Notes under the pieces: model-generated
The model's database searches: none
Told to the model about the DNA's origin: nothing
What the model saw: only the letters and a program-made list of their open reading frames with translations
NCBI GenBank assembly: GCA_963727485.1
Contig: CAVSGM010000011.1
Coordinates: 64,001 to 128,000, forward strand
Reading direction: 5' to 3'
Length of the DNA: 64,000 nucleotides
Source: an uncultured delta proteobacterium
GTDB taxonomy: Bacteria; Myxococcota; Myxococcia; SLRQ01
Shown here: positions 1 through 64,000 of the stretch, piece by piece
Layout: each line of letters opens with the position of its first letter
Numbering within the stretch: the stretch's first letter is position 1
Program-made: the position numbers and the translations under genes

Positions 1-1
1 G

Positions 2-1876
2 TCGAGGCTCGACCACGCCACGCCCCACGCGGTGCCCGGCGTCCACGTGCGCCACCGCAAGCCCCTCACCCGCGCCGGCTACCTGGCCCTGCTGCGCTGG
101 CTCCGCAAGCAGGCCCGGATCGACCTCGGGTCGGCGCCGGCGAAGAAGATCGATCACCTGGGGCGCAAGGGCGCCCGGGCCCTGAACCGGCTGGGGGTGG
201 CCCTCCAGATCGTGCCGGGCGGCCAGGTCGCCTCGACCTACGCGCTGGCCGCCGCCGCCCTGAAGCGCCCGGCCGACGCCCTCATCGCCGCCAACCTCGG
301 GGTCGCCCTCTACAACGACCAGGACCTGCCCCGCGCCTACGACGTCCTCGGCTACGCCCTGGCCCTCCACCCCAAGAACCCCGTGGCCCTCTCCAGCCGC
401 GGCTTCGTGGCGATGTACCTCGGCGATCTCACCGCCGCCGCGTCGTTCTTCCACCAGGCGGTGCAGCTGGCGCCCAAGCTCGCCGATCCCGAGGTGGGGC
501 TGGCGCTCGTCGCCCGGGCCCGGGGCGACCAGCGGCAGATGATCGCCGCGGCGGGCAAGGCCATCGTCAAGGGATTGGGATCCATGGTGACCCAGGCGAT
601 GGAGGCGTCGGTGCATGCGCGGGAGAGCGTGCCGCAGCGCGCCCAGGACACGCCCATCGCCGAGATGGGCCCGCCGTCGGTGGGCGGGATCGTCATCGAC
701 CTCCACGCGGGATCGAGCCTCCGCTACCCGATGTGGGGCATGCCCGCGGACGCCCACCGGGCCGTCGGCCACCTCGCCGACATCACCACCTTCATCCTCC
801 ACGAGAAGAAGCGGCTCCTGGGGCTGACCAAGGCCCGGCTCGCGGTGGACCGGCAGTACTCGGCGGCGCAGGCGGCGAAGCGCCAGGCGCTCGGCGGCCG
901 CAAGCTCATCCGCTTGAGCCCGCGCATCCTGGCCGTCCTCACCGACCTCTCCGACGTCTACGACGCGCGGAGCGTGCTCGCCCTCGAGGCGTGGAAGCGG
1001 CGGAACCACCGCTTCGAGAAGGAGGCCGACGCCGCCCTCGTCTCCCTGCGCCAGGCCTACCTCAGCGCCAGCGCCGGCTGCGGGGAAGACCGGAAGTGCC
1101 AGGATTGGGTGGACTACGAGTACTGCGTGAAGTTCAACAACCAGGGCAAGGAGCTCCACTCCGCGTGGAGCGCGGCCTGGGCCAGCACCCAGAACGATCA
1201 GCGCCAGCTGATGACCACGTACTTCAAGGAGGGCGACCCCTACGTCGACGGGATCGCGGATCCCACGCTCCAGCGCGTCTACCAGCTCGACCGGGTGGTC
1301 CGCTTCCACACCTTTCTCCTGGCGACCCGGTTGGAGGTCCAGAGATGGATGCCCCACCTGAGCCCCTTCGTCGGGCGTGAGTGCATCCCGCCGCCGAAGG
1401 AGCCGGCGTCCAACCCCTGGCAGGACGACGCCAAGACCAAGGACCCCAAGCCGGGGCACTGCGTCCCGCCCCCCGGTGAGCTGGGCGTTGGGGTCCTGGG
1501 CCTGGCGTGGGACTGCAACAGCCTCACCGTCAAGGGCGGCGAGGGGCTCATCGTCGGGGTCAAGATCGCCTTCTCCGGCGCCAACGGCAAGGGGACCCCC
1601 AGCGGCCAGACCGAGACCACCCTGATGATCGGCGTGGGGGACCAGGCCCTGATCGGCGGGGTGAACGTCCATGACGACGCGATGCTCACCGGCACCTTCA
1701 CCGGGAACGGGATGGTCGACGCCAGCCTCAAGGTCGAGGCCGGCATGGACGCCGGGATGATGGGCGCCAAGCTCTCCGCCGGCGCCGAGATCGGCGTCTC
1801 CTACCGCGGCGGTCTCAAGGCGGCGGGGTCGGCGGGCATCGGCTACGGGGGCGTGGGGCTCAAGGCCAACCTCTAG
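2..1876 (+). CDS. TPR-repeat protein, probably secreted; 5' end outside window
   Basis: Frame open to the window edge; TPR-like motifs (ANLGVALY, ALALHPKNPVALSSRG, AVQLAPKLADPEVGLA); Cys pairs and Gly-rich beta C-terminus. Confidence 0.7.
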   Translation, partial: SRLDHATPHAVPGVHVRHRKPLTRAGYLALLRWLRKQARIDLGSAPAKKIDHLGRKGARALNRLGVALQIVPGGQVASTYALAAAALKRPADALIAANLGVALYNDQDLPRAYDVLGYALALHPKNPVALSSRGFVAMYLGDLTAAASFFHQAVQLAPKLADPEVGLALVARARGDQRQMIAAAGKAIVKGLGSMVTQAMEASVHARESVPQRAQDTPIAEMGPPSVGGIVIDLHAGSSLRYPMWGMPADAHRAVGHLADITTFILHEKKRLLGLTKARLAVDRQYSAAQAAKRQALGGRKLIRLSPRILAVLTDLSDVYDARSVLALEAWKRRNHRFEKEADAALVSLRQAYLSASAGCGEDRKCQDWVDYEYCVKFNNQGKELHSAWSAAWASTQNDQRQLMTTYFKEGDPYVDGIADPTLQRVYQLDRVVRFHTFLLATRLEVQRWMPHLSPFVGRECIPPPKEPASNPWQDDAKTKDPKPGHCVPPPGELGVGVLGLAWDCNSLTVKGGEGLIVGVKIAFSGANGKGTPSGQTETTLMIGVGDQALIGGVNVHDDAMLTGTFTGNGMVDASLKVEAGMDAGMMGAKLSAGAEIGVSYRGGLKAAGSAGIGYGGVGLKANL

Positions 1877-1893
1877 GGATCGCCGGCGGCCGG

Positions 1894-2697
1894 CTACCCG
1901 AAGTGGAACGACGAGAGGGTCACGCCCAGAAACCGCCCGCGCCAGGCGACCTGCCCCCGGTCCTCCCCGGCGGCGCCGGCGGCGACCATCAGCGGGATGA
2001 GGTGCTCCTCGCGCGGGTGGGCCTCCCGGGCCCGGGGGGCCTCGGTCCACTGGGCGAGGCGGGCGTCGCGGGCCTCGGGCTCGGCGGTGACCGCGCCCTC
2101 GAGCCAGGCGTCGAAGGCCTCGGAGACCGCCGCCGCGCCCGGCCGGCCAAAGCCCCGGAGGTCGTGGTAGGTCATGCCGCTGCCCACGATGAGCACGCCC
2201 TCGTCGCGCAGGGGCATGAGCGCCCGGCCCAGGCGCAGGTGCACCCCGGGGTCGAGGCCGCGGACCAGCGAGAGCTGGAGGACGGGCACCTCGGCGCCCG
2301 GCCAGGCGACCTTGAGGGGCACGAAGGTCCCGTGGTCGTAGCCGCGCTCGGGATCCCGGGCGGTCTCGAAGCCGGCCTCGGCGAGGAGCGCCTCGACCCG
2401 GGGTGCCAGCGACGGGGCGCCCGGCGCGGGCCAGGTCAGCTCATACGACGCCGGCGGGAAGCCGTAGTAGTCGAAGTAGAGGGGCGGGTTCTCGCCGGTC
2501 ATCAGGGTGGGGACCGGCGCCTCCCAGTGGGCCGACACCGCGAGGATCGCCTGGGGCGCCGAGGGGGCCACCGCGGGCACCGAGCGCAGGTAGCCCACGA
2601 GGTCCTGGACCTCGGCAGGGTCGAGGCCCATCTCGACGAAGGGCCAGGGGCCGCCCCCGTGGGGGAGGCTGACGACGGGCATCCGGGTGGGGCTCAT
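1894..2697 (-). CDS. DODA/LigB-type extradiol ring-cleavage dioxygenase (YgiD-like)
   Basis: Motifs PHGGGPWP, SAHWE, RGYDHG, GSGMTYHDL, AHPREEHLIPL. Confidence 0.9.
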   Translation of the reverse strand: MSPTRMPVVSLPHGGGPWPFVEMGLDPAEVQDLVGYLRSVPAVAPSAPQAILAVSAHWEAPVPTLMTGENPPLYFDYYGFPPASYELTWPAPGAPSLAPRVEALLAEAGFETARDPERGYDHGTFVPLKVAWPGAEVPVLQLSLVRGLDPGVHLRLGRALMPLRDEGVLIVGSGMTYHDLRGFGRPGAAAVSEAFDAWLEGAVTAEPEARDARLAQWTEAPRAREAHPREEHLIPLMVAAGAAGEDRGQVAWRGRFLGVTLSSFHFG

Positions 2698-2727
2698 GGG
2701 GTCCACGGTAGAACCCGGTGCGCGGGT

Positions 2728-3621
2728 TCACCAGCGGGCCGGCCGGACGTCGACCACACCCCAGAGCAGCGCCCGCTCGTCCGCCGCCCGGTTGTCGACC
2801 TCCTCGCCGGTCGGCTCGCCGAAGCTCCGGAGCACCACCTTGGCCCCGGGGGCCGCCGCGTGCCTCACCGCGGCGAAGAGCCGGGCGCGGAAGTCCGGCG
2901 GAGCGCCGTCGAGGATGTTGGAGAGGGTGAAGGCGTCGAAGCGGCCGGCGGGTCCCGCCTCCAGGTACTCGGCGACGTCGCCGAGGACCAGCTCCACCTG
3001 CGCGGCCTCGGCCGGCGGCGGCGCGTCGGTGAAGCTGCCGAGGAGCAGGCCCCGGGCGTAGGGGTTGGTGCGGTTCGGGTGGCGGGTGAGCCCCCGTTCG
3101 AGCCGCCGGCGCATCACCCGCCCGAGGTGGGGGGGCAGGAAGTCGAGGAACGGCGGGGCGTAGACCGCGCGCAGGGCGGTCACCGAGAACGCGGCGTCGA
3201 AGGCGGCCCGGAACCGCCGGGTGTCGAGGTGGCGCCGCCAGTCGTCGGCCTGGGCCTCGGGGTCGTCGAGGTCGAGGAAGGTCTCGAGGCGCGACCGGGT
3301 CCAGCCCACCAGCGGCGCCAGGCGCCGGCCGAAGCCCATGACCTTCTCCGCCGTCCCGCGCACCGCCCTGGCCCCGGCGAGGCGGCGGGCGGCGTAGTCG
3401 AGCTGGCCGGGGTTGATGTCCACGGCCACCACCGGGTGGCGCGGGGCCAGGGCCATGGCGGTGTCCCCGGCGGAGGCGATGCACAGCACCCGGGCGCCCG
3501 GGGGGAAGACCTCGAGCTCGACCCGTGGATCCTCGTACATCCGGCCGAAGAGCACCTTGGCGGGGCCGGCGCGGTCGTCGAAGCGGCCGCGGGCCCAGGG
3601 CGTGGCGTCAGGCTCGCTCAT
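2728..3621 (-). CDS. DUF3419/BtaA-like SAM-dependent transferase
   Basis: MYEDPRVE, VLCIASAGD, AVDINPGQL, FTLSNILD motifs; ATG overlaps upstream stop (ATGA 3618-3621). Confidence 0.7.
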   Translation of the reverse strand: MSEPDATPWARGRFDDRAGPAKVLFGRMYEDPRVELEVFPPGARVLCIASAGDTAMALAPRHPVVAVDINPGQLDYAARRLAGARAVRGTAEKVMGFGRRLAPLVGWTRSRLETFLDLDDPEAQADDWRRHLDTRRFRAAFDAAFSVTALRAVYAPPFLDFLPPHLGRVMRRRLERGLTRHPNRTNPYARGLLLGSFTDAPPPAEAAQVELVLGDVAEYLEAGPAGRFDAFTLSNILDGAPPDFRARLFAAVRHAAAPGAKVVLRSFGEPTGEEVDNRAADERALLWGVVDVRPARW

Positions 3622-3992
3622 CGGAGGCCCGCGGCCACCCAGGCCAGCACCAGGAACGCGGCGTTCTTCACCACCATCCCCGCCGGGTCGTGGATGAGGT
3701 GCCGGGACCAGAGGAGGCCGTTGGCGTTGAGGGTGACCAGAAGCGCGGTCTGGGCGATGGCGCAGGGCACCGGCCACCAGCCGCCGAGGACCCAGACGCC
3801 GAGGGCGGTCTCGGTGATCCCGAGGGCGGGGATGAAGAGCCAGGCCACCTTCCGGCCCAGCCTCGGCACCGCCTCGACGATGGAGACCTGGTTGGGGTCG
3901 CGGCCGAGGAGTTTGCACCACAGCCCCTCGTAGAACCACACCGCGGCCACCGCCCCGTGGACCAGCCACACCGGCACCAGCAGTCCGTTCAC
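3618..3992 (-). CDS. DoxX-like membrane protein
   Basis: VWFYEGLWCKLLG ... IHDPAGMVVKN; about 4 TM segments; GTGA coupling to upstream gene. Confidence 0.7.
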   Translation of the reverse strand: MNGLLVPVWLVHGAVAAVWFYEGLWCKLLGRDPNQVSIVEAVPRLGRKVAWLFIPALGITETALGVWVLGGWWPVPCAIAQTALLVTLNANGLLWSRHLIHDPAGMVVKNAAFLVLAWVAAGLR

Positions 3993-4525
3993 CGGGCACC
4001 CTCGGGGCCGGCCTCGGCGGCGCGGCGCATCGCCCGGAGGATGTGGCGGTGGAAGGCGTGGCAGACCAGGCGCTCCACCGGCCCCCAGAACCAGCGGGGC
4101 CGCCGGGGGCTGTGGTAGCGGGTGGTGACCGAGACCCCGGTGCGACCCCCTTCGCCGGAGTTGAGGCGGTACTCGCCGCCGGAGAGGCGCATGCCGCCCA
4201 CGTCGAGCGCCTGCTCCACCACCTCGAAGGCGTAGCGTTCGCCCGGGGCGATGCCGGTGACGCGCTTGACCAGGTGTCCGCCCTGGTAGAGGCAGAGGGC
4301 CTCGTCGCCGACCTCGGACTTGCGCCCCCGGGTCTCGAGGGGCACCGGGAGCAGCCGGCGCAGCAGCCACGGGGGCGGTCGGTCGATCTGCTCGTAGAAG
4401 AGCAGCGACGACCAGACCCGGGCCGGGTCGGCGGCGAAGGCCATGGAGGTGGTCACGGTGGCGGCGGTGCCGGCCGTCGAGGCGTTGCCAGGTGCACCGA
4501 CGGGTGCGCTGGTGCGAGCGTTCAT
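3989..4525 (-). CDS. SRPBCC/polyketide cyclase-like protein
   Basis: ADPARVWSSL start and C-terminal helix typical of SRPBCC; first gene of a coupled operon. Confidence 0.6.
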   Translation of the reverse strand: MNARTSAPVGAPGNASTAGTAATVTTSMAFAADPARVWSSLLFYEQIDRPPPWLLRRLLPVPLETRGRKSEVGDEALCLYQGGHLVKRVTGIAPGERYAFEVVEQALDVGGMRLSGGEYRLNSGEGGRTGVSVTTRYHSPRRPRWFWGPVERLVCHAFHRHILRAMRRAAEAGPEGAR

Positions 4526-4603
4526 GCGTCTCCCCCGGGCTATCGCGGCAGGGCCGCGCCTGGGGCAGCCTACGCGCCGGATGGGGCCGAGGCTAGTCTC
4601 GCG

Positions 4604-4863
4604 TCAGGAGCGGCGCGCCTTGCCCAGGTGGACGATCTGGGCGCCGGGCCCGGTCGACGCCTCCCCGGCCTTCGCGGCCCGCTTGCGCTGCTTCGCCGCC
4701 TGCTTGCGCAGCTTCTCCTGCATCGCCGGGTTCAGGGCGCAGCCGGAGCACCCGCCGGCCTCGTCCTCGGAGCGGGTGAGCTGGGCCCAGAGGCGGCGCA
4801 CCACGTAGGCCGCGGCCACCGCCACGATCACCAGCACCACCACCAGCTGCACGGTCTGGCCCA

Positions 4864-4864
<1 letters not shown>
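4604..4864 (-). CDS. FeoB-associated Cys-rich membrane protein
   Basis: N-terminal TM followed by GGCSGC; start overlaps feoB stop. Confidence 0.75.
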
Positions 4865-7148
<2,284 letters not shown>

Positions 7149-7155
<7 letters not shown>

Positions 7156-7373
7156 GGCTCCACCTCGATCTGCTCCGCCTCCTCCTTGCGGACCGAGAGG
7201 TGGTAGCCGCGGACCTTGATCTCGATGGGGTCGCCCAGCGGCGCGAAGCGCACCACCTCGAGGATGGTGCCCTTGAGGACCCCCATCTCCAGGATGCGTC
7301 CGGGAGGCCGGGGCGTGCGCCAGCCGGAGACCTTCACGCGGTCTCCGGGCTTCAGCGTATCGAGGGTGGTCAT
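7149..7373 (-). CDS. feoA: Ferrous iron transport protein FeoA
   Basis: EMGV..G...VVRFAPLGDPIEIKVRGYHLS. Confidence 0.93.
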
Positions 7374-7621
7374 GCCACCTGCTCGCGCACCAGCACCCGG
7401 CGCGCGGCGTCGGTGGCCACGGCGATGCGGGCCTCGTCGATGCCCAGCACCACCTGCCCGGCCGCCCGGTGGACGATGCGGGCGAGCGCCCCCTCGCGGA
7501 CGCCGAGCTCCCTAAGGCGGGCGGCGACCTCGCGGGCCAGGCTCAAGGTGAAGATCTCGACGTAGCGGCCCACGGGCACGCTGCCCAGGGGGACGGGGGG
7601 CATCTGGGGGGGGGTGCTCAT
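7370..7621 (-). CDS. feoA: FeoA family protein (second copy)
   Basis: RLRELGVREGA..RI; ATGA-coupled to next feoA. Confidence 0.85.
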   Translation of the reverse strand: MSTPPQMPPVPLGSVPVGRYVEIFTLSLAREVAARLRELGVREGALARIVHRAAGQVVLGIDEARIAVATDAARRVLVREQVA

Positions 7622-7630
7622 CTTGATGGA

Positions 7631-7666
7631 ATCCTAGGCGCGTCTAATTGAGAACGCAAGTCAGTT
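7631..7666 (-). promoter_or_regulatory. sigma70-like promoter of feo operon overlapped by a Fur-like box
   Basis: Minus strand TTGCGT-17 nt-TAGGAT; AATTGA-N9-TCAGTT inverted repeat (7646-7666) has the TGA-N9-TCA geometry of Fur boxes; AT-rich island. Confidence 0.65.
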
Positions 7667-7754
7667 TCACAATGCTCGCGAAAAACCATCCGGGGACACG
7701 AATCCTTCCTTGGGGGTCCTATCCACCAATCCCCGGCGCGCACGCCGGTCCGGG

Positions 7755-8306
7755 TCAGGCCCGGTCGAGGAGGGCGAGGACGTGGTCGCGCACGTCCCCG
7801 GGCCAGGGGGCCAGGCGCGCCTCGAGGGCCTCGCGGTCGCCGGCGTAGAGGGCCCGGCTCGCCTCCTCGAAGCCCGGGAGGTCCCCGGCCAGGGCCCACA
7901 TGAACCGGCCGGCGGCGGTCTGGCGGCGTCTCGCGCGCCCGGCGTCGGGCTCGTGCTTGCGCGCCTCGTCCACCAGGCGCCGGAGGGTCGCCGAGATGCC
8001 CCCGGGCTGGGCCTCGAGCCAGTCCCAGTGCCGGGGCAGGAGGGTCACCTCCCGGGAGACGACGCCGAGGCGCGGGCGGCCCGGGCCCCTCGGCTTCGGG
8101 GGTGGGGCGGCGCGGTCGGCGACCTCCTCGGGGGTGCCGCGGAGGTCGAAGTCGAGCTGCTTGCCGGTCTCGTCGTCGAAGAAGAGCACCGGCCCCTCGC
8201 CCCGGGCGTCGAGGTGGCGGCGGGTGGCGATGAGGGTCTCCCGGAGCGGGCCGGAGGCGATGCGCTCGGTGCCGGCGAAGGCGGTGATGGTGCGAGGGGC
8301 GTCCAT
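7755..8306 (-). CDS. DUF2239 family protein
   Basis: FDDETGKQLDFDLRG, RGPGRPRLGVVSREVTLLPRHWDWL, AGDLPGFEEASRALYA. Confidence 0.88.
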   Translation of the reverse strand: MDAPRTITAFAGTERIASGPLRETLIATRRHLDARGEGPVLFFDDETGKQLDFDLRGTPEEVADRAAPPPKPRGPGRPRLGVVSREVTLLPRHWDWLEAQPGGISATLRRLVDEARKHEPDAGRARRRQTAAGRFMWALAGDLPGFEEASRALYAGDREALEARLAPWPGDVRDHVLALLDRA

Positions 8307-8692
8307 CACGCCTCGGGCTCGAGGACCCGGATGGGATCGAAGAAGAGGTCCGGGTAGCCCCGGGACGCGAGGTGATCGTGGACCCGCTCGCCTATCACGA
8401 TGCCCGCCGGATCCTCGCCGAGGAGGAAGAGCTCGCGGTCGGGGATCCGCGCCGGGTCGAGGACCACCTCGTCGATGACGTCCATCCCCGGGCCGAGGTG
8501 CTGGTGGTCCGAAGCCGACATCACCGTGCAGTGGACGCAGTCCAGGACGTTGTCGAGGAAGCAGACGAAGGGCTCCTCGAAGTCGGTCCGGAAGGGCTTG
8601 CCCGTGCGCAGGCGGGTCATGCGGTGGGAGCGCTGGAAGAGGGCGGTGCTGTCGCCCCGGAGCTGCCGGGCGAGTCGGTAGTACTTGGCCAT
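8306..8692 (-). CDS. Imm11/DUF1629-like protein, short and possibly internally deleted
   Basis: C-terminal NVLDCV...IDEVVLDPARIP..LFLLGED...IVIGERV pattern recalls Imm11/DUF1629. Confidence 0.5.
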   Translation of the reverse strand: MAKYYRLARQLRGDSTALFQRSHRMTRLRTGKPFRTDFEEPFVCFLDNVLDCVHCTVMSASDHQHLGPGMDVIDEVVLDPARIPDRELFLLGEDPAGIVIGERVHDHLASRGYPDLFFDPIRVLEPEA

Positions 8693-8700
8693 GGGCGCGC

Positions 8701-10395
8701 ATGATACCGTCGCCCCCGGTGGACCCGAAGACCCTCGAGTACTACGAGCGCGAGGCGGCGGAGCTGGCCCGGCGCTACGAGGCCATGGAGGGGGGCGTGG
8801 CCCGGTACTTCCGCCTGGCCTTCCCCGCGGGCGGGCGGATCCTCGACCTCGGCGCCGGCACCGGCCGGGACCTGGCGGCGCTCCACGACGCGGGCCACGA
8901 GGTCTACGGGATCGAGCCCGCCGAGGCCATGCGGAAGGTGAGCCTCGAGCGCCACCCGGAGCTCGAGGGGCGCCTCGTCGCCGGGGCGCTGCCCACGGAT
9001 CTCCCGGACCCGGACGACCTCGGCGGACGCTTCGACGGGGTGCTGTGCTCGGCGGTGCTCCAGCACGTGCCCCGGGCGATGCTCTTCGAGTCGGTCTTCG
9101 CCATCCGGGGGCTCCTGGCCGACGGGGGCCGGGCCCTGGTGTCGGTGCCCGCCACGCGCCCGGGCCTCGACGGGGCGCACCGGGACGACGGCGGGCGCCT
9201 GTTCACGCCACTCACCGCTGGCGAGCTCCAGCTCCTCTTCGAGCGCGCCGGCTTCGTCACCCGGGATCGCTTCGAGGACGCCGACGGCCTCGGCCGCGCC
9301 GGGCACACCTGGACCACCTTCGTCTTCGCCCTCGACGCCGCCGGCGACACCCGGCCCCTGGACCGCATCCAGGCGGTGCTCTCCCAGGACAAGAAGGTCG
9401 CCACCTACAAGCTGGCGCTGGTGCGGGCCCTGTGTGACGTGGCCCTCACCCAGCCCCACCGGGTGCGCTGGCGTCCCGACGGCCAGGTGGCGGTGCCCTT
9501 CACCGCGGTGGCCGAGCGCTGGGTCGGCTACTACTGGCGGCTCTTCGAGGGCGAGGGCTTCCTGCCCCAGACCGCCGGCGCCTGGGGAGCGCAGGTCCAC
9601 AAGGTGGGCTTCGCGGCGCAGCTCGAGACGCTGATGGACCACTACCGGCACCGGGGCGGCCTCTCGGCCTACGTCCTCGACTACCGCGCCGACCGCCTGG
9701 ACGGGGAGGCGGCGTCGGCGAGCCGGAGGCTCCTCGCCCGGACCCGCGACGTGATCCGCAGCGGTCCGGTGACCCACGCCAAGGGCGGCACCGAGCGGCT
9801 CTTCGACCACCAGGGCGGCGACATCCTCGTCGACGCCGCCCTCTGGCGCGAGCTCTCGCTCATGGGGCACTGGGTCCAGGACGCGGTGGTTGTCCGCTGG
9901 GCCGAGAAGACGAGCCAGCTCTCCTTCGGCGAGGTGCCGGTCGCCCGGGTGGTCGATCGCCTCGGCCGGCCGGCCCTGGAGGTGAAGCGGGCCACCCAGG
10001 CCGCCCACGACATCTACGCGGCGCTCCCGGACCTCGAGTGCGTGTGGACCGGTCGCGCGCTGCGGCGCTTCGACGTCGACCACGCCATCCCCTTCTCCCT
10101 GTGGCGCAACAACGACCTGTGGAACCTCCTGCCCGCGGACCCCAGGGTGAACAACAAGAAGCGCGATCGCCTCCCCTCGCGGGCGCTGCTCTCCAAGCGC
10201 CGGGACGCGGTCCTCCGATGCTGGGACGCCACCCGGGCGGCGTCGCCACGGCGCTTCGAGGCCGAGAGCCGCGCCTTCACCGGCGTCGCCGAGGCGAGCT
10301 TCGACGAGCTGTTCCTGGTGCTCCTGGAGTCGGTCGCCGTCACCGCCGCCCAGCGCCGGGTCGGGACCTGGCCGGCGCCTGGAAGGACCGCATGA
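8701..10395 (+). CDS. Class I SAM methyltransferase fused to HNH endonuclease
   Basis: ILDLGAGTGRD and CSAVLQHVP (MTase); TYKLALVRAL; CVWTG..DVDHAIPF..NDLWNLLPA..VNNKKRD (HNH); start could be GTG 8719. Confidence 0.85.
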   Translation: MIPSPPVDPKTLEYYEREAAELARRYEAMEGGVARYFRLAFPAGGRILDLGAGTGRDLAALHDAGHEVYGIEPAEAMRKVSLERHPELEGRLVAGALPTDLPDPDDLGGRFDGVLCSAVLQHVPRAMLFESVFAIRGLLADGGRALVSVPATRPGLDGAHRDDGGRLFTPLTAGELQLLFERAGFVTRDRFEDADGLGRAGHTWTTFVFALDAAGDTRPLDRIQAVLSQDKKVATYKLALVRALCDVALTQPHRVRWRPDGQVAVPFTAVAERWVGYYWRLFEGEGFLPQTAGAWGAQVHKVGFAAQLETLMDHYRHRGGLSAYVLDYRADRLDGEAASASRRLLARTRDVIRSGPVTHAKGGTERLFDHQGGDILVDAALWRELSLMGHWVQDAVVVRWAEKTSQLSFGEVPVARVVDRLGRPALEVKRATQAAHDIYAALPDLECVWTGRALRRFDVDHAIPFSLWRNNDLWNLLPADPRVNNKKRDRLPSRALLSKRRDAVLRCWDATRAASPRRFEAESRAFTGVAEASFDELFLVLLESVAVTAAQRRVGTWPAPGRTA

Positions 10396-10544
10396 ACGAC
10401 GTGCATCTCCTCGAGGCCATCGCCGGGCTCGAGGACTGGCTGGTGGTGCCGGGCCTCGTGAGCCTCCGCGACGGCATCGAGACCCTGTGCCCCCTCGGCG
10501 AGGCCGAGCGGGTGGCCTTCGCGCGGGATGAGGCCTCTCACTGA
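10392..10544 (+). CDS. Small hypothetical protein or gene remnant (50 aa)
   Basis: ATG overlaps stop of MTase-HNH; GC3-rich codons. Confidence 0.35.
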   Translation: MNDVHLLEAIAGLEDWLVVPGLVSLRDGIETLCPLGEAERVAFARDEASH

Positions 10545-10558
10545 GGTATGATCCCGAT

Positions 10559-11979
10559 ATGGTTCGGCCATGTCGGGAGGATGGGAGCCGGAGGCTGGCG
10601 CAGCTGGTGGCGCTGGTGCTCCTCCTAGGGCTGCGCGGTGAGGGTCGGCGGCCCGCCGGGGCCCCCGGGGCCGGGCGGCGGGGGCGGCCGGCGTCGACTA
10701 CGTGGTCGAGGTGCCGGGGGACTGGCCCATCGAGCTCCTGGCGCCGGACCAGACGGTGGCGGCGAAGGCCAACGGGCCCGGCAGCACCCCGACCCCCGTC
10801 CTCGCGTTCACCCCGGGCCTCGCGGGCACCTGGCACCTCCGGCTCGGAGACGGGGCCGACAGCCGCACCGACACCTATACCGTGCGCATCGATCCCAAGG
10901 CGCCGAACCTCCAGGCACGGTCGCCGAGCCCCGGCGGCTCGCTGGCCGCCCTGGCCGGGGGGTTCTACTCGGTGACGGCCTCGGTGAAGAACGCCGGGTT
11001 CCTCGACAGCGGCGCCTACCAGGTGTCCTTCGTCGCCTCGACCGACACCGTCCTCGACGCCGGCGACCAGACGCTCCTCACCGAGACCCGGCCGAGCCTC
11101 GCCCCGGGGGCCCGGGACGACCTTGCCCTCGACCTGCCAATCCCGGCCACCCTTGCCCCCGGGACCTGGCAGCTCCTCGTCGTCGCCGACCCGGCGAACC
11201 AGGTGGTGGAGACCGACGAGACCGACAACGTCAGCCCGCCTCTGGCGCTCCAGGTCCAGGCGCCCCTCTGCGCCCCGGACGGATACGAGGAGGACGACAC
11301 CCTCGCTGACGCCAACCCCGTGACCCTGGGCACGCCCCAGACCCACAACCAGTGCGACGACGGGATGGACTGGGTGCGCTTCGACGCCACCGCCGGGGCC
11401 GGGTACCTGGTGCAGATGAACTTCAGCACCGTCGCCGTATCGGATCGGGCGTCGGCCTACGACGCCTCGGGCACCCTGATCGCCGGGCCCGCCGTCGCCC
11501 GGGCCCCGGGGTTCTGGTTCCAGGCGACCGCCACCGGGCCCTGTGAGCTCGAGCTCGGCCAGTCCCGCTGGGGCAGCACCTACGGCTCCGACAGCGGCGC
11601 CTACACCCTCCAGGTCGACCGCTGCGACGCCGACGCCTACGAGCCCGACGACATCGTGGCCGACGCGGCGCCCATCGCCGTGGGCGACACCCAGCAGCAC
11701 AACGCCTGCGACGCAGCGCACCCCGACTGGCAGGTCTTCGACGCCACCGCCGGCACCACCTACACCGTGAGCACGGGGGTGGTGGGCCCGGCCATCGACA
11801 CCGTCGTCACCCTCGAGAACGCCACGGGCGCGGTGCTGGCCACCAACGACGACGCCAAGCACAACAGCCGCTACTCGCTGGCCACCTGGACCGCGACCTA
11901 CACCGGCAAGGTCTACGTGAAGGTCGACGCCAAGGCCGGGGGCGGGATCAACTCCGACTACACCGTGACCCTCCAGTAG
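10559..11979 (+). CDS. Secreted/lipoprotein with CARDB and PPC-like beta-sandwich domains; two apparent frameshifts near 10629 and 10682
   Basis: Signal LVLLLG/C split over three frames at G runs; VADPANQVVETDETDN (CARDB); D.YE.DD...A..I repeats. Confidence 0.7.
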
Positions 11980-12002
11980 CGCCGGGGCCGCGGCGCGTCC
12001 CT

Positions 12003-12101
12003 CACCGCCTCGCCGGCGCCGTCGGACAGCGGCACCACCTGGGGCTCGTGGGGGTAGGGGCCGGCGACCCCCATCAGGTCGCGGTGGTTCAGGGAGCAGG
12101 C
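12003..12101 (-). pseudogene. Remnant of an MDR-family NAD(P)-dependent alcohol dehydrogenase
   Basis: Isolated fragment ACSLNHRDLM..G.Y...VVPLSDGAGEAV matches the SLNYRDL...PLSDGAGEV motif. Confidence 0.6.
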
Positions 12102-12127
12102 GGGGGGCGGGACGCGCGCGGTGCCCG

Positions 12128-13656
<1,529 letters not shown>

Positions 13657-13663
13657 GGCCGGA

Positions 13664-14392
13664 TCAGGCCCCGTCGAGCTCGGGGTAGTGGCGGAAGAGG
13701 CCCATCTCGTTGAAGGGCAGGCGCCGGTCGGAGGCGAGGTAGGCGGCGACCCTGGGCAGCGCCTCGACCCGATCGGCGAGGGCCACCAGGCCCGGGGTGT
13801 CCTCCGCGACCGCGGCGAAGCGCTCGGGGAAGGCGTAGGCGAGGCCGCGCACCACCTGGAACACCGAGAGGTCCACGTAGCTGGCCGCCTCGCCCACCAG
13901 GTAGCGCCCGCCGTTCTGCGCCAGGGCCCGCTCGAAGAAGCCGAGGTACTTGGGCATCCGCGCCTCGCGGAAGTGGGCGGCCCGGGCCTTGGCGGCCTCC
14001 CGCTGCTCCTCGTAGTACTGCGCCGAGGAGATCGGGTGGTGGGTGTCGTGGGTCTCGTCGACCAGGTCGGCGACGGTGAGCTGGAGCTGCATCGCGTGGA
14101 GGCGCCCGGCCTCGTCCTCGGGCGCCAGGGCGTGGCGCTCGCCGAGGTAGCGGCAGAGGTTCGGGCTCTGGGAGATCACCAGCGCCCCGTGGCGCAGCAT
14201 CGGCACCGCGAAGCCCGGGGTCTGGCCCGTGTCCTCGAGGATGGCGCGCAGCGCGGCGATGCCCCCGCCCTCGGACTCGGGCACCCGGGCCAGGTCGACG
14301 TAGTCGGCGCCGGCGGCCTCGAGGACCAGGCGCGGGAACTCGCCGCGCCCCTGGATGCCGGGCCAGTAGAAGAGCTCATAGGTCGCAGTCAT
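13664..14392 (-). CDS. Glutathione S-transferase family protein
   Basis: YWPGIQGRGEFPRL, ISQSPNLCRYLG, SYVDLSVFQ. Confidence 0.9.
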   Translation of the reverse strand: MTATYELFYWPGIQGRGEFPRLVLEAAGADYVDLARVPESEGGGIAALRAILEDTGQTPGFAVPMLRHGALVISQSPNLCRYLGERHALAPEDEAGRLHAMQLQLTVADLVDETHDTHHPISSAQYYEEQREAAKARAAHFREARMPKYLGFFERALAQNGGRYLVGEAASYVDLSVFQVVRGLAYAFPERFAAVAEDTPGLVALADRVEALPRVAAYLASDRRLPFNEMGLFRHYPELDGA

Positions 14393-14448
14393 GGGCGGCA
14401 GTGTGCCGCCGCTTCCGGCGGCGCGCCAGGGGCGGTACCCTCCCGGCC

Positions 14449-14904
14449 ATGGCCGGATCCTCTCCACGGGGCGCCCTGGTCGGGCTCCGGGCCGGCGCCA
14501 TGACCGGCGCCGCCAGCGTGGCCCTCACCCTGGGCATCATGACCGCCCTGGTGCTCCTCGGGGGCGCCGACCTCCAGCGCGACCTGATCGGAGCCCACTG
14601 GATGCGCCACGTGGTGATCGCCGCCGGGGTCGGCGCCGGGGTCGGGGTGGTCCTCGGGGGGATCGTGGGCGCCGTCCTGGGGCGCCTGGGCCAGGGACCC
14701 ATGTCCGGCGCCATCGCCGGTGGCGTCCTGGCCCTGGCCGCCGCCACCGTCGTCTACCAGGTGCGCCTCCACGCCCCCCTCGAGGACGTGCTCCTCGCCG
14801 GCGCCGGGGCCGCCGCGGTGGGCGCCGCCGTGGGGATCGTGGTGTGGCTCCCCTTCAGCCTCGTCGCGGGCGTGCGGTCGCTCCTCCGCCGCCAGGGCCG
14901 GTAG
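14449..14904 (+). CDS. Hypothetical Gly/Ala-rich membrane protein
   Basis: About 4 hydrophobic segments, GC3-rich codon usage. Confidence 0.55.
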
Positions 14905-16070
14905 CCGCCGGGGCGCTGGCCGATCGCTCCCTCGACGACCTCGCCGCCGAGCTCGGGGTCACCAGCCGGCACCTGCGCCGCGCCTTCCGCGCCGAGCTCG
15001 GGGTCTCCCCGGTGGCCTTCGCCCAGTCCACGCGCCTGGCGCTGGCCAAGCAGCTCCTCCAGGACACGGCGCGGCCGGTGACCGAGGTCGCCTTCGCCGC
15101 GGGCTTCGGGAGCGTGCGTCGGTTCAACGCCGTGTTCCGCGACCGCTTCGGCCGGCCGCCCTCGGCGGTCCGCCGGGGCGCCGCCGCCCCGGGCGACGCC
15201 GTGCCCCTCGCCCTCGGCTACCGCCCGCCCTTCGACTGGGCAGGGCTCCTCGCGTTCTTCGCCAGTCACGCCACCCCCGGGGTGGTGGCGGTCGATGGCG
15301 ACGCCTGCTGCCGCACCGTGCGCCTCGGCGCCCACACCGGCTGGATCGCGGCGCGCCCGCTCCCGGGGCGGGACGCCCTTGGGGTGGAGGTGAGCCCCTC
15401 GCTCCTGCCGGTGCTCCTGCCCCTCTCCGGGCGCCTGCGCCGGCTCTTCGACCTCGATGCCCGCCCCGACGCGGTGGCCGCCTGGCTCGCCCGGGACCCG
15501 GTCCTGCGCCCCCTGGTGCGCCGGCGCCCCGGCGTGCGCATCCCCGGCGCCTTCGATCCCTTCGAGCTCGCCTGGCGCGCGGTCCTGGGCCAGCAGGTGA
15601 GCGTCCGCGCCGGCACCACCCTCGCCGGCCGCTTCGTCCAACGCTTCGGCACGCCCCTCGTCACGCCGGTGCCCGGCCTCACCCACCTGCCTCCCACCGC
15701 GGAGAGGGTCGCCGCGGCGCGCGCCTCGGAGATCGCCGCCCTGGGGATGCCCGGTCGCCGCGCCGCCACCGTCTCCGCCCTGGCCGCCGCCGTCGCCGGC
15801 GGCACGGTGCCGCTCGCCCCGGGGACCGACCCCGAGCGCGCCGCCGCGGCACTCCAGGCGCTCCCGGGGATCGGCCCCTGGACCGCCCAGTACGTGGCGA
15901 TGCGCGCCCTCGGCGCCCCCGACGCCTTCCCCCCGGGGGACCTCGGGCTCCGCCGGGCCCTCGGCGGCGTCGACGCCCGGACCCTCGCCGCCCGTGCCGA
16001 GGGCTGGCGCCCCTGGCGCGCCTACGCCGCCGTCCACCTCTGGCAGCTCGCCGCCGAGGAGGTCCGATGA
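14905..16070 (+). pseudogene. alkA: 5'-truncated Ada-AlkA fusion (AraC HTH + AlkA N-terminal + HhH-GPD glycosylase)
   Basis: [53 protein letters not shown]; Ada zinc domain and start codon missing. Confidence 0.75.
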
Positions 16071-16570
16071 CCCCCCGCTACACCTGGCTCGACAGCCCCC
16101 TGGGCCGCCTGCGTCTCGTCGACCACGGACGGGGCCTCGCCGGTCTCGACTTCGCCGACCGCCTCGCGGCTCCCGCCGACGGCTGGTGCGAGGACCCGGC
16201 GCCCTTCGCCGAGGTCGCCCGCCAGCTCGCCGCCTACTTCGCCGGCGAGCGGCGGACCTTCGACGTCCCCCTCGACCTGAAGGGGACGCCGTTCCAGCGA
16301 GAGGTGTGGCAGGCGCTGACGGAGATCCCCTTCGGCGCCACCGAGCGCTACGGGGCCCTGGCCGCCCGCCTCGGCCGCCCCGGTGCCTCACGGGCGGTGG
16401 GCGCCGCCAACGGCCACAACCCGGTGGCGATCCTCGTGCCCTGCCACCGGGTGGTCGACGCGAACGGCCGCCTCGCGGGGTACGCGGGCGGCCTCGAGCG
16501 CAAGCGCTGGCTGCTGAAGCACGAGCAGCGCTACGCGCCGGGGGTCATGCCCAGCTCGCTCTTCCAGTAG
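16067..16570 (+). CDS. ogt: Methylated-DNA-protein-cysteine methyltransferase
   Basis: [24 protein letters not shown] active site. Confidence 0.95.
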
Positions 16571-17574
16571 CGCTCGATTTGCCCGACCGTGCGCTTCGGC
16601 AGGGGCACGTAGTCGAGCTGCTCCGCCTGCGGCTGCCCCTGGGTGAGGAACCACTTGCAGAAGTGGAGGACCTTGGCGTTCTCCGCCTTGGCGGTGTCCT
16701 TGCGCATCAGGATGTAGGTGGCGGCGGTGATGGGCCAGCTCTGCGCGCCCGGCTGGTCGGTGAGGATGAGGTAGAAGTCCTTGGTCTTGGTGAAGTCGGC
16801 GTTCGCCGCGGCGGCCTGGAAGGTCTTCATCGCCGGCGACACCCGGTGGCCGGCCCGGTTCACCATCCGGGTGTAGGTGAGGTGGGTCTTGAGGGTGTAG
16901 GCGTACTCGACGTAGCCGATGGCGCCCTTGACCTGCTGCACGTACGAGGCCACGCCGGCGTTGCCCTTGCCCCCGATGCCCACGGGCCACTGCACCGCGG
17001 TGTTGGAGCCGACCTTCGACTTCCAGGCGGGGCTGACCTTGGAGAGGTAGTTGGTGAAGTTGAAGGTGGTGCCCGAGCCGTCGGCGCGGTGGACCACGGT
17101 GATGCCCATGGCCGGGAGCTTCACCTTGGGGTTGAGCTTCTGGATCCGGGCGTCGTTCCACTTGGTGATCCTGCCGAGGTAGATGTCGGCGAGGGCGGGG
17201 CCGTCGAGGAAGAGCTGGCCGGCGTTGACGCCCGGGAGGTGGACCACCGGGGTGATGCCGATGATCACCGCCGGGAACTGCACCATGCCCTGGGCGGCGA
17301 GCTTCTCGGGGGTCAGGGGCATGTCCGAGTTGGCGAAGGGCACCGTCTTGTTCGTGATCTGGCGGATGCCGCCCCCGGAGCCGATGGCCTGGTAGTTCAC
17401 GGCCACGCCGGTCTGCTTCCGGTAGGAGACGGCCCACTTGGCCAGCACCGGGTAGATGGCGGTGCCCCCGGCGCCGTTGAGGGTCTCGCCGGCGAGGGCG
17501 GCGGTGCCGGCGGCCGCGGTGGCGGCGACGGCGAGGGCGGCGACGAGGGCGCCGAAGGGCTTGGAGCGAAGCAT
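16531..17574 (-). CDS. pstS: Phosphate ABC transporter substrate-binding protein
   Basis: [34 protein letters not shown]; signal peptide. Confidence 0.95.
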
Positions 17575-17643
17575 GGTCACGTCCTTTCGCGACGAGGTCG
17601 TTGGGGCGATGCCGGGGCCGGACGGCGCCCGGGTGCCTCGCAG

Positions 17644-17697
17644 GGTGTAGAGGGTCCGTGTGGCCGGCAGGTGACGGGCGCATGCGGGGGCTGTGAC
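17644..17697 (-). promoter_or_regulatory. Pho-box-like direct repeats and -10 element upstream of pstS
   Basis: Minus strand GTCAC / CGCAT / GTCAC / GCCAC at exact 11-bp period, then 10 nt to TACACC. Confidence 0.65.
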
Positions 17698-17725
17698 GAT
17701 GCGCGGAGCGCGCCGCGGCGAGCGT

Positions 17726-17836
17726 CGCGCGCTCCACGGCAGCTGGGTGTCGCCCCCGAAGACCCCCGAGGCCTTCCAGGCCCTCGTCGCCCGGGCGGGG
17801 CCCACCTTCGAGGCCCTGGCGATCCGCCGGCATGAG
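17726..17836 (+). pseudogene. Remnant of RimJ/RimL-type GNAT acetyltransferase
   Basis: RALHGSWVSPPKTPEAFQALVAR resembles the N-terminal LH.PWV.PP.T.EAF motif. Confidence 0.45.
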
Positions 17837-17893
17837 GGCCGACCCCGGGCGGGCGCCGGAGATCCTTCGGCCCCCTCGGGCGTAGGGGACCCC

Positions 17894-19240
17894 ATGCGTG
17901 CTCCTGTGCTCAAGGTGGCCCTCGCCCTCGCCGCTGCGCTCCTGCTCCCCGCGTCCGCCCGCGCCGCCGGGCCCGTGCCCGCCGACGGCTGCCCCACGGC
18001 GACGAAGGCGGGGCACTGGGCCCGGATCCCGCCGATGCCCGGCCGGTCGCCGCGGCCCGCGCGCGTCACCGGGGAACCGACCCAGCCGCCCTGGCGGACG
18101 GTCTTCGCCCTCGGCCGCCTCTACGTGTTCACCGCAGGGGGCCATGGCCTCGCCTTCGACCCCTGCCGGGGCGCGTGGGCCCGGTTCCCCTCGCCAACGA
18201 CCCCGGCGCCGCCGGCGCACGCCTCGCCGGATCCCGATCCCGCCCTCGACTCCGAGATGGCCCTGGCCCCCACGGCCTACTGGCACCTGGTCCCCGAGCT
18301 CCGGCGCTCCGCGGGCACCCGGGGCCACCCCCTGCAGGTCTTCGACGGGGCGGTGGTCAAGCTCCGTCGGCGCGTGCACCTCACCGCCGCCGGGGCGCCG
18401 GCACCCCGCGCGCCCCGAAGCTACGTCCTCGCCGCCGCCGGTGACCGGGTGATCGTCTGGGGTGGGCGCACCGCCTCCGGGCTGACCAACCGCGGCGCGG
18501 TCTTCGACGCGAAGACCCGGCGGTGGCGGCCGATGACCACCGCGGGCGCCCCGTCCCCCCGGGAGTCGGTGAGGGTGGTCTGGTGGACGGGGCGGCGCCT
18601 GGTGGTCTGGGGCGGCCGGGACGCGGCGGGCGCCCGCACCGACGGCGCCGCCTACGACCCGGTCCGGGACCGCTGGCGCGCCCTCCCCGCTGCCGGCGCG
18701 CCGACCACCCGGACGGTCCCTGGCGTCGCCGTGGCCTCCGGCCGTCGCCTCGTCGTCCTCCCGGCGCCCGGCGGCGACCCGGCGACCGGGGGGGTCTACG
18801 ATCGGGTGACGAACCGCTGGCGGCCGGTGGCGCCGCCCCAGGGGACATGGCCGGGGTACGAGACGCAGATCCACCGCGACGGCCCCCGGCGCCTGGTGTT
18901 CGCCGACGTCCAGAACCGGCGCCTCGAGGTCCTGGACCTGACGACCGGGCGGTGGACCGGGGTGCCCTTCGCCGGCGCCCACCTCTCCCCGCGGACGATG
19001 CCGGCGATCCACTGGACCGGGGCGCGCCTGGTGGTCTTCGGGGGCGTCGATCGGAAGATGGTGAGCCCCGGCGGCGGCTGCGGGGGACCAAGGCCCCCTG
19101 GCATGGGCTGCGACCCGGTGCCGCCCATCTTCCTCCGCGTCGTCCGCCGCGACGGGGCGATTTACCGCCCTCGACCCCCAGGTCGGGGGGCCGGCCGACC
19201 GGCAAAGCCTACGGCTGCACCTGGCTCTCCTCATAGGTGA
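17894..19240 (+). CDS. Secreted Kelch-like beta-propeller protein
   Basis: Signal peptide ...ASARA; repeats VIVWGG / LVVWGG / LVVFGG, YDP..DRWR, GAPSPR. Confidence 0.75.
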   Translation: MRAPVLKVALALAAALLLPASARAAGPVPADGCPTATKAGHWARIPPMPGRSPRPARVTGEPTQPPWRTVFALGRLYVFTAGGHGLAFDPCRGAWARFPSPTTPAPPAHASPDPDPALDSEMALAPTAYWHLVPELRRSAGTRGHPLQVFDGAVVKLRRRVHLTAAGAPAPRAPRSYVLAAAGDRVIVWGGRTASGLTNRGAVFDAKTRRWRPMTTAGAPSPRESVRVVWWTGRRLVVWGGRDAAGARTDGAAYDPVRDRWRALPAAGAPTTRTVPGVAVASGRRLVVLPAPGGDPATGGVYDRVTNRWRPVAPPQGTWPGYETQIHRDGPRRLVFADVQNRRLEVLDLTTGRWTGVPFAGAHLSPRTMPAIHWTGARLVVFGGVDRKMVSPGGGCGGPRPPGMGCDPVPPIFLRVVRRDGAIYRPRPPGRGAGRPAKPTAAPGSPHR

Positions 19241-20873
19241 TGGTGCAGGAGCGGAAGGCCTCGGACGAGCCGTCGAGGTTCACGTAGAAGAGGAGCCGGT
19301 GGGTGGCGTTGTCCATGCCGGCGGTGACGGTCTGCGACAGGGTCTGGGCCGCCGTGCTCTCGGTGGTCGTCCGCATCGAGGCCAGGATGCTGCCACTGCC
19401 CGCGTCGTCCGCGCTCCAGAAGAAGACCAGGCTCACCGATCCCGAGGGGTTGTTGTCGAAGACATGGCAGGTCAGGTTGGTGACGGTCACCCCGTTGGGG
19501 ACGTGGATGGGGCAGTAGAGGGTCCCGATGCCGGAGGTGACGTAGGCGTTCATGCCATTGCTGCTCACCGTGCCGCTGTGGACCTTGCAGTCCACCGGGG
19601 AGACGTTCAGGGTGCCCGTGACCGGCTGGGCGTAGCGATAGCGACCGTTCTGCACCATCACGTCGCCCTTGAAGTAGCCGGCGTAGCTGGTGCTGGTGCC
19701 GCCGGACGCCTGGGCCATGATGCCGTAGGCGTTCTGGCCACCGGACGCGAAGAAGTTCCCGCCGACGTTGGTGCCCGCCTTGGTGGCGACGCCGTCCACG
19801 CCGTAGGCGAAGCTGGAGCTGGCGTTGCCCGCCTGCCCGGTCACCCCGGCGGCGATGACCCCGCCCGAGGTGGCCGAGCCGGCGATGGCGGTCTCCGAGG
19901 CGGTGGTGCTGATGCCCGAGTTCGTCACCGAGAGGGCCGCGTTCTGACCCACCGAGCCGCTGGCGTTCCCGGTGACGGTCACCGCCAATCCGCCGCCGCT
20001 CCGGCCGTCCACGGTGAGCGGCCCGGTCATGCTGTCCCCGGCGACGTTCACGTAGCGCGGGTCCAGGGTGCTCCGGAGATCGGCGTTGGTGCGGGTGGTG
20101 TCGAGGTCGGCCTGGCAGCTCCAGCTCGACCCGCCCCACTTGGGCACCTGGCCGGTGGCGCACGAGAGGCTCGCCCGGGCCAGGGCGTTGACCGTGGGGT
20201 CGGTCTCGGAGGTGATCCCGGTGGCGTCGGCGGCGCAGCCCCAGCCGCCGGCGCCCGCCTTGAGCACCTGACCCGAGGCGCAGCTCATCAGCCCGATCCG
20301 GTTGTTCGCCGAGGCGTTCAGGGTCAGCGGCGAGGCGGTGGTGTAGGTGGTGTCGTCGTCGCCGTCGTCGAGGCCGGCGGGGCGGTTCTGGATGTCGGTC
20401 CAGTGGACCCCCTGACCCGAGGTCATCAGCTGGCTCGCCGGGATGCCCCCGACGCTGGCGGCGTCTCCGGCGTACTGGGCGTAGGCGGCGTAGGGGGTGG
20501 AGCCGAGGACCAGCCGCGGGCTCATCTCGGCGTCGGTGCCCACCTGGATGCCGAGGAAGGTCGCCGGGTCGTCCCGGAAGACCGAGAGATCGAGGGGCGT
20601 GTTCTGGCCCAGGTAGACGGTGAAGAAGCCATGGTCGACCATCACCGTCTGGGTCTCCTGGTAGACGGCCGTGCCGCCGGTGGCGGTGGTGTAGAGGCTG
20701 AGGGTGAGGTCGGTCTGGCCGTCGACGGGCTGGCCGGTGGCGTCCGTCAGGTAGCCCTGCACCGGGAGGAACGCCGGGGCGGTGCCGGGGGTCTGGGCGT
20801 GGGCGAGGGCCGGCGCCAGGGCGAGGCCGAGGGCCAGGACGAGCGCGGTCACGTGGGATCGGGTGCGGATCAT
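19209..20873 (-). CDS. Secreted phage-fibre-like adhesin, copy 2
   Basis: Signal ending AHA; N-domain VQGYLTD..GQP...LGSTPYAAYA; fibre-type motifs WTDIQNRP, ETDPTV, RYVNVAGDSMTG; RBS GGAG. Confidence 0.65.
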   Translation of the reverse strand: MIRTRSHVTALVLALGLALAPALAHAQTPGTAPAFLPVQGYLTDATGQPVDGQTDLTLSLYTTATGGTAVYQETQTVMVDHGFFTVYLGQNTPLDLSVFRDDPATFLGIQVGTDAEMSPRLVLGSTPYAAYAQYAGDAASVGGIPASQLMTSGQGVHWTDIQNRPAGLDDGDDDTTYTTASPLTLNASANNRIGLMSCASGQVLKAGAGGWGCAADATGITSETDPTVNALARASLSCATGQVPKWGGSSWSCQADLDTTRTNADLRSTLDPRYVNVAGDSMTGPLTVDGRSGGGLAVTVTGNASGSVGQNAALSVTNSGISTTASETAIAGSATSGGVIAAGVTGQAGNASSSFAYGVDGVATKAGTNVGGNFFASGGQNAYGIMAQASGGTSTSYAGYFKGDVMVQNGRYRYAQPVTGTLNVSPVDCKVHSGTVSSNGMNAYVTSGIGTLYCPIHVPNGVTVTNLTCHVFDNNPSGSVSLVFFWSADDAGSGSILASMRTTTESTAAQTLSQTVTAGMDNATHRLLFYVNLDGSSEAFRSCTITYEESQVQP

Positions 20874-20899
20874 GGGGATCTCCAGGGAAGCGAGGGGAT

Positions 20900-21271
20900 T
20901 CATCGGCCCGGGCTGGCGCCGGTGTTGAGCTGGTGGCTGCCGCCGCCGGTGTGGCCGGCGGGCTGGGGCGCGCCGACGCTGAAGCGGAGCCGGTAGTGGG
21001 TCGAGGCGGCGGTGCCGCTGCCACCGGTGAGCGAGGCCCCCGGGTGCAGGGGCTGCCCGGTGGCGCCGCCGTCGGTGACGCCACCGTCGGTCGTGCCGCC
21101 GTCGGTGACGCCACCGTCGATCGTGCCGCCGTCGCCACCGTCGGTCGTGCCGCCGTCGGTCACGGCACCGCCGCCACCGTCGGCCTGGGTGCCGCTGCCC
21201 TTCGTGGCGGGGCAGCCGGCGAGGGTGCCCGCCGCGAAGAGGGCGAGCAGCCAGTGGGTCCTGCGAGTCAT
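20900..21271 (-). CDS. Small lipoprotein with TDGG repeats, copy 2
   Basis: Lipobox LAGC; (V/T)TDGG repeats; C-terminal GGSG.AASTHYRL..VGAPQP domain; RBS AGGAGG. Confidence 0.8.
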   Translation of the reverse strand: MTRRTHWLLALFAAGTLAGCPATKGSGTQADGGGGAVTDGGTTDGGDGGTIDGGVTDGGTTDGGVTDGGATGQPLHPGASLTGGSGTAASTHYRLRFSVGAPQPAGHTGGGSHQLNTGASPGR

Positions 21272-21452
21272 CGACACCTCCTGCGTGGGTCGTCCGTGGC
21301 GACGCGCCACGACGTTCGCGGACCCTCGCAGGGCGGCGTCAACGCGCCGTCAAAGGCGTCCGCGCCGCCCCTGGGTGCCCTCCGCTCCGGGGCCCACCCC
21401 ACCTTGTGGCACCGCCGCCCCGTGCCTACCGCTTGCTCCAAGGAGGCAACCC

Positions 21453-21827
21453 ATGGACGTACAGACGACCCAGCTCGACACCAACGCCCTGCTCACCCAG
21501 TACCTCAACGTGGTCAACCGGGCGATCCGGTCCCACAAGGACAAGGTGCCCTTCAAGCAGATCCTCGACGTCGCCCAGAAGGCGCTCGCCGGGAAGCGCT
21601 TCGGGGTGGCGGTCTACAAGACCGACCCCGACAAGCCCCATGACTACTTCACCCTCGTCTGGCGCGACGGGGGCCTGGCCATCGCCGACCATGGGAAGAA
21701 GGACGTGGACCTCGCCTGGCGGGTGAAGGAGGACCACCTCACCAACGTGGTCACCAAGCCCGAGCCCTTCGTCGACAACCCGGCGCGCCTGGACCTCGAC
21801 TGGCTGAAGACCCGCCTCGGGCTCTAG
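21453..21827 (+). CDS. Hypothetical protein, possibly SCP2-like fold
   Basis: Strong RBS AAGGAGG, good codon bias; fold is a guess. Confidence 0.7.
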   Translation: MDVQTTQLDTNALLTQYLNVVNRAIRSHKDKVPFKQILDVAQKALAGKRFGVAVYKTDPDKPHDYFTLVWRDGGLAIADHGKKDVDLAWRVKEDHLTNVVTKPEPFVDNPARLDLDWLKTRLGL

Positions 21828-23497
21828 GGGAGCACCTCGGTCGCCTGGTAGGTGAACACGCAGGCGCGGAACTCCATGTTGGTGTTGAAGCTGACACGGA
21901 TGCTGAGCCGCTGGGTCGTGTTGTCCTGAAACAGGTTCAGGGCCGCCGACAGCGTCTGGACCGAGGCGCTGTTGGTGGTCGCGGTCAGCGTCGTCACCGG
22001 GCTCGCGGAGCCGGCGCTGATCGAGGCCTTGCCGAGGACCACGCTAAGGTTGTCGGAGCCGTTGTTGTCGATGACGGTGCAGGTCATGTGGGTGAGCGTC
22101 ACACCGCTGGGGACGCTGACGGGGCAGAGGATGACTGCCGAGCCGGCGGTGTCGTAGATGGTCGCCCCGCCGTACCAGGGCGGGATCCCTCCGCCATAGG
22201 CCTCGGTCACGCAGTTCGGCGGTGAGACGACCACGCTGCCGGTGACCGGCGCGGCGTAGCGGTAGCGCCCGTTCGACACCATCACGTCGCCCCGGAAGTA
22301 GCCGGCGTAGTTGACGTTGGAGCCCCCGACCGCCTGGGCCATGATGCCGTAGGCGTTGGTGCCCCCGGACGCCAGGAAGCTCCCGCCGATGTTGTTGGCC
22401 GCCTTGCTCGCCACGCCCTCCACCGCGTAGGCGTAGGCCGAGGCGGCGCTCCCGGCCTTCCCGACCAAGGCGGAGGCGAGGGCCCCGCCCGAGGTGGCGT
22501 CGGCGGCGATGGCGGTCTCCGAGGCGGTGGTGCTGGTGCTCTGGTTCACCACCGAGAGGGCCGCGTTCTGCCCCAGCGCGCCGCTCCCGTCCCCGGTGAC
22601 GGTGACCGCCGAGGTCCCGCTCCCGGTGGTGTCCACGGCGAGGGCGCCGGTCATGGCGTCTCCGGTGACGTTGACGTAGCGCGGATCGAGGGTGCTCTGG
22701 AGGTCGGCGTTGGTGCGGGTGGTGTCCAGGTCGTTCTGGCAGCTCCAGCTCGAGCCGCCCCACTTGGGTACCTGGCCCGCGGCGCAGGAGAGGCTCGCCT
22801 TGGCCAGGGCATTGACCGTGGGATCGGTCTCGGTGGTCAGCCCGCTGACATCGGCGGCGCAGCCCCAGCCGCCGGAGGTGGCCTTGAGGACCTGGCCCGA
22901 GGCGCAGCTCATCAGCCCGATCCGGTTGCCCGCCGTGGCGTCCAGGGTGAGCGGCGCGCCGGTGGTGTAGGTGGTGTCGTCGTCCCCGTCGTCGAGGCCG
23001 GCGGGGCGGTTCTGGATGTCGGTCCAGTTCACCCCCTGGCCCACCTTCTGGAGCTGGCTGGCGGGGATGCCGCCGACGCTCGCCGCATCCCCGGCGTACT
23101 GCGCGAAGGCGGCGTAGGGCGTGGTGCCCAGGACCAGGCGCGGGGACATCTGGGCATCGGTGCCCACCTGGACGCCGAGGAAGAGCTGGCCGTGGTCGCG
23201 GAAGAGGGACAGGTCCAGGGGCCAGTTCTGGCCGAGGTAGAGGGTGAAGAACCCGTGGTCCACCATCACCGTCTGGGTCTCCTGGTAGAGGACGCTGCCG
23301 GCGATGGCCGTGGCGTAGAGGCTGAGGGTGAGGTCGGTCTGGCCGTCGATGGGCTGGCCCGCGGCGTCGGTGAGGAAGCCCTGCACCGGGAGGAACGCCG
23401 GGGCGGTGCCCGCGCTCTGGGCCTTCGCGAGGGCGGGGGTCAGGACCAGGCCGAGGGCCACGACGGCGGCGACGAAGGGAGCGCGAGTGGGGATCAT
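21824..23497 (-). CDS. Secreted phage-fibre-like adhesin, copy 1
   Basis: Paralogue of 19209-20873 with a closely similar N-terminal three quarters and a divergent C-terminus. Confidence 0.65.
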   Translation of the reverse strand: MIPTRAPFVAAVVALGLVLTPALAKAQSAGTAPAFLPVQGFLTDAAGQPIDGQTDLTLSLYATAIAGSVLYQETQTVMVDHGFFTLYLGQNWPLDLSLFRDHGQLFLGVQVGTDAQMSPRLVLGTTPYAAFAQYAGDAASVGGIPASQLQKVGQGVNWTDIQNRPAGLDDGDDDTTYTTGAPLTLDATAGNRIGLMSCASGQVLKATSGGWGCAADVSGLTTETDPTVNALAKASLSCAAGQVPKWGGSSWSCQNDLDTTRTNADLQSTLDPRYVNVTGDAMTGALAVDTTGSGTSAVTVTGDGSGALGQNAALSVVNQSTSTTASETAIAADATSGGALASALVGKAGSAASAYAYAVEGVASKAANNIGGSFLASGGTNAYGIMAQAVGGSNVNYAGYFRGDVMVSNGRYRYAAPVTGSVVVSPPNCVTEAYGGGIPPWYGGATIYDTAGSAVILCPVSVPSGVTLTHMTCTVIDNNGSDNLSVVLGKASISAGSASPVTTLTATTNSASVQTLSAALNLFQDNTTQRLSIRVSFNTNMEFRACVFTYQATEVLP

Positions 23498-23523
23498 GCG
23501 GGTCTCCGGGGGAGCGAGCGGGG

Positions 23524-23916
23524 TCATCGGCCGGGGCTGGCGCCGGTGGTGATCTGGTGGGTGCCGCCGCGGGTGCGGCCGGCGGGCTGGGGCGCGCCGA
23601 CGTTGAGGTGGAGCCGGTAGTGGGTCGAGGCGGCGGCACCGCTGCCGCCGGTGAGGGAGGCGCCCGGGTGCATCGGCTGGCCGGGCGTGCCGGCGTCGGT
23701 GGCGCCCCCGCCATCGGGGCTCCCACCGTCGGCGACCGGGCCGCCGTCCGTCGTGCCCCCATCGGTGCTGCCGCCGCCGTCCGCGCCCGTGCTGCCGCCA
23801 TCGGTGACGCCTCCGCCACCGCCGTCAGCGTGGGTGCCGACGCCCGAGGTGGCGGGGCAGCCGGCGAGCGCACCGACGGCCACCAGCGCGAGCAGAAAGC
23901 AGGTCCAGCGAGTCAT
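23524..23916 (-). CDS. Small lipoprotein with TDGG repeats, copy 1
   Basis: Lipobox LAGC; DGG repeats; same C-terminal domain as 20900-21271. Confidence 0.8.
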   Translation of the reverse strand: MTRWTCFLLALVAVGALAGCPATSGVGTHADGGGGGVTDGGSTGADGGGSTDGGTTDGGPVADGGSPDGGGATDAGTPGQPMHPGASLTGGSGAAASTHYRLHLNVGAPQPAGRTRGGTHQITTGASPGR

Positions 23917-24083
23917 GGACATCTCCTTCCCTGGATGTCCGCGGCGAAGGGCCGCGACCGTGACCCAATCCATAGGAAGACCGTCAGGCCCTCGTCAAAC
24001 CCCAGACCGGGGGACCTCGAGGTCACCTGGCCCGGGCGCCAGGGGGCTTGACCGGAGGCCGATCGCCGGCCGAACCTCGAACG

Positions 24084-25418
24084 ATGATCGACCAGCGCGC
24101 CGGGGGGCTGGTGGCCATCCTGCTGCCCTGGCTGGGCCTGGCGGTGGCGCCGGGTCTGGCCGAGCCCTTCTCCGCCCCCAAGGCCTGGGGCCTGATGGGG
24201 GCCGCCGTCGTGGGCCTGGGGATCCTCCTGGTCCGGCGCGATGCCGGAGCCCGAGGCGACCCGGCCGGCCCCGGGGCGCCGCGGATCCTGGTGGCCCTGG
24301 TTCTCGCCTGGATCGCCAGCGCCGCCCTGGCCACGGTCACCGGCGGCGCCGCCCGCCCGGAGGCGCTCCTCCGGATCCTCGCCGCCGGGGTCCTGCTCCT
24401 GGCGCTCCTCGCCGCGCCCCCGGACCCGCGCGGGGTCCTCGGTGTGGCCTCGGCCACCGGTGTGGCCGTCGCCGCGGTGGTCCTCCTCCAGGCCGCCGGG
24501 TGGGATCCCTTCGCCGCCCTGGGCCTCACCCCGGCGGTGGCCGGGGCCCGGATGCGCCTCTACGGCACCCTGGGGAACCCCGACTTCGTCGCCGGCTTCC
24601 TCGCCGCCACCGCCTGCGCCACCGCCGGGCGCCTGGCCCTCGTGGGCGCCGGGGATCCGCGCCGACGCCTCCGCCGCGCCCTCGGCGCCGTGGCCCTCAC
24701 CGTCGAGCTCGTGGCCCTGGGGCGCCTCGGGTCCCTGGCGACGCTCCTCTCCGTCCTCGGGGCCGGAGCGGTGGTCGCCCTCGCCGGGGGTCGCCGGGCC
24801 CGGCGCCTGGCGCTCGGCCTCGGGGCCGTGGCGCTCCTGGTGGTCGCCGTCGGCGCCCGGCACCGTACCCCGTCGCGAACCGTCGACGGACGCCTCTACC
24901 TCTGGTCCGTGACCGTGCCCCACCTCGCCGGCGCGCCGCTGCTCGGCCACGGCCCCGGGGCCTTCGCCGCCCTCTGGCCCGGGTGGGAGGCGGCGCGGTG
25001 GCGGGCCCACCCGTCCGCCGCCAATCGCCCCTTCGCCGGCAACGAGCGCCACGCCCACGCCGACTGGCTCGAGACCCTCGTCGACACCGGCGCCCTCGGC
25101 CTCCTCGCCCTCGTCGGCCTCCTCGCCGTGGCGCTCTTCCGGGGCCTGCGCCACGGCCGGGTGGAGCCGGCGCGCCTCGCCGCCGCCGCGGGCCTGGCCT
25201 CGATCGTGGCCCGGAGCCTGGTGGACTTCCCCTTCCAGCGCCCGGCAGAGCTGGGCCTCGCCCTCGTCCTGGCGGCGGTCGCCGCCGCGCCCTTTCCCCT
25301 CCACAGAGCGGAGCCCATCCCATGTCCCCAAGCCCCCGTCCCCTCGCCGCCGTCCTCCGTTTCCTTGGCCGCTCACCCGCCCGGGCCGCGGCCCTCGCCG
25401 GTGGCGTCCTCGCCCTGA
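24084..25418 (+). CDS. O-antigen ligase (Wzy_C) family membrane protein
   Basis: YGTLGNPDF, GRLYLW, PLLGHGPGAF, HAHADWLETLVDTG, SLVDFPFQRP. Confidence 0.85.
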   Translation: MIDQRAGGLVAILLPWLGLAVAPGLAEPFSAPKAWGLMGAAVVGLGILLVRRDAGARGDPAGPGAPRILVALVLAWIASAALATVTGGAARPEALLRILAAGVLLLALLAAPPDPRGVLGVASATGVAVAAVVLLQAAGWDPFAALGLTPAVAGARMRLYGTLGNPDFVAGFLAATACATAGRLALVGAGDPRRRLRRALGAVALTVELVALGRLGSLATLLSVLGAGAVVALAGGRRARRLALGLGAVALLVVAVGARHRTPSRTVDGRLYLWSVTVPHLAGAPLLGHGPGAFAALWPGWEAARWRAHPSAANRPFAGNERHAHADWLETLVDTGALGLLALVGLLAVALFRGLRHGRVEPARLAAAAGLASIVARSLVDFPFQRPAELGLALVLAAVAAAPFPLHRAEPIPCPQAPVPSPPSSVSLAAHPPGPRPSPVASSP

Positions 25419-26332
25419 CCGCCGTCGCCTACGCCGGGACCCCGGCCTACCAGGCGCACCTCGACCAGCTGGCCAAGCAGTCCGCCGCCGCCCGGAAGCG
25501 CGCCGGGCTCACCGACCAGGCCGCCTGCGCCCAGGACCCGACCCCGGAGATGCAGTTCGCCAAGCTGGTGCGCGCCAAGGCCGGCTCGACCTTCACCCTC
25601 GAGGCAAAGGGCCACTTCACCAAGGGCACCCACTTCGTGTTCAGAAGCGACCACGTCCACGTGGCCTCGGCCCACCTCAAGGCCGGTGGCGCCGTCATCA
25701 CCGGGCGCATCGATCCCAAGACCATGCCGGGGACCGTGGCCCTCTCCTCGGTGGGCCCCCTGTGCCCGGCCCAGGTCGACTTCGACGCGGTGAAGGTCGA
25801 GGCGGCCACGGTGTGGAAGCTCACCCTCGACAACGGGTGGACCTGCCACCTCGAAGCCGGCGGGGTCGGCGAGGACCGCCACGACTGCAAGGCCACCTGG
25901 TCCGGCGGGGGCCACACCGAGCACTTCCCGTGCGTCCTCAAGGAGGACGGGGACGGCAGCTTTCATGCGGACCTCGGGACCCCGCAGCAGGCCCAGGCCC
26001 GGGCAATGAAGCAGATGCAGACGATGTCCGATCCCGGGGTGCTCAAGGCGCAGGCCGCGGCGCAGAAGGCCGCGGAGAAGATGGGCAAGTGTGCCGACGA
26101 GCAGGGCCAGGCGAAGCAGGTGGCCTGCATCCAGGCGGCGAGCAAAGAGGCCGACGCCCTGGGAGACAAGATCAAGGCGGCCCAGGACAAGGCCCTGAAG
26201 CGCGCCTTGAAGGACGCCTTCGGGTGCCTGTCCCTCGATCTCGCGCTGACCGGCGACCAGGTCTCGGTGGACGCCTCGGGCTGCGGCTACCCCGACACCC
26301 AGAAGGGGCATGGCACGGTGACCGTGCGCTAG
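25322..26332 (+). CDS. Secreted hypothetical protein with Cys pairs and helical insert
   Basis: Signal ending AYA; strong codon bias; start uncertain. Confidence 0.65.
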   Translation: MSPSPRPLAAVLRFLGRSPARAAALAGGVLALTAVAYAGTPAYQAHLDQLAKQSAAARKRAGLTDQAACAQDPTPEMQFAKLVRAKAGSTFTLEAKGHFTKGTHFVFRSDHVHVASAHLKAGGAVITGRIDPKTMPGTVALSSVGPLCPAQVDFDAVKVEAATVWKLTLDNGWTCHLEAGGVGEDRHDCKATWSGGGHTEHFPCVLKEDGDGSFHADLGTPQQAQARAMKQMQTMSDPGVLKAQAAAQKAAEKMGKCADEQGQAKQVACIQAASKEADALGDKIKAAQDKALKRALKDAFGCLSLDLALTGDQVSVDASGCGYPDTQKGHGTVTVR

Positions 26333-26398
26333 CGTCCCCGCCCGCGTCGGGGACGGAACGAAGGAGGCCGGCACCCTGGGGTACCGGCCTCCGTTCGT
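26333..26398. terminator. Two hairpins between convergent genes
   Basis: CGTCCCC/GGGGACG and GGAGGCCGG/CCGGCCTCC stems. Confidence 0.6.
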
Positions 26399-26416
26399 CA
26401 GGCTCGGAAACGTCGG

Positions 26417-26815
26417 CTACCAGCCGCCGCCGCCGCCGCCGCCACGACCGCCGCGGCCACCGCCGCGACCGCCCCGGCCGCCACCGCCGCCACGGCCGCC
26501 GCCGCCGCCGCCGAAGCCGCCGCCGCCGCCGCCACCGCCGAAGCCGCCGCCGCCGCCGCCACGGGGACGACGCTCCTCGGCCTCGTTCACCCGGAGGGGC
26601 CGGCCGTCGAGCATGGTGCCGTCCATGGCCTCGATGGCCTTCTTGGCCGCGTCCTCGTCACCCATGGTGACGAAGGCGAAGCCTCGGCTGCGGCCGGTGT
26701 CCCGGTCGAGCATGAGGCGGAGATCGGTGATCTCGCCGAACTGGGCGAAGGTCTCCCGAAGGATGTCCTCGGTGGTGCCAAAGGACAGGTTGCCAACGTA
26801 CAGGCGATTGTTCAT
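26417..26815 (-). CDS. RRM-domain RNA-binding protein with Gly/RGG tail
   Basis: RNP2 LYVGNL, RNP1 RGFAFV, GRPLRVNEA, Gly-rich tail. Confidence 0.95.
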   Translation of the reverse strand: MNNRLYVGNLSFGTTEDILRETFAQFGEITDLRLMLDRDTGRSRGFAFVTMGDEDAAKKAIEAMDGTMLDGRPLRVNEAEERRPRGGGGGGFGGGGGGGGFGGGGGGRGGGGGRGGRGGGRGGRGGGGGGGW

Positions 26816-27043
26816 CTGCGTCTTCTCACGAGCGACCGAGCGCGCACTAAGCGCATGAGAAAGACTGACACCCGAAGGGTCGCGACGCCGTGTGTCAGTT
26901 GCAGCAGAAGAGGTGCTGCCTCCGCCCGTTGCCGGAGGTAACGGCCTCGTCGCGCACCCACGATACTCGTGAGGAGAGAGCAGAGAGCCGAGCTGCCAGA
27001 AACGGTACCCGCGGAACATGAGGCATGGGATGGGCCCTGTCAA
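26816..27043 (-). promoter_or_regulatory. sigma70 promoter and ~190-nt structured 5' leader of the RRM gene
   Basis: TTGACA(27043-27038)-17 nt-CATGTT; several hairpins including a cUUCGg loop. Confidence 0.6.
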
Positions 27044-27178
27044 GTCGGGATGTTATGGCGATTTCCGGCGGGGATGGCCCCCTGGGGCGCCATCGGAATG
27101 TCACCGGGGGCCCGTTGACGCCGTCTCCCCGGGATCGTATCTGGCGCACACCCATCTTCACCCCCCCCGAGGTTTCCC

Positions 27179-28093
27179 ATGAAGCGCATCTCCCTGGGCC
27201 TGGCGGTCCTCCTCTGCTCCTTCACCCTGGCCACGGCCTGCAACCAGCCCACCGACACCGGCAACGGCGGCGGGACGGACGGCGGCACCACCGGCGGCAC
27301 CACCGACGGCGGGACCACCGGCGGCACCACCGACGGCGGGACCACCGGGGGCACCACCGATGGCGGCACCACCGGGGGCACCGACGGCGGCACCACCGCC
27401 ACCCCGGGCACCCTCACCGTGAACTCCTCGGGGAACGCGCTGCCGGGGGCCTGGATGGTCTCCGACGCCACCGTCCTCGCCAGCGACGGCTCCGGCGCCG
27501 GCGCCACCGACCACCAGGACGTCCTGGTGACCCTCAACGTCGCCACCACCGTCAACGCCAGCGCCAACTGCGCCATCCCCTACAAGACCTACTGCGACAG
27601 CTTCACCGTCCAGGACGCCAGCGGGAACCAGGTGGTCGTCGACGACTACAGCTTCCTCGGGACCCACCCGGCCTGCACCATGCCCCCTGCGGACGGCACC
27701 AGCCTCACCACCGTCACCGGCACCTGGGAGGCCCACTACGACTCGACGCTCAAGAAGACCACCTGGGCCATCGCCCTGGCGGACTGCTCGGGCATCGGGC
27801 AGGGCACCGCCTACAGCGGCTCCAACCAGGCGCCCCTCTCCCAGGACATCGCGAACCTCAAGGCCAACGGGGGGCTCCAGGACGGGCCCAGCGGCTCGGT
27901 GAGCGGGGTGGTCATCGCCGCCTGGTCGGCGAAGACCGCCTGGGGCTTCACCATGGAGGACCCCGACGGCGGGGCCGCCATCACCGTGAAGTGGAGCAGC
28001 TCCTCGTCGAGCACCGCCACCGAGCCCGCGGTGGGCGACGACGTGACCGTGACCGGCACCGTGGTCGCGGTGGCCAACGAGATCAAGCTCTAG
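27179..28093 (+). CDS. Lipoprotein with TDGGTTGG repeat linker and OB-fold-like domains
   Basis: Lipobox ATAC; 27-nt repeats about 27263-27398; PAVGDDVTVTGTV. Confidence 0.75.
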   Translation: MKRISLGLAVLLCSFTLATACNQPTDTGNGGGTDGGTTGGTTDGGTTGGTTDGGTTGGTTDGGTTGGTDGGTTATPGTLTVNSSGNALPGAWMVSDATVLASDGSGAGATDHQDVLVTLNVATTVNASANCAIPYKTYCDSFTVQDASGNQVVVDDYSFLGTHPACTMPPADGTSLTTVTGTWEAHYDSTLKKTTWAIALADCSGIGQGTAYSGSNQAPLSQDIANLKANGGLQDGPSGSVSGVVIAAWSAKTAWGFTMEDPDGGAAITVKWSSSSSSTATEPAVGDDVTVTGTVVAVANEIKL

Positions 28094-28105
28094 GCCAGGC
28101 GAGGG

Positions 28106-28774
28106 TCAGCGCCGCCCGTAGTCGAGCGGCGTCCCCTGGCGCTGGGCGAGGATGTAGGCCTCCAGGGCCCGCATCCTCGCTCCGTCCGGGTCGAAGCCCG
28201 GACCCCGCACCGGCTGCTCCGCGCACCAGTTGATCATGTCGCGGAGCAGCGCCACCCGCCCCAGCTGCACCTGGAACTTGGGGTAGGTCTCGGGGTGGGT
28301 GTTGGCGGCGTCGGGGTGGCACATGTCGCAGCTCACCGCGACGGTGCTCCCCAGCTCGTCGGCGCTGTGGAAGATCTTCGAGCCCATGGCCACCAGCTTC
28401 CGGGTCTCCCGGTCCCAGGTGGCCACGTCGGCGGCGGTGATCTGGCCGGAGGTGGCCCCCTGGCCCCGGCCCACGACGCCCGAGTTGTCCGCCGGCGGCT
28501 TGATGACGTGGCGGGCGTGCTGCTCGGCGACCCAGTCGCTCTCCGGGTGCATCCGCTGCCACTGGGCCATGATCGCCGCGGCCACCTTCACCCCGTTGTC
28601 GTGGGTGGGGTGGGCGGTGGCCTCGGCCATGGCGTCCTTCACCGCCGGGGTGGCCATGGGCGTGGGCTGCGCCTCGGCCCGGGGGGCCTGGTCGTGGGTG
28701 CAGCCGGCGACGACGATCGCCGCCGTGGCTGCAAGGAGGGTCCCCATCCTTCGGGTCACCGCGTGCGCGTCCAT
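28106..28774 (-). CDS. Monoheme cytochrome c lipoprotein, SoxA/TsdA-domain-like
   Basis: Lipobox VAGC; CDMCH; TYPKF..LRDMINWC..ALEAYI. Confidence 0.8.
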   Translation of the reverse strand: MDAHAVTRRMGTLLAATAAIVVAGCTHDQAPRAEAQPTPMATPAVKDAMAEATAHPTHDNGVKVAAAIMAQWQRMHPESDWVAEQHARHVIKPPADNSGVVGRGQGATSGQITAADVATWDRETRKLVAMGSKIFHSADELGSTVAVSCDMCHPDAANTHPETYPKFQVQLGRVALLRDMINWCAEQPVRGPGFDPDGARMRALEAYILAQRQGTPLDYGRR

Positions 28775-28785
28775 CGTCCCCTCCG

Positions 28786-29916
28786 TCAGTAGCTGGTGAG
28801 GTTGGGCCTGGCCGGGGCGGCGCGGCGGCCGCGGCTTGCGAGGTACCGGGCCCGCACCGTCACCGGGTTGCGGTTCCAGAGGTTGTAGACCTTGTCCACC
28901 AGGCCGTCCGGGTGGACCAGCGCCGTCCCGTCGCCGCAGCCGTCGCTCGGGTTGAAGGGGTCGGGGCGGTTCATCTGCACCGTGAGCGCCGGCAGCCCCT
29001 CGGGGGCGTAGGGCCAGGGCCAGGCGGTGGAGAGCATCCCGTGGAAGTCGATGTTGCCGATGCGGTTGGTGAGCAGCTGGTGGGTGTGGCCGTGGATCAC
29101 GGTCACGTGGCGGAAACGCTTGAGGATCGCCTGGACCTCCTCGGCGTCCACGGTCCAGAAGTTCCAGGGCTCGTAGTACTTGTAGAGGGGCGAGTGGCTG
29201 AAGACGATCACCGGGGTGGTCGCGCGCACCTTCGCCAGGTCGGCCTTGAGCCACGCCCGCTGGGGCGCGCCCACCTCGAAGCGGCTCTGGATCCCGTTGT
29301 CGAGGCCGGCGACGGTCTGCATCCGCTCCATGGGCGTCAGGTTGCGCTGGGTCCAGAAGTCCTGCTCCACCACGCTGTTGAGGACCACGAAGTGCACGCC
29401 CTTGTGGTCGAAGCTGTAGGTGGGCTTGCCGAACATCTCCCGCCACTTCTGGCCGAGGTCGAAGTACCAGTCGTGCTCGCCGACCATCATGTGGACCGGC
29501 GCCTTGAGGTGCTTGAGGATGGACGCGCCGAGCTCGAGCTCGGCGCCCTGGCCGAGCTGGGCGAGGTCGCCGCCGTAGAGGACGAAGTCGGGCTGGGGGT
29601 CGAGGGCGTTCACGTCGTCCACCGCCCGGAGCAGGCCGTTGACGAAGCGGTCGTTGACGGCCTTCTCGTAGAGGTGGGAGTCGGAGATGTAGGCGATGCG
29701 GAAGCCCGTCTGCTTCCCGTCGCCCTCGGCGGCGTAGGCGACGTCGATGGGCATGAACGAGTGGGGGAACCACAGGTCCTTGGCGAGGACGGCGCCGGCG
29801 GCGGCGAGCGACACCCGGAGGAAGTCCCGGCGGTCCAGGTGGGCGAGGCCCCGGAACAGGCCCTGGCGCTCGCGCTCGTGCTTCGTCTCCACGCTCTCGA
29901 TCTTCGGGCGCTTCAT
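28786..29916 (-). CDS. Tat-exported calcineurin-like metallophosphoesterase
   Basis: DRRDFL Tat motif; DSH, GGD, GEHD, HSP, GHTH motifs. Confidence 0.9.
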   Translation of the reverse strand: MKRPKIESVETKHERERQGLFRGLAHLDRRDFLRVSLAAAGAVLAKDLWFPHSFMPIDVAYAAEGDGKQTGFRIAYISDSHLYEKAVNDRFVNGLLRAVDDVNALDPQPDFVLYGGDLAQLGQGAELELGASILKHLKAPVHMMVGEHDWYFDLGQKWREMFGKPTYSFDHKGVHFVVLNSVVEQDFWTQRNLTPMERMQTVAGLDNGIQSRFEVGAPQRAWLKADLAKVRATTPVIVFSHSPLYKYYEPWNFWTVDAEEVQAILKRFRHVTVIHGHTHQLLTNRIGNIDFHGMLSTAWPWPYAPEGLPALTVQMNRPDPFNPSDGCGDGTALVHPDGLVDKVYNLWNRNPVTVRARYLASRGRRAAPARPNLTSY

Positions 29917-29920
29917 CGCC

Positions 29921-31312
29921 TCACTCCTTCCCCGCGGGGGTGCCCTGGACGCGCTGCTCGAAGGGCAGGACCTTGCGCTGGGCCAGCGCATCGTCCCGGA
30001 ACGGCCGCTTCCCCTCGTCGATGGCGATGTGGCGCTGGGCCGCCTCCTCCCGGGCGTTGTCGGCGGCGAGGCGGTCGTCGGTGAGGGTGAAGAGGAAGGC
30101 GACCAGGTCGTTCACCTCGGCCTCGGTGAGCGCCAACGGCTCGATGCCCCCGTCGAGGAACGGGTTGGCGTCGCCGCCCTTGTTGTAGTGGTCGACGACG
30201 TCCCAGAGGGTGCGCATGGAGCCGTCGTGCATGTAGGGCGCGGTGATGCCCACGTTGGTGACCTGGAGGGTCTTGAAGGCGCCGATGTCGGCGCGGTCCT
30301 TGGTGACCAGGAACCGCCCGAGCTCGGACATGTCGGTCTCGAGCGCCAGGCGATCGACCTCGTGGATGCCGCCGTCCTTGGCCAGGGCCGTGAGGGCCTT
30401 CACCGCCAGGCCCTCGAAGTCCTGGTGGAGGGCGGCGACGCCGAGGTTGTGGAACCGGTTGTCGGTGCCCACGGGGTTGGTGGGGCTGATCGGGTGGCAG
30501 CTCACGCACCTTGCCTTGCCGTTGTAGAGGATCCACCCGCGCTTCGCCGACTCGGAGATGGCGCTCTGGTCCCCGGCGACGAAGCGGCGGAACGGCGAGT
30601 CGAGGAAGACCAGGGTGCGCTCGAAGGCGGCGATGGCCTTGCCGGTGTCGGTGTAGTTGGGCGCGTGGCCGTAGGCGGCCTGGAACATCGGCGCGTAGGC
30701 GGGCTCGGCGGCGAGCGCCCGCTCCACCGCCTTGGCGTTGGGCTGGCCCATCTCGATGGGGTTGACCAGGGGCAGCTCCGCCTGCTTCTCCAGGCTCGCG
30801 GCCCGGCCGTCGAGGAACTGGGTCTGGAGAAAGAGGGCGTTGAGGGTGGTCGGGGCGTTGCGCTTGCCCAGCTGCCCGTGGATGCCCTCGGAGGTCGGCC
30901 GCTGGTCGGTGAAGCCCCGGCTCACGTCGTGGCAGGTGGCGCAGGAGACGGTGCCGTCGGCGGAGAGCTTGGGATCGAAGTAGAGCTTCCTGCCCAGCGC
31001 CACCCGCTCGGGGGTCATGGCGTTGTCCTTGGGGACGAGCTCGGCCCAGACCACCGGGTCGATGTCCTTGGGCCTCGTCGCCACCGCGCGGCCCTTCACC
31101 AGGGCGTCGAAGCGCTGCTCCTGCTCGGCCTCGGCGAGGGCCCCGTGGGGCGCGAGCTGGCCCTCGGGGACGGTGGGCGAGATGTCGGTCCGGGACGGCG
31201 TCCCCTGGGCCCCGGCACCCTGGGCCACCCCGACCGCGGCGGTGATGATGATGGCGACAGTGGCGGCCATGGCCACCACGTCCACGCGACACGTCCCCCC
31301 GGTCTTGCGCAT
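29921..31312 (-). CDS. Diheme cytochrome c peroxidase/MauG family protein
   Basis: LGRKLYFDPKLS..SCATCH, CVSCH, TAPYMHDGS. Confidence 0.9.
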   Translation of the reverse strand: MRKTGGTCRVDVVAMAATVAIIITAAVGVAQGAGAQGTPSRTDISPTVPEGQLAPHGALAEAEQEQRFDALVKGRAVATRPKDIDPVVWAELVPKDNAMTPERVALGRKLYFDPKLSADGTVSCATCHDVSRGFTDQRPTSEGIHGQLGKRNAPTTLNALFLQTQFLDGRAASLEKQAELPLVNPIEMGQPNAKAVERALAAEPAYAPMFQAAYGHAPNYTDTGKAIAAFERTLVFLDSPFRRFVAGDQSAISESAKRGWILYNGKARCVSCHPISPTNPVGTDNRFHNLGVAALHQDFEGLAVKALTALAKDGGIHEVDRLALETDMSELGRFLVTKDRADIGAFKTLQVTNVGITAPYMHDGSMRTLWDVVDHYNKGGDANPFLDGGIEPLALTEAEVNDLVAFLFTLTDDRLAADNAREEAAQRHIAIDEGKRPFRDDALAQRKVLPFEQRVQGTPAGKE

Positions 31313-31437
31313 CGGTCCCCCCGGCTCGATGGGCGCGCCCCGGCCAGGCCGCGGCGCTTGGGCAACCCTACGTCATTCACCGTGGGGGACAAGGCGGGGC
31401 TGATCCCCAGGGATGGGATCCCGGTTACCCTCTTGCC

Positions 31438-31885
31438 GTGCCCACCCACCTGGAGAGCTATCGCCCGCTGCTCCCCGCCCTCGCCGCCGAGGGTGACGAT
31501 CCACGGGCCTGCCTGGAGGCGCTGGGTGTCGATCCGGACGCCGAGGTCGGGGACGGGGCGGAGCGCGTCGCCGAAGGGCTCCTCGCCGCCGGGATCGCCC
31601 GGCGCGGCGACGCCTTTGCGCTGCGCGCCGGCGCCTGCCTCGACCTCGGCGACCTCGGGCTCTACGGCTACGCCTGCCTCACCGCTCCGGACCTGGGGAC
31701 GGCGCCGAGGTGGTGCCGCGGGCGGTGACCTTCGCCCACGCCGCCCCCGAGGACGCCCGGGCATTTCGGGCGCGGTTCCGGGCGCCGGTGGTCTTCGGGG
31801 CGCCGCGCCACGCCGTGGTGCTCCCCCGGGCGCGCCACGGCCACCCGGCGCTCGCCGCCTACTTCGAGGCCGAGGCCGCGCCGGC
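31438..31885 (+). pseudogene. Eroded AraC-family regulator (ligand-binding domain fragments, no HTH)
   Basis: GDLGLYGYACLTAPDLGTA, then in another frame P.AVTFAHAAP...FRAPVVFGA. Confidence 0.6.
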
Positions 31886-31943
31886 CATCGGCATCGGGGC
31901 CCGATGTGCAGTAGGGTGGCCGCCCAGCCAGGAGGAACCCGAC

Positions 31944-32651
31944 ATGCGCCCGTCCCACTCGATCCCCGCCGTCCTCGCCGCCGGCGCCCTGCTCGCCGGG
32001 TGCGCCGGCCCCCGAGCCGAGGCGAAGCCCGCGCCCGCCGCCACGCCCGCGCCCGCCGCGGCGGCGAAGCCCGCGCCCTCGCCCGCCGCCCCCGCGAAGC
32101 CCCCGGCCGCCGCGAAGCCCCCGGCCGCCGCGAAGCCCGCCGCCGGAGGCATCGCGACCCTCGCCCTCGACAAGGGCAAGCGCGTCGTGACCATGCAGGG
32201 CGCGCCGGCGCGCATCGTCATCCCCGACGGGTGGCACGTGGTGAAGCAGGACGCCCACCACCTCCTCTTCGCCCGCACCCCGGTCGCCGGCACCGTGCGC
32301 CCGGTCATCCAGGTGAAGGTCAGCGCCGCCGCCAATCCCTCCGACGTCCCCTCGGTGGTCCACCAGGTGGTCCTCGCCGCCTTCGCCCCGGTGGACGGCG
32401 GCGACCCCTCGAAGCTCAAGCTCCCCGACGGGTGGGACGGCGGCGCCCTCGGGCAGAGCGGGGTCTCGGGCCAGGGCGAGGTGAAGGTCGCGGGCAGGGC
32501 CTACCAGACGCGGTGGCGCTACTTCGAGGCCACCGGCGGTCACACCCGCCTCGCCATCGCCGGCGCCTGCCCCCAGCGCGGCCCGGACAGCTGCGACGAG
32601 GAGTTCGCCTCGGTGGTCAGCTCCTTCGTGACCAGCGCCACCGACAAGTAG
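31944..32651 (+). CDS. Hypothetical lipoprotein with PAAAKP linker
   Basis: RBS AGGAGG, lipobox LAGC. Confidence 0.75.
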   Translation: MRPSHSIPAVLAAGALLAGCAGPRAEAKPAPAATPAPAAAAKPAPSPAAPAKPPAAAKPPAAAKPAAGGIATLALDKGKRVVTMQGAPARIVIPDGWHVVKQDAHHLLFARTPVAGTVRPVIQVKVSAAANPSDVPSVVHQVVLAAFAPVDGGDPSKLKLPDGWDGGALGQSGVSGQGEVKVAGRAYQTRWRYFEATGGHTRLAIAGACPQRGPDSCDEEFASVVSSFVTSATDK

Positions 32652-32658
32652 CGGGCCC

Positions 32659-33114
32659 ATGCTCCACTTCGGCGGCACCCACCTCCCCAGCCTGCTCCGC
32701 GACCTGCCGGGCATGACCCTCTATGTCCTGACCCTGGCGGTGCTCCTGGTGAAGATGCAGGCGGTGGCCGCCTGGACCGGCGTCGTCCGCGCCCGGGTCG
32801 GCAGCCCCAACCCCGAGGACCACCCGGACGGCCAGGCCCCGGCCACCGAGCACCCGGACCTGTTGCGCTGCCGCCGCGCCCACCGCAACGACCTGGAGAA
32901 CATCCCCACGTTCCTCGTCCTGGCCCTCGTGGCGGTCCTGGTGGGGGTGCCGACGACGGGCCTGTGGATCTGCTTCGGCGCCTTCGTGGTGGCCCGGGTG
33001 GCCCACTCGATCTTCTACCTCTCGGCGACCCAGCCCTGGCGCTCCCGGAGCTACGGCATCGGGCTCCTGGCGACCCTGGGGCTCCTGGTCCTGGTGCTGG
33101 TCCGGGTGGTCTAG
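32659..33114 (+). CDS. MAPEG family membrane protein
   Basis: NPED, RRAHRNDLENIP, ARVAHS. Confidence 0.9.
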   Translation: MLHFGGTHLPSLLRDLPGMTLYVLTLAVLLVKMQAVAAWTGVVRARVGSPNPEDHPDGQAPATEHPDLLRCRRAHRNDLENIPTFLVLALVAVLVGVPTTGLWICFGAFVVARVAHSIFYLSATQPWRSRSYGIGLLATLGLLVLVLVRVV

Positions 33115-33158
33115 AAGGCGTGGCCCCAGGCGCGCCGATGCGCTAGGCTGCGCGCCCC

Positions 33159-34694
33159 ATGGCCACCAAGACCGCGATCAGCCCGACCCGAGACGAGAAC
33201 TACCCCGAGTGGTACCAGCAGGTGGTGCGCGCCGCCGACCTGGCGGAGCACTCGCCGGTCCGCGGCTGCATGATCATCAAGCCCTGGGGCTACGCCCTGT
33301 GGGAGAACATCCAGCGCCGCCTCGACCGGATGTTCAAGGACACCGGCCACAAGAACGCCTACTTCCCGCTCTTCATCCCCAAGAGCTTCCTGGAGAAGGA
33401 GGCCGAGCACGTCGAGGGCTTCGCCAAGGAGTGCGCGGTGGTCACCCACCACCGCCTGGAGGCCGGCCCCGAGGGCGGGCTGGTCCCCGCCGGCGAGCTC
33501 GAGGAGCCCCTGGTGGTGCGGCCCACCTCGGAGACCATCATCGGCGACGCGTTCTCCAAGTGGGTGACGAGCTACCGCGACCTGCCCCTGCTCATCAACC
33601 AGTGGGCCAACGTGGTCCGGTGGGAGATGCGCACCCGGATGTTCCTGCGGACCAGCGAGTTCCTCTGGCAGGAGGGGCACACGGTCCACGTCGACGAGGC
33701 CGACGCCCGGGCCGAGACCATGCGCATGCTCGGGGTCTACGCGGACTTCGCCGAGCAGTACATGGCCATGCCCGTCATCCGCGGGGCCAAGCCCGCCCAC
33801 GAGCGCTTCCCCGGCGCCGTGGACACCTACGCCATCGAGGCCATGATGCAGGACCGCAAGGCCCTGCAGGCGGGCACCAGCCACTACCTGGGGCAGAACT
33901 TCGCGAAGGCCCAGGAAATCCAGTTCCTCGACGCCGACGGCGAGCGCAAGTTCGCCCACACCACCAGCTGGGGCGTCTCCACCCGGCTCATCGGCGGCAT
34001 GATCATGGCCCACGCCGACGACGACGGGATGGTGATGCCCCCGAAGCTCGCGCCGACCCACGTGGTCATCCTGCCCATCACCTTCCGCGCCGACGATCCC
34101 GCCAAGGTGCTCGCGTACTGCGAGTCGCTCGCCCGGGAGCTCCGGGACCAGCGCTACGCCGGACGCGACCTCGAGGTGGAGATCGACGCCCGGGACATCC
34201 GCGGCGGCGAGAAGACCTGGCAGTGGGTGAAGAAGGGCGTGCCCCTGCGCCTCGAGGTGGGCCCCCGGGACATGGCCGACGACGCGGTGTTCATGGCCCG
34301 GCGCGACAAGGGCGCCAAGGACAAGGTCTCGGTGCCGAGGGCCCAGTTCCTCGCCGAGGTCACCCAGATCCTCGACGAGATCCAGACCGGTCTCTTCGAG
34401 CGCGCCAAGGCGTTCCGCGAGGCGCACACGCAGGTCATCGACGACAAGGACGCGTTCTACAAGTTCTTCACGCCCAAGAACGCCGACCAGCCGGAGATCC
34501 ACGGGGGCTTCGCCCTGACCCACTGGAGCGGCGACCACGACGTCGCCGAGCAGATCCAGACGGATCTGGGCGTGACCATCCGCTGCATCCCCACCGACGA
34601 TCCGGCGAACCCGGCGATCGGCGCCGAGCCGGGGACCTGCCCTTTCTCGGGCAAGCCCAGCCCCCGGCGGGTGGTCTGGGCCAAGGCCTACTAG
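33159..34694 (+). CDS. proS: Proline--tRNA ligase (archaeal/eukaryal-like type)
   Basis: KEAEHVEGFAKE, RPTSET, FLRTSEFLWQEGHT, TSWGVSTR, C-terminal AKAY. Confidence 0.97.
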   Translation: MATKTAISPTRDENYPEWYQQVVRAADLAEHSPVRGCMIIKPWGYALWENIQRRLDRMFKDTGHKNAYFPLFIPKSFLEKEAEHVEGFAKECAVVTHHRLEAGPEGGLVPAGELEEPLVVRPTSETIIGDAFSKWVTSYRDLPLLINQWANVVRWEMRTRMFLRTSEFLWQEGHTVHVDEADARAETMRMLGVYADFAEQYMAMPVIRGAKPAHERFPGAVDTYAIEAMMQDRKALQAGTSHYLGQNFAKAQEIQFLDADGERKFAHTTSWGVSTRLIGGMIMAHADDDGMVMPPKLAPTHVVILPITFRADDPAKVLAYCESLARELRDQRYAGRDLEVEIDARDIRGGEKTWQWVKKGVPLRLEVGPRDMADDAVFMARRDKGAKDKVSVPRAQFLAEVTQILDEIQTGLFERAKAFREAHTQVIDDKDAFYKFFTPKNADQPEIHGGFALTHWSGDHDVAEQIQTDLGVTIRCIPTDDPANPAIGAEPGTCPFSGKPSPRRVVWAKAY

Positions 34695-34713
34695 CGTCCC
34701 CGGGCGGCGGGGC

Positions 34714-35496
34714 TCACCAGGGCACCGGCGCCCCGTCCCGGAACATCCCGCCGGTGGGCCCGTCCGCCGGGAGCGTCGCCGCCCAGGTGATCCCGGCCGC
34801 GCCGTCCTCCACGCTCCGGGGCGCCGCGGCGCCGCCCATGTCCGTGCGCACCCAGCCCGGGCCCACGGCGTTCACCTTCAGCTTCGGCCAGGCGCGGGCG
34901 TAGACCCGGGTCATGGCGCCGAGCGCCGCCTTGGAGGTGCCGTACGCCGACGAGGGCAGCCCCGCGTCCCGGTAGCGGCCCTTGGCCACCAGCTCGGGGA
35001 AGCGCCGGCACAGGTCCAGGACCGCCGCGCGATCCGGGGCCTCGGCGCCGAGGATCGCCAGCGCCTCGCCGTCGAGGCCCGAGAGGGACCCGAGGCCGCT
35101 GGAGACCATGACCACCCGGCCGCCCGCGCGCATCCGGGGGAGCAGGGCGTCGGTGACCCGCACCGCGCCGAAGAGGTTCACCGCCAGCGTCCCGCGGACC
35201 ACCTCGGCGTCGAAGCCGTGCATGGAGATCCCGGCGTTGTTCACCAGGGCGTCGAGGGGGCCCTCGAGGCGCGCCGCCAGCGCCTCGACCGAGGCGTCGT
35301 CGGTGACGTCGAGGACCTCGGGGACCACCTCGCCGCCGGCGCCTTCGAGCGACGCGGCGGCGGCCCGGGCCTTCTCGGCGTCGCGGGCGGTGAGGAGGAC
35401 GCGCCAGCCCCGGGCGGCGAGCTGGCGGCAGGTCTCGAGGCCGAGGCCCCGGTTGCCGCCGGTGACCAGGGCGAGAGGGGCGGTGTCGGTGGGCAT
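34714..35496 (-). CDS. SDR oxidoreductase (carbonyl reductase-like)
   Basis: TGGNRGLG, NNAG, YGTSK, PGWVRTDMG. Confidence 0.92.
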   Translation of the reverse strand: MPTDTAPLALVTGGNRGLGLETCRQLAARGWRVLLTARDAEKARAAAASLEGAGGEVVPEVLDVTDDASVEALAARLEGPLDALVNNAGISMHGFDAEVVRGTLAVNLFGAVRVTDALLPRMRAGGRVVMVSSGLGSLSGLDGEALAILGAEAPDRAAVLDLCRRFPELVAKGRYRDAGLPSSAYGTSKAALGAMTRVYARAWPKLKVNAVGPGWVRTDMGGAAAPRSVEDGAAGITWAATLPADGPTGGMFRDGAPVPW

Positions 35497-35628
35497 GGGC
35501 GAGAGGCTAGGACAGGGTGGGGCGCCTGCCCACTCGCGCCAGCCCGTGGAGGATTCTCCCTAGCCCGTCCGGGGGGACCCGGCTATTCTGGAGCGTGGCG
35601 TCCGGCCCCTGGGCCGGCGTCGCTCACC

Positions 35629-36270
35629 ATGCCCGACCCCCAGACCGTCCTCCTCGTCGAAGACCACCCCGCCACCGCCCGCGCCTACGCCGAGCTCATC
35701 CGGACGGGCCGCGGCTTCCGCGTCCTCACCGCCCTCACCCTCGCCGGCGCCCTGGCCTTCTGCGGCACCCCGGGCCTGGCGCTGGCCCTGGTGGACCTGG
35801 GGCTCCCCGACGGCGAGGGCCACGACCTGGTGCGGCGCCTCGCCCGCTGCGACCCGCCGGTCCCCAGCGTGGTCATCACCAACCGCGACGACCGCCGCAG
35901 CCTCATGGCCGCGGTCCACGCCGGGACCCGGGGCTACGTCCTCAAGGACGAGGACCCGGCCTTCGTGCTCCAGGTGGTCGACGAGGCCCTCCGGGGCGAG
36001 GTGCCCCTCTCCGGGCGCATGGCGGGAGCCCTCCTGGAGCTGGTACGCACCGAGCAGCCCCAGCCCCCGGCGGTGCCCCTGACCCCGCGGGAGCGCGACC
36101 TCCTCCAGCTCTTCGCCAAGGGCATGACCTATGGCGAGTGCGCGGCGCTCATGGGCATCGCCCTCGGCACCGTCCAGGACCACGTCAAGCGCCTCTACCC
36201 CAAGCTCGGGGTGAGCACCAAGGCCGAGGCGACGGCGCTCGCCATCCACTGCGGGCTGGTGGAGGCCTAG
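35629..36270 (+). CDS. NarL/LuxR-family response regulator
   Basis: VEDH, LVDLGLPDG, GYVLK, LTPRE..HTH. Confidence 0.92.
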   Translation: MPDPQTVLLVEDHPATARAYAELIRTGRGFRVLTALTLAGALAFCGTPGLALALVDLGLPDGEGHDLVRRLARCDPPVPSVVITNRDDRRSLMAAVHAGTRGYVLKDEDPAFVLQVVDEALRGEVPLSGRMAGALLELVRTEQPQPPAVPLTPRERDLLQLFAKGMTYGECAALMGIALGTVQDHVKRLYPKLGVSTKAEATALAIHCGLVEA

Positions 36271-36273
36271 GGG

Positions 36274-37533
36274 GTGGCCGCGGTCGACCGCTCGGACCCG
36301 GAGCTGGTCGCCGCCTACCACCAGGCCGTCGAGGATCGCGTCCCCGACGCCTTCGAGACCGTCCAGGGCGGCTGGGCGATCCTCGCCTACCTGGCCATGG
36401 GGGCGCTGGTCACGGGGTTCACCCAGATCCCGGCGCTCAAGCCCATCTTCAAGGTGGGCCTGTGGCCGGTGGCCGTGGTGGTCGGCTCCAACGAGCTCAT
36501 CTTCATCAGCCAGGCGTGGCTGGTGAAGCGCTTCGGCGCCCGGAGCCGGGTGATGGTCGTCCACCAGTGGGTCGACACCTTCGCCACCATCGGCTCGGGG
36601 GTGTGGCTGGTGTGGCTGTCCGGCTCGGCGACGAGCATCTGGTGGTTCATCGTGGTGGCCCAGGTGCTCGTCACCGGCAAGCGGGTGAAGCTCAAGCGCC
36701 TCAACTTCGCGGTCCTCGACGGGTTCTGCCTGGCGCTCGCCGCGGCCTTCGGCCTCGCCGGGCACCCGGGCGACATGTGGGTCTCGGTGATGCTCACCGT
36801 GATCGTCACCTACATCCTCTGGGTGATGGTCTCCGACGAGGAGAAGGCCACCTGGCTCCAGGCGGAGAAGGACCTCCTCGAGCGGCGGCTGACGACCCTC
36901 GAGGTCGAGCGGGAGCGCGAGCGCATCGCCCGGGATCTCCACGACGGCCTCGGCGCCGAGCTCACCGGCCTGGTGCTCCGGGCGCGGCGGGCCACCGCCG
37001 ACGCCAACACCGCCCAGCTCGCCGCCGCCGACGAGGTCATCGGCGACGCGAGGCGGATCCTCGACGAGCTGCGGGACGTGGTGTGGAACCTCGGCCCCGA
37101 CGGCGCCAGGTGGGCCGAGCTGGTGGACCGGGTGCGCCGCAAGGGCGGCGACCTCTTCGGTGACGAGGTGGCCTTCGACGTGGTGGACGCCGGCTGCCCC
37201 GAGGGCTTCCGCATCCCCGAGGGCCTGGGCACCCACCCCCTGCGGATGGTGCTGGAGCTGCTGCGCAACGCCCGGACCCACGCCCGGGCGAGGCGGGTCA
37301 CCGTGGCCCTCGCCGCCGACACCGAGGCGCTGCGGATCACGGTCGCGGACGACGGCGTGGGCCTCGATCCCGAGGCCGCGGTGGCGAGCGCCGGGGGCCT
37401 GGCGCACCTGCGTGCCCGGGCCCAGAGCCTCGGCGGTACCGTGACCGTGACGGGCGGTGAGGGTGGGGCCAGGGTGGATGTGGTCCTGCCGCTTCCCTCG
37501 GCTGACGGGGTGCGCCTCGAGCCGGCGGTCTGA
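36274..37533 (+). CDS. Membrane sensor histidine kinase (HisKA_3)
   Basis: ERERIARDLHDGLG, NARTHA, DDGVG; multi-TM N-terminus. Confidence 0.92.
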   Translation: MAAVDRSDPELVAAYHQAVEDRVPDAFETVQGGWAILAYLAMGALVTGFTQIPALKPIFKVGLWPVAVVVGSNELIFISQAWLVKRFGARSRVMVVHQWVDTFATIGSGVWLVWLSGSATSIWWFIVVAQVLVTGKRVKLKRLNFAVLDGFCLALAAAFGLAGHPGDMWVSVMLTVIVTYILWVMVSDEEKATWLQAEKDLLERRLTTLEVERERERIARDLHDGLGAELTGLVLRARRATADANTAQLAAADEVIGDARRILDELRDVVWNLGPDGARWAELVDRVRRKGGDLFGDEVAFDVVDAGCPEGFRIPEGLGTHPLRMVLELLRNARTHARARRVTVALAADTEALRITVADDGVGLDPEAAVASAGGLAHLRARAQSLGGTVTVTGGEGGARVDVVLPLPSADGVRLEPAV

Positions 37534-37665
37534 CGGGCGCACGGGGATCGAGGAGAGCACCTCCGGCGGCGCCGGGCATCCCCACGGGCATGGGGTGGGG
37601 CCGAGTTGGGGGCGCCGGCTAGCGTGGCATGAGCGCACCTCGACGCCACCCGAAAGGACTCGCCC

Positions 37666-39791
37666 ATGGCCTCCCGCCTCCGGATCCGCCCCATCCTCGC
37701 CCTCGCTGCCGCCCTGGGGCTCGTCGCCGCTTGCGGCCCGTCGGGTGGAGGCGGCGGCGACGGCGGGGGGCTCGGGCGGGACCGACGGGGGCACCGTAGG
37801 CGGGACCGACGGCGGCACCGTGGGCGGGACCGACGGCGGGCACCGTGGGCGGGACCGACGGCGGCACCGTGGGCGGGACCGACGGGGGCACCCCCGACGG
37901 CGGCGGCGGGGCCGGGAGTCTCGCCGGCGCCCTGACCCTGGACCTCGTCGCCGGCGACACCGGGGGGCCGGGGAGCTTCGACGGGACCGGACCTGCCGCC
38001 CGCTTCGACGCGCCCTGGGGCATCACCGGTGACGCGGCGGGGAACCTCTACGTCGCCGACCGGTTCAACGACACCATCCGCAAGATCGATCCCTCCGGCG
38101 CGGTCACCACCTTCGCGGGCCAGCCGACCCGCATCCCCGCGACCCCGGTTGACGGGACTGGCACCGCGGCCACGTTCAACGGCGTCTTCGGCATCGCCAT
38201 CGGCCCCCAGGGCAACCTCTACGTCAGCGAGATCAACGATGTCCGCAAGATCGCCCCGGACGGGACGGTGACCACCCTCGCCGGCACCCTCGGGTCCCCC
38301 GCCGGCGACCAGGACGGCACCGGGAGCGCCGCCAGCTTCGACGTCCCCGAGGGCATCGCCGTGGACGCCCAGGGGAACGTCTACGTCGCCGAGGCGATGG
38401 GCTGCGTCATCCGCAAGATCACCCCGTCGGGCGGGGTCACGACCCTCGCCGGCCAGGCGGGACAGCGGGGCCAGGCCGACGGAACCGGGAGCGCCGCGCG
38501 GTTCAACGACCCCGAGGCCCTGGCGGTCGGGCCCGCCGGCAACGTCTGGGTCTCCGACGCCTCAGGGATCCGCGAGATCACCCCGGGGGGAGTGGTGACC
38601 ACGCCCTATCCAGGCGTGTACGGGCAGGGCCTCGCCTTCGACGGCCAGGGGCACCTGCTCTACGACACCGTCACCGCCGTGGATCGCCTCGACGCCTCGG
38701 GCAGCAGCACCGTGGTCGCCGGGGCGGGCGGGCTGGGGCACGTGGACGGGCCCGCGGCGTCGGCCAAGTTCCTGTTCCCCAAGGGCCTCTTCCTCGACGC
38801 CTCGGGCAACATCTTCGTCGCCGGCTGGGGAAGCAGCTGCGTCCGGGAGGTGAGCGCCACCGGCACCGTGAGCACCGTGGCCGGCGTGGCCCCGGACAGC
38901 GGGCAGGACGTCGACGGCACCGGGGCCGCCGCCCGCTTCACCGAACCCACCCGTATCGCCGCCGACGGTCAGGGGGGCGCCTTCGTCCTGGAGGGCGACT
39001 CCAGCGGGAACCTGCCGACGGCCCTCAGGCACGTGGACGCCGCCGGCGCGGTCACCACGCTGTTCTCGGCAAGCCACAACGTGGCGTCCCAGTTCCTCGC
39101 TGCCACCCCCGACGGAACGCCGTACGTCGTCGGCAAGAGCGCCAGCTTCAACCCGGAGATCGACACGGTGGCGAGCGACGGGACCCTCACCCCCTTCGCC
39201 GGCGGGGCCGCCGGGGGCGCGGACGGGAAGGGGACCGCGGCGGGGCTCGGTACCGTCCGCAGCCTCACCGCCGACGCCGCCGGAAACCTGTGGCTCGTGG
39301 ATCTCGATCTCTCGACCTTCAAGAGCCGCATCCGGAAGATCACCCCCGACGGCACCGTGACCACCGTGGCGTCCGAGGCCGGGATGGGGTGGCAGCACCT
39401 GGCCGTCGATCCTTCGGGCAACGTCTATGCCCTGAGCACCTTCAGCGTGGTCTCGGTGGCCTCCGACGGCACCGCCCAGACCGTCGCGGGCCAGGCGCAG
39501 GACCTGGGCAACAGCGACGGGCAGGGCGCCGCTGCCACCTTCAACAGCCCCGGGGCGCTGGTCGCCGGCCCCGGCGGCGACCTCTTCGTCGCCGACACCG
39601 ACAACGGCCTCCTCCGCCGGGTCACCCCGGGGGGGACGGTGACCACCCTCCTGGGCGCCATCGGGACGCGCAAGATCGCCCCGGGGCCCCTGCCCACGAC
39701 CATCGACTCGCCCCAGGACCTGGACTTCGCCCACGACGGCAGCCTCCTCATCCTCGACGGCAACGCGCTCCTGAGGCTTCACGCGCACTAG
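37666..39791 (+). CDS. NHL-repeat beta-propeller lipoprotein; two apparent frameshifts in the TDGG repeat
   Basis: Lipobox VAAC; DGTG.AARF..P.GI..D..GNLYVAD repeats; frames shift at 37765-37770 and 37838-37840. Confidence 0.85.
37775..37892 (+). repeat. 24-bp tandem repeat encoding GGTDGGTV (about 5 copies)
   Basis: GGCGGGACCGACGG(C/G)GGCACCGT(G/A) units. Confidence 0.85.
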
Positions 39792-39834
39792 CCCGGTCCG
39801 CGCCGGGGCGGCACTCCGGGTAGACTGGTCGGGC

Positions 39835-41022
39835 ATGGCGCCGCCGAAGCACATCATCGTCGTGGGGGGCGGCCTCGGCGGCCTCGCCGTCGCCGCCGCC
39901 CTCAAGGTCGAGGGCCTCGAGGCCACGGTCCTGGAGCAGGCCCCGGTCCTCGGAGAGGTCGGCGCCGGCATCGCCCTGTGGAGCAACGCCGGGCGGGTGC
40001 TGCGCCACCTCGGTGTGGACCTCGACGCGGTGAGCCGGCCGGTGGACTTCACCGCGGTCGGAAGCGACTCGGGGAAGGTGCTCACCCAGGTCGAGCTGGC
40101 GCCCTTCTTCGCCCGCCGGGGCATCGCCGACCCCTGCCGCATCGTCCACCGGGCCGACCTCCACCGCCTGCTGCGCGAGAAGCTGGACCCGGCGCGCCTG
40201 CGCACCGGCGCCCGCTGCGTCGGGGTCGACGCCAGCGGGGCGCGGCCGGTGGTGCGCCTCGAGGGGGGCGAGGCGGTGGAGGCGGACCTGGTCATCGGCG
40301 CCGACGGGATCCGCTCGGCGGTCCGCGAAGCGGTCTTCCCCGGCGCGGTCCTCCGCTACGCCGGCGTCGTCGCCTGGCGGGGCATCGCCGAGCAGGGCCA
40401 CCCGGACCTGGGCACCCTCCGGGAGATCCAGGGCCACGGCGGCCGCTTCGGCGTCTGCCCCATCGACCCGGACCGCACCTACTGGTTCGCCACCCAGCCG
40501 GCCCCCGAAAGCTTCGACGTGCCCTCGGCCGAGCGCCGGGACGCGGTCCTGGCGCGCTTCGCCCACTTCCCCTTCGGCGCCCGGGACTGCGTGGAGGCCA
40601 CGCCCCCGGAGAAGATCCTCCTCGGGCCCCTCTGGGACCTGTGGCCGGTGCCGCCCCGGTGGGTGCAGGGCAAGGTGGTGCTCCTCGGGGACGCCGCCCA
40701 CGCCATGACCCCCAACCTGGGGCAGGGGGCGGCGACGGCCCTGGAGGACGCGGTGGTCCTGGCGCGCCTGGTGGCCAGGGCACCCGGCCTCGCCGCGGCC
40801 CTCTCGGCCTACGAGGCGACGCGGCGGCCCCGGGGGGAGACCCTGGTGGCCCGCTCGGCGCGCTTCGGGCGCATCGGGGACTGGGCGAACCCGGTGGCGG
40901 TGTGGGCCCGGGAGCTGGCCCTCCGCGTCACCCCCCGGAGGACCGCGGAGGCCATCTTCGCCGAGCAGGCGGGCTACGACGCGGTGGCCGACGCCGACCG
41001 GGCGCTGGCCGCCCTCGGCTGA
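39835..41022 (+). CDS. FAD-dependent monooxygenase
   Basis: GGGLGG, GADGIRS, LLGDAAHAMTPNLGQG. Confidence 0.92.
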   Translation: MAPPKHIIVVGGGLGGLAVAAALKVEGLEATVLEQAPVLGEVGAGIALWSNAGRVLRHLGVDLDAVSRPVDFTAVGSDSGKVLTQVELAPFFARRGIADPCRIVHRADLHRLLREKLDPARLRTGARCVGVDASGARPVVRLEGGEAVEADLVIGADGIRSAVREAVFPGAVLRYAGVVAWRGIAEQGHPDLGTLREIQGHGGRFGVCPIDPDRTYWFATQPAPESFDVPSAERRDAVLARFAHFPFGARDCVEATPPEKILLGPLWDLWPVPPRWVQGKVVLLGDAAHAMTPNLGQGAATALEDAVVLARLVARAPGLAAALSAYEATRRPRGETLVARSARFGRIGDWANPVAVWARELALRVTPRRTAEAIFAEQAGYDAVADADRALAALG

Positions 41023-41097
41023 CCGGCGGTTGCCCCGGCGCCCCCGGCGCATAACCGATCGGGTGCGGGGCCGGTGCGCCCCGCGGGGGGACAACAG

Positions 41098-42849
41098 ATG
41101 AACCGGCGGCGCATCACCAAGCCCCGGACGGCGTGGCGCGGGACGCCGAACCTCGTCGACTACGACGCCGCCCGGCGCAGCTTCACCTGGGAGGCCGCCC
41201 GCGCCGAGCTCGACGGCCTCCCGGGAGGCGGGCTGAACCTGGCCCACGAGGCCGTGGACCGCCACGCCGCGGGCCCGCGTGCCCGCCACCTGGCCATCCG
41301 CTTCGTCGGCGAAGGCGGCCACCTGCTCGACCTCACCTACGCCGAGCTCGCCCGGGAGACCAGCCGCTTCGCCAACGTCCTCGACACCCTCGGCGTCGGC
41401 GCCGGCGAGGCGGTGTTCTGCCTCACCGGGCGCATCCCCGAGCTCTACGTCGCCGCGCTGGGCACCCTCAAGCACCGCTCGGTCTTCGCGCCGCTGTTCT
41501 CCGCCTTCGGCCCCGAGCCCATCGAGGCCCGGATCACCCGGGGCGAGGGCGTGGTCCTGGTCACCACCGCCCGCCTCTACCGGAAGAAGGTCGCGCCCAT
41601 CCGCGCGCGCCTGCCGACCCTGCGCGAGGTCCTGGTGGTCCCCGACGACGGGGGCCTCCCCGAGGGGACCCGCTCGCTCCCGGCGCTCCTGACCGCCGCC
41701 TCCGACCAGTTCGAGATCCCGCCCACCAATCCCGAGGACCGGGCGCTGCTCCACTTCACCAGCGGCACCACCGGCACCCCCAAGGGCGCCATCCATGTCC
41801 ACGAGGCGGTGGTCGCCCACCACTACACCACCAAGGTCGCCCTCGACCTCCACCCCGACGACATCTTCTGGTGCACCGCCGACCCGGGGTGGGTCACCGG
41901 GACCAGCTACGGCATCCTCGGGCCGCTGACCATCGGCGCCACCCTGATCGTCGACGCCGGGGAGTTCGACGCCGACCGCTGGTACCAGATCCTCGAGTCC
42001 CAGGGGGTGAGCGTCTGGTACACCGCGCCCACCGCGGTGCGGATGATGATGAAGTCCGGCGCCGACCTCGCCCGGCCCCACCGCTTCGACCGCCTGCGCT
42101 TCATCGCCAGCGTCGGCGAGCCCTTGAACCCCGAGGCGGTCTACTGGGGCGAGGAGGTCTTCGGCCTGCCCATCCACGACAACTGGTGGCAGACGGAGAC
42201 CGGGGCGATCCTGATCGCCAACCTCGCGGCGCTGGAGATCCGCCCGGGGTCCATGGGCCGGCCGCTCCCCGGGGTCGAGGCCGCCATCGTCCGCCACACC
42301 GACGAGGGGGTCGCGGTGCTCCCGGCGGGCGAGGAGGGCGAGCTGGCGCTGCGCCCCGGGTGGCCCTCGATGTTCCGGGGCTACCTGAACCAGGACGACC
42401 GGTACCGCGCCTGCTTCGCCTCGGGCTGGTACCTGTCCGGCGACCTCGCGCGGATGGATGCCGACGGCTACGTCTGGTTCGTGGGCCGCGCCGACGACGT
42501 GATCAAGTCGGCGGGCCACCTCATCGGGCCCTTCGAGGTGGAGAGCGTGCTCCTGGAGCACCCGGCGGTGGCCGAGGCCGGGGTCATCGGCGTCCCCGAT
42601 CCGGTGATGGGCGAGCTGGTGAAGGCCTTCGTGTCGCTCAAGGGCAAGCGGCTCCCCGACGAGGCCCTGGAGCGCGAGCTGATGGCGCTGGCGCGCACCC
42701 GCCTGGGGCCGGCGGTGGCCCCGCGGACCATCGCCTTCCTGCCCTCGCTCCCCCGGACCCGCAGCGGCAAGATCATGCGCCGGCTCCTCAAGGCCCGGGA
42801 GCTCGGCCTCCCCGAAGGCGACCTCTCGACCCTGGAGGCGGCGCCATGA
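41098..42849 (+). CDS. acsA: Acetate--CoA ligase
   Basis: [32 protein letters not shown]. Confidence 0.9.
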
Positions 42850-43904
42850 TCGACGGCCGCGAGCTGTTGCGCCAGATGCTCCGGGTGCGCCGGTTCGAGG
42901 AGCGCGCCGCCGAGCTCTACACCCAGGAGAAGATCCGCGGCTTCCTCCACCTCTACATCGGCGAGGAGGCGGCGGCGGCCGGGGTGATCCCGAACCTCGC
43001 CGGGGACGACGCGGTGGTCGCCACCTACCGGGAGCACGGCCACGCCCTGGTGCGCGGCCTCCCCATGGGCCCGGTGCTGGCCGAGATGTACGGGAAGCAG
43101 GAGGGCGTGAGCCGGGGGCGCGGGGGCTCGATGCACCTCTTCGACGCGGCGACGCGGTTCTACGGGGGGAACGCCATCGTCGCGGGGGGCCTGCCCCTGG
43201 CCGTGGGCCTGGCGCTGGCCGACAAGATGCAGGGGCGGCGGCGGGTGACGTGCTGCTTCTTCGGCGACGGGGCCGCCGCCGAGGGGGCGTTCCACGAGTC
43301 CCTGAACCTGGCGCGGCTCTGGGACCTGCCGGTGCTCTTCGCCTGCGAGAACAACCGCTACGCCATGGGCACGGCGCTGCGCTTCTCCCACGCGGTCACC
43401 GACCTGCGGCGCCGGGCGCTGGCCTACGACGTCCCCGCCGAGGCGGTGGACGCCATGGACGCCCGGGCGGTGGCGGCGGCGGCCGAGCGGGCGGTGGCGG
43501 CGATCCGCGCCGGGCAGGGGCCGGTGTTCCTGGAGCTGAAGACCTACCGGTTCCGGGCCCACTCCATGTTCGACCCCGAGCGCTACCGCACCCAGGAGGA
43601 GGTCGCCGCCTGGAAGGAGAAGGATCCGATCCCGCGGCTGGTCGCCGAGCTGAAGGCCGAGGGGGCCCTCGACGAGGCCGGGCTCGCGGCCCTGGAGGCC
43701 GAGGTCGCCGCCGAGGTCGACGACGCGGTGGCCTTCGCCGAGGCCGCCGGGTGGGAGCCGGAGGCCGACCTCTACCGCGACGTCGTCGCGGAGGCCGAGG
43801 CGTCCGAGGCCGCGGCCGCCGGGTCACCCACCGGGTCGGGGCCGGCCACGGGTGCCGAGGCGATGAAGCCCCCCGAGCCCCTCCACGCCGAGGCGAGACG
43901 ATGA
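42846..43904 (+). CDS. pdhA: Pyruvate dehydrogenase E1 alpha
   Basis: [32 protein letters not shown]. Confidence 0.93.
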
Positions 43905-44905
43905 CCGCGCTCCCCCAGGCGGCGCCGCCGCGCCTCACCTACCGCGAGGCCGTCCGGGAGGCGATCCGCGAGGCCATGGCACGCGACCCCCGGGTCTTCC
44001 TCATGGGCGAGGACGTGGGCCGCTACGGTGGGTGCTACGCGGTGAGCCAGGGGCTCCTGGAGCAGTTCGGTCCCGAGCGCATCCGCGACACCCCGCTCTC
44101 CGAGGGCGCGTTCACCGGCGCTGGGATCGGCGCGGCCCTCGGGGGGATGCGGCCCATCGTCGAGGTGATGACGGTCAACTTCAGCCTCCTGGCCATGGAC
44201 CAGATCGTGAACACCGCGGCGACCTTCCGGCACATGAGCGGGGGCCAGGTGGGGGTGCCGCTGGTCATCCGCATGACCACCGGCGCCGGCCGACAGCTCG
44301 CCGCCCAGCACTCCCACAGCTTCGAGGGCTGGTACGCCAGCGTCCCCGGCCTCAAGGTGGCGGCGCCGGCGACGGTCGACGACGCCCGGGGGATGCTGGC
44401 CACGGCGCTCGCCGACCCGGACCCGGTGATCCTCTTCGAGCACGCGGGCCTCTACAACCGCGAGGGGGTCCTCGAGGGCGACGGGGGCCCGGTGGACCTG
44501 GTCCACGCGGCGGTGCGCCGGCCCGGGCGCGACGTCACCCTCGTGACCTACGGGGGGAGCCTGTTCAAGACCCTGGAGGCCGCCGACCAGCTCGCCGCCG
44601 AGGGGATCGACGCCGAGGTCCTCGACCTCCGGATGCTCCGGCCGCTCGACACCGAGAGCATCCTGGCGTCGGTGCGCCGGACCCGGCGGGCGGTGGTGGT
44701 CGACGAGGGGTGGCGCAGCGTGTCGCTGGCCTCGGAGGTGATGGCGCGGATCGTCGAGGGGGCGTTCTTCGACCTCGACGGGCCGCTGGCCCGGGTGTGC
44801 ACCGAGGAGGTGCCCATCCCCTACGCGAGGCACCTGGAGGCCGCGGCGCTCCCCCAGCCGGCGAAGATCGTCGCCGCCGCCCGGGAGGTGGTGGGCCGTG
44901 AGTGA
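43901..44905 (+). CDS. pdhB: Pyruvate dehydrogenase E1 beta
   Basis: [27 protein letters not shown]. Confidence 0.93.
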
Positions 44906-46148
44906 GTTCCGCATGCCCTCGCTCGGCGCGGACATGGAGGCCGGGCGCCTGGTCGAGTGGAAGGTCGCGCCCGGGGACCGGGTGCACCGGGGCGACATCA
45001 TCGCCGTGGTGGAGACGGCGAAGGGCGCCATCGACGTGGAGGTCTTCGAGGACGGGGTGGTGGAGCGGCTCCTGGTGGAGGCGGGGAGCGAGGTGCCGGT
45101 GGGGACGGTGCTGGCGACCCTCGGCGACGGCGCCGGGGCAGAGCCGGTACCGCCTACGCCCGCGCCACCCACTCCACCCGCGCTCGAGCGCGAGCTGGCG
45201 ACGCGGCCGGCGGCGTCCGTGCCGACGCCGGCGCCACGCGCCCCCGCGGGCAACGGCCACCGGCCCACCCGGGTGCGCGCGACCCCCTCGGCGCGCCACC
45301 TCGCCCACGAGCTCGGCGTCGACCTCGGGGCCCTCGGCGCCGGCGGCTCGGTGGTCCACCGGGACGACGTGCGCCGGGCTGCGGGTCCGGCGGCGCCGGT
45401 CGAGGCGCCGGCGTCCCGCCCGGCGGCGCCGCCCACGCCCGCGCGGCCGGCACCCGCCGCGGCGCCGGCACCCGCCGCCGACGCCCAGGCGGCCATGCGC
45501 CGGGCCATCGCCGCGGCCATGGCCCGCTCCAAGCGCGAGATCCCCCACTTCTACCTGGGCGCCACCGCCGACGTCTCCCGGGCCGTCGCCTGGCTCGACG
45601 CCGAGAACGCCGCCCGGGGCCTCGACGACCGGCGGCTCATGGTCAGCCTCCTCCTCCGCGCCGTGGCCCGGTCCCTCGTCGAGCACCCGGCGCTCAACGG
45701 CTTCTACGAGGACGACGCCTTCCGCCCCGCAGACGGGATCCACCTGGGCCTCGCCGTCGCCCTCCGGGGCGGGGGCCTGGTGGCCCCGGCGATCCACCAC
45801 ACCGACCGCCTCGACCTCGACGCCCTCGACGCCGCGGTGAAGGACCTGGTGATCCGGGCCCGGGAGGGGCGCCTGAAGAGCTCCGAGATCGCCGACCCCA
45901 CCCTCACCGTCACCGCCCTCGGGGAGCTCGGGGTGGAGTCGGTCCAGGGGATCATCTACCCGCCCCAGGTGGCCCTGGTGGGCTTCGGCGCCGTGACCCG
46001 GGCGCCGGTGGCGCTTCCCGACGGGGTGGTCGCGCGCCCGGTCGTCCACGTCACCCTCTCGGCGGACCACCGGGTGGTCGACGGCTTCCGGGGGAGCCGC
46101 TTCCTCCAGGCCGTGATCCACCGCCTCGCCAATCCGGAGGTCCCATGA
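44898..46148 (+). CDS. pdhC: Dihydrolipoamide acyltransferase E2
   Basis: Lipoyl ETAKG, ATPSAR binding domain, DHRVVDG. Confidence 0.9.
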
Positions 46149-46402
46149 ACCGCGCCGAGCTCGAAGCCGCCGTCCGCGCCGCCCTCGGGCGCATCGCCCC
46201 CGAGGCCCTCGAGGGCCTCGACGACACCAGGCCCATCCGCGACCAGGCGGAGCTCGACTCCATGGACGTGCTCCGCTTCCTCGCCGCCGTCCGGGACGCC
46301 ACCGGGATCGAGATCCCCGAGGCCGACGCGAGGCGCCTCCACAGCGTCGACGACCTGGTGGGCTACCTCTCGACCCGCCCGTCCGTGGCGGCCCGGCCGT
46401 AG
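46145..46402 (+). CDS. Acyl carrier protein
   Basis: ELDSMD phosphopantetheine motif, GIEIPEAD; ATGA-coupled. Confidence 0.88.
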   Translation: MNRAELEAAVRAALGRIAPEALEGLDDTRPIRDQAELDSMDVLRFLAAVRDATGIEIPEADARRLHSVDDLVGYLSTRPSVAARP

Positions 46403-47283
46403 CCGAAGGGCTCGGCGCGGGCGCGCCAGTCCTCGGGCACCCCGCCGGTGGCCGAGAGGGCCACCACGCCCCCGGCGATGGCACAGGTGGTGTCCCGGTC
46501 CCCGAGACCCGAGACCGTGCTCCACATCGCCGCGGCGTAGTCGTCGAGGTGCCGGGCCGCGCACCAGAGCGCGAACGGCACGGTGTCGGTGGCCAGCACC
46601 TCCTGGCCGCTGCCCAGGCGCTCGGCGGCCTCGTGGCCGGCGAGGTCGAAGCCCAGGTCGAGGGCCAGCTCCAGGCCGTCGCGCACCACCCCGGCCGGCG
46701 TGAAGGTCACGGTGGTGGCCAACAGCTCGGCGCCGTCGCGCACCGGCTCCGACCGCAGGCGCCAGGCCACCGCCGCGGCGACCGCCACCGCCACCGCCCC
46801 GGCCTGCCCCTCGGGGTGGCTGTGGGTCGGCACGGCCGAGGCCCGGGCCTCGTCCACCACCCGGTCCAGGTCCTCGGCGAAGTACGCCCCCAGGGGGGCC
46901 ACCCGCATCGCCGCGCCGTTGCCCATGGACCCCACGCCCCCGTGGACCGACCGGGAGAGCTCGGCCCAGGGCTGCCCGTCGGCGATGCCCTCGAGGATGC
47001 GCGCGGCGGTGGGCCCGTAGCCACGCCAGGGCCGGGCCCGGTACCGGCGGGCGAAGGCCTGGGCGAGGGCGTCGGGATCCGCCCGGCCCCCGGCCTCGAG
47101 GACCTCGACGATGGCGAGCGCCAGCTCGGTGTCGTCGGTGATGGCCCAGGGACCGGGGGGCAGGGTCCGGGTCAGCAGATGCTCCCGGAGCACCTCGGGG
47201 TCGAAGAACCGCTCCCCGAACGCGTCCCCCACCGCGAGACCGGTCAGGGACAGCGCCATCCGCGCGCTGGGTGTTTCGTACAT
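46363..47283 (-). CDS. ADP-ribosylglycohydrolase family protein
   Basis: AVGDAFG, TDDT, GNGAAMR, GDRDTTCAIAG. Confidence 0.92.
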   Translation of the reverse strand: MYETPSARMALSLTGLAVGDAFGERFFDPEVLREHLLTRTLPPGPWAITDDTELALAIVEVLEAGGRADPDALAQAFARRYRARPWRGYGPTAARILEGIADGQPWAELSRSVHGGVGSMGNGAAMRVAPLGAYFAEDLDRVVDEARASAVPTHSHPEGQAGAVAVAVAAAVAWRLRSEPVRDGAELLATTVTFTPAGVVRDGLELALDLGFDLAGHEAAERLGSGQEVLATDTVPFALWCAARHLDDYAAAMWSTVSGLGDRDTTCAIAGGVVALSATGGVPEDWRARAEPFGYGRAATDGRVER

Positions 47284-47418
47284 CGTGAGGCGTCCGCACC
47301 CAATGTGGGACCCCGGGGTCCGCCAGGAAAGGCCCGCGCGCGGTTTGGCGCAGCGCGCCTTGCCCCGGAGGCTGGCAAGGCCGATATGGAGAGGGAACCC
47401 CCAAAGCCGGGAGGCACC

Positions 47419-49035
47419 ATGGAAGCCACGATGATGCAGTACCCCCTGTCGGTGAACCACCTCATCGAGCGCGCCGGTACGCTCTTCGGTGACGTCGAGG
47501 TCGTCAGCCGGATGCCCGACCGGTCGCTGCACCGCCAGACCTACGCCGACACCCTCCGGCGGACCCGGGCGCTGGCCAAGGGCCTGCTCGAGGCCGGCCT
47601 CAAGCCTGGGGACCGGGTGGCCACCCTGATGTGGAACCACTACGCCCACCTGGAGACCTACTTCGGCGCCCCCATGGCCGGCGGGATGTACCACACCCTC
47701 AACCTGCGCCTCGCCCCCGAGGAGATGGCGTACATCATCGACCACGCCGAGGACCGCTACCTCATCGTCGACGACGTGCTGCTGCCCCTCTACCAGCGCA
47801 TCGCCGACCAGGTGAAGTTCGAGAAGGTCTTCGTGGTGCCGCTCACCGGCAAGCCGGTGCCCGACGGCTTCGCGAGCTACGAGGACCTGCTCTCCGAGCC
47901 CGGCGCCGACTGGCAGCCCCCGGAGGTGGACGAGAACGCCGCCATCGGGCTGTGCTACACCTCGGGCACCACCGGCAAGCCCAAGGGCGTGGCCTACTCC
48001 CACCGGGCGCTGGTGCTCCACTCCTTCGCCTCGGCCATGGCCGGGACCCTCGGCCTCTCCGACCACGACACCCTGGTGCCGGTGGTCCCCATGTTCCACG
48101 CCAACGCCTGGGGCCTGCCCTTCACCGCGGCGCTGGTCGGCTGCAAGCAGGTCTTCCCCGGTCCCCACCTCGACCCCGAGAGCCTGCTCCAGCTCTACCA
48201 GGACGAGAAGGTCACCGTCTCCGCCGGGGTGCCCACCATCTGGCTCGGGATCATCCAGACCCTGGAGAAGGATCCCAAGGCCTACGACCTGGTCCCGGGC
48301 CTGCGGATGATCGTCGGCGGGGCCGCGGCGCCCCAGTCGCTCATCCGCGCCTTCGACAAGTTCGACATGCGCGTCATCCACGCCTGGGGCATGACCGAGA
48401 CCACGCCGCTGGGCTCGGTGGCCTCGCTCAAGCCCAAGATGGAGAGCTGGCCCGAGGACGACCAGTACGCCATCCGCGCCAAGCAGGGCCTCCCGGCGCC
48501 CTTCGTGGAGATCCGCGCCCGGGGCGACAAGGACCTGGTGCCCTGGGACGGCAAGAGCTACGGCGAGCTGGAGGTGCGCGGCCCCTGGGTGGCGTCGGGC
48601 TACTTCCACACCGACCTGGGCAAGGACAAGTGGACCCGCGACGGCTGGTTCCGCACCGGCGACGTGGTGACCATCGACAAGGAGGGCTACCTCCAGATCG
48701 TCGACCGCACCAAGGATCTGGTGAAGTCCGGCGGCGAGTGGATCAGCTCGGTGGACATGGAGAACCTGCTCATGGGCCACCCGGCGGTGGCCGAGGCCGC
48801 GGTGATCGCCATCCCCGACGAGAAGTGGGGCGAGCGGCCGCTGGCGGTGGTGGTGTTCAAGGAGGGCCAGAGCGCCACCGAGGACGCGCTGCGCGAGCAC
48901 CTCTCGAAGGACTTCGCCAAGTGGGCGATCCCCGAGCGCTTCGAGATCCGCAAGGAGATCCCCCGGACCGCCACCGGCAAGTTCCTCAAGCGCGCCCTGC
49001 GCGCCGAGCTCGGCGAGGAGAAGCCGGGGAGCTGA
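47419..49035 (+). CDS. Medium/long-chain fatty acid--CoA ligase (AlkK/DmdB-like)
   Basis: YTSGTTGKPKG, PMFHANAWG, WGMTET, KSGGEWISS. Confidence 0.92.
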   Translation: MEATMMQYPLSVNHLIERAGTLFGDVEVVSRMPDRSLHRQTYADTLRRTRALAKGLLEAGLKPGDRVATLMWNHYAHLETYFGAPMAGGMYHTLNLRLAPEEMAYIIDHAEDRYLIVDDVLLPLYQRIADQVKFEKVFVVPLTGKPVPDGFASYEDLLSEPGADWQPPEVDENAAIGLCYTSGTTGKPKGVAYSHRALVLHSFASAMAGTLGLSDHDTLVPVVPMFHANAWGLPFTAALVGCKQVFPGPHLDPESLLQLYQDEKVTVSAGVPTIWLGIIQTLEKDPKAYDLVPGLRMIVGGAAAPQSLIRAFDKFDMRVIHAWGMTETTPLGSVASLKPKMESWPEDDQYAIRAKQGLPAPFVEIRARGDKDLVPWDGKSYGELEVRGPWVASGYFHTDLGKDKWTRDGWFRTGDVVTIDKEGYLQIVDRTKDLVKSGGEWISSVDMENLLMGHPAVAEAAVIAIPDEKWGERPLAVVVFKEGQSATEDALREHLSKDFAKWAIPERFEIRKEIPRTATGKFLKRALRAELGEEKPGS

Positions 49036-49626
49036 TCAGCGCGTCTGGCGCCGGCGGCCCGGGCGGCCCACCTCACCGTGGCGGAAGCACCCGGTGAGGT
49101 GGTCGTTGACCAGGCCGCAGGCCTGGAGGTGCGAGTAGGCGATGGTGGGGCCGTAGAAGCGGAAGCCCCGCTGCTTGAGGGCCCTCGCCAGGGCCTCGCT
49201 CTCCTTCGTCTTCGCCGGGACGTCCTCCAGGCGGCGCCAGTGGTTCACCCGGGGCTCGCCGCCCACGAACGACCAGAGGAAGCGGTCGAAGCCGCCCGCC
49301 TCCCCGGCGAGCTCGAGGAACGCCCGGGCGTTGCCGATGGCCGCCTCGATCTTGGCGCGGTTGCGGACGATGGCCGCGTCCTCCAGGAGCCGGGCCACGT
49401 CCCGGGCCCCGAAGCGCGCCACCTGCTCGGGGTCGAAGCCGGCGAAGGCGCGCCGGTACCCCTCGCGCTTGCGGAGGATGGTGATCCACGAGAGCCCCGC
49501 CTGGGCGCTCTCCAGGATCATGAACTCGAAGTGGCGGCGATCGTCGTGGACCGGCACGCCCCACTCGTCGTCGTGGTAGGCGACGTAGAGGGGATCGTCT
49601 CCGGCCCAGGGGCAGCGTGTGGGCAT
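49036..49626 (-). CDS. tag: DNA-3-methyladenine glycosylase I
   Basis: RCPW, YHDDEWG, QAGLSW, NDHLTGC. Confidence 0.95.
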   Translation of the reverse strand: MPTRCPWAGDDPLYVAYHDDEWGVPVHDDRRHFEFMILESAQAGLSWITILRKREGYRRAFAGFDPEQVARFGARDVARLLEDAAIVRNRAKIEAAIGNARAFLELAGEAGGFDRFLWSFVGGEPRVNHWRRLEDVPAKTKESEALARALKQRGFRFYGPTIAYSHLQACGLVNDHLTGCFRHGEVGRPGRRRQTR

Positions 49627-49765
49627 GGGCGACGGGTACGACGGATGCGGGGATCCGGGCAAGGGGCGCGACGGACGCCGGGGAACATCGATTCCTCGCG
49701 CTTCGTTGCACCCTCGACCCGCTGGCGTTACAAGCGCCGGTTCCACCTGAACCGAAGGAGCCACC

Positions 49766-50272
49766 GTGGCCGAAACCCTACTCATCGGCGATGGCACCGT
49801 CGTCGCGTTCCACTACCGCCTCTCCAACGACGCCGGAGACGTCCTCGACTCCTCCGAGGGCAAGGAGCCCCTCTCCTACCTCCAGGGCGCCGGCAACATC
49901 GTCCCGGGCCTCGAGCGCCAGATGCAGGGCCACGTGGCCGGGGACGCCTTCGAGGCGGTGGTCCCGCCGGCCGAGGGCTACGGCGACCGCCAGCCCGTCC
50001 CCGCCCAGGCCCTGCCCCGGTCGAGCTTCCCCGAGGGCGTCGAGCTCCAGGCCGGCATGGGCTTCATCGCCCAGGGCCCCAGCGGCCAGGACATCCCCCT
50101 CTTCATCGTCTCCGTCGGCGACGACGAGGTGAAGGTCGACGTGGACCACCCGCTGGCCGGCGAGACCCTCCACTTCAACGTGGAGGTGGTCTCGGTGCGC
50201 GCCGCCTCCGACGAGGAGAAGCAGCACGGCCACCCCCACGGCCCCGAGGGGCACGGCCACCACCACGGGTAG
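49766..50272 (+). CDS. slyD: FKBP-type peptidyl-prolyl isomerase with His-rich tail
   Basis: PAEGYG, DHPLAGETLHF, HGHPHGPEGHGHHHG. Confidence 0.93.
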   Translation: MAETLLIGDGTVVAFHYRLSNDAGDVLDSSEGKEPLSYLQGAGNIVPGLERQMQGHVAGDAFEAVVPPAEGYGDRQPVPAQALPRSSFPEGVELQAGMGFIAQGPSGQDIPLFIVSVGDDEVKVDVDHPLAGETLHFNVEVVSVRAASDEEKQHGHPHGPEGHGHHHG

Positions 50273-50364
50273 CCGCGCCGCGCGACACCCGGGCCCGTGA
50301 CGGGCCCACGCCGCGCCCTTGCGCCGCCTCCCCGGGGACCAAGGTTCCCAGGAGGAGGTGACGC

Positions 50365-51291
50365 ATGGGGCGTGGCACGCAGCTTCGCCGAGGGGCGGTC
50401 GTCGGTCGCCGGGGTCGGGTTGCCCGGTACGGCGTCCTCGCCGGCCTGGTCCTGGGACTGGCCCCGGGCCCCGCCCGCGCCGCCGACCGGCTCCAGGTCT
50501 TCGTCAGCATCCTCCCGGAGCGGGCGCTGGTGCAGGCCGTCGGTGGCGACCTGGTGTCGGTCACCGTCCTGGTGGGTCCGGGACGGAGCCCCGAGACCTA
50601 CGCCCCCTCGCCGCGGCAGCTCGAGGCCCTGGGCCGGGCGCAGCTCTACCTGGCCATCGGCGTGCCCTTCGAGTCGGTGTGGCTCCCGCGGATCCACGCG
50701 GCCCAACCGGCGTTGCCCATCGTCCACCTGGAGCAGGGGATCCCAAGGCGCCCGGTGGTCGGCGTCGACGGCCAGCCCGTCCCCGGGGGACCGCCGGATC
50801 CCCACCTGTGGCTGGCACCGCCGCTGGCGAAGCGGCTGGTGGCCCACGTGGAGGCGGCGCTCGTCGCCCGGGACCCGGCCCACACTGCCGAGTACCGGGA
50901 GAACGCCGCGCGCTTCAACGCCAGGCTGGGCACCCTCGACACCTGGATCCGCGCCCGCCTCGCGCCCTACCGGGGCCGGACGATCCTCGTGTTCCACCCC
51001 GCCTGGGGCTACTACGCCGACGCCTACGGCCTCACCGAGCTGCCCATCGAGATCGCGGGCAAGCCTCCTGGGGCGAGGCGCCTCGCCGCGATCCTCGACC
51101 TCGCCCGGACGCGGCGGGTGCGCACGGTCTTCGTCCAGCCCCAGTTCTCCGACGCCCTGGCGCACACCGTAGCCCGGAGCCTCGGGGCGAAGGTGGTCGC
51201 CGTCGATCCCCTCGCCGCCGACTACCTGGCGAACCTCCGGTCGGCCACCGAGGCCTTCGTCGCCGCCTTTGCCCGGGAGCCGTCGCCGTGA
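50365..51291 (+). CDS. znuA: Zn/Mn ABC transporter substrate-binding protein
   Basis: SPETYAP, DPHLWL, FHPAWGYY, VDPLA. Confidence 0.85.
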   Translation: MGRGTQLRRGAVVGRRGRVARYGVLAGLVLGLAPGPARAADRLQVFVSILPERALVQAVGGDLVSVTVLVGPGRSPETYAPSPRQLEALGRAQLYLAIGVPFESVWLPRIHAAQPALPIVHLEQGIPRRPVVGVDGQPVPGGPPDPHLWLAPPLAKRLVAHVEAALVARDPAHTAEYRENAARFNARLGTLDTWIRARLAPYRGRTILVFHPAWGYYADAYGLTELPIEIAGKPPGARRLAAILDLARTRRVRTVFVQPQFSDALAHTVARSLGAKVVAVDPLAADYLANLRSATEAFVAAFAREPSP

Positions 51292-52092
51292 CCGGCCCGG
51301 CCGCCCCCACCGCGACGCTTGGCCGCGGCGACGCCACGGCCGCGCCCGCCGTCGCCCTCCGCGGCGTCTCCTTCGCCTACGACGGCTTGGCGGTCCTCGA
51401 GGACGTGGACCTGGTGATCCCTGCCGGCGACTTCCTGGGCCTCGTCGGGCCCAATGGCGGCGGCAAGAGCACCCTCCTCAAGCTCATCCTCGGCCTCCTG
51501 GCGCCGGACACCGGCACGGTGCGGGTCCTCGGCGTGCCCCCGTCCCGCCGCCGGGTCGACATCGGCTACGTGCCCCAGTTCGCCAGCTTCAACCGCGCCT
51601 TCCCCATCTCCGTGGCGGACACGGTGCTCATGGGCCGCCTCGGCCGCACCGCGCCCCTCTTCGGCTACCGGCGCCGGGACCGGGAGGTCGCCGAGCAGGC
51701 GATGGTCGACATGGACGTGGCGGACCTTCGCCGCCGCCCCATCGGCGCCCTCTCCGGGGGCCAGCTCCAGCGGGTCCTCCTCGCCCGGGCGCTCGCCAGC
51801 GAGCCGCGGATCCTCCTCCTCGACGAGCCCACCGCCAACGTCGACCCGCGCGTGGAGAAGACCGTCTTCGATCTCCTCGACGACCTGCGCGGCCGGCTGA
51901 CCATCGTGGTGGTCTCCCATGACATCGGCTTCATCGCAGGGCACGTGGAGGTGGTCGCCTGCCTCAACCGGCGGCTGGTCTGCCACCAGGCCACGGCCCT
52001 CACCGGCGAGATCATCGAGCAGCCTCTACGGCGCGCCGGTCCACCGGATCCGCCACGACACCCGCGTGGATTTGGGCGGAGGCGGGGAGTGA
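51288..52092 (+). CDS. znuC: Zn/Mn ABC transporter ATPase; apparent +1 frameshift at ~52023
   Basis: GPNGGGKST, LSGGQLQR, LLDEP; the expected tail LYGAPVHRIRH lies in the next frame and ends at a GTGA overlap. Confidence 0.85.
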
Positions 52093-52988
52093 GCGGCTTC
52101 CTCCACGCCCTCGTCACCCAGGGCTTCCTCCAGCGGGCGCTCCTGGCTGGCCTCCTCGCCGCCGTGGGCTGCGGCGTCGTGGGCACCTATGTCGTCACCC
52201 GGCGCATCGGCTACCTCGCCGGGGGCATCGCCCACACCGTCCTGGGGGGCATGGGCATCGCCTACTTCCTCGGGGCCGCGCCCATGACCGGGGCGGTGGT
52301 GGCGGCGCTCTTCGCTGCCGGGGTCATCGGCTGGGTGAGCCTCTCGCAGCGCGCCGAGGAGGACGTGCTCATCGGTGCCTTCTGGGCGGTGGGCATGGCG
52401 CTGGGCGTGGTCTTCCTCTCCCGGAGCCCCGGCTACAACGTCGACCTGATGAGCTACCTGTTCGGGAGCATCCTCCTGGTGCCCGCCGGCGACCTCTGGC
52501 TCATGGGCGCCCTCGATCTCGCCATCGGGGTCACCGTGGCGCTGTTCTGGAAGCAGCTGCTCGCCGTGGCCTTCGACGAGACCTTCGCGCGGCTGCGGGG
52601 GGTGGCGGTGGGCGCGGTGTACATCCTCCTCCTGGCGATGGTGGCGCTTACCGTGGTCCTCCTCATCCGCGTCGTGGGCCTGGTGCTGGTCATCGCCCTG
52701 CTCACCCTCCCGGCGGCCATCGCCGGCCAGTACCGGCGCACGGTCCTGGGGATGATGGTCCTGGCGACGGTCCTCGGCGCGGCGTTCACCGTCCTCGGTC
52801 TCTGGGTGAGCTACGGCCCGGACCTCCCCGCCGGCGCCACCATCATCCTGGTCGCCGGGGTCGCCTACGTGGGGTCCACGGGGATCGTCAGCCTGCGTCG
52901 GTGGCGGCGGGCCCGGGCGCGGCGGGACGCGCGGGCACGAGCACCCGGAGGAGCACCAGGGCCAGGAGCGCCAGGCCGGCGCTGGTGA
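52089..52988 (+). CDS. znuB: Zn/Mn ABC transporter permease
   Basis: GIAHTVLGG, DLMSYLFGSIL, FDETFA, LTLPAA. Confidence 0.88.
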   Translation: MSGFLHALVTQGFLQRALLAGLLAAVGCGVVGTYVVTRRIGYLAGGIAHTVLGGMGIAYFLGAAPMTGAVVAALFAAGVIGWVSLSQRAEEDVLIGAFWAVGMALGVVFLSRSPGYNVDLMSYLFGSILLVPAGDLWLMGALDLAIGVTVALFWKQLLAVAFDETFARLRGVAVGAVYILLLAMVALTVVLLIRVVGLVLVIALLTLPAAIAGQYRRTVLGMMVLATVLGAAFTVLGLWVSYGPDLPAGATIILVAGVAYVGSTGIVSLRRWRRARARRDARARAPGGAPGPGAPGRRW

Positions 52989-54150
52989 GGAACGCGGCGC
53001 GGCTCCCGTAGGCGTCCCAGAGGGCGCCGAAGAGGACCGAGGCGGGCAGGGTGAGCACGCCCACCGTGAGGTGGAACCACCCGAAGGCGGTGCCCCGGCT
53101 CGTCTCCGGTACCGCCGCGGCGACCAGGGCCTTCTGGGCGCCGACGGTGAGCCCGTCGTAGAGGCCGTAGACCATGAAGAGGGCGGCGACGGTCCACTGG
53201 TCGCCGGCGAAGGCGAAGCCCACGTAGACCGCCACGAAGATGATCCACCCGGCGGTGATGGCGGCGCGGGGGCCCCGGCTGTCGGCGAGCCGGCCCCCGG
53301 GGATCGAGGTCGCCGAGCGCACCACGTGGAGGCCGATCCAGAGCAGCGGCAGGCCGTAGAGGGGCGTCTTCTCGGCGCCGGCCTTCAGCAGCAGGAACAC
53401 GTCGGTGCTGTTGCCCAGGGTGAACACGGCGAGCGGCAAGAGGAAGCGCAGGAGGCCGGGCGGGGCACCGGCGAGCAGGGGCGCCTTCTCGGGCACCGGG
53501 CCGCGGACCTCCCGGACCCCGAAGAAGAGCACCGCCAGGGTGAGCGCCGCCGGCAGGGCCGACCACCAGAACACCGTGCGCAGGTGCTGCCCCGCGAGGG
53601 CGAGGACCAGGAGCGCCAGGAGCGGACCCACGATGGCGCCGAGGTGGTCGAGGGCCTGGTGGAAGCCGAAGGCCGTGCCCCGCCGGGTGTCGTCGACCGA
53701 GGCGGCGATGAGGCTGTCCCGGGGGCTGGTGCGCAGGCCCTTGCCGGTGCGGTCGACGACCCGGATGCCCAGGACCTGGAGCGGGGTGGCGGTGGCGGCG
53801 ATGAAGGGCCGGGTCACAGCCGAGACCCCGTAGCCCAGAAGGACCCACGGCCGCCGCCGTCCGGTGCGGTCGGCGAGCCAGCCGCTGCCGAGCTTGAGCA
53901 CCGAGGCGACCATGTCGGCGGTGCCCTCGATGAGCCCGAGCGCCAGGGCCCCGCCTCCGAGCACCGTGGTCACGAACGCCGGGAGCAGCGGGAGGATCAT
54001 CTCCGTGGAGGCGTCGTTGAACAGGCTCACCAGGCCCAGCGCCAGGACGTTGCGGGTGAGCCAGGGCCACCGGGCCCAGAGGGGGACGTCGGCGCCGACG
54101 GGCGCGGGGCCGGCGTCGAGAGGGCGCGGCGGTTGGGGGTCGGCGGCCAT
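52888..54150 (-). CDS. MFS transporter
   Basis: DASTEMI.P, GWLADRTGRRR, GKGLRTSPRD; about 12 TM. Confidence 0.92.
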   Translation of the reverse strand: MAADPQPPRPLDAGPAPVGADVPLWARWPWLTRNVLALGLVSLFNDASTEMILPLLPAFVTTVLGGGALALGLIEGTADMVASVLKLGSGWLADRTGRRRPWVLLGYGVSAVTRPFIAATATPLQVLGIRVVDRTGKGLRTSPRDSLIAASVDDTRRGTAFGFHQALDHLGAIVGPLLALLVLALAGQHLRTVFWWSALPAALTLAVLFFGVREVRGPVPEKAPLLAGAPPGLLRFLLPLAVFTLGNSTDVFLLLKAGAEKTPLYGLPLLWIGLHVVRSATSIPGGRLADSRGPRAAITAGWIIFVAVYVGFAFAGDQWTVAALFMVYGLYDGLTVGAQKALVAAAVPETSRGTAFGWFHLTVGVLTLPASVLFGALWDAYGSRAAFLTSAGLALLALVLLRVLVPARPAAPGPAATDAG

Positions 54151-54207
54151 CGCCGGGCATCATCGCCCACGGCGGCGGCGGTGGCGAGGCGCCGTGCCCG
54201 CGCCGGG

Positions 54208-55707
54208 TCAGAGCCCGAGGTGCTTGCGCCAGCGCCAGAGGGTGGCCCGGCTGATGCCCAGGCGCCTCGCCGCGCGACCCAGGTGCCCGCCCTCGGCGGC
54301 CAGGGCCGCGCGGACGCGCCCGGCCCGGGCGGCGTCGGACTCGGGGCCGTCGGCGCCGCCGCCCGCCGCGGCGCCGTCCGCACCCCCGGCCCCGGTCGCG
54401 TAGGCCTCCTCGCCGGAAGCCTCGGCCACCCGGTCTGCCGACCTTCCCGCGCCCGCCCCGCCCGGCTCCACCCGCGGCCCCGGCCCCGGCGTCTGCAGCT
54501 CCGGGGGCAGGTCGTCGAGCTCCAGCTCGGTCCCCCGTCCCACGGCGAAGGCGTAGGCCACCACGTTGGCGAGCTCCCGGACGTTCCCCGGCCACCGGTG
54601 GTCGATGAGGGCGCGCATGGCCTCGGGGCTCACCGTCTCCACCCGCCGGCGCCCGGCCTCGTTGTGCCGGGCGATGAAGTGCCACAGCAGCACCTCCACG
54701 TCCTCCCAGCGGTCGCGCAGCGGCGGCAGGAAGATGGGCACCACCCGCAGGCGGTACATCAGGTCGGCGCGGAACTGCCGGTTGGCGACGGCCTCGCGCA
54801 GCGAGCGGTGGGTGGCGGCGACGACCCTCACGTCCACGGGCAGGGGCTCGGTGCCCCCCACCGGCACCACCTCCCGGGCCTCGAGGACCCGCAGGAGCTT
54901 CGCCTGCACCTCGAGCGACAGCTCGGCGACCTCGTCGAGGAAGAGGGTCCCGCCGTCGGCCTGCTCGAAGAGCCCCTTGCGGTCGCGCACCGCTCCGGTG
55001 AAGGCGCCGCGCACATGCCCGAAGAGCTCGGACTCCATGAGGGTCTCGGTGAGGGCGGCGCAGTTCACCGGGACGAAGGGACCCTCGCGCCTCGGGCTCT
55101 CGGCGTGGAGCGCCCGGGCCACCAGCTCCTTGCCCGAGCCGCTCTCGCCGCGGACCAGGGCGGTGGCGTCGGTCTCGGCGACGTTGCGCACCACCTGGAA
55201 CACCCGGCGCATCGCCGGGTCCCGGCTCACCATCCCGTGGAAGACCAGCGGCGCGTCCTCGGGGGGCGCCTCGGCGGGCTCGGCGTCGGGGACGGCGGGG
55301 GTGAGGATCTCGATGCCCCCGAGGAAGTCCCCGTCGTCGTCGAAGAAGGCCCGGGCGGTCTTGTGCATCCGGATGGGGGTGCCGTCGGCCCGGTGGAGGA
55401 CCAGCGGCTGGTCCCGGAAGGCGCCGACCTCGGCGAGGCCGCAGCCGCGCATGCAGTCCTCGCAGCGGCTCACGTGGAGGCAGTGCTTCCCCAGGACGTC
55501 CGTGGGGTCGTAGCCCAGGAGGCGCCGGGCCCCGTCGCTCCATAGGATCACGTTGCGGTCCCGGTCGACGGCGAAGACCACGGCCCCTGGGGGGAGCCCC
55601 GCCAGACCCGCGAAGGCCTCGGCGGCGCCCACCTCGGCGAGCCAGCCTTCCAGGGCGCTCGACCGGTCCGCCGGCCGCGGCGGTTGTTTCATGTGTGTTT
55701 CAGCCAT
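54208..55707 (-). CDS. sigma54-dependent activator with PAS-like Cys-rich N-terminus
   Basis: GESGSGKE, ESELFGH..GAFTGA, LFLDE, WPGNVREL, Fis HTH; start uncertain. Confidence 0.92.
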   Translation of the reverse strand: MAETHMKQPPRPADRSSALEGWLAEVGAAEAFAGLAGLPPGAVVFAVDRDRNVILWSDGARRLLGYDPTDVLGKHCLHVSRCEDCMRGCGLAEVGAFRDQPLVLHRADGTPIRMHKTARAFFDDDGDFLGGIEILTPAVPDAEPAEAPPEDAPLVFHGMVSRDPAMRRVFQVVRNVAETDATALVRGESGSGKELVARALHAESPRREGPFVPVNCAALTETLMESELFGHVRGAFTGAVRDRKGLFEQADGGTLFLDEVAELSLEVQAKLLRVLEAREVVPVGGTEPLPVDVRVVAATHRSLREAVANRQFRADLMYRLRVVPIFLPPLRDRWEDVEVLLWHFIARHNEAGRRRVETVSPEAMRALIDHRWPGNVRELANVVAYAFAVGRGTELELDDLPPELQTPGPGPRVEPGGAGAGRSADRVAEASGEEAYATGAGGADGAAAGGGADGPESDAARAGRVRAALAAEGGHLGRAARRLGISRATLWRWRKHLGL

Positions 55708-55825
55708 TGGTTCACATCTTGTTGCAGTGCACCATCCTAGCATGAAACAACCGGCACCCATGAAACATTCACGCCAGTAAACTCAATGACTTGCAGCCTG
55801 CCGTGGGCCTGGCACGGGGGCTGCT
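55681..55825 (+). promoter_or_regulatory. sigma54 promoter with upstream enhancer-like repeats
   Basis: TGGCAC-N5-CTGCT at 55810-55825; TGTTTCA/TGAAACA four times, including a perfect 13-bp inverted repeat 55681-55693/55741-55753. Confidence 0.75.
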
Positions 55826-55876
55826 ATCTCTCCGGCACGACCCAAGCCTCCCCGCAGCAGGGGGACGGAGGCGACC

Positions 55877-56563
55877 ATGATCTTCCGGCAGCTCTTCGAC
55901 AAGACGTCCAGCACCTACACCTACCTCCTGGCCCGGGGGCCGGGGGGCGAGGCCCTCCTCATCGACCCGGTGAACGAGCAGGTCGACAGCTACCTGCGCC
56001 TCATCGAGGAGCTCGACCTCAAGCTGGTGCAGGCCGTCGACACCCACGTCCACGCCGACCACGTCACCGGCCTCGGGGCCCTGCGCGACCGGACCGGCTG
56101 CGTGACCCTCATGGGCGCCGAGACCCGCGCCGACTGCGTGAGCCGCAAGGTCGCCGACGGCGAGGTCCTGAAGGTCGACGGCCTCGAGGTCCGCGCCCTC
56201 TACACCCCGGGCCACACCGACGACTCCTACTCCTTCGTGATGGCCGACCGGGTGTTCACCGGCGACACCCTCCTCATCCGCGGCACCGGGCGCACCGACT
56301 TCCAGAACGGCGACCCCCACGCCGAGTACGACTCGATCTTCCACAAGCTCCTCGTCCTCCCCGACGAGACGCGGGTCTACCCGGCCCACGACTACAAGGG
56401 CTGGACGGTGAGCACCATCGCCGAGGAGCGGGCCCACAACCCGCGCCTCCAGGTGAAGAGCGAGGCCGAGTTCGTGGAGATCATGAACAACCTCGACCTC
56501 CCCAACCCCAAGCTCATGGACGTGGCGGTCCCGGCGAACCTCCGCTGTGGCCGCGCCGCCTGA
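55877..56563 (+). CDS. Persulfide dioxygenase (ETHE1-like MBL fold)
   Basis: FRQLFD..S.TYTYLL, THVHADH, TPGHT, GRTDFQ, PAHDY, AVPANLRCG. Confidence 0.92.
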   Translation: MIFRQLFDKTSSTYTYLLARGPGGEALLIDPVNEQVDSYLRLIEELDLKLVQAVDTHVHADHVTGLGALRDRTGCVTLMGAETRADCVSRKVADGEVLKVDGLEVRALYTPGHTDDSYSFVMADRVFTGDTLLIRGTGRTDFQNGDPHAEYDSIFHKLLVLPDETRVYPAHDYKGWTVSTIAEERAHNPRLQVKSEAEFVEIMNNLDLPNPKLMDVAVPANLRCGRAA

Positions 56564-56603
56564 CCGGCTCAACCCACTCACTCCTCACCGAGGTCTTCCC
56601 ACC

Positions 56604-57011
56604 ATGCGTTTCGGATTCCCCTTCGGCTCCTCCTCTGCGCGCTTCGCCCAGCTCGGCCCCGCCGAGGCCAACACCCAGCTCTCGACCTTCAAGATCCTCG
56701 ACGTCCGGGGCCCCGACGAGTTCGACGGGCAGCTCGGGCACGTGCCCGGCGCGAGCCTGGTGCCGCTGCACACCCTGCCCATCAAGCTCGGTGAGCTCGG
56801 CCTCGAGGAGGGCGAGAAGATCCTGGTGGTCTGCCGCTCCGGGGGCCGCTCGGCCCAGGCCGCCGACCTCCTCGGCCGCAGCGGCTTCACCAACGTCCAC
56901 AACCTCGCCGGGGGGATGCTCTCCTGGCGCAGCCACGGCCTCCCGGTCTGCGGCCACCGCCACGGCGCCGGCGCCACCGGTATCCGCTGCGACGCCAAGC
57001 AGTCGGCCTAG
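56604..57011 (+). CDS. Rhodanese-domain sulfurtransferase
   Basis: LDVR, GHVPGA, CRSGGRS, LAGGMLSW. Confidence 0.92.
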   Translation: MRFGFPFGSSSARFAQLGPAEANTQLSTFKILDVRGPDEFDGQLGHVPGASLVPLHTLPIKLGELGLEEGEKILVVCRSGGRSAQAADLLGRSGFTNVHNLAGGMLSWRSHGLPVCGHRHGAGATGIRCDAKQSA

Positions 57012-57024
57012 TCCAGGAGACCCG

Positions 57025-57903
57025 ATGCTCCTCGTCGCCGCCGCGCTCTCCATCCTCATGGGCCTCGCCCTCGGTCTCCTCGGGGGCGGGGGCTCGATCC
57101 TCACCGTCCCGATCCTGCTCTACGTGGTGGGCCTGCCCACCAAGACCGCCATCGCCACCTCGCTGCTGGTGGTGGGGCTCACCAGCCTCACCGGGGTCAT
57201 CCAGCACGGGCGGGTGGGCAACGTCCGGTGGGGCACCGGGCTGGTCTTCGGCGGCGTCGCCATGGTCGGCGCCTACCTCGGCGGCCGGGCCGCGGCCTTC
57301 GTGCCCGGGCCGGTGCTGCTGATCATCTTCGCCTCGCTGATGGTGGTCACCGCCGTAGGCATGCTCCGCCCCAAGAAGGGCGGCGACGCCGAGCCGGTGG
57401 AGAAGGCGTTCTCCTTCCCCAAGATCGCCGCCCAGGGCCTGGTGGTCGGCGCCCTCACCGGGCTGGTCGGCGCCGGAGGCGGGTTCCTCATCGTGCCGGC
57501 CCTGGTCTTCCTCGCCGGCCTCTCGATGCACGAGGCGGTGGGCACCTCGCTGCTGGTGATCACCATGAACTCCGGCGCCGGCATCGCCGGGCAGCTCGCC
57601 CACGTCCACCTCGACCTCCGGGTCGCGGCCATCGTCGCCGCGGCGGCGGTGGTGGGCTCCGTGGTGGGCACCACGCTGGCCCGGCGGGTCCCCCAGGCGG
57701 CGCTCCGGCGCATCTTCGCCTGGTTCGTGCTGGCCATGGCCGGCTTCATCCTCTACCGGCAGGCGCCGGCGGGGATGGTGGCCTCGATCCTGGCGACCCC
57801 CTGGGTCCCCTGGGTCCTGGCCGCCGTGGGCCTCGCCGTCGTCACCCTCCTCATCCTCCTGCGCTTCCGGCGGCCCGGGGACGACCTCCCCAACGAGAGC
57901 TAG
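57025..57903 (+). CDS. Sulfite exporter TauE/SafE family
   Basis: GLLGGGGSILTVP, GAGGGFLIVP, AVGTSL. Confidence 0.92.
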   Translation: MLLVAAALSILMGLALGLLGGGGSILTVPILLYVVGLPTKTAIATSLLVVGLTSLTGVIQHGRVGNVRWGTGLVFGGVAMVGAYLGGRAAAFVPGPVLLIIFASLMVVTAVGMLRPKKGGDAEPVEKAFSFPKIAAQGLVVGALTGLVGAGGGFLIVPALVFLAGLSMHEAVGTSLLVITMNSGAGIAGQLAHVHLDLRVAAIVAAAAVVGSVVGTTLARRVPQAALRRIFAWFVLAMAGFILYRQAPAGMVASILATPWVPWVLAAVGLAVVTLLILLRFRRPGDDLPNES

Positions 57904-57975
57904 CCCCTTCGGTCGGGGCCCGGGCCCATCCCGGGTCCCGGCCGACCCCGGTTGCCCGCCGGACCCCCGTCCCCT

Positions 57976-58017
57976 CGGCGCGGATCCCCGCTTCCCCGCG
58001 GGATCCGCGCCGTTTTT
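57976..58017 (+). terminator. Intrinsic terminator of the sulfur operon
   Basis: 13-bp stem CGGCGCGGATCCC/GGGATCCGCGCCG followed by TTTTT. Confidence 0.8.
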
Positions 58018-58043
58018 CCTGGGTGCGCCCCGGGGCGGGACGG

Positions 58044-58059
58044 TGGCATGTGCGGTGCA
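58044..58059 (+). promoter_or_regulatory. Putative sigma54 -24/-12 promoter
   Basis: TGGCAT-N5-GTGCA just after the terminator and before the next gene. Confidence 0.5.
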
Positions 58060-58083
58060 ATACCGACCGTCATGCAGACGGGC

Positions 58084-59058
58084 ATGGCACAAGACGAGGT
58101 CCCGCAGGTGGCGCCCGAGCCCATCCTCCTCCACGCACCGGACGGGGTGGCCGGGAGCCTCCTGCGGACCTTCTGCCTCGACGCCGGGTGGCCGTCCCGG
58201 ATGGCGCCCGGCGTCGAGGCGGTCCTCCGGGACCTCGAGGACGCGCCCCCGGCGGTGGTCATCGCCGACCCCGAGGCGGTGGGCCTCACCCCCGCCGCGT
58301 TCCTCGGTCGGGTCCGGGAGCGCACCGCGGACCTCGGGCCCGGCGAGGCGCCGGCGATCCTCCTCCTCGTCCTCGACGACGACGCGGGCGCCCGGCTCCG
58401 GGCCCTGGAGGCCGGCGCCGACGACGTGATCCCCCGGCCCCTCCAGCGCCTCGAGGTGCAGCACCGCATCCACCGCGCCCTGGAGCTCCGGGCGGCGCGC
58501 CGGCGCCTGGCCACCTGGTCCGAGGACCTCGCCCGGGCGGCGCGGAGCCTCGCCTCGGTGGGCAACGAGCGCGACCTCACCCGGGATCTGGTCCACGAGG
58601 TGTCCCAGGCGCGGCGCACCGACGCGCCGCTCACCTGCGTGGCGGTGCTGCCCCGGCACCTCCCCGGTCTCGACGACCCGGCGGCCACCGGTGCCTCGGC
58701 CCTGGCGGTGCAGGCGACCCTCCGGGGCTCGGACCGCATCTGCCTCCTCGGGAGCGACGCCATCATCGCCCTGCTCCCCGAGTGCGACGCCGACGGCGCC
58801 GCCGCCACCCTCACCCGCCTGCGCCGGGTGCTGCCGCCCTTCCCGGGCTTCGACCTCGGCCACGCCACCCTGGCCCCGGGCGACGGCCAGGATGGCTGGG
58901 ATCTGCTCCTCGGGGCCCGACGCGCCGCCCTGGCCGCCGGGCTGACCCGGGCCACCTGGCCCGGCGAGGACGACGCGGCGGGCGACGCGGCGGGCGACGC
59001 GAAGGTCAGCGCCCGGGGGTCGGGGCGCCGACGGCCCACCCGGTCGCGATCCGGCTGA
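58084..59058 (+). CDS. Atypical receiver + degenerate GGDEF-like protein
   Basis: RALEAGADDVIPRP receiver end; LRGSDRICLLGSDAIIALLPECD in place of GG(D/E)EF. Confidence 0.65.
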   Translation: MAQDEVPQVAPEPILLHAPDGVAGSLLRTFCLDAGWPSRMAPGVEAVLRDLEDAPPAVVIADPEAVGLTPAAFLGRVRERTADLGPGEAPAILLLVLDDDAGARLRALEAGADDVIPRPLQRLEVQHRIHRALELRAARRRLATWSEDLARAARSLASVGNERDLTRDLVHEVSQARRTDAPLTCVAVLPRHLPGLDDPAATGASALAVQATLRGSDRICLLGSDAIIALLPECDADGAAATLTRLRRVLPPFPGFDLGHATLAPGDGQDGWDLLLGARRAALAAGLTRATWPGEDDAAGDAAGDAKVSARGSGRRRPTRSRSG

Positions 59059-60958
59059 GGCTGGCCCCGGCACCGGGCAGCTGCCGGCTGCAGGCGGCGT
59101 CGAGGGGCACCGAGTCACCGGTCTCCAGGATCACCGGGTCGGTGGCGGAGAGGCCCCCGGGGAGGGCGCCCGGTCGGAGCGTGAGGGCCCCGTCGGCGAT
59201 CCCCGCCGGCGCCTCCCTGCCCAGGACCACCACCGCCCGCTGCCCGGGCGAAAGCGTCGCGGCCGGGAGGGTCACCGTGGCGTCTCCGTCGGCGAGGCGC
59301 ACCCCGCCGAGGGGGGCCGGGGCGTCGCCGGCGTTCACCAGCTCCACCCAGGGGGTGGCGCCGCCCTCGACCTCGGCGAGCATCAGGTCCGCCTTGGGCG
59401 CGGCGCCGTCCGGGACCACCGAGCCGGCCCACACCTTTGCGAAGGCCCCCTCGGCGGCGGCGACCAGGCGCCGGTCGTGGATGATGAGCAGGGTCTCGTC
59501 GTTGCGGGTCTCGGCGCGGGTGCTGAAGTTGTAGGAGCCGACGATGAGGGTCGCCTCGGGGGTCCCGGCGTCGATGACGATCATCTTGTGGTGCATCAGC
59601 TCGCCGTGGGGGGTCCGGCGCATGGGGAGGCCGGCGTCGACCAGGCGGCGCCACTGGGAGCCGCGGATGGTGGCGTGGAGCCAGTCCACCGCGCCCTTCA
59701 CCGCCACCCCGTGGGCCGCGCGGTCCACCAGGGCGTCGCCCACCGCGGTCTCGGTGAGGGTGAAGGCCAGGACGTGGACCGAGCGCCGGGCGGCGTGGAT
59801 GGCGGCGACCACCGCGTCCTCCACGTGGTCCACCGGGGCGACGTAGAGGGAGACCTCGGCGCCGTCGACCACGTGGTCGTGGACCCGGGTCGCGTGCTTG
59901 GCCGGGCCGAACTCCCGGTGGACCATGTCGTCGACGCCCTGGGCGAGGGTGGCGGCGAGGCCGGGGTTGACCAGCTCCACCGCGGCGTCGGCGGTGAGAT
60001 GGACGGTGGGGTTCCAGGAGCCGAGCCACACCCGCCGGCCGTCGGCGACCAGGTACTTGTTGTGGCTCTCGGCGCTCCGCTCGTCGGGGACCACCACGAT
60101 GCCGTCGGCCTCGAGGCGGGCGTAGCCCGGGTGGTAGTCGGCGCGGTCGTAGAAGGTGGAGTCGGTGACCAGGCGCACCACCACCCCCCGGTCCTCGGCG
60201 CGGATCAGGGCGTCGAGGATCGCGGGATCGTCGAGCTGGTAGAGGGCGCAGTCGAGGGTGTCGTGGGCGCCGTCGATGAAGCGCACCATCGCCGCGGCGG
60301 TCTCGCTGTCGTCGGTGGGGGCGGTGAAGTGGATCCGGAGGAGGCCCGAGGGTGCCAGGTGGTTCCGGACGCCGGGGCTGCCCCCGGGGACCAGGCGCCA
60401 GCTCGAGGGGGCGTCGGGGAGGGTGGGGGCCCGGCGCTCCCGGGCCACGTCCGGGCCCGTGGCGGCGCCCGGGGCCACCGCGTCGAGGACCTCGCCGGTG
60501 GCTTCCCGGAGGATCACCGGGTCGCGCTGGGCCAGGCCGTTGCCCAGGGCGTGGTCGTCGGTGGTGAGGACCGGGACGCCGGGGGGGTAGGGGCCGGTGG
60601 CGTCCGGGTCGACCACCAGGACGTAGCCATGGGGCGCCGCGAGGGCGGGGCCGGCGCGGTGGACCAGGGCGTCCGGGGCGTCGCCGTCGTCGAGGACCAG
60701 GTGGTCGAGGGCCACCGGGGCGCCGGTGACGTTGACCAGCTCCACGTACTCGCCGCGCCGGGCGTCGCTGGGGCTCACCAGGATCTCGTTGATCCGCAGG
60801 GGCGAGCCGGCCTCGGCGTGGAGGGCGGCGGCAGGGGGCCCGCCGGCGGTGCCGGTGCCGGTGAGGCTCCCCGGGCCACAGGCGGTGGCGGCGGCGAGGA
60901 CGAGGGCCAGGGCCCAGACGGCGAGGGCGGGGCGACGGTCGATGGTGCGGCGCAGCAT
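59006..60958 (-). CDS. Lipoprotein with lamin-tail domains flanking two PLD (HKD) domains
   Basis: Lipobox ATAC; INEIL..EYVELVN; HNKYLVAD and HHKMIVID..GSYNFS. Confidence 0.85.
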   Translation of the reverse strand: MLRRTIDRRPALAVWALALVLAAATACGPGSLTGTGTAGGPPAAALHAEAGSPLRINEILVSPSDARRGEYVELVNVTGAPVALDHLVLDDGDAPDALVHRAGPALAAPHGYVLVVDPDATGPYPPGVPVLTTDDHALGNGLAQRDPVILREATGEVLDAVAPGAATGPDVARERRAPTLPDAPSSWRLVPGGSPGVRNHLAPSGLLRIHFTAPTDDSETAAAMVRFIDGAHDTLDCALYQLDDPAILDALIRAEDRGVVVRLVTDSTFYDRADYHPGYARLEADGIVVVPDERSAESHNKYLVADGRRVWLGSWNPTVHLTADAAVELVNPGLAATLAQGVDDMVHREFGPAKHATRVHDHVVDGAEVSLYVAPVDHVEDAVVAAIHAARRSVHVLAFTLTETAVGDALVDRAAHGVAVKGAVDWLHATIRGSQWRRLVDAGLPMRRTPHGELMHHKMIVIDAGTPEATLIVGSYNFSTRAETRNDETLLIIHDRRLVAAAEGAFAKVWAGSVVPDGAAPKADLMLAEVEGGATPWVELVNAGDAPAPLGGVRLADGDATVTLPAATLSPGQRAVVVLGREAPAGIADGALTLRPGALPGGLSATDPVILETGDSVPLDAACSRQLPGAGASLSRIATGWAVGAPTPGR

Positions 60959-60971
60959 GGACCGTCCCCAT

Positions 60972-60987
60972 CGCAAGGACCGTGCCC
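60972..60987 (-). promoter_or_regulatory. Putative sigma54 promoter of the PLD gene
   Basis: Minus strand GGGCAC-N5-TTGCG. Confidence 0.45.
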
Positions 60988-61237
60988 GCCCCCGGCCTGG
61001 CTCGCAAGTGGCTGGGATCACTCGGAGCCGGCGACCCATGGCCCTGCCGGACAAGGCAGATCGTCCAGAGGGTGAACGCCTTCCCTCGACGCCGCATCGT
61101 CCCTGGACGGTCCCGTCAACCTCCCAGAAACACGCCGCTTGGTTCCCGCCTCCGTCCAGCGTCCCCGAACCGTCCACAAGCTGGACGCTGCGGGTCTGGA
61201 CGCTGGCGCCGCCGCGGGCCATGCCCACCCTGGCCCC

Positions 61238-61963
61238 ATGGGCCGCCAAATCCACGTGGGCACCAGCGGCTGGACCTACGACGACTGGAACGGGCCCTTC
61301 TACCCGAAGGGCGTGCGTGGGACGGACCGCCTGGCCTTCTACGCCGGGCGCTTCGACACGGTGGAGGTGAACGCGACCTTCTACCGCCCGCTCACGCCGA
61401 CGATGATCGACGCCTGGAACCGCCACCTGCCCCCGGGCTACCACCTGGCCCTCAAGGGACCCCGGTGGGTCACCCACCTGGCGAAGCTCGTGGGCTGCAA
61501 GGACGCGGTCGCGGACTTCCTCGAGCGCGCCGGGCGCCTCCTCACGGTCAAGGTCGTCCTCTGGCAGCTTCCCCCGCAGCTCCACCGGGACCTCGGGCGC
61601 CTCGACGGCTTCCTCTCGATGCTCCCGGCGACGGTGCGCCACGCGGTGGAGTTCCGCCACCCGAGCTGGTTCGATGACGCGGTCGCCGCGCGGCTCGCCG
61701 AGCGGGACATGGCCTTCGTGGCGGTGAGCCACCCCGACCTGCCGCCCACGGTGTACCCCACCGGCGATCTCCTCTACGCGCGCTTCCACGGCCTGGGCCC
61801 CCAGCTCTGCGACCAGGACTACAGCCAGGAGGCGCTCGCCGGCTGGGTGGGGCGGCTGGCCCCGCACCTCGAGGGGCGGACCCTCTACGCCTTCTTCAAC
61901 AACGACGTCGCCTGCCGCGCCCCGGCGAACGCGGCGGCCTTCCGGGCGATGCTCACCAGGTGA
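61238..61963 (+). CDS. DUF72 (YecE-like) protein
   Basis: GTSGW, TVEVNATFY, QLPP, AVEFRHPSW, FFNND. Confidence 0.93.
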   Translation: MGRQIHVGTSGWTYDDWNGPFYPKGVRGTDRLAFYAGRFDTVEVNATFYRPLTPTMIDAWNRHLPPGYHLALKGPRWVTHLAKLVGCKDAVADFLERAGRLLTVKVVLWQLPPQLHRDLGRLDGFLSMLPATVRHAVEFRHPSWFDDAVAARLAERDMAFVAVSHPDLPPTVYPTGDLLYARFHGLGPQLCDQDYSQEALAGWVGRLAPHLEGRTLYAFFNNDVACRAPANAAAFRAMLTR

Positions 61964-61980
61964 GCCCGGCGCCCCACCGG

Positions 61981-63150
61981 TCAGGCGTCGAAGCGCGCCT
62001 CGTCCCGGGCCGGGCCCGCGATCACCCGGTCGAGGACCGCCGGGGCCCCCTGGTAGCTCACCGGCGTGCACTGGATCTCGGCGGTGACCGCGGTGCCGTC
62101 GGCGCGGCGGAAGCGGACGGTCCGGTGGCAGCTCCCGCAGCCGTGCTCCAGGGCCACGTCGTGGCCTCCGGCGAGGGCCGCCCGGTCTTCGGGGAGGACC
62201 AGCTCCTGGATGAGCCGGCCCTCGAGGTCGGCGGCGTCTTCGATCCCCAGGAGGCGCGCGAGGGCGCTGTTGGCGTGGACCAGGCGGCCGTCCCGGTGGA
62301 CCGCCGCGGGCTCCTCGAGGCGGGTCACGAGCTCCAGGAGGCACTGCTCGGTGCTCTCCAGGCGGGTGCGCGCCTCGCGCTCGGCGGTGACGTCGCGCTG
62401 GAGGCCCACGAAGTTGACCAGGGCCCCCTCGGCGTCGAAGACCGGTGAGAGGCGCAGCTCGTTCCAGAAGGGCGTGCCGTCCTTGCGGTAGTTGAGGATC
62501 ACCCGGGTGATCGGCCGGAGGGCGGCGACGGCGTCGCGGATGTCGGCGACGGCGCCCTGGTCGGTGTCCGGGCCCTGGAGGAAGCGGCAGTTGCGCCCGA
62601 TGACCTCGTCGGCCCGGTAGCCGGTGAGCCGCTCGAAGCCCGGGTTCACGAAGACCACGGGGTTGTCCGGGAGGTCGGGGTCGGTGAGGATCGCGCCCCC
62701 GGGGAGCGCCGCGAGGCCGGCGGCGAACTGGGCGTTCTCGCGGATGGCCTGGCGCAGGGTCTCGGAGAGCTCGGCGTTGCGCAGGGCGTGGCGCAGCACG
62801 CACTCGAGGACGTGGGCCTCGAGGCCCTCGCGGCTCACCAGGTCGGCGGGGCCGAGGCGCTCGACGGCGGCGCGCAGGTCCGGGTCGTCGCGGTCGGCGA
62901 GGATGAGCATCGGGCCGCCGCACCCGGCCGCCCGCGCCGCCTCCAGGCTGCCCACGGTGTCGGTGCCGTCCTCGTGGACCACCACGCACACGTCGTAGCA
63001 GGGGATGCCCAGGCAGGGGAGCGCCTCGTCCATGCTCCCGACCCACTCCAGGTCGAAGCGGGTCTCGGGGGCCTGCCGAAGGAGACTCTGGACCTCCCGG
63101 TTCGCTTCGGCGGAAGCGACCACGAGGACGCTGATGGGCAGCTCATCCAT
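61981..63150 (-). CDS. Pseudo-receiver-LOV-PAS blue-light sensor protein
   Basis: DNPVVFVN..F..LTGY..GRNCRFLQG..NYRKDG..FWNEL..FVGLQ. Confidence 0.88.
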   Translation of the reverse strand: MDELPISVLVVASAEANREVQSLLRQAPETRFDLEWVGSMDEALPCLGIPCYDVCVVVHEDGTDTVGSLEAARAAGCGGPMLILADRDDPDLRAAVERLGPADLVSREGLEAHVLECVLRHALRNAELSETLRQAIRENAQFAAGLAALPGGAILTDPDLPDNPVVFVNPGFERLTGYRADEVIGRNCRFLQGPDTDQGAVADIRDAVAALRPITRVILNYRKDGTPFWNELRLSPVFDAEGALVNFVGLQRDVTAEREARTRLESTEQCLLELVTRLEEPAAVHRDGRLVHANSALARLLGIEDAADLEGRLIQELVLPEDRAALAGGHDVALEHGCGSCHRTVRFRRADGTAVTAEIQCTPVSYQGAPAVLDRVIAGPARDEARFDA

Positions 63151-63304
63151 GCCGGCGACGCCTGGGGATCACGGTATTCCGGGCCCGCCTCGGTGCAACG
63201 CGGGATGCACCGGAGCGAGGCGTTCGGGGGGACCTCCAGCCTACCCCCGATCGGGGCCCGGAATCCCGTTTTCCCCAGGTGGGCGCTTGGGCGCCAGGGC
63301 GACT

Positions 63305-64000
63305 ATGCTGCCCGAGGTGACCGCGAACGCCGAGCTCGTGATCCCGGCGCTGCGCCTGGACGTGGCCCTCTTCGGGCTGACCTGCGACCCGGGGGACGCC
63401 GCCGCGGTGGCGCTGGGGACCTTCGTGCCCCGGTGGCTCGCCGACGCCCTGACGCCGGAGGTCGCCGCGGCGGCGGTGCTCCTCCGCAGCCGGAACCACG
63501 CCGCGCCGCGCACCGCCGATCCCGACGACGGCGACCGGCGCCGGGTCCGCGACGCCACCCGGGCGAGGACCCTGGTCTCGGGCTCCGTCGCGGCGGGGGA
63601 CCTCGCCCTCGACCTCGACGAGGGCCGTCGCCGCCGGCGCCTCTGCGAGGTCCCCCTGGAGCCCGGCCACCGGGCCCACGGGGTCGCCGCCGCCCTGGAG
63701 GCGGTCCTCGACCACTTCTGCCCCAAGGGCGCGGCCCCCGGGCGCGCCGACCTCGCCCGCCTCCGGGCGCTGGCCGACGACGCCCTCGCCGACCTGGTGG
63801 CCCTCGCCGAGGACCCGGGGCCGGACCCGGTGGCGCTGGCCCGCCGGGTCGCGGCGGGGGCCCCGGCCCTCGCCCTCACCGTGGCCCTCTGCGGCCGGGT
63901 GGTCCGGAGCCGCCGGGCCCGCGGCGACCTCGCCGGGAGCCTCGCGGTGGCCCGGGCCCTCGCCGAGGCCCGCCCCGACGACGGCCACGCCCAGGCGGCC
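63305..64000 (+). CDS. Hypothetical protein running off the window, TPR-like at the edge
   Basis: Open GC3-rich frame to the end; ARALAEARPDDGHAQ. Confidence 0.55.
   Translation, partial: MLPEVTANAELVIPALRLDVALFGLTCDPGDAAAVALGTFVPRWLADALTPEVAAAAVLLRSRNHAAPRTADPDDGDRRRVRDATRARTLVSGSVAAGDLALDLDEGRRRRRLCEVPLEPGHRAHGVAAALEAVLDHFCPKGAAPGRADLARLRALADDALADLVALAEDPGPDPVALARRVAAGAPALALTVALCGRVVRSRRARGDLAGSLAVARALAEARPDDGHAQAA

Follow-up and report, generated by a model that had tools for sequence, protein, structure and literature searches.

Two tandem gene pairs of the window (the whole stretch of 64,000 nucleotides analyzed here) probably each encode an adhesive fibre, likely trimeric and akin to the mosaic adhesive trimer (MAT) fibres of Bdellovibrio, and a lipoprotein whose ~50-aa C-terminal domain likely binds the N-terminal domain (N-domain) of the fibre, tethering it to the membrane. 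This ~50-aa domain, hereafter the partner domain, lies beside fibre genes in many groups while its anchor differs from group to group, which makes it a likely fibre-holding clip.

Organization of the Locus

The presence of two copies of the gene pair, announced in an earlier note on this DNA, was confirmed together with their coordinates. All four genes are located on the (-) strand:

23524..23916, (-): lipoprotein A, 130 aa, with a lipobox (LAGC), a Gly/Asp/Thr linker and a C-terminal docking-candidate domain
23527..23700, (-): partner domain A (last 58 aa), a predicted β-hairpin pair, from alignment and structure model
21824..23497, (-): fibre A, 557 aa from the second ATG, with a signal-like leader, MAT-like N-domain, shaft and variable tip
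23084..23410, (-): N-domain of fibre A, a predicted beta-sandwich and a homologue, below cut-off, of NF053851 (Bdello_MAT_N)
21827..22237, (-): variable tip of fibre A, ~135 aa, with four conserved Cys
20900..21271, (-): lipoprotein B, 123 aa, laid out as lipoprotein A, with its partner domain at about 20903-21076
19209..20873, (-): fibre B, 554 aa (564 aa from the ATG at 20903)
20460..20789, (-): N-domain of fibre B
19212..19613, (-): variable tip of fibre B, 38% identical to tip A
21453-21827, (+): unrelated 124-aa ORF between the two copies

Lipoprotein and fibre ORFs overlap by 4 nt in each copy, between the stop of the former and an in-frame ATG of the latter. Read from the ATG at 23527, fibre A is 567 aa long. 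The whole genome holds five such pairs, the two of the window and three elsewhere, one of the latter being degenerate. A Pfam scan of the flanking ORFs returned Kelch and O-antigen ligase-like matches. The pairs have no recurrent outer-membrane export gene in their neighbourhood, which counts against tethering.

Relationship of the Fibres to MAT Adhesins

The two fibres are 67% identical overall, and their divergence is a gradient which is steepest in the final ~130 aa: identity reaches 81% in the N-domain and 84% in the neck/shaft, falling to 67% in residues 289-420 and to 38% in the tip (residues 421-554). The similarity of N-domain and shaft reported in the earlier note thus stands, the strong divergence which it noted in the last ~130 aa being the steepest part of this gradient; its observation that the cysteine pattern is kept was correct, all eight residues being conserved despite the divergence of the tips. 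The layout is mosaic, with a conserved base and a diversified tip, and the C-terminal Pfam domains of relatives are varied. Between the two copies, dN/dS is about 0.34 in the N-domain and shaft, indicating purifying selection, and about 1.3 in the tip, a value only suggestive of differing target specificities.

The proposed resemblance to the N-domain of Bdellovibrio MAT fibres was borne out by NF053851, which 56 of 60 aligned N-domains match at E ≤ 0.01 (best 2e-12). The window fibres themselves score 22.9 and 23.9 bits (E 3e-5 to 6e-5), below the curated cut-off of 60, and the best paralogue of the genome obtains 40.9 bits; 0 matches in this genome exceed the cut-off. N-domain relatives bear trimer-associated modules, namely S74, collagen, C1q and tail collar. 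With the N-domain model, Foldseek found no match at E ≤ 1e-3, and the best VIA Z, 7.3, is at a level common to beta-sandwiches. Sequence searches of the PDB gave 0 matches for the N-domain profile and one match, at chance level, for fibre B, and the ESM Atlas returned unnamed clusters only (under 0.9). Both fibres possess leaders which, judged from sequence, are signal-like, and no barrel domain was detected in them with Pfam or NCBIfam. A Pfam scan of both fibres and both lipoproteins gave no match, S74 included.

The PHROGs database yielded a single weak tail-fibre match, at fibre residues 252-305 (E 5e-5 and 3e-4), as might a cassette left over from a prophage, a tailocin or a contractile injection system. 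Such an origin is highly improbable and largely refuted by the signal-like leaders and lipoboxes, by the purifying selection on N-domain and shaft and by the near-absence of the N-domain from viral contigs, which yielded one locus only, versus 422 confirmed stretches of nearly the same pattern in genome contigs. In addition, no phage structural gene was recognized among the flanking ORFs read, in agreement with the earlier note, which had seen neither phage genes nor S74.

The Lipoproteins and Their Partner Domain

According to a motif rule, both lipoproteins have the LAGC lipobox after a hydrophobic stretch. Their C-domains, described previously as nearly identical, are close only (78-80% identity). 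The partner domain contains a twofold S-x-x-Y/H-x-L repeat and is predicted to form two β-hairpins; in isolation, it is predicted to adopt no compact fold (model of partner domain A: pLDDT 72.9, pTM 0.37), and a fold search with the partner model gave no match. No Pfam or NCBIfam family matches the lipoproteins or their ~50-aa C-domain, and the four intact lipoproteins of the genome have no NCBIfam match, including to NF058579 (cut-off 240). Word-index searches with the partner domain retrieved few proteins (2 and 10). The DGG linker is generic and was discarded as a distinguishing feature, since 63 six-frame segments of the genome contain a lipobox-like motif followed by a DGG-type linker.

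The earlier note put the whole system forward as a candidate undescribed one. This appears to hold for the partner domain and not for the fibre, since the supplement of PMC10769870 already includes MAT homologues from beyond Bdellovibrio, one Myxococcales protein among them.

Genomic Coupling of the Partner Domain and the N-Domain

The genomic coupling of the two domains is near-constant across several phyla. Partner searches covered the window's phylum, Chloroflexota, a second phylum (that of genome G305), Patescibacteria and metagenome loci, Bdellovibrionota genomes being left out. When the 41,464 six-frame segments of the window's genome were ranked blindly, with a partner HMM trained without this genome, the four intact partners obtained ranks 1, 2, 3 and 6, each of them immediately preceding one of the five genes that encode an N-domain. 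Within the window's phylum, a leave-one-genome-out test with a threshold of ≥10 bits detected the motif at the end of the ORF upstream of 58/125 N-domain genes, in 39/63 genomes. Among 4,291 other ORF ends, nine reached the same threshold; three of these nine duplicate true partners, and two others are partner-like copies within fibre loci. Outside this phylum, whole-genome samples (seed genome excluded from the counts) placed an N-domain gene at ≤10 kb from 22/25 partner matches in Chloroflexota, all on the same strand, from 39/40 in the second phylum and from 9/17 in Patescibacteria, the training alignment for the latter containing no Patescibacteria rows. Among metagenome loci, the partner domain occurs in 24/79, with 25/25 matches on the same strand. 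Co-occurrence across genomes, as envisaged in the earlier note, was therefore found. Gene order varies, the partner being upstream in the window's phylum and often downstream elsewhere.

Several results argue against tethering. In the window's phylum, 67/125 N-domain genes have no upstream partner, with extremes of 0/11 and 2/16 genes in genomes G048 and G248, and no partner match was obtained in 27/39 N-positive Patescibacteria genomes. So many partnerless N-domain genes imply that one partner serves many fibres, that the HMM misses divergent partners, or that there are other anchors. Conversely, the flanks (1.5 kb) of five partner-like matches in three Pseudomonadota genomes are devoid of N-domains. 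Finally, the 120 N-domain proteins and the loci examined contain no natural fusion between N-domain and partner domain.

Covariation was assessed in 180 pairs (Neff 158) by inter-chain MI, for which the intra-domain control was weak. The top signal, between N9 and partner 54 (z 8.9), exceeds all 150 within-group shuffles. It was nevertheless reached by 7/60 shuffles within 35 sequence clusters and, being largely reproduced at the cluster level, is explicable by co-inheritance, which does not favor tethering. N-domain and partner distances are also correlated (Mantel rho 0.34). Gene linkage alone accounts for this correlation and for most of the covariation, and a few partner-like matches lack an N-domain nearby, as if both proteins were co-expressed operon surface proteins without contact, the partner domain binding glycan, S-layer or itself and the coupling reflecting shared function and co-transfer. 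This explanation seems to us quite improbable, as the coupling persists through changes of gene order, anchor type and all passenger domains. Moreover, just these two domains are constant: no third gene is conserved, the most widespread neighbour linking 5/42 genomes.

Lineage-Specific Anchors

The anchoring signal of the lineage is borne by the partner, not by the fibre. By motif rule, a lipobox is present in 50/62 partner ORFs versus 1/64 fibres; the T9SS-A tail (TIGR04183, over cut-off) in 10/10 partners versus 0/23 fibres; and a Chloroflexota C-terminal tail motif in 21/25 partners versus 0/26 fibres. In Patescibacteria, 7/8 partner proteins match the PamT model, with scores well short of its cut-off (240). 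In every group examined, the partner domain is joined to a different anchor, each likely a surface anchor. The domain is also fused to long linkers and passenger domains. The lipoprotein was rightly viewed in the earlier note as the anchor carrier; a lipid is not the general anchor, and is merely the version of the partner found in the window's lineage, the system being broader.

Export and sorting tails found on the partner and absent from the fibre would also suit a transient interaction, the partner being an export escort or trimerisation chaperone which lends its sorting signal to a fibre then released or otherwise anchored. The many fibre genes without a neighbouring partner and the lack of an S74 chaperone in the window fibres point in the same direction. 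We regard this role as unlikely, since the partner also adjoins fibres whose C-termini look, by eye, like S74-type coiled coils, and since the partner domain occurs in fusion with a predicted structural pilin (in Patescibacteria), with long linkers and with passenger domains, which suits a permanent tether more than a catalyst.

For such a lasting tether, we infer that the partner binds the N-domain. Fibre and lipoprotein would both be exported by Sec, and the two hairpins of the partner would add β-strands to the N-terminal beta-sandwich of the fibre. The lipid and the flexible linker of the lipoprotein would then hold the fibre base to the membrane, the complex would be displayed at the cell surface and the diverging tips may recognize distinct targets. 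Outside this lineage, the module would instead connect the fibre to a T9SS-A-type tail, to the Chloroflexota C-terminal motif or, in the Pam pili of Patescibacteria, to a PamT-like predicted tip pilin.

Comparison With Known Systems

In cohesin-dockerin systems and lipoprotein-anchored type V pili, a functional protein is displayed through a small binding module carried by another, cell-anchored protein. The partner domain has this concept in common with them, with no sequence or fold match found, and differs in that a single module is combined with four unrelated anchors. YadA-type trimeric autotransporter adhesins are trimeric fibrous surface adhesins with a variable distal head and their own C-terminal beta-barrel anchor; in the window fibres, by contrast, the tip is C-terminal, no barrel was detected and a separate protein provides the anchor.

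Like the non-S74 subfamily of Bdellovibrio MAT fibres, the window fibres are predicted to be secreted and combine a homologous N-domain, a repeat shaft and a variable tip, with several paralogues per genome. Unlike MAT fibres, which have about 1,000 aa, they have 555 aa, and unlike the S74 subfamily they lack a C-terminal S74 chaperone/peptidase. Their surface location and trimeric state are putative, the latter with indirect support from the S74, collagen and C1q domains of relatives and from the weak PHROGs match. They also come with a dedicated lipoprotein partner, none being described in the accessible text of PMC10769870. There, the MAT N-domain is predicted to bind a surface element left unidentified and MAT anchoring is stated to be open; the accessible text of a 2026 review (PMC13689555) adds nothing on how MAT fibres are held.

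PamT (NF058579), from the Pam pilus of Patescibacteria/CPR, is a further point of comparison. The first ~80 positions of its model match the partner domain in 6/11 relatives from other phyla, and PamT-like genes are found near N-domain fibre genes. Unlike PamT, the window lipoproteins have neither an NF058579 match nor a pilin domain. PamT has been described as a truncated-Ig tip pilin, its N-terminal segment being given no role in the accessible text, and a tail fibre-like gene consistently adjoins pam operons (PMC13278184).

Significance

A broader and more tentative proposal, which we consider a serious possibility, is that MAT-type fibres universally dock on this ~50-aa domain, which each phylum has placed on its own surface anchor and which would then be the surface element predicted to hold MAT fibres themselves; in Patescibacteria, giant MAT-like host-recognition fibres could be mounted on pilus tips via PamT. 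The candidate pair is small and expressible (an N-domain of ~110 aa and a partner of ~50 aa), making the question of MAT anchoring directly testable. MAT-like display would be extended to many phyla, and a mechanism is offered for the tail fibre-like gene that accompanies pam operons, hence for host recognition by Patescibacteria. Finally, a portable two-part tether could serve surface display.

Two cassettes and their genomic context

The duplicated pair described in the earlier note is real: a two-gene unit occurs twice on the minus strand of the window, encoding a lipoprotein of 123–130 aa and then a fibre protein of 554–557 aa that bears a signal-like leader. Each lipoprotein ORF ends in a 4-nt overlap with an in-frame ATG of the fibre ORF, an arrangement suggestive of translational coupling. 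The ~50-aa C-terminal domain of the lipoprotein is called here the partner domain, and the conserved N-terminal domain of the fibre, which resembles that of the mosaic adhesive trimer (MAT) fibres of Bdellovibrio, the N-domain.

17693-19240, plus strand: Kelch beta-propeller gene, convergent with the fibre B gene, which it overlaps at the end
19209-20873, minus strand: fibre B
20900-21271, minus strand: lipoprotein B
21453-21827, plus strand: 124-aa ORF between the cassettes, without Pfam, PHROGs or NCBIfam match, its stop overlapping the end of fibre A
21824-23497, minus strand: fibre A
23524-23916, minus strand: lipoprotein A
24048-25418, plus strand: O-antigen ligase-like (Wzy_C) gene, transcribed away from cassette A
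27179-28093, minus strand: a further lipoprotein that has a long TDGG linker but no partner domain

The product of the 124-aa ORF may resemble an SCP2-like fold. The Wzy_C gene, whose product might glycosylate the Thr/Ser-rich proteins of the cassettes, is not recurrent beside other pairs. The window's own genome (G000) contains five N-domain genes in total, every one downstream of a lipoprotein-like ORF, and one of these pairs is degenerate. The named best matches of the N-domain point to a myxobacterium as its likely source. Three cassettes lie outside the window:

G000:C2:2242-3327 (L001): third cassette, adjoined by a transposase-like ORF (by eye)
G000:C2:1618887-1620861 (L002): second subfamily, its N-domain and partner each more similar to counterparts in other genomes than to the window copies
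G000:C1:203262-204323 (L003): fifth cassette, its lipoprotein lacking most of the partner domain and its fibre most of the shaft and tip, as if both genes had decayed jointly

Divergence of the fibre tips

Fibres A and B share 67% identity overall, with 81% in the N-domain, 84% in the neck and shaft, 67% in residues 289–420 and 38% in the tip. As the earlier note had observed, the Cys pattern of the tip is kept despite this divergence, all eight Cys of the whole fibre being conserved between the copies, and the dN/dS comparison that it proposed (Nei–Gojobori) gave the lowest value in the N-domain and shaft (~0.34), 1.0 in residues 289–420 and the highest in the tip (~1.3). Because the dS of the tip (0.43) is near that of the N-domain (0.35), the tips look as if they diverged in place rather than being swapped in. 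Positive selection on the tip is only suggested, since dS is likely underestimated at the 73% GC of this genome.

A MAT-like fibre

No Pfam model matches either fibre protein of the window. NF053851 (Bdello_MAT_N, NCBIfam) is matched by 56/60 aligned N-domains at E≤0.01; the window fibres score 23–24 bits against a cut-off of 60 and, judged by sequence, are thus classified as MAT-like but below the membership threshold of this family. The N-domain is predicted to be a beta-sandwich (AlphaFold2; pLDDT 83, pTM 0.67), and structure comparison of the model retrieved no close solved relative. Domains known from trimeric fibres (S74, collagen, C1q and tail-collar) are present in relatives. That the cassette is a phage remnant is very improbable: viral contigs yielded almost no N-domain (1 locus). 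In the window's phylum, the N-domain was found in 118/301 genomes. Among the best 80 of 422 confirmed stretches, named records belong to Chloroflexota, Planctomycetota, Armatimonadota, Omnitrophota, Calditrichota, Gemmatimonadota, Gammaproteobacteria and Patescibacteria. Fibre expansions of Bdellovibrio scale were also seen outside Bdellovibrio, in genomes G048 (22 matches) and G442 (30 matches).

Association of the two domains

Within the window's phylum, flanking DNA was examined for 110/325 N-domain matches from a phylum-wide search, plus matches of an earlier search. ORFs upstream of N-domain genes (~60 to 570 aa) share a C-terminal motif of two S-x-x-Y/H-x-L repeats. The co-occurrence analysis (HMM and gene neighbourhood) suggested in the earlier note upheld the association: in a leave-one-genome-out test at a threshold of at least 10 bits, which is partly circular as the training rows were chosen by eye from upstream ORFs, this motif closes the directly upstream ORF of 58/125 N-domain genes (39/63 genomes) versus 9/4,291 other ORF ends, after prior removal of 10 loci (duplicates or weak matches) and 5 genes with short flanks. 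Seven partners absent from the hand-picked rows were still recovered, and in a blind genome-wide scan of G000, with an HMM trained without it, its four intact partners rank 1, 2, 3 and 6 of 41,464 segments. The lipobox rule is satisfied by 50/62 partner ORFs versus 1/64 fibre leaders. A counterpoint is that no upstream partner was found for 67/125 N-domain genes, notably in fibre-rich genomes (partners for 0/11 in G048 and 2/16 in G248).

In other phyla, both profiles were run on identical genome samples, leaving the seed genome out of the tally; these samples include kin and are not independent, so that Fisher values for co-occurrence overstate. In Chloroflexota, 13/100 genomes are N-positive and include 10/11 partner-positive genomes; 22/25 partner matches lie within 10 kb of an N-domain gene on the same strand, and the three others are all no more than 1.3 kb from the start of a contig. 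In the second phylum sampled, that of genome G305, 44/80 genomes are N-positive, as are 27/27 partner-positive genomes, with 39/40 partner matches within 10 kb. Patescibacteria, which contributed no training rows, gave 39/120 N-positive genomes, 12/16 partner-positive genomes that are also N-positive, and 9/17 partner matches within 10 kb. Metagenome loci selected by the N-domain alone contain the partner in 24/79 cases, 25/25 partner matches being same-strand. In Pseudomonadota, only 4/251 genomes have a partner match, and five matches (three genomes) have no N-domain within the 1.5 kb flanks examined.

Diversity of anchors

Outside the window's phylum, the partner domain is usually preceded by a signal-like leader, and a lineage-specific tail ends the protein. 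In G305's phylum and similarly labelled loci, excluding ORFs containing masked letters, TIGR04183 (T9SS type A sorting domain, over cut-off) ends 10/10 complete partners versus 0/23 complete fibres. In Chloroflexota, a short Y/F-L-P-L-V tail, which we take to be a sorting signal, closes 21/25 partners versus 0/26 fibres; a literature search found no report of it in this role. Three Chloroflexota partners (L258-L260) have instead a different ~250-aa end domain, CAP-like by eye, and in Gammaproteobacteria (L200:5800-6109, L300, L302) the partners close with F-x-D/S-G-F-E/Q, a motif that may be another sorting tail.

In Patescibacteria, the partner domain forms the N-terminus of 211–371 aa proteins, 7/8 of which match, below cut-off, the model NF058579 of PamT, the predicted tip pilin of the Pam pilus; their genes sit in clusters that also contain genes similar to those of Pam pilins and one for a large N-domain fibre. 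PMC13278184 predicts a tip position for PamT in the pilus and reports a tail fibre-like gene as a consistent neighbour of the pam operon, the available text of this preprint drawing no link between the two.

A probable docking tether for the fibre

The arrangements differ in gene order, in passenger domains and in the type of anchor; their only constants are the N-domain of the fibre and the partner domain. The anchor is carried by the partner in every case, and neighbourhood comparison revealed no recurring third gene. Modelled alone, the partner domain forms two predicted beta-hairpins with no compact core (pLDDT 72.9 for the best model and 49–58 for the others, pTM 0.37). Because of this constancy, the position of the anchor and the coreless hairpins, the partner is probably a docking tether for the fibre, a binding that we infer. 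Its hairpins would add strands to the N-domain, which fits a lone domain modelled without a compact core. A transient export escort or chaperone appears unlikely, and co-expression of the two proteins without contact is less likely still. Signs of direct contact were sought in two ways: a search for natural fusions of the two domains gave none, and covariation peaks at N-domain position 9 with partner position 54 (Tyr with Phe/Tyr in 89/180 pairs, Val with Pro in 13), a signal for which subfamily structure mostly accounts.

MATs were defined in PMC10769870, which lists one Myxococcales homologue and according to which the N-domain would presumably bind a surface element still awaiting identification; the word 'lipoprotein' is absent from its main text and searched supplements. 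The accessible text of a 2026 review (PMC13689555) names no MAT anchor, and a full-text literature search, with most subscription papers outside its reach, found no description of the lipoprotein and fibre pair. The tethering reading predicts that the same partner module anchors Bdellovibrio MATs. This is a MAT-like fibre with a widely shared, probable docking partner that is apparently undescribed so far.
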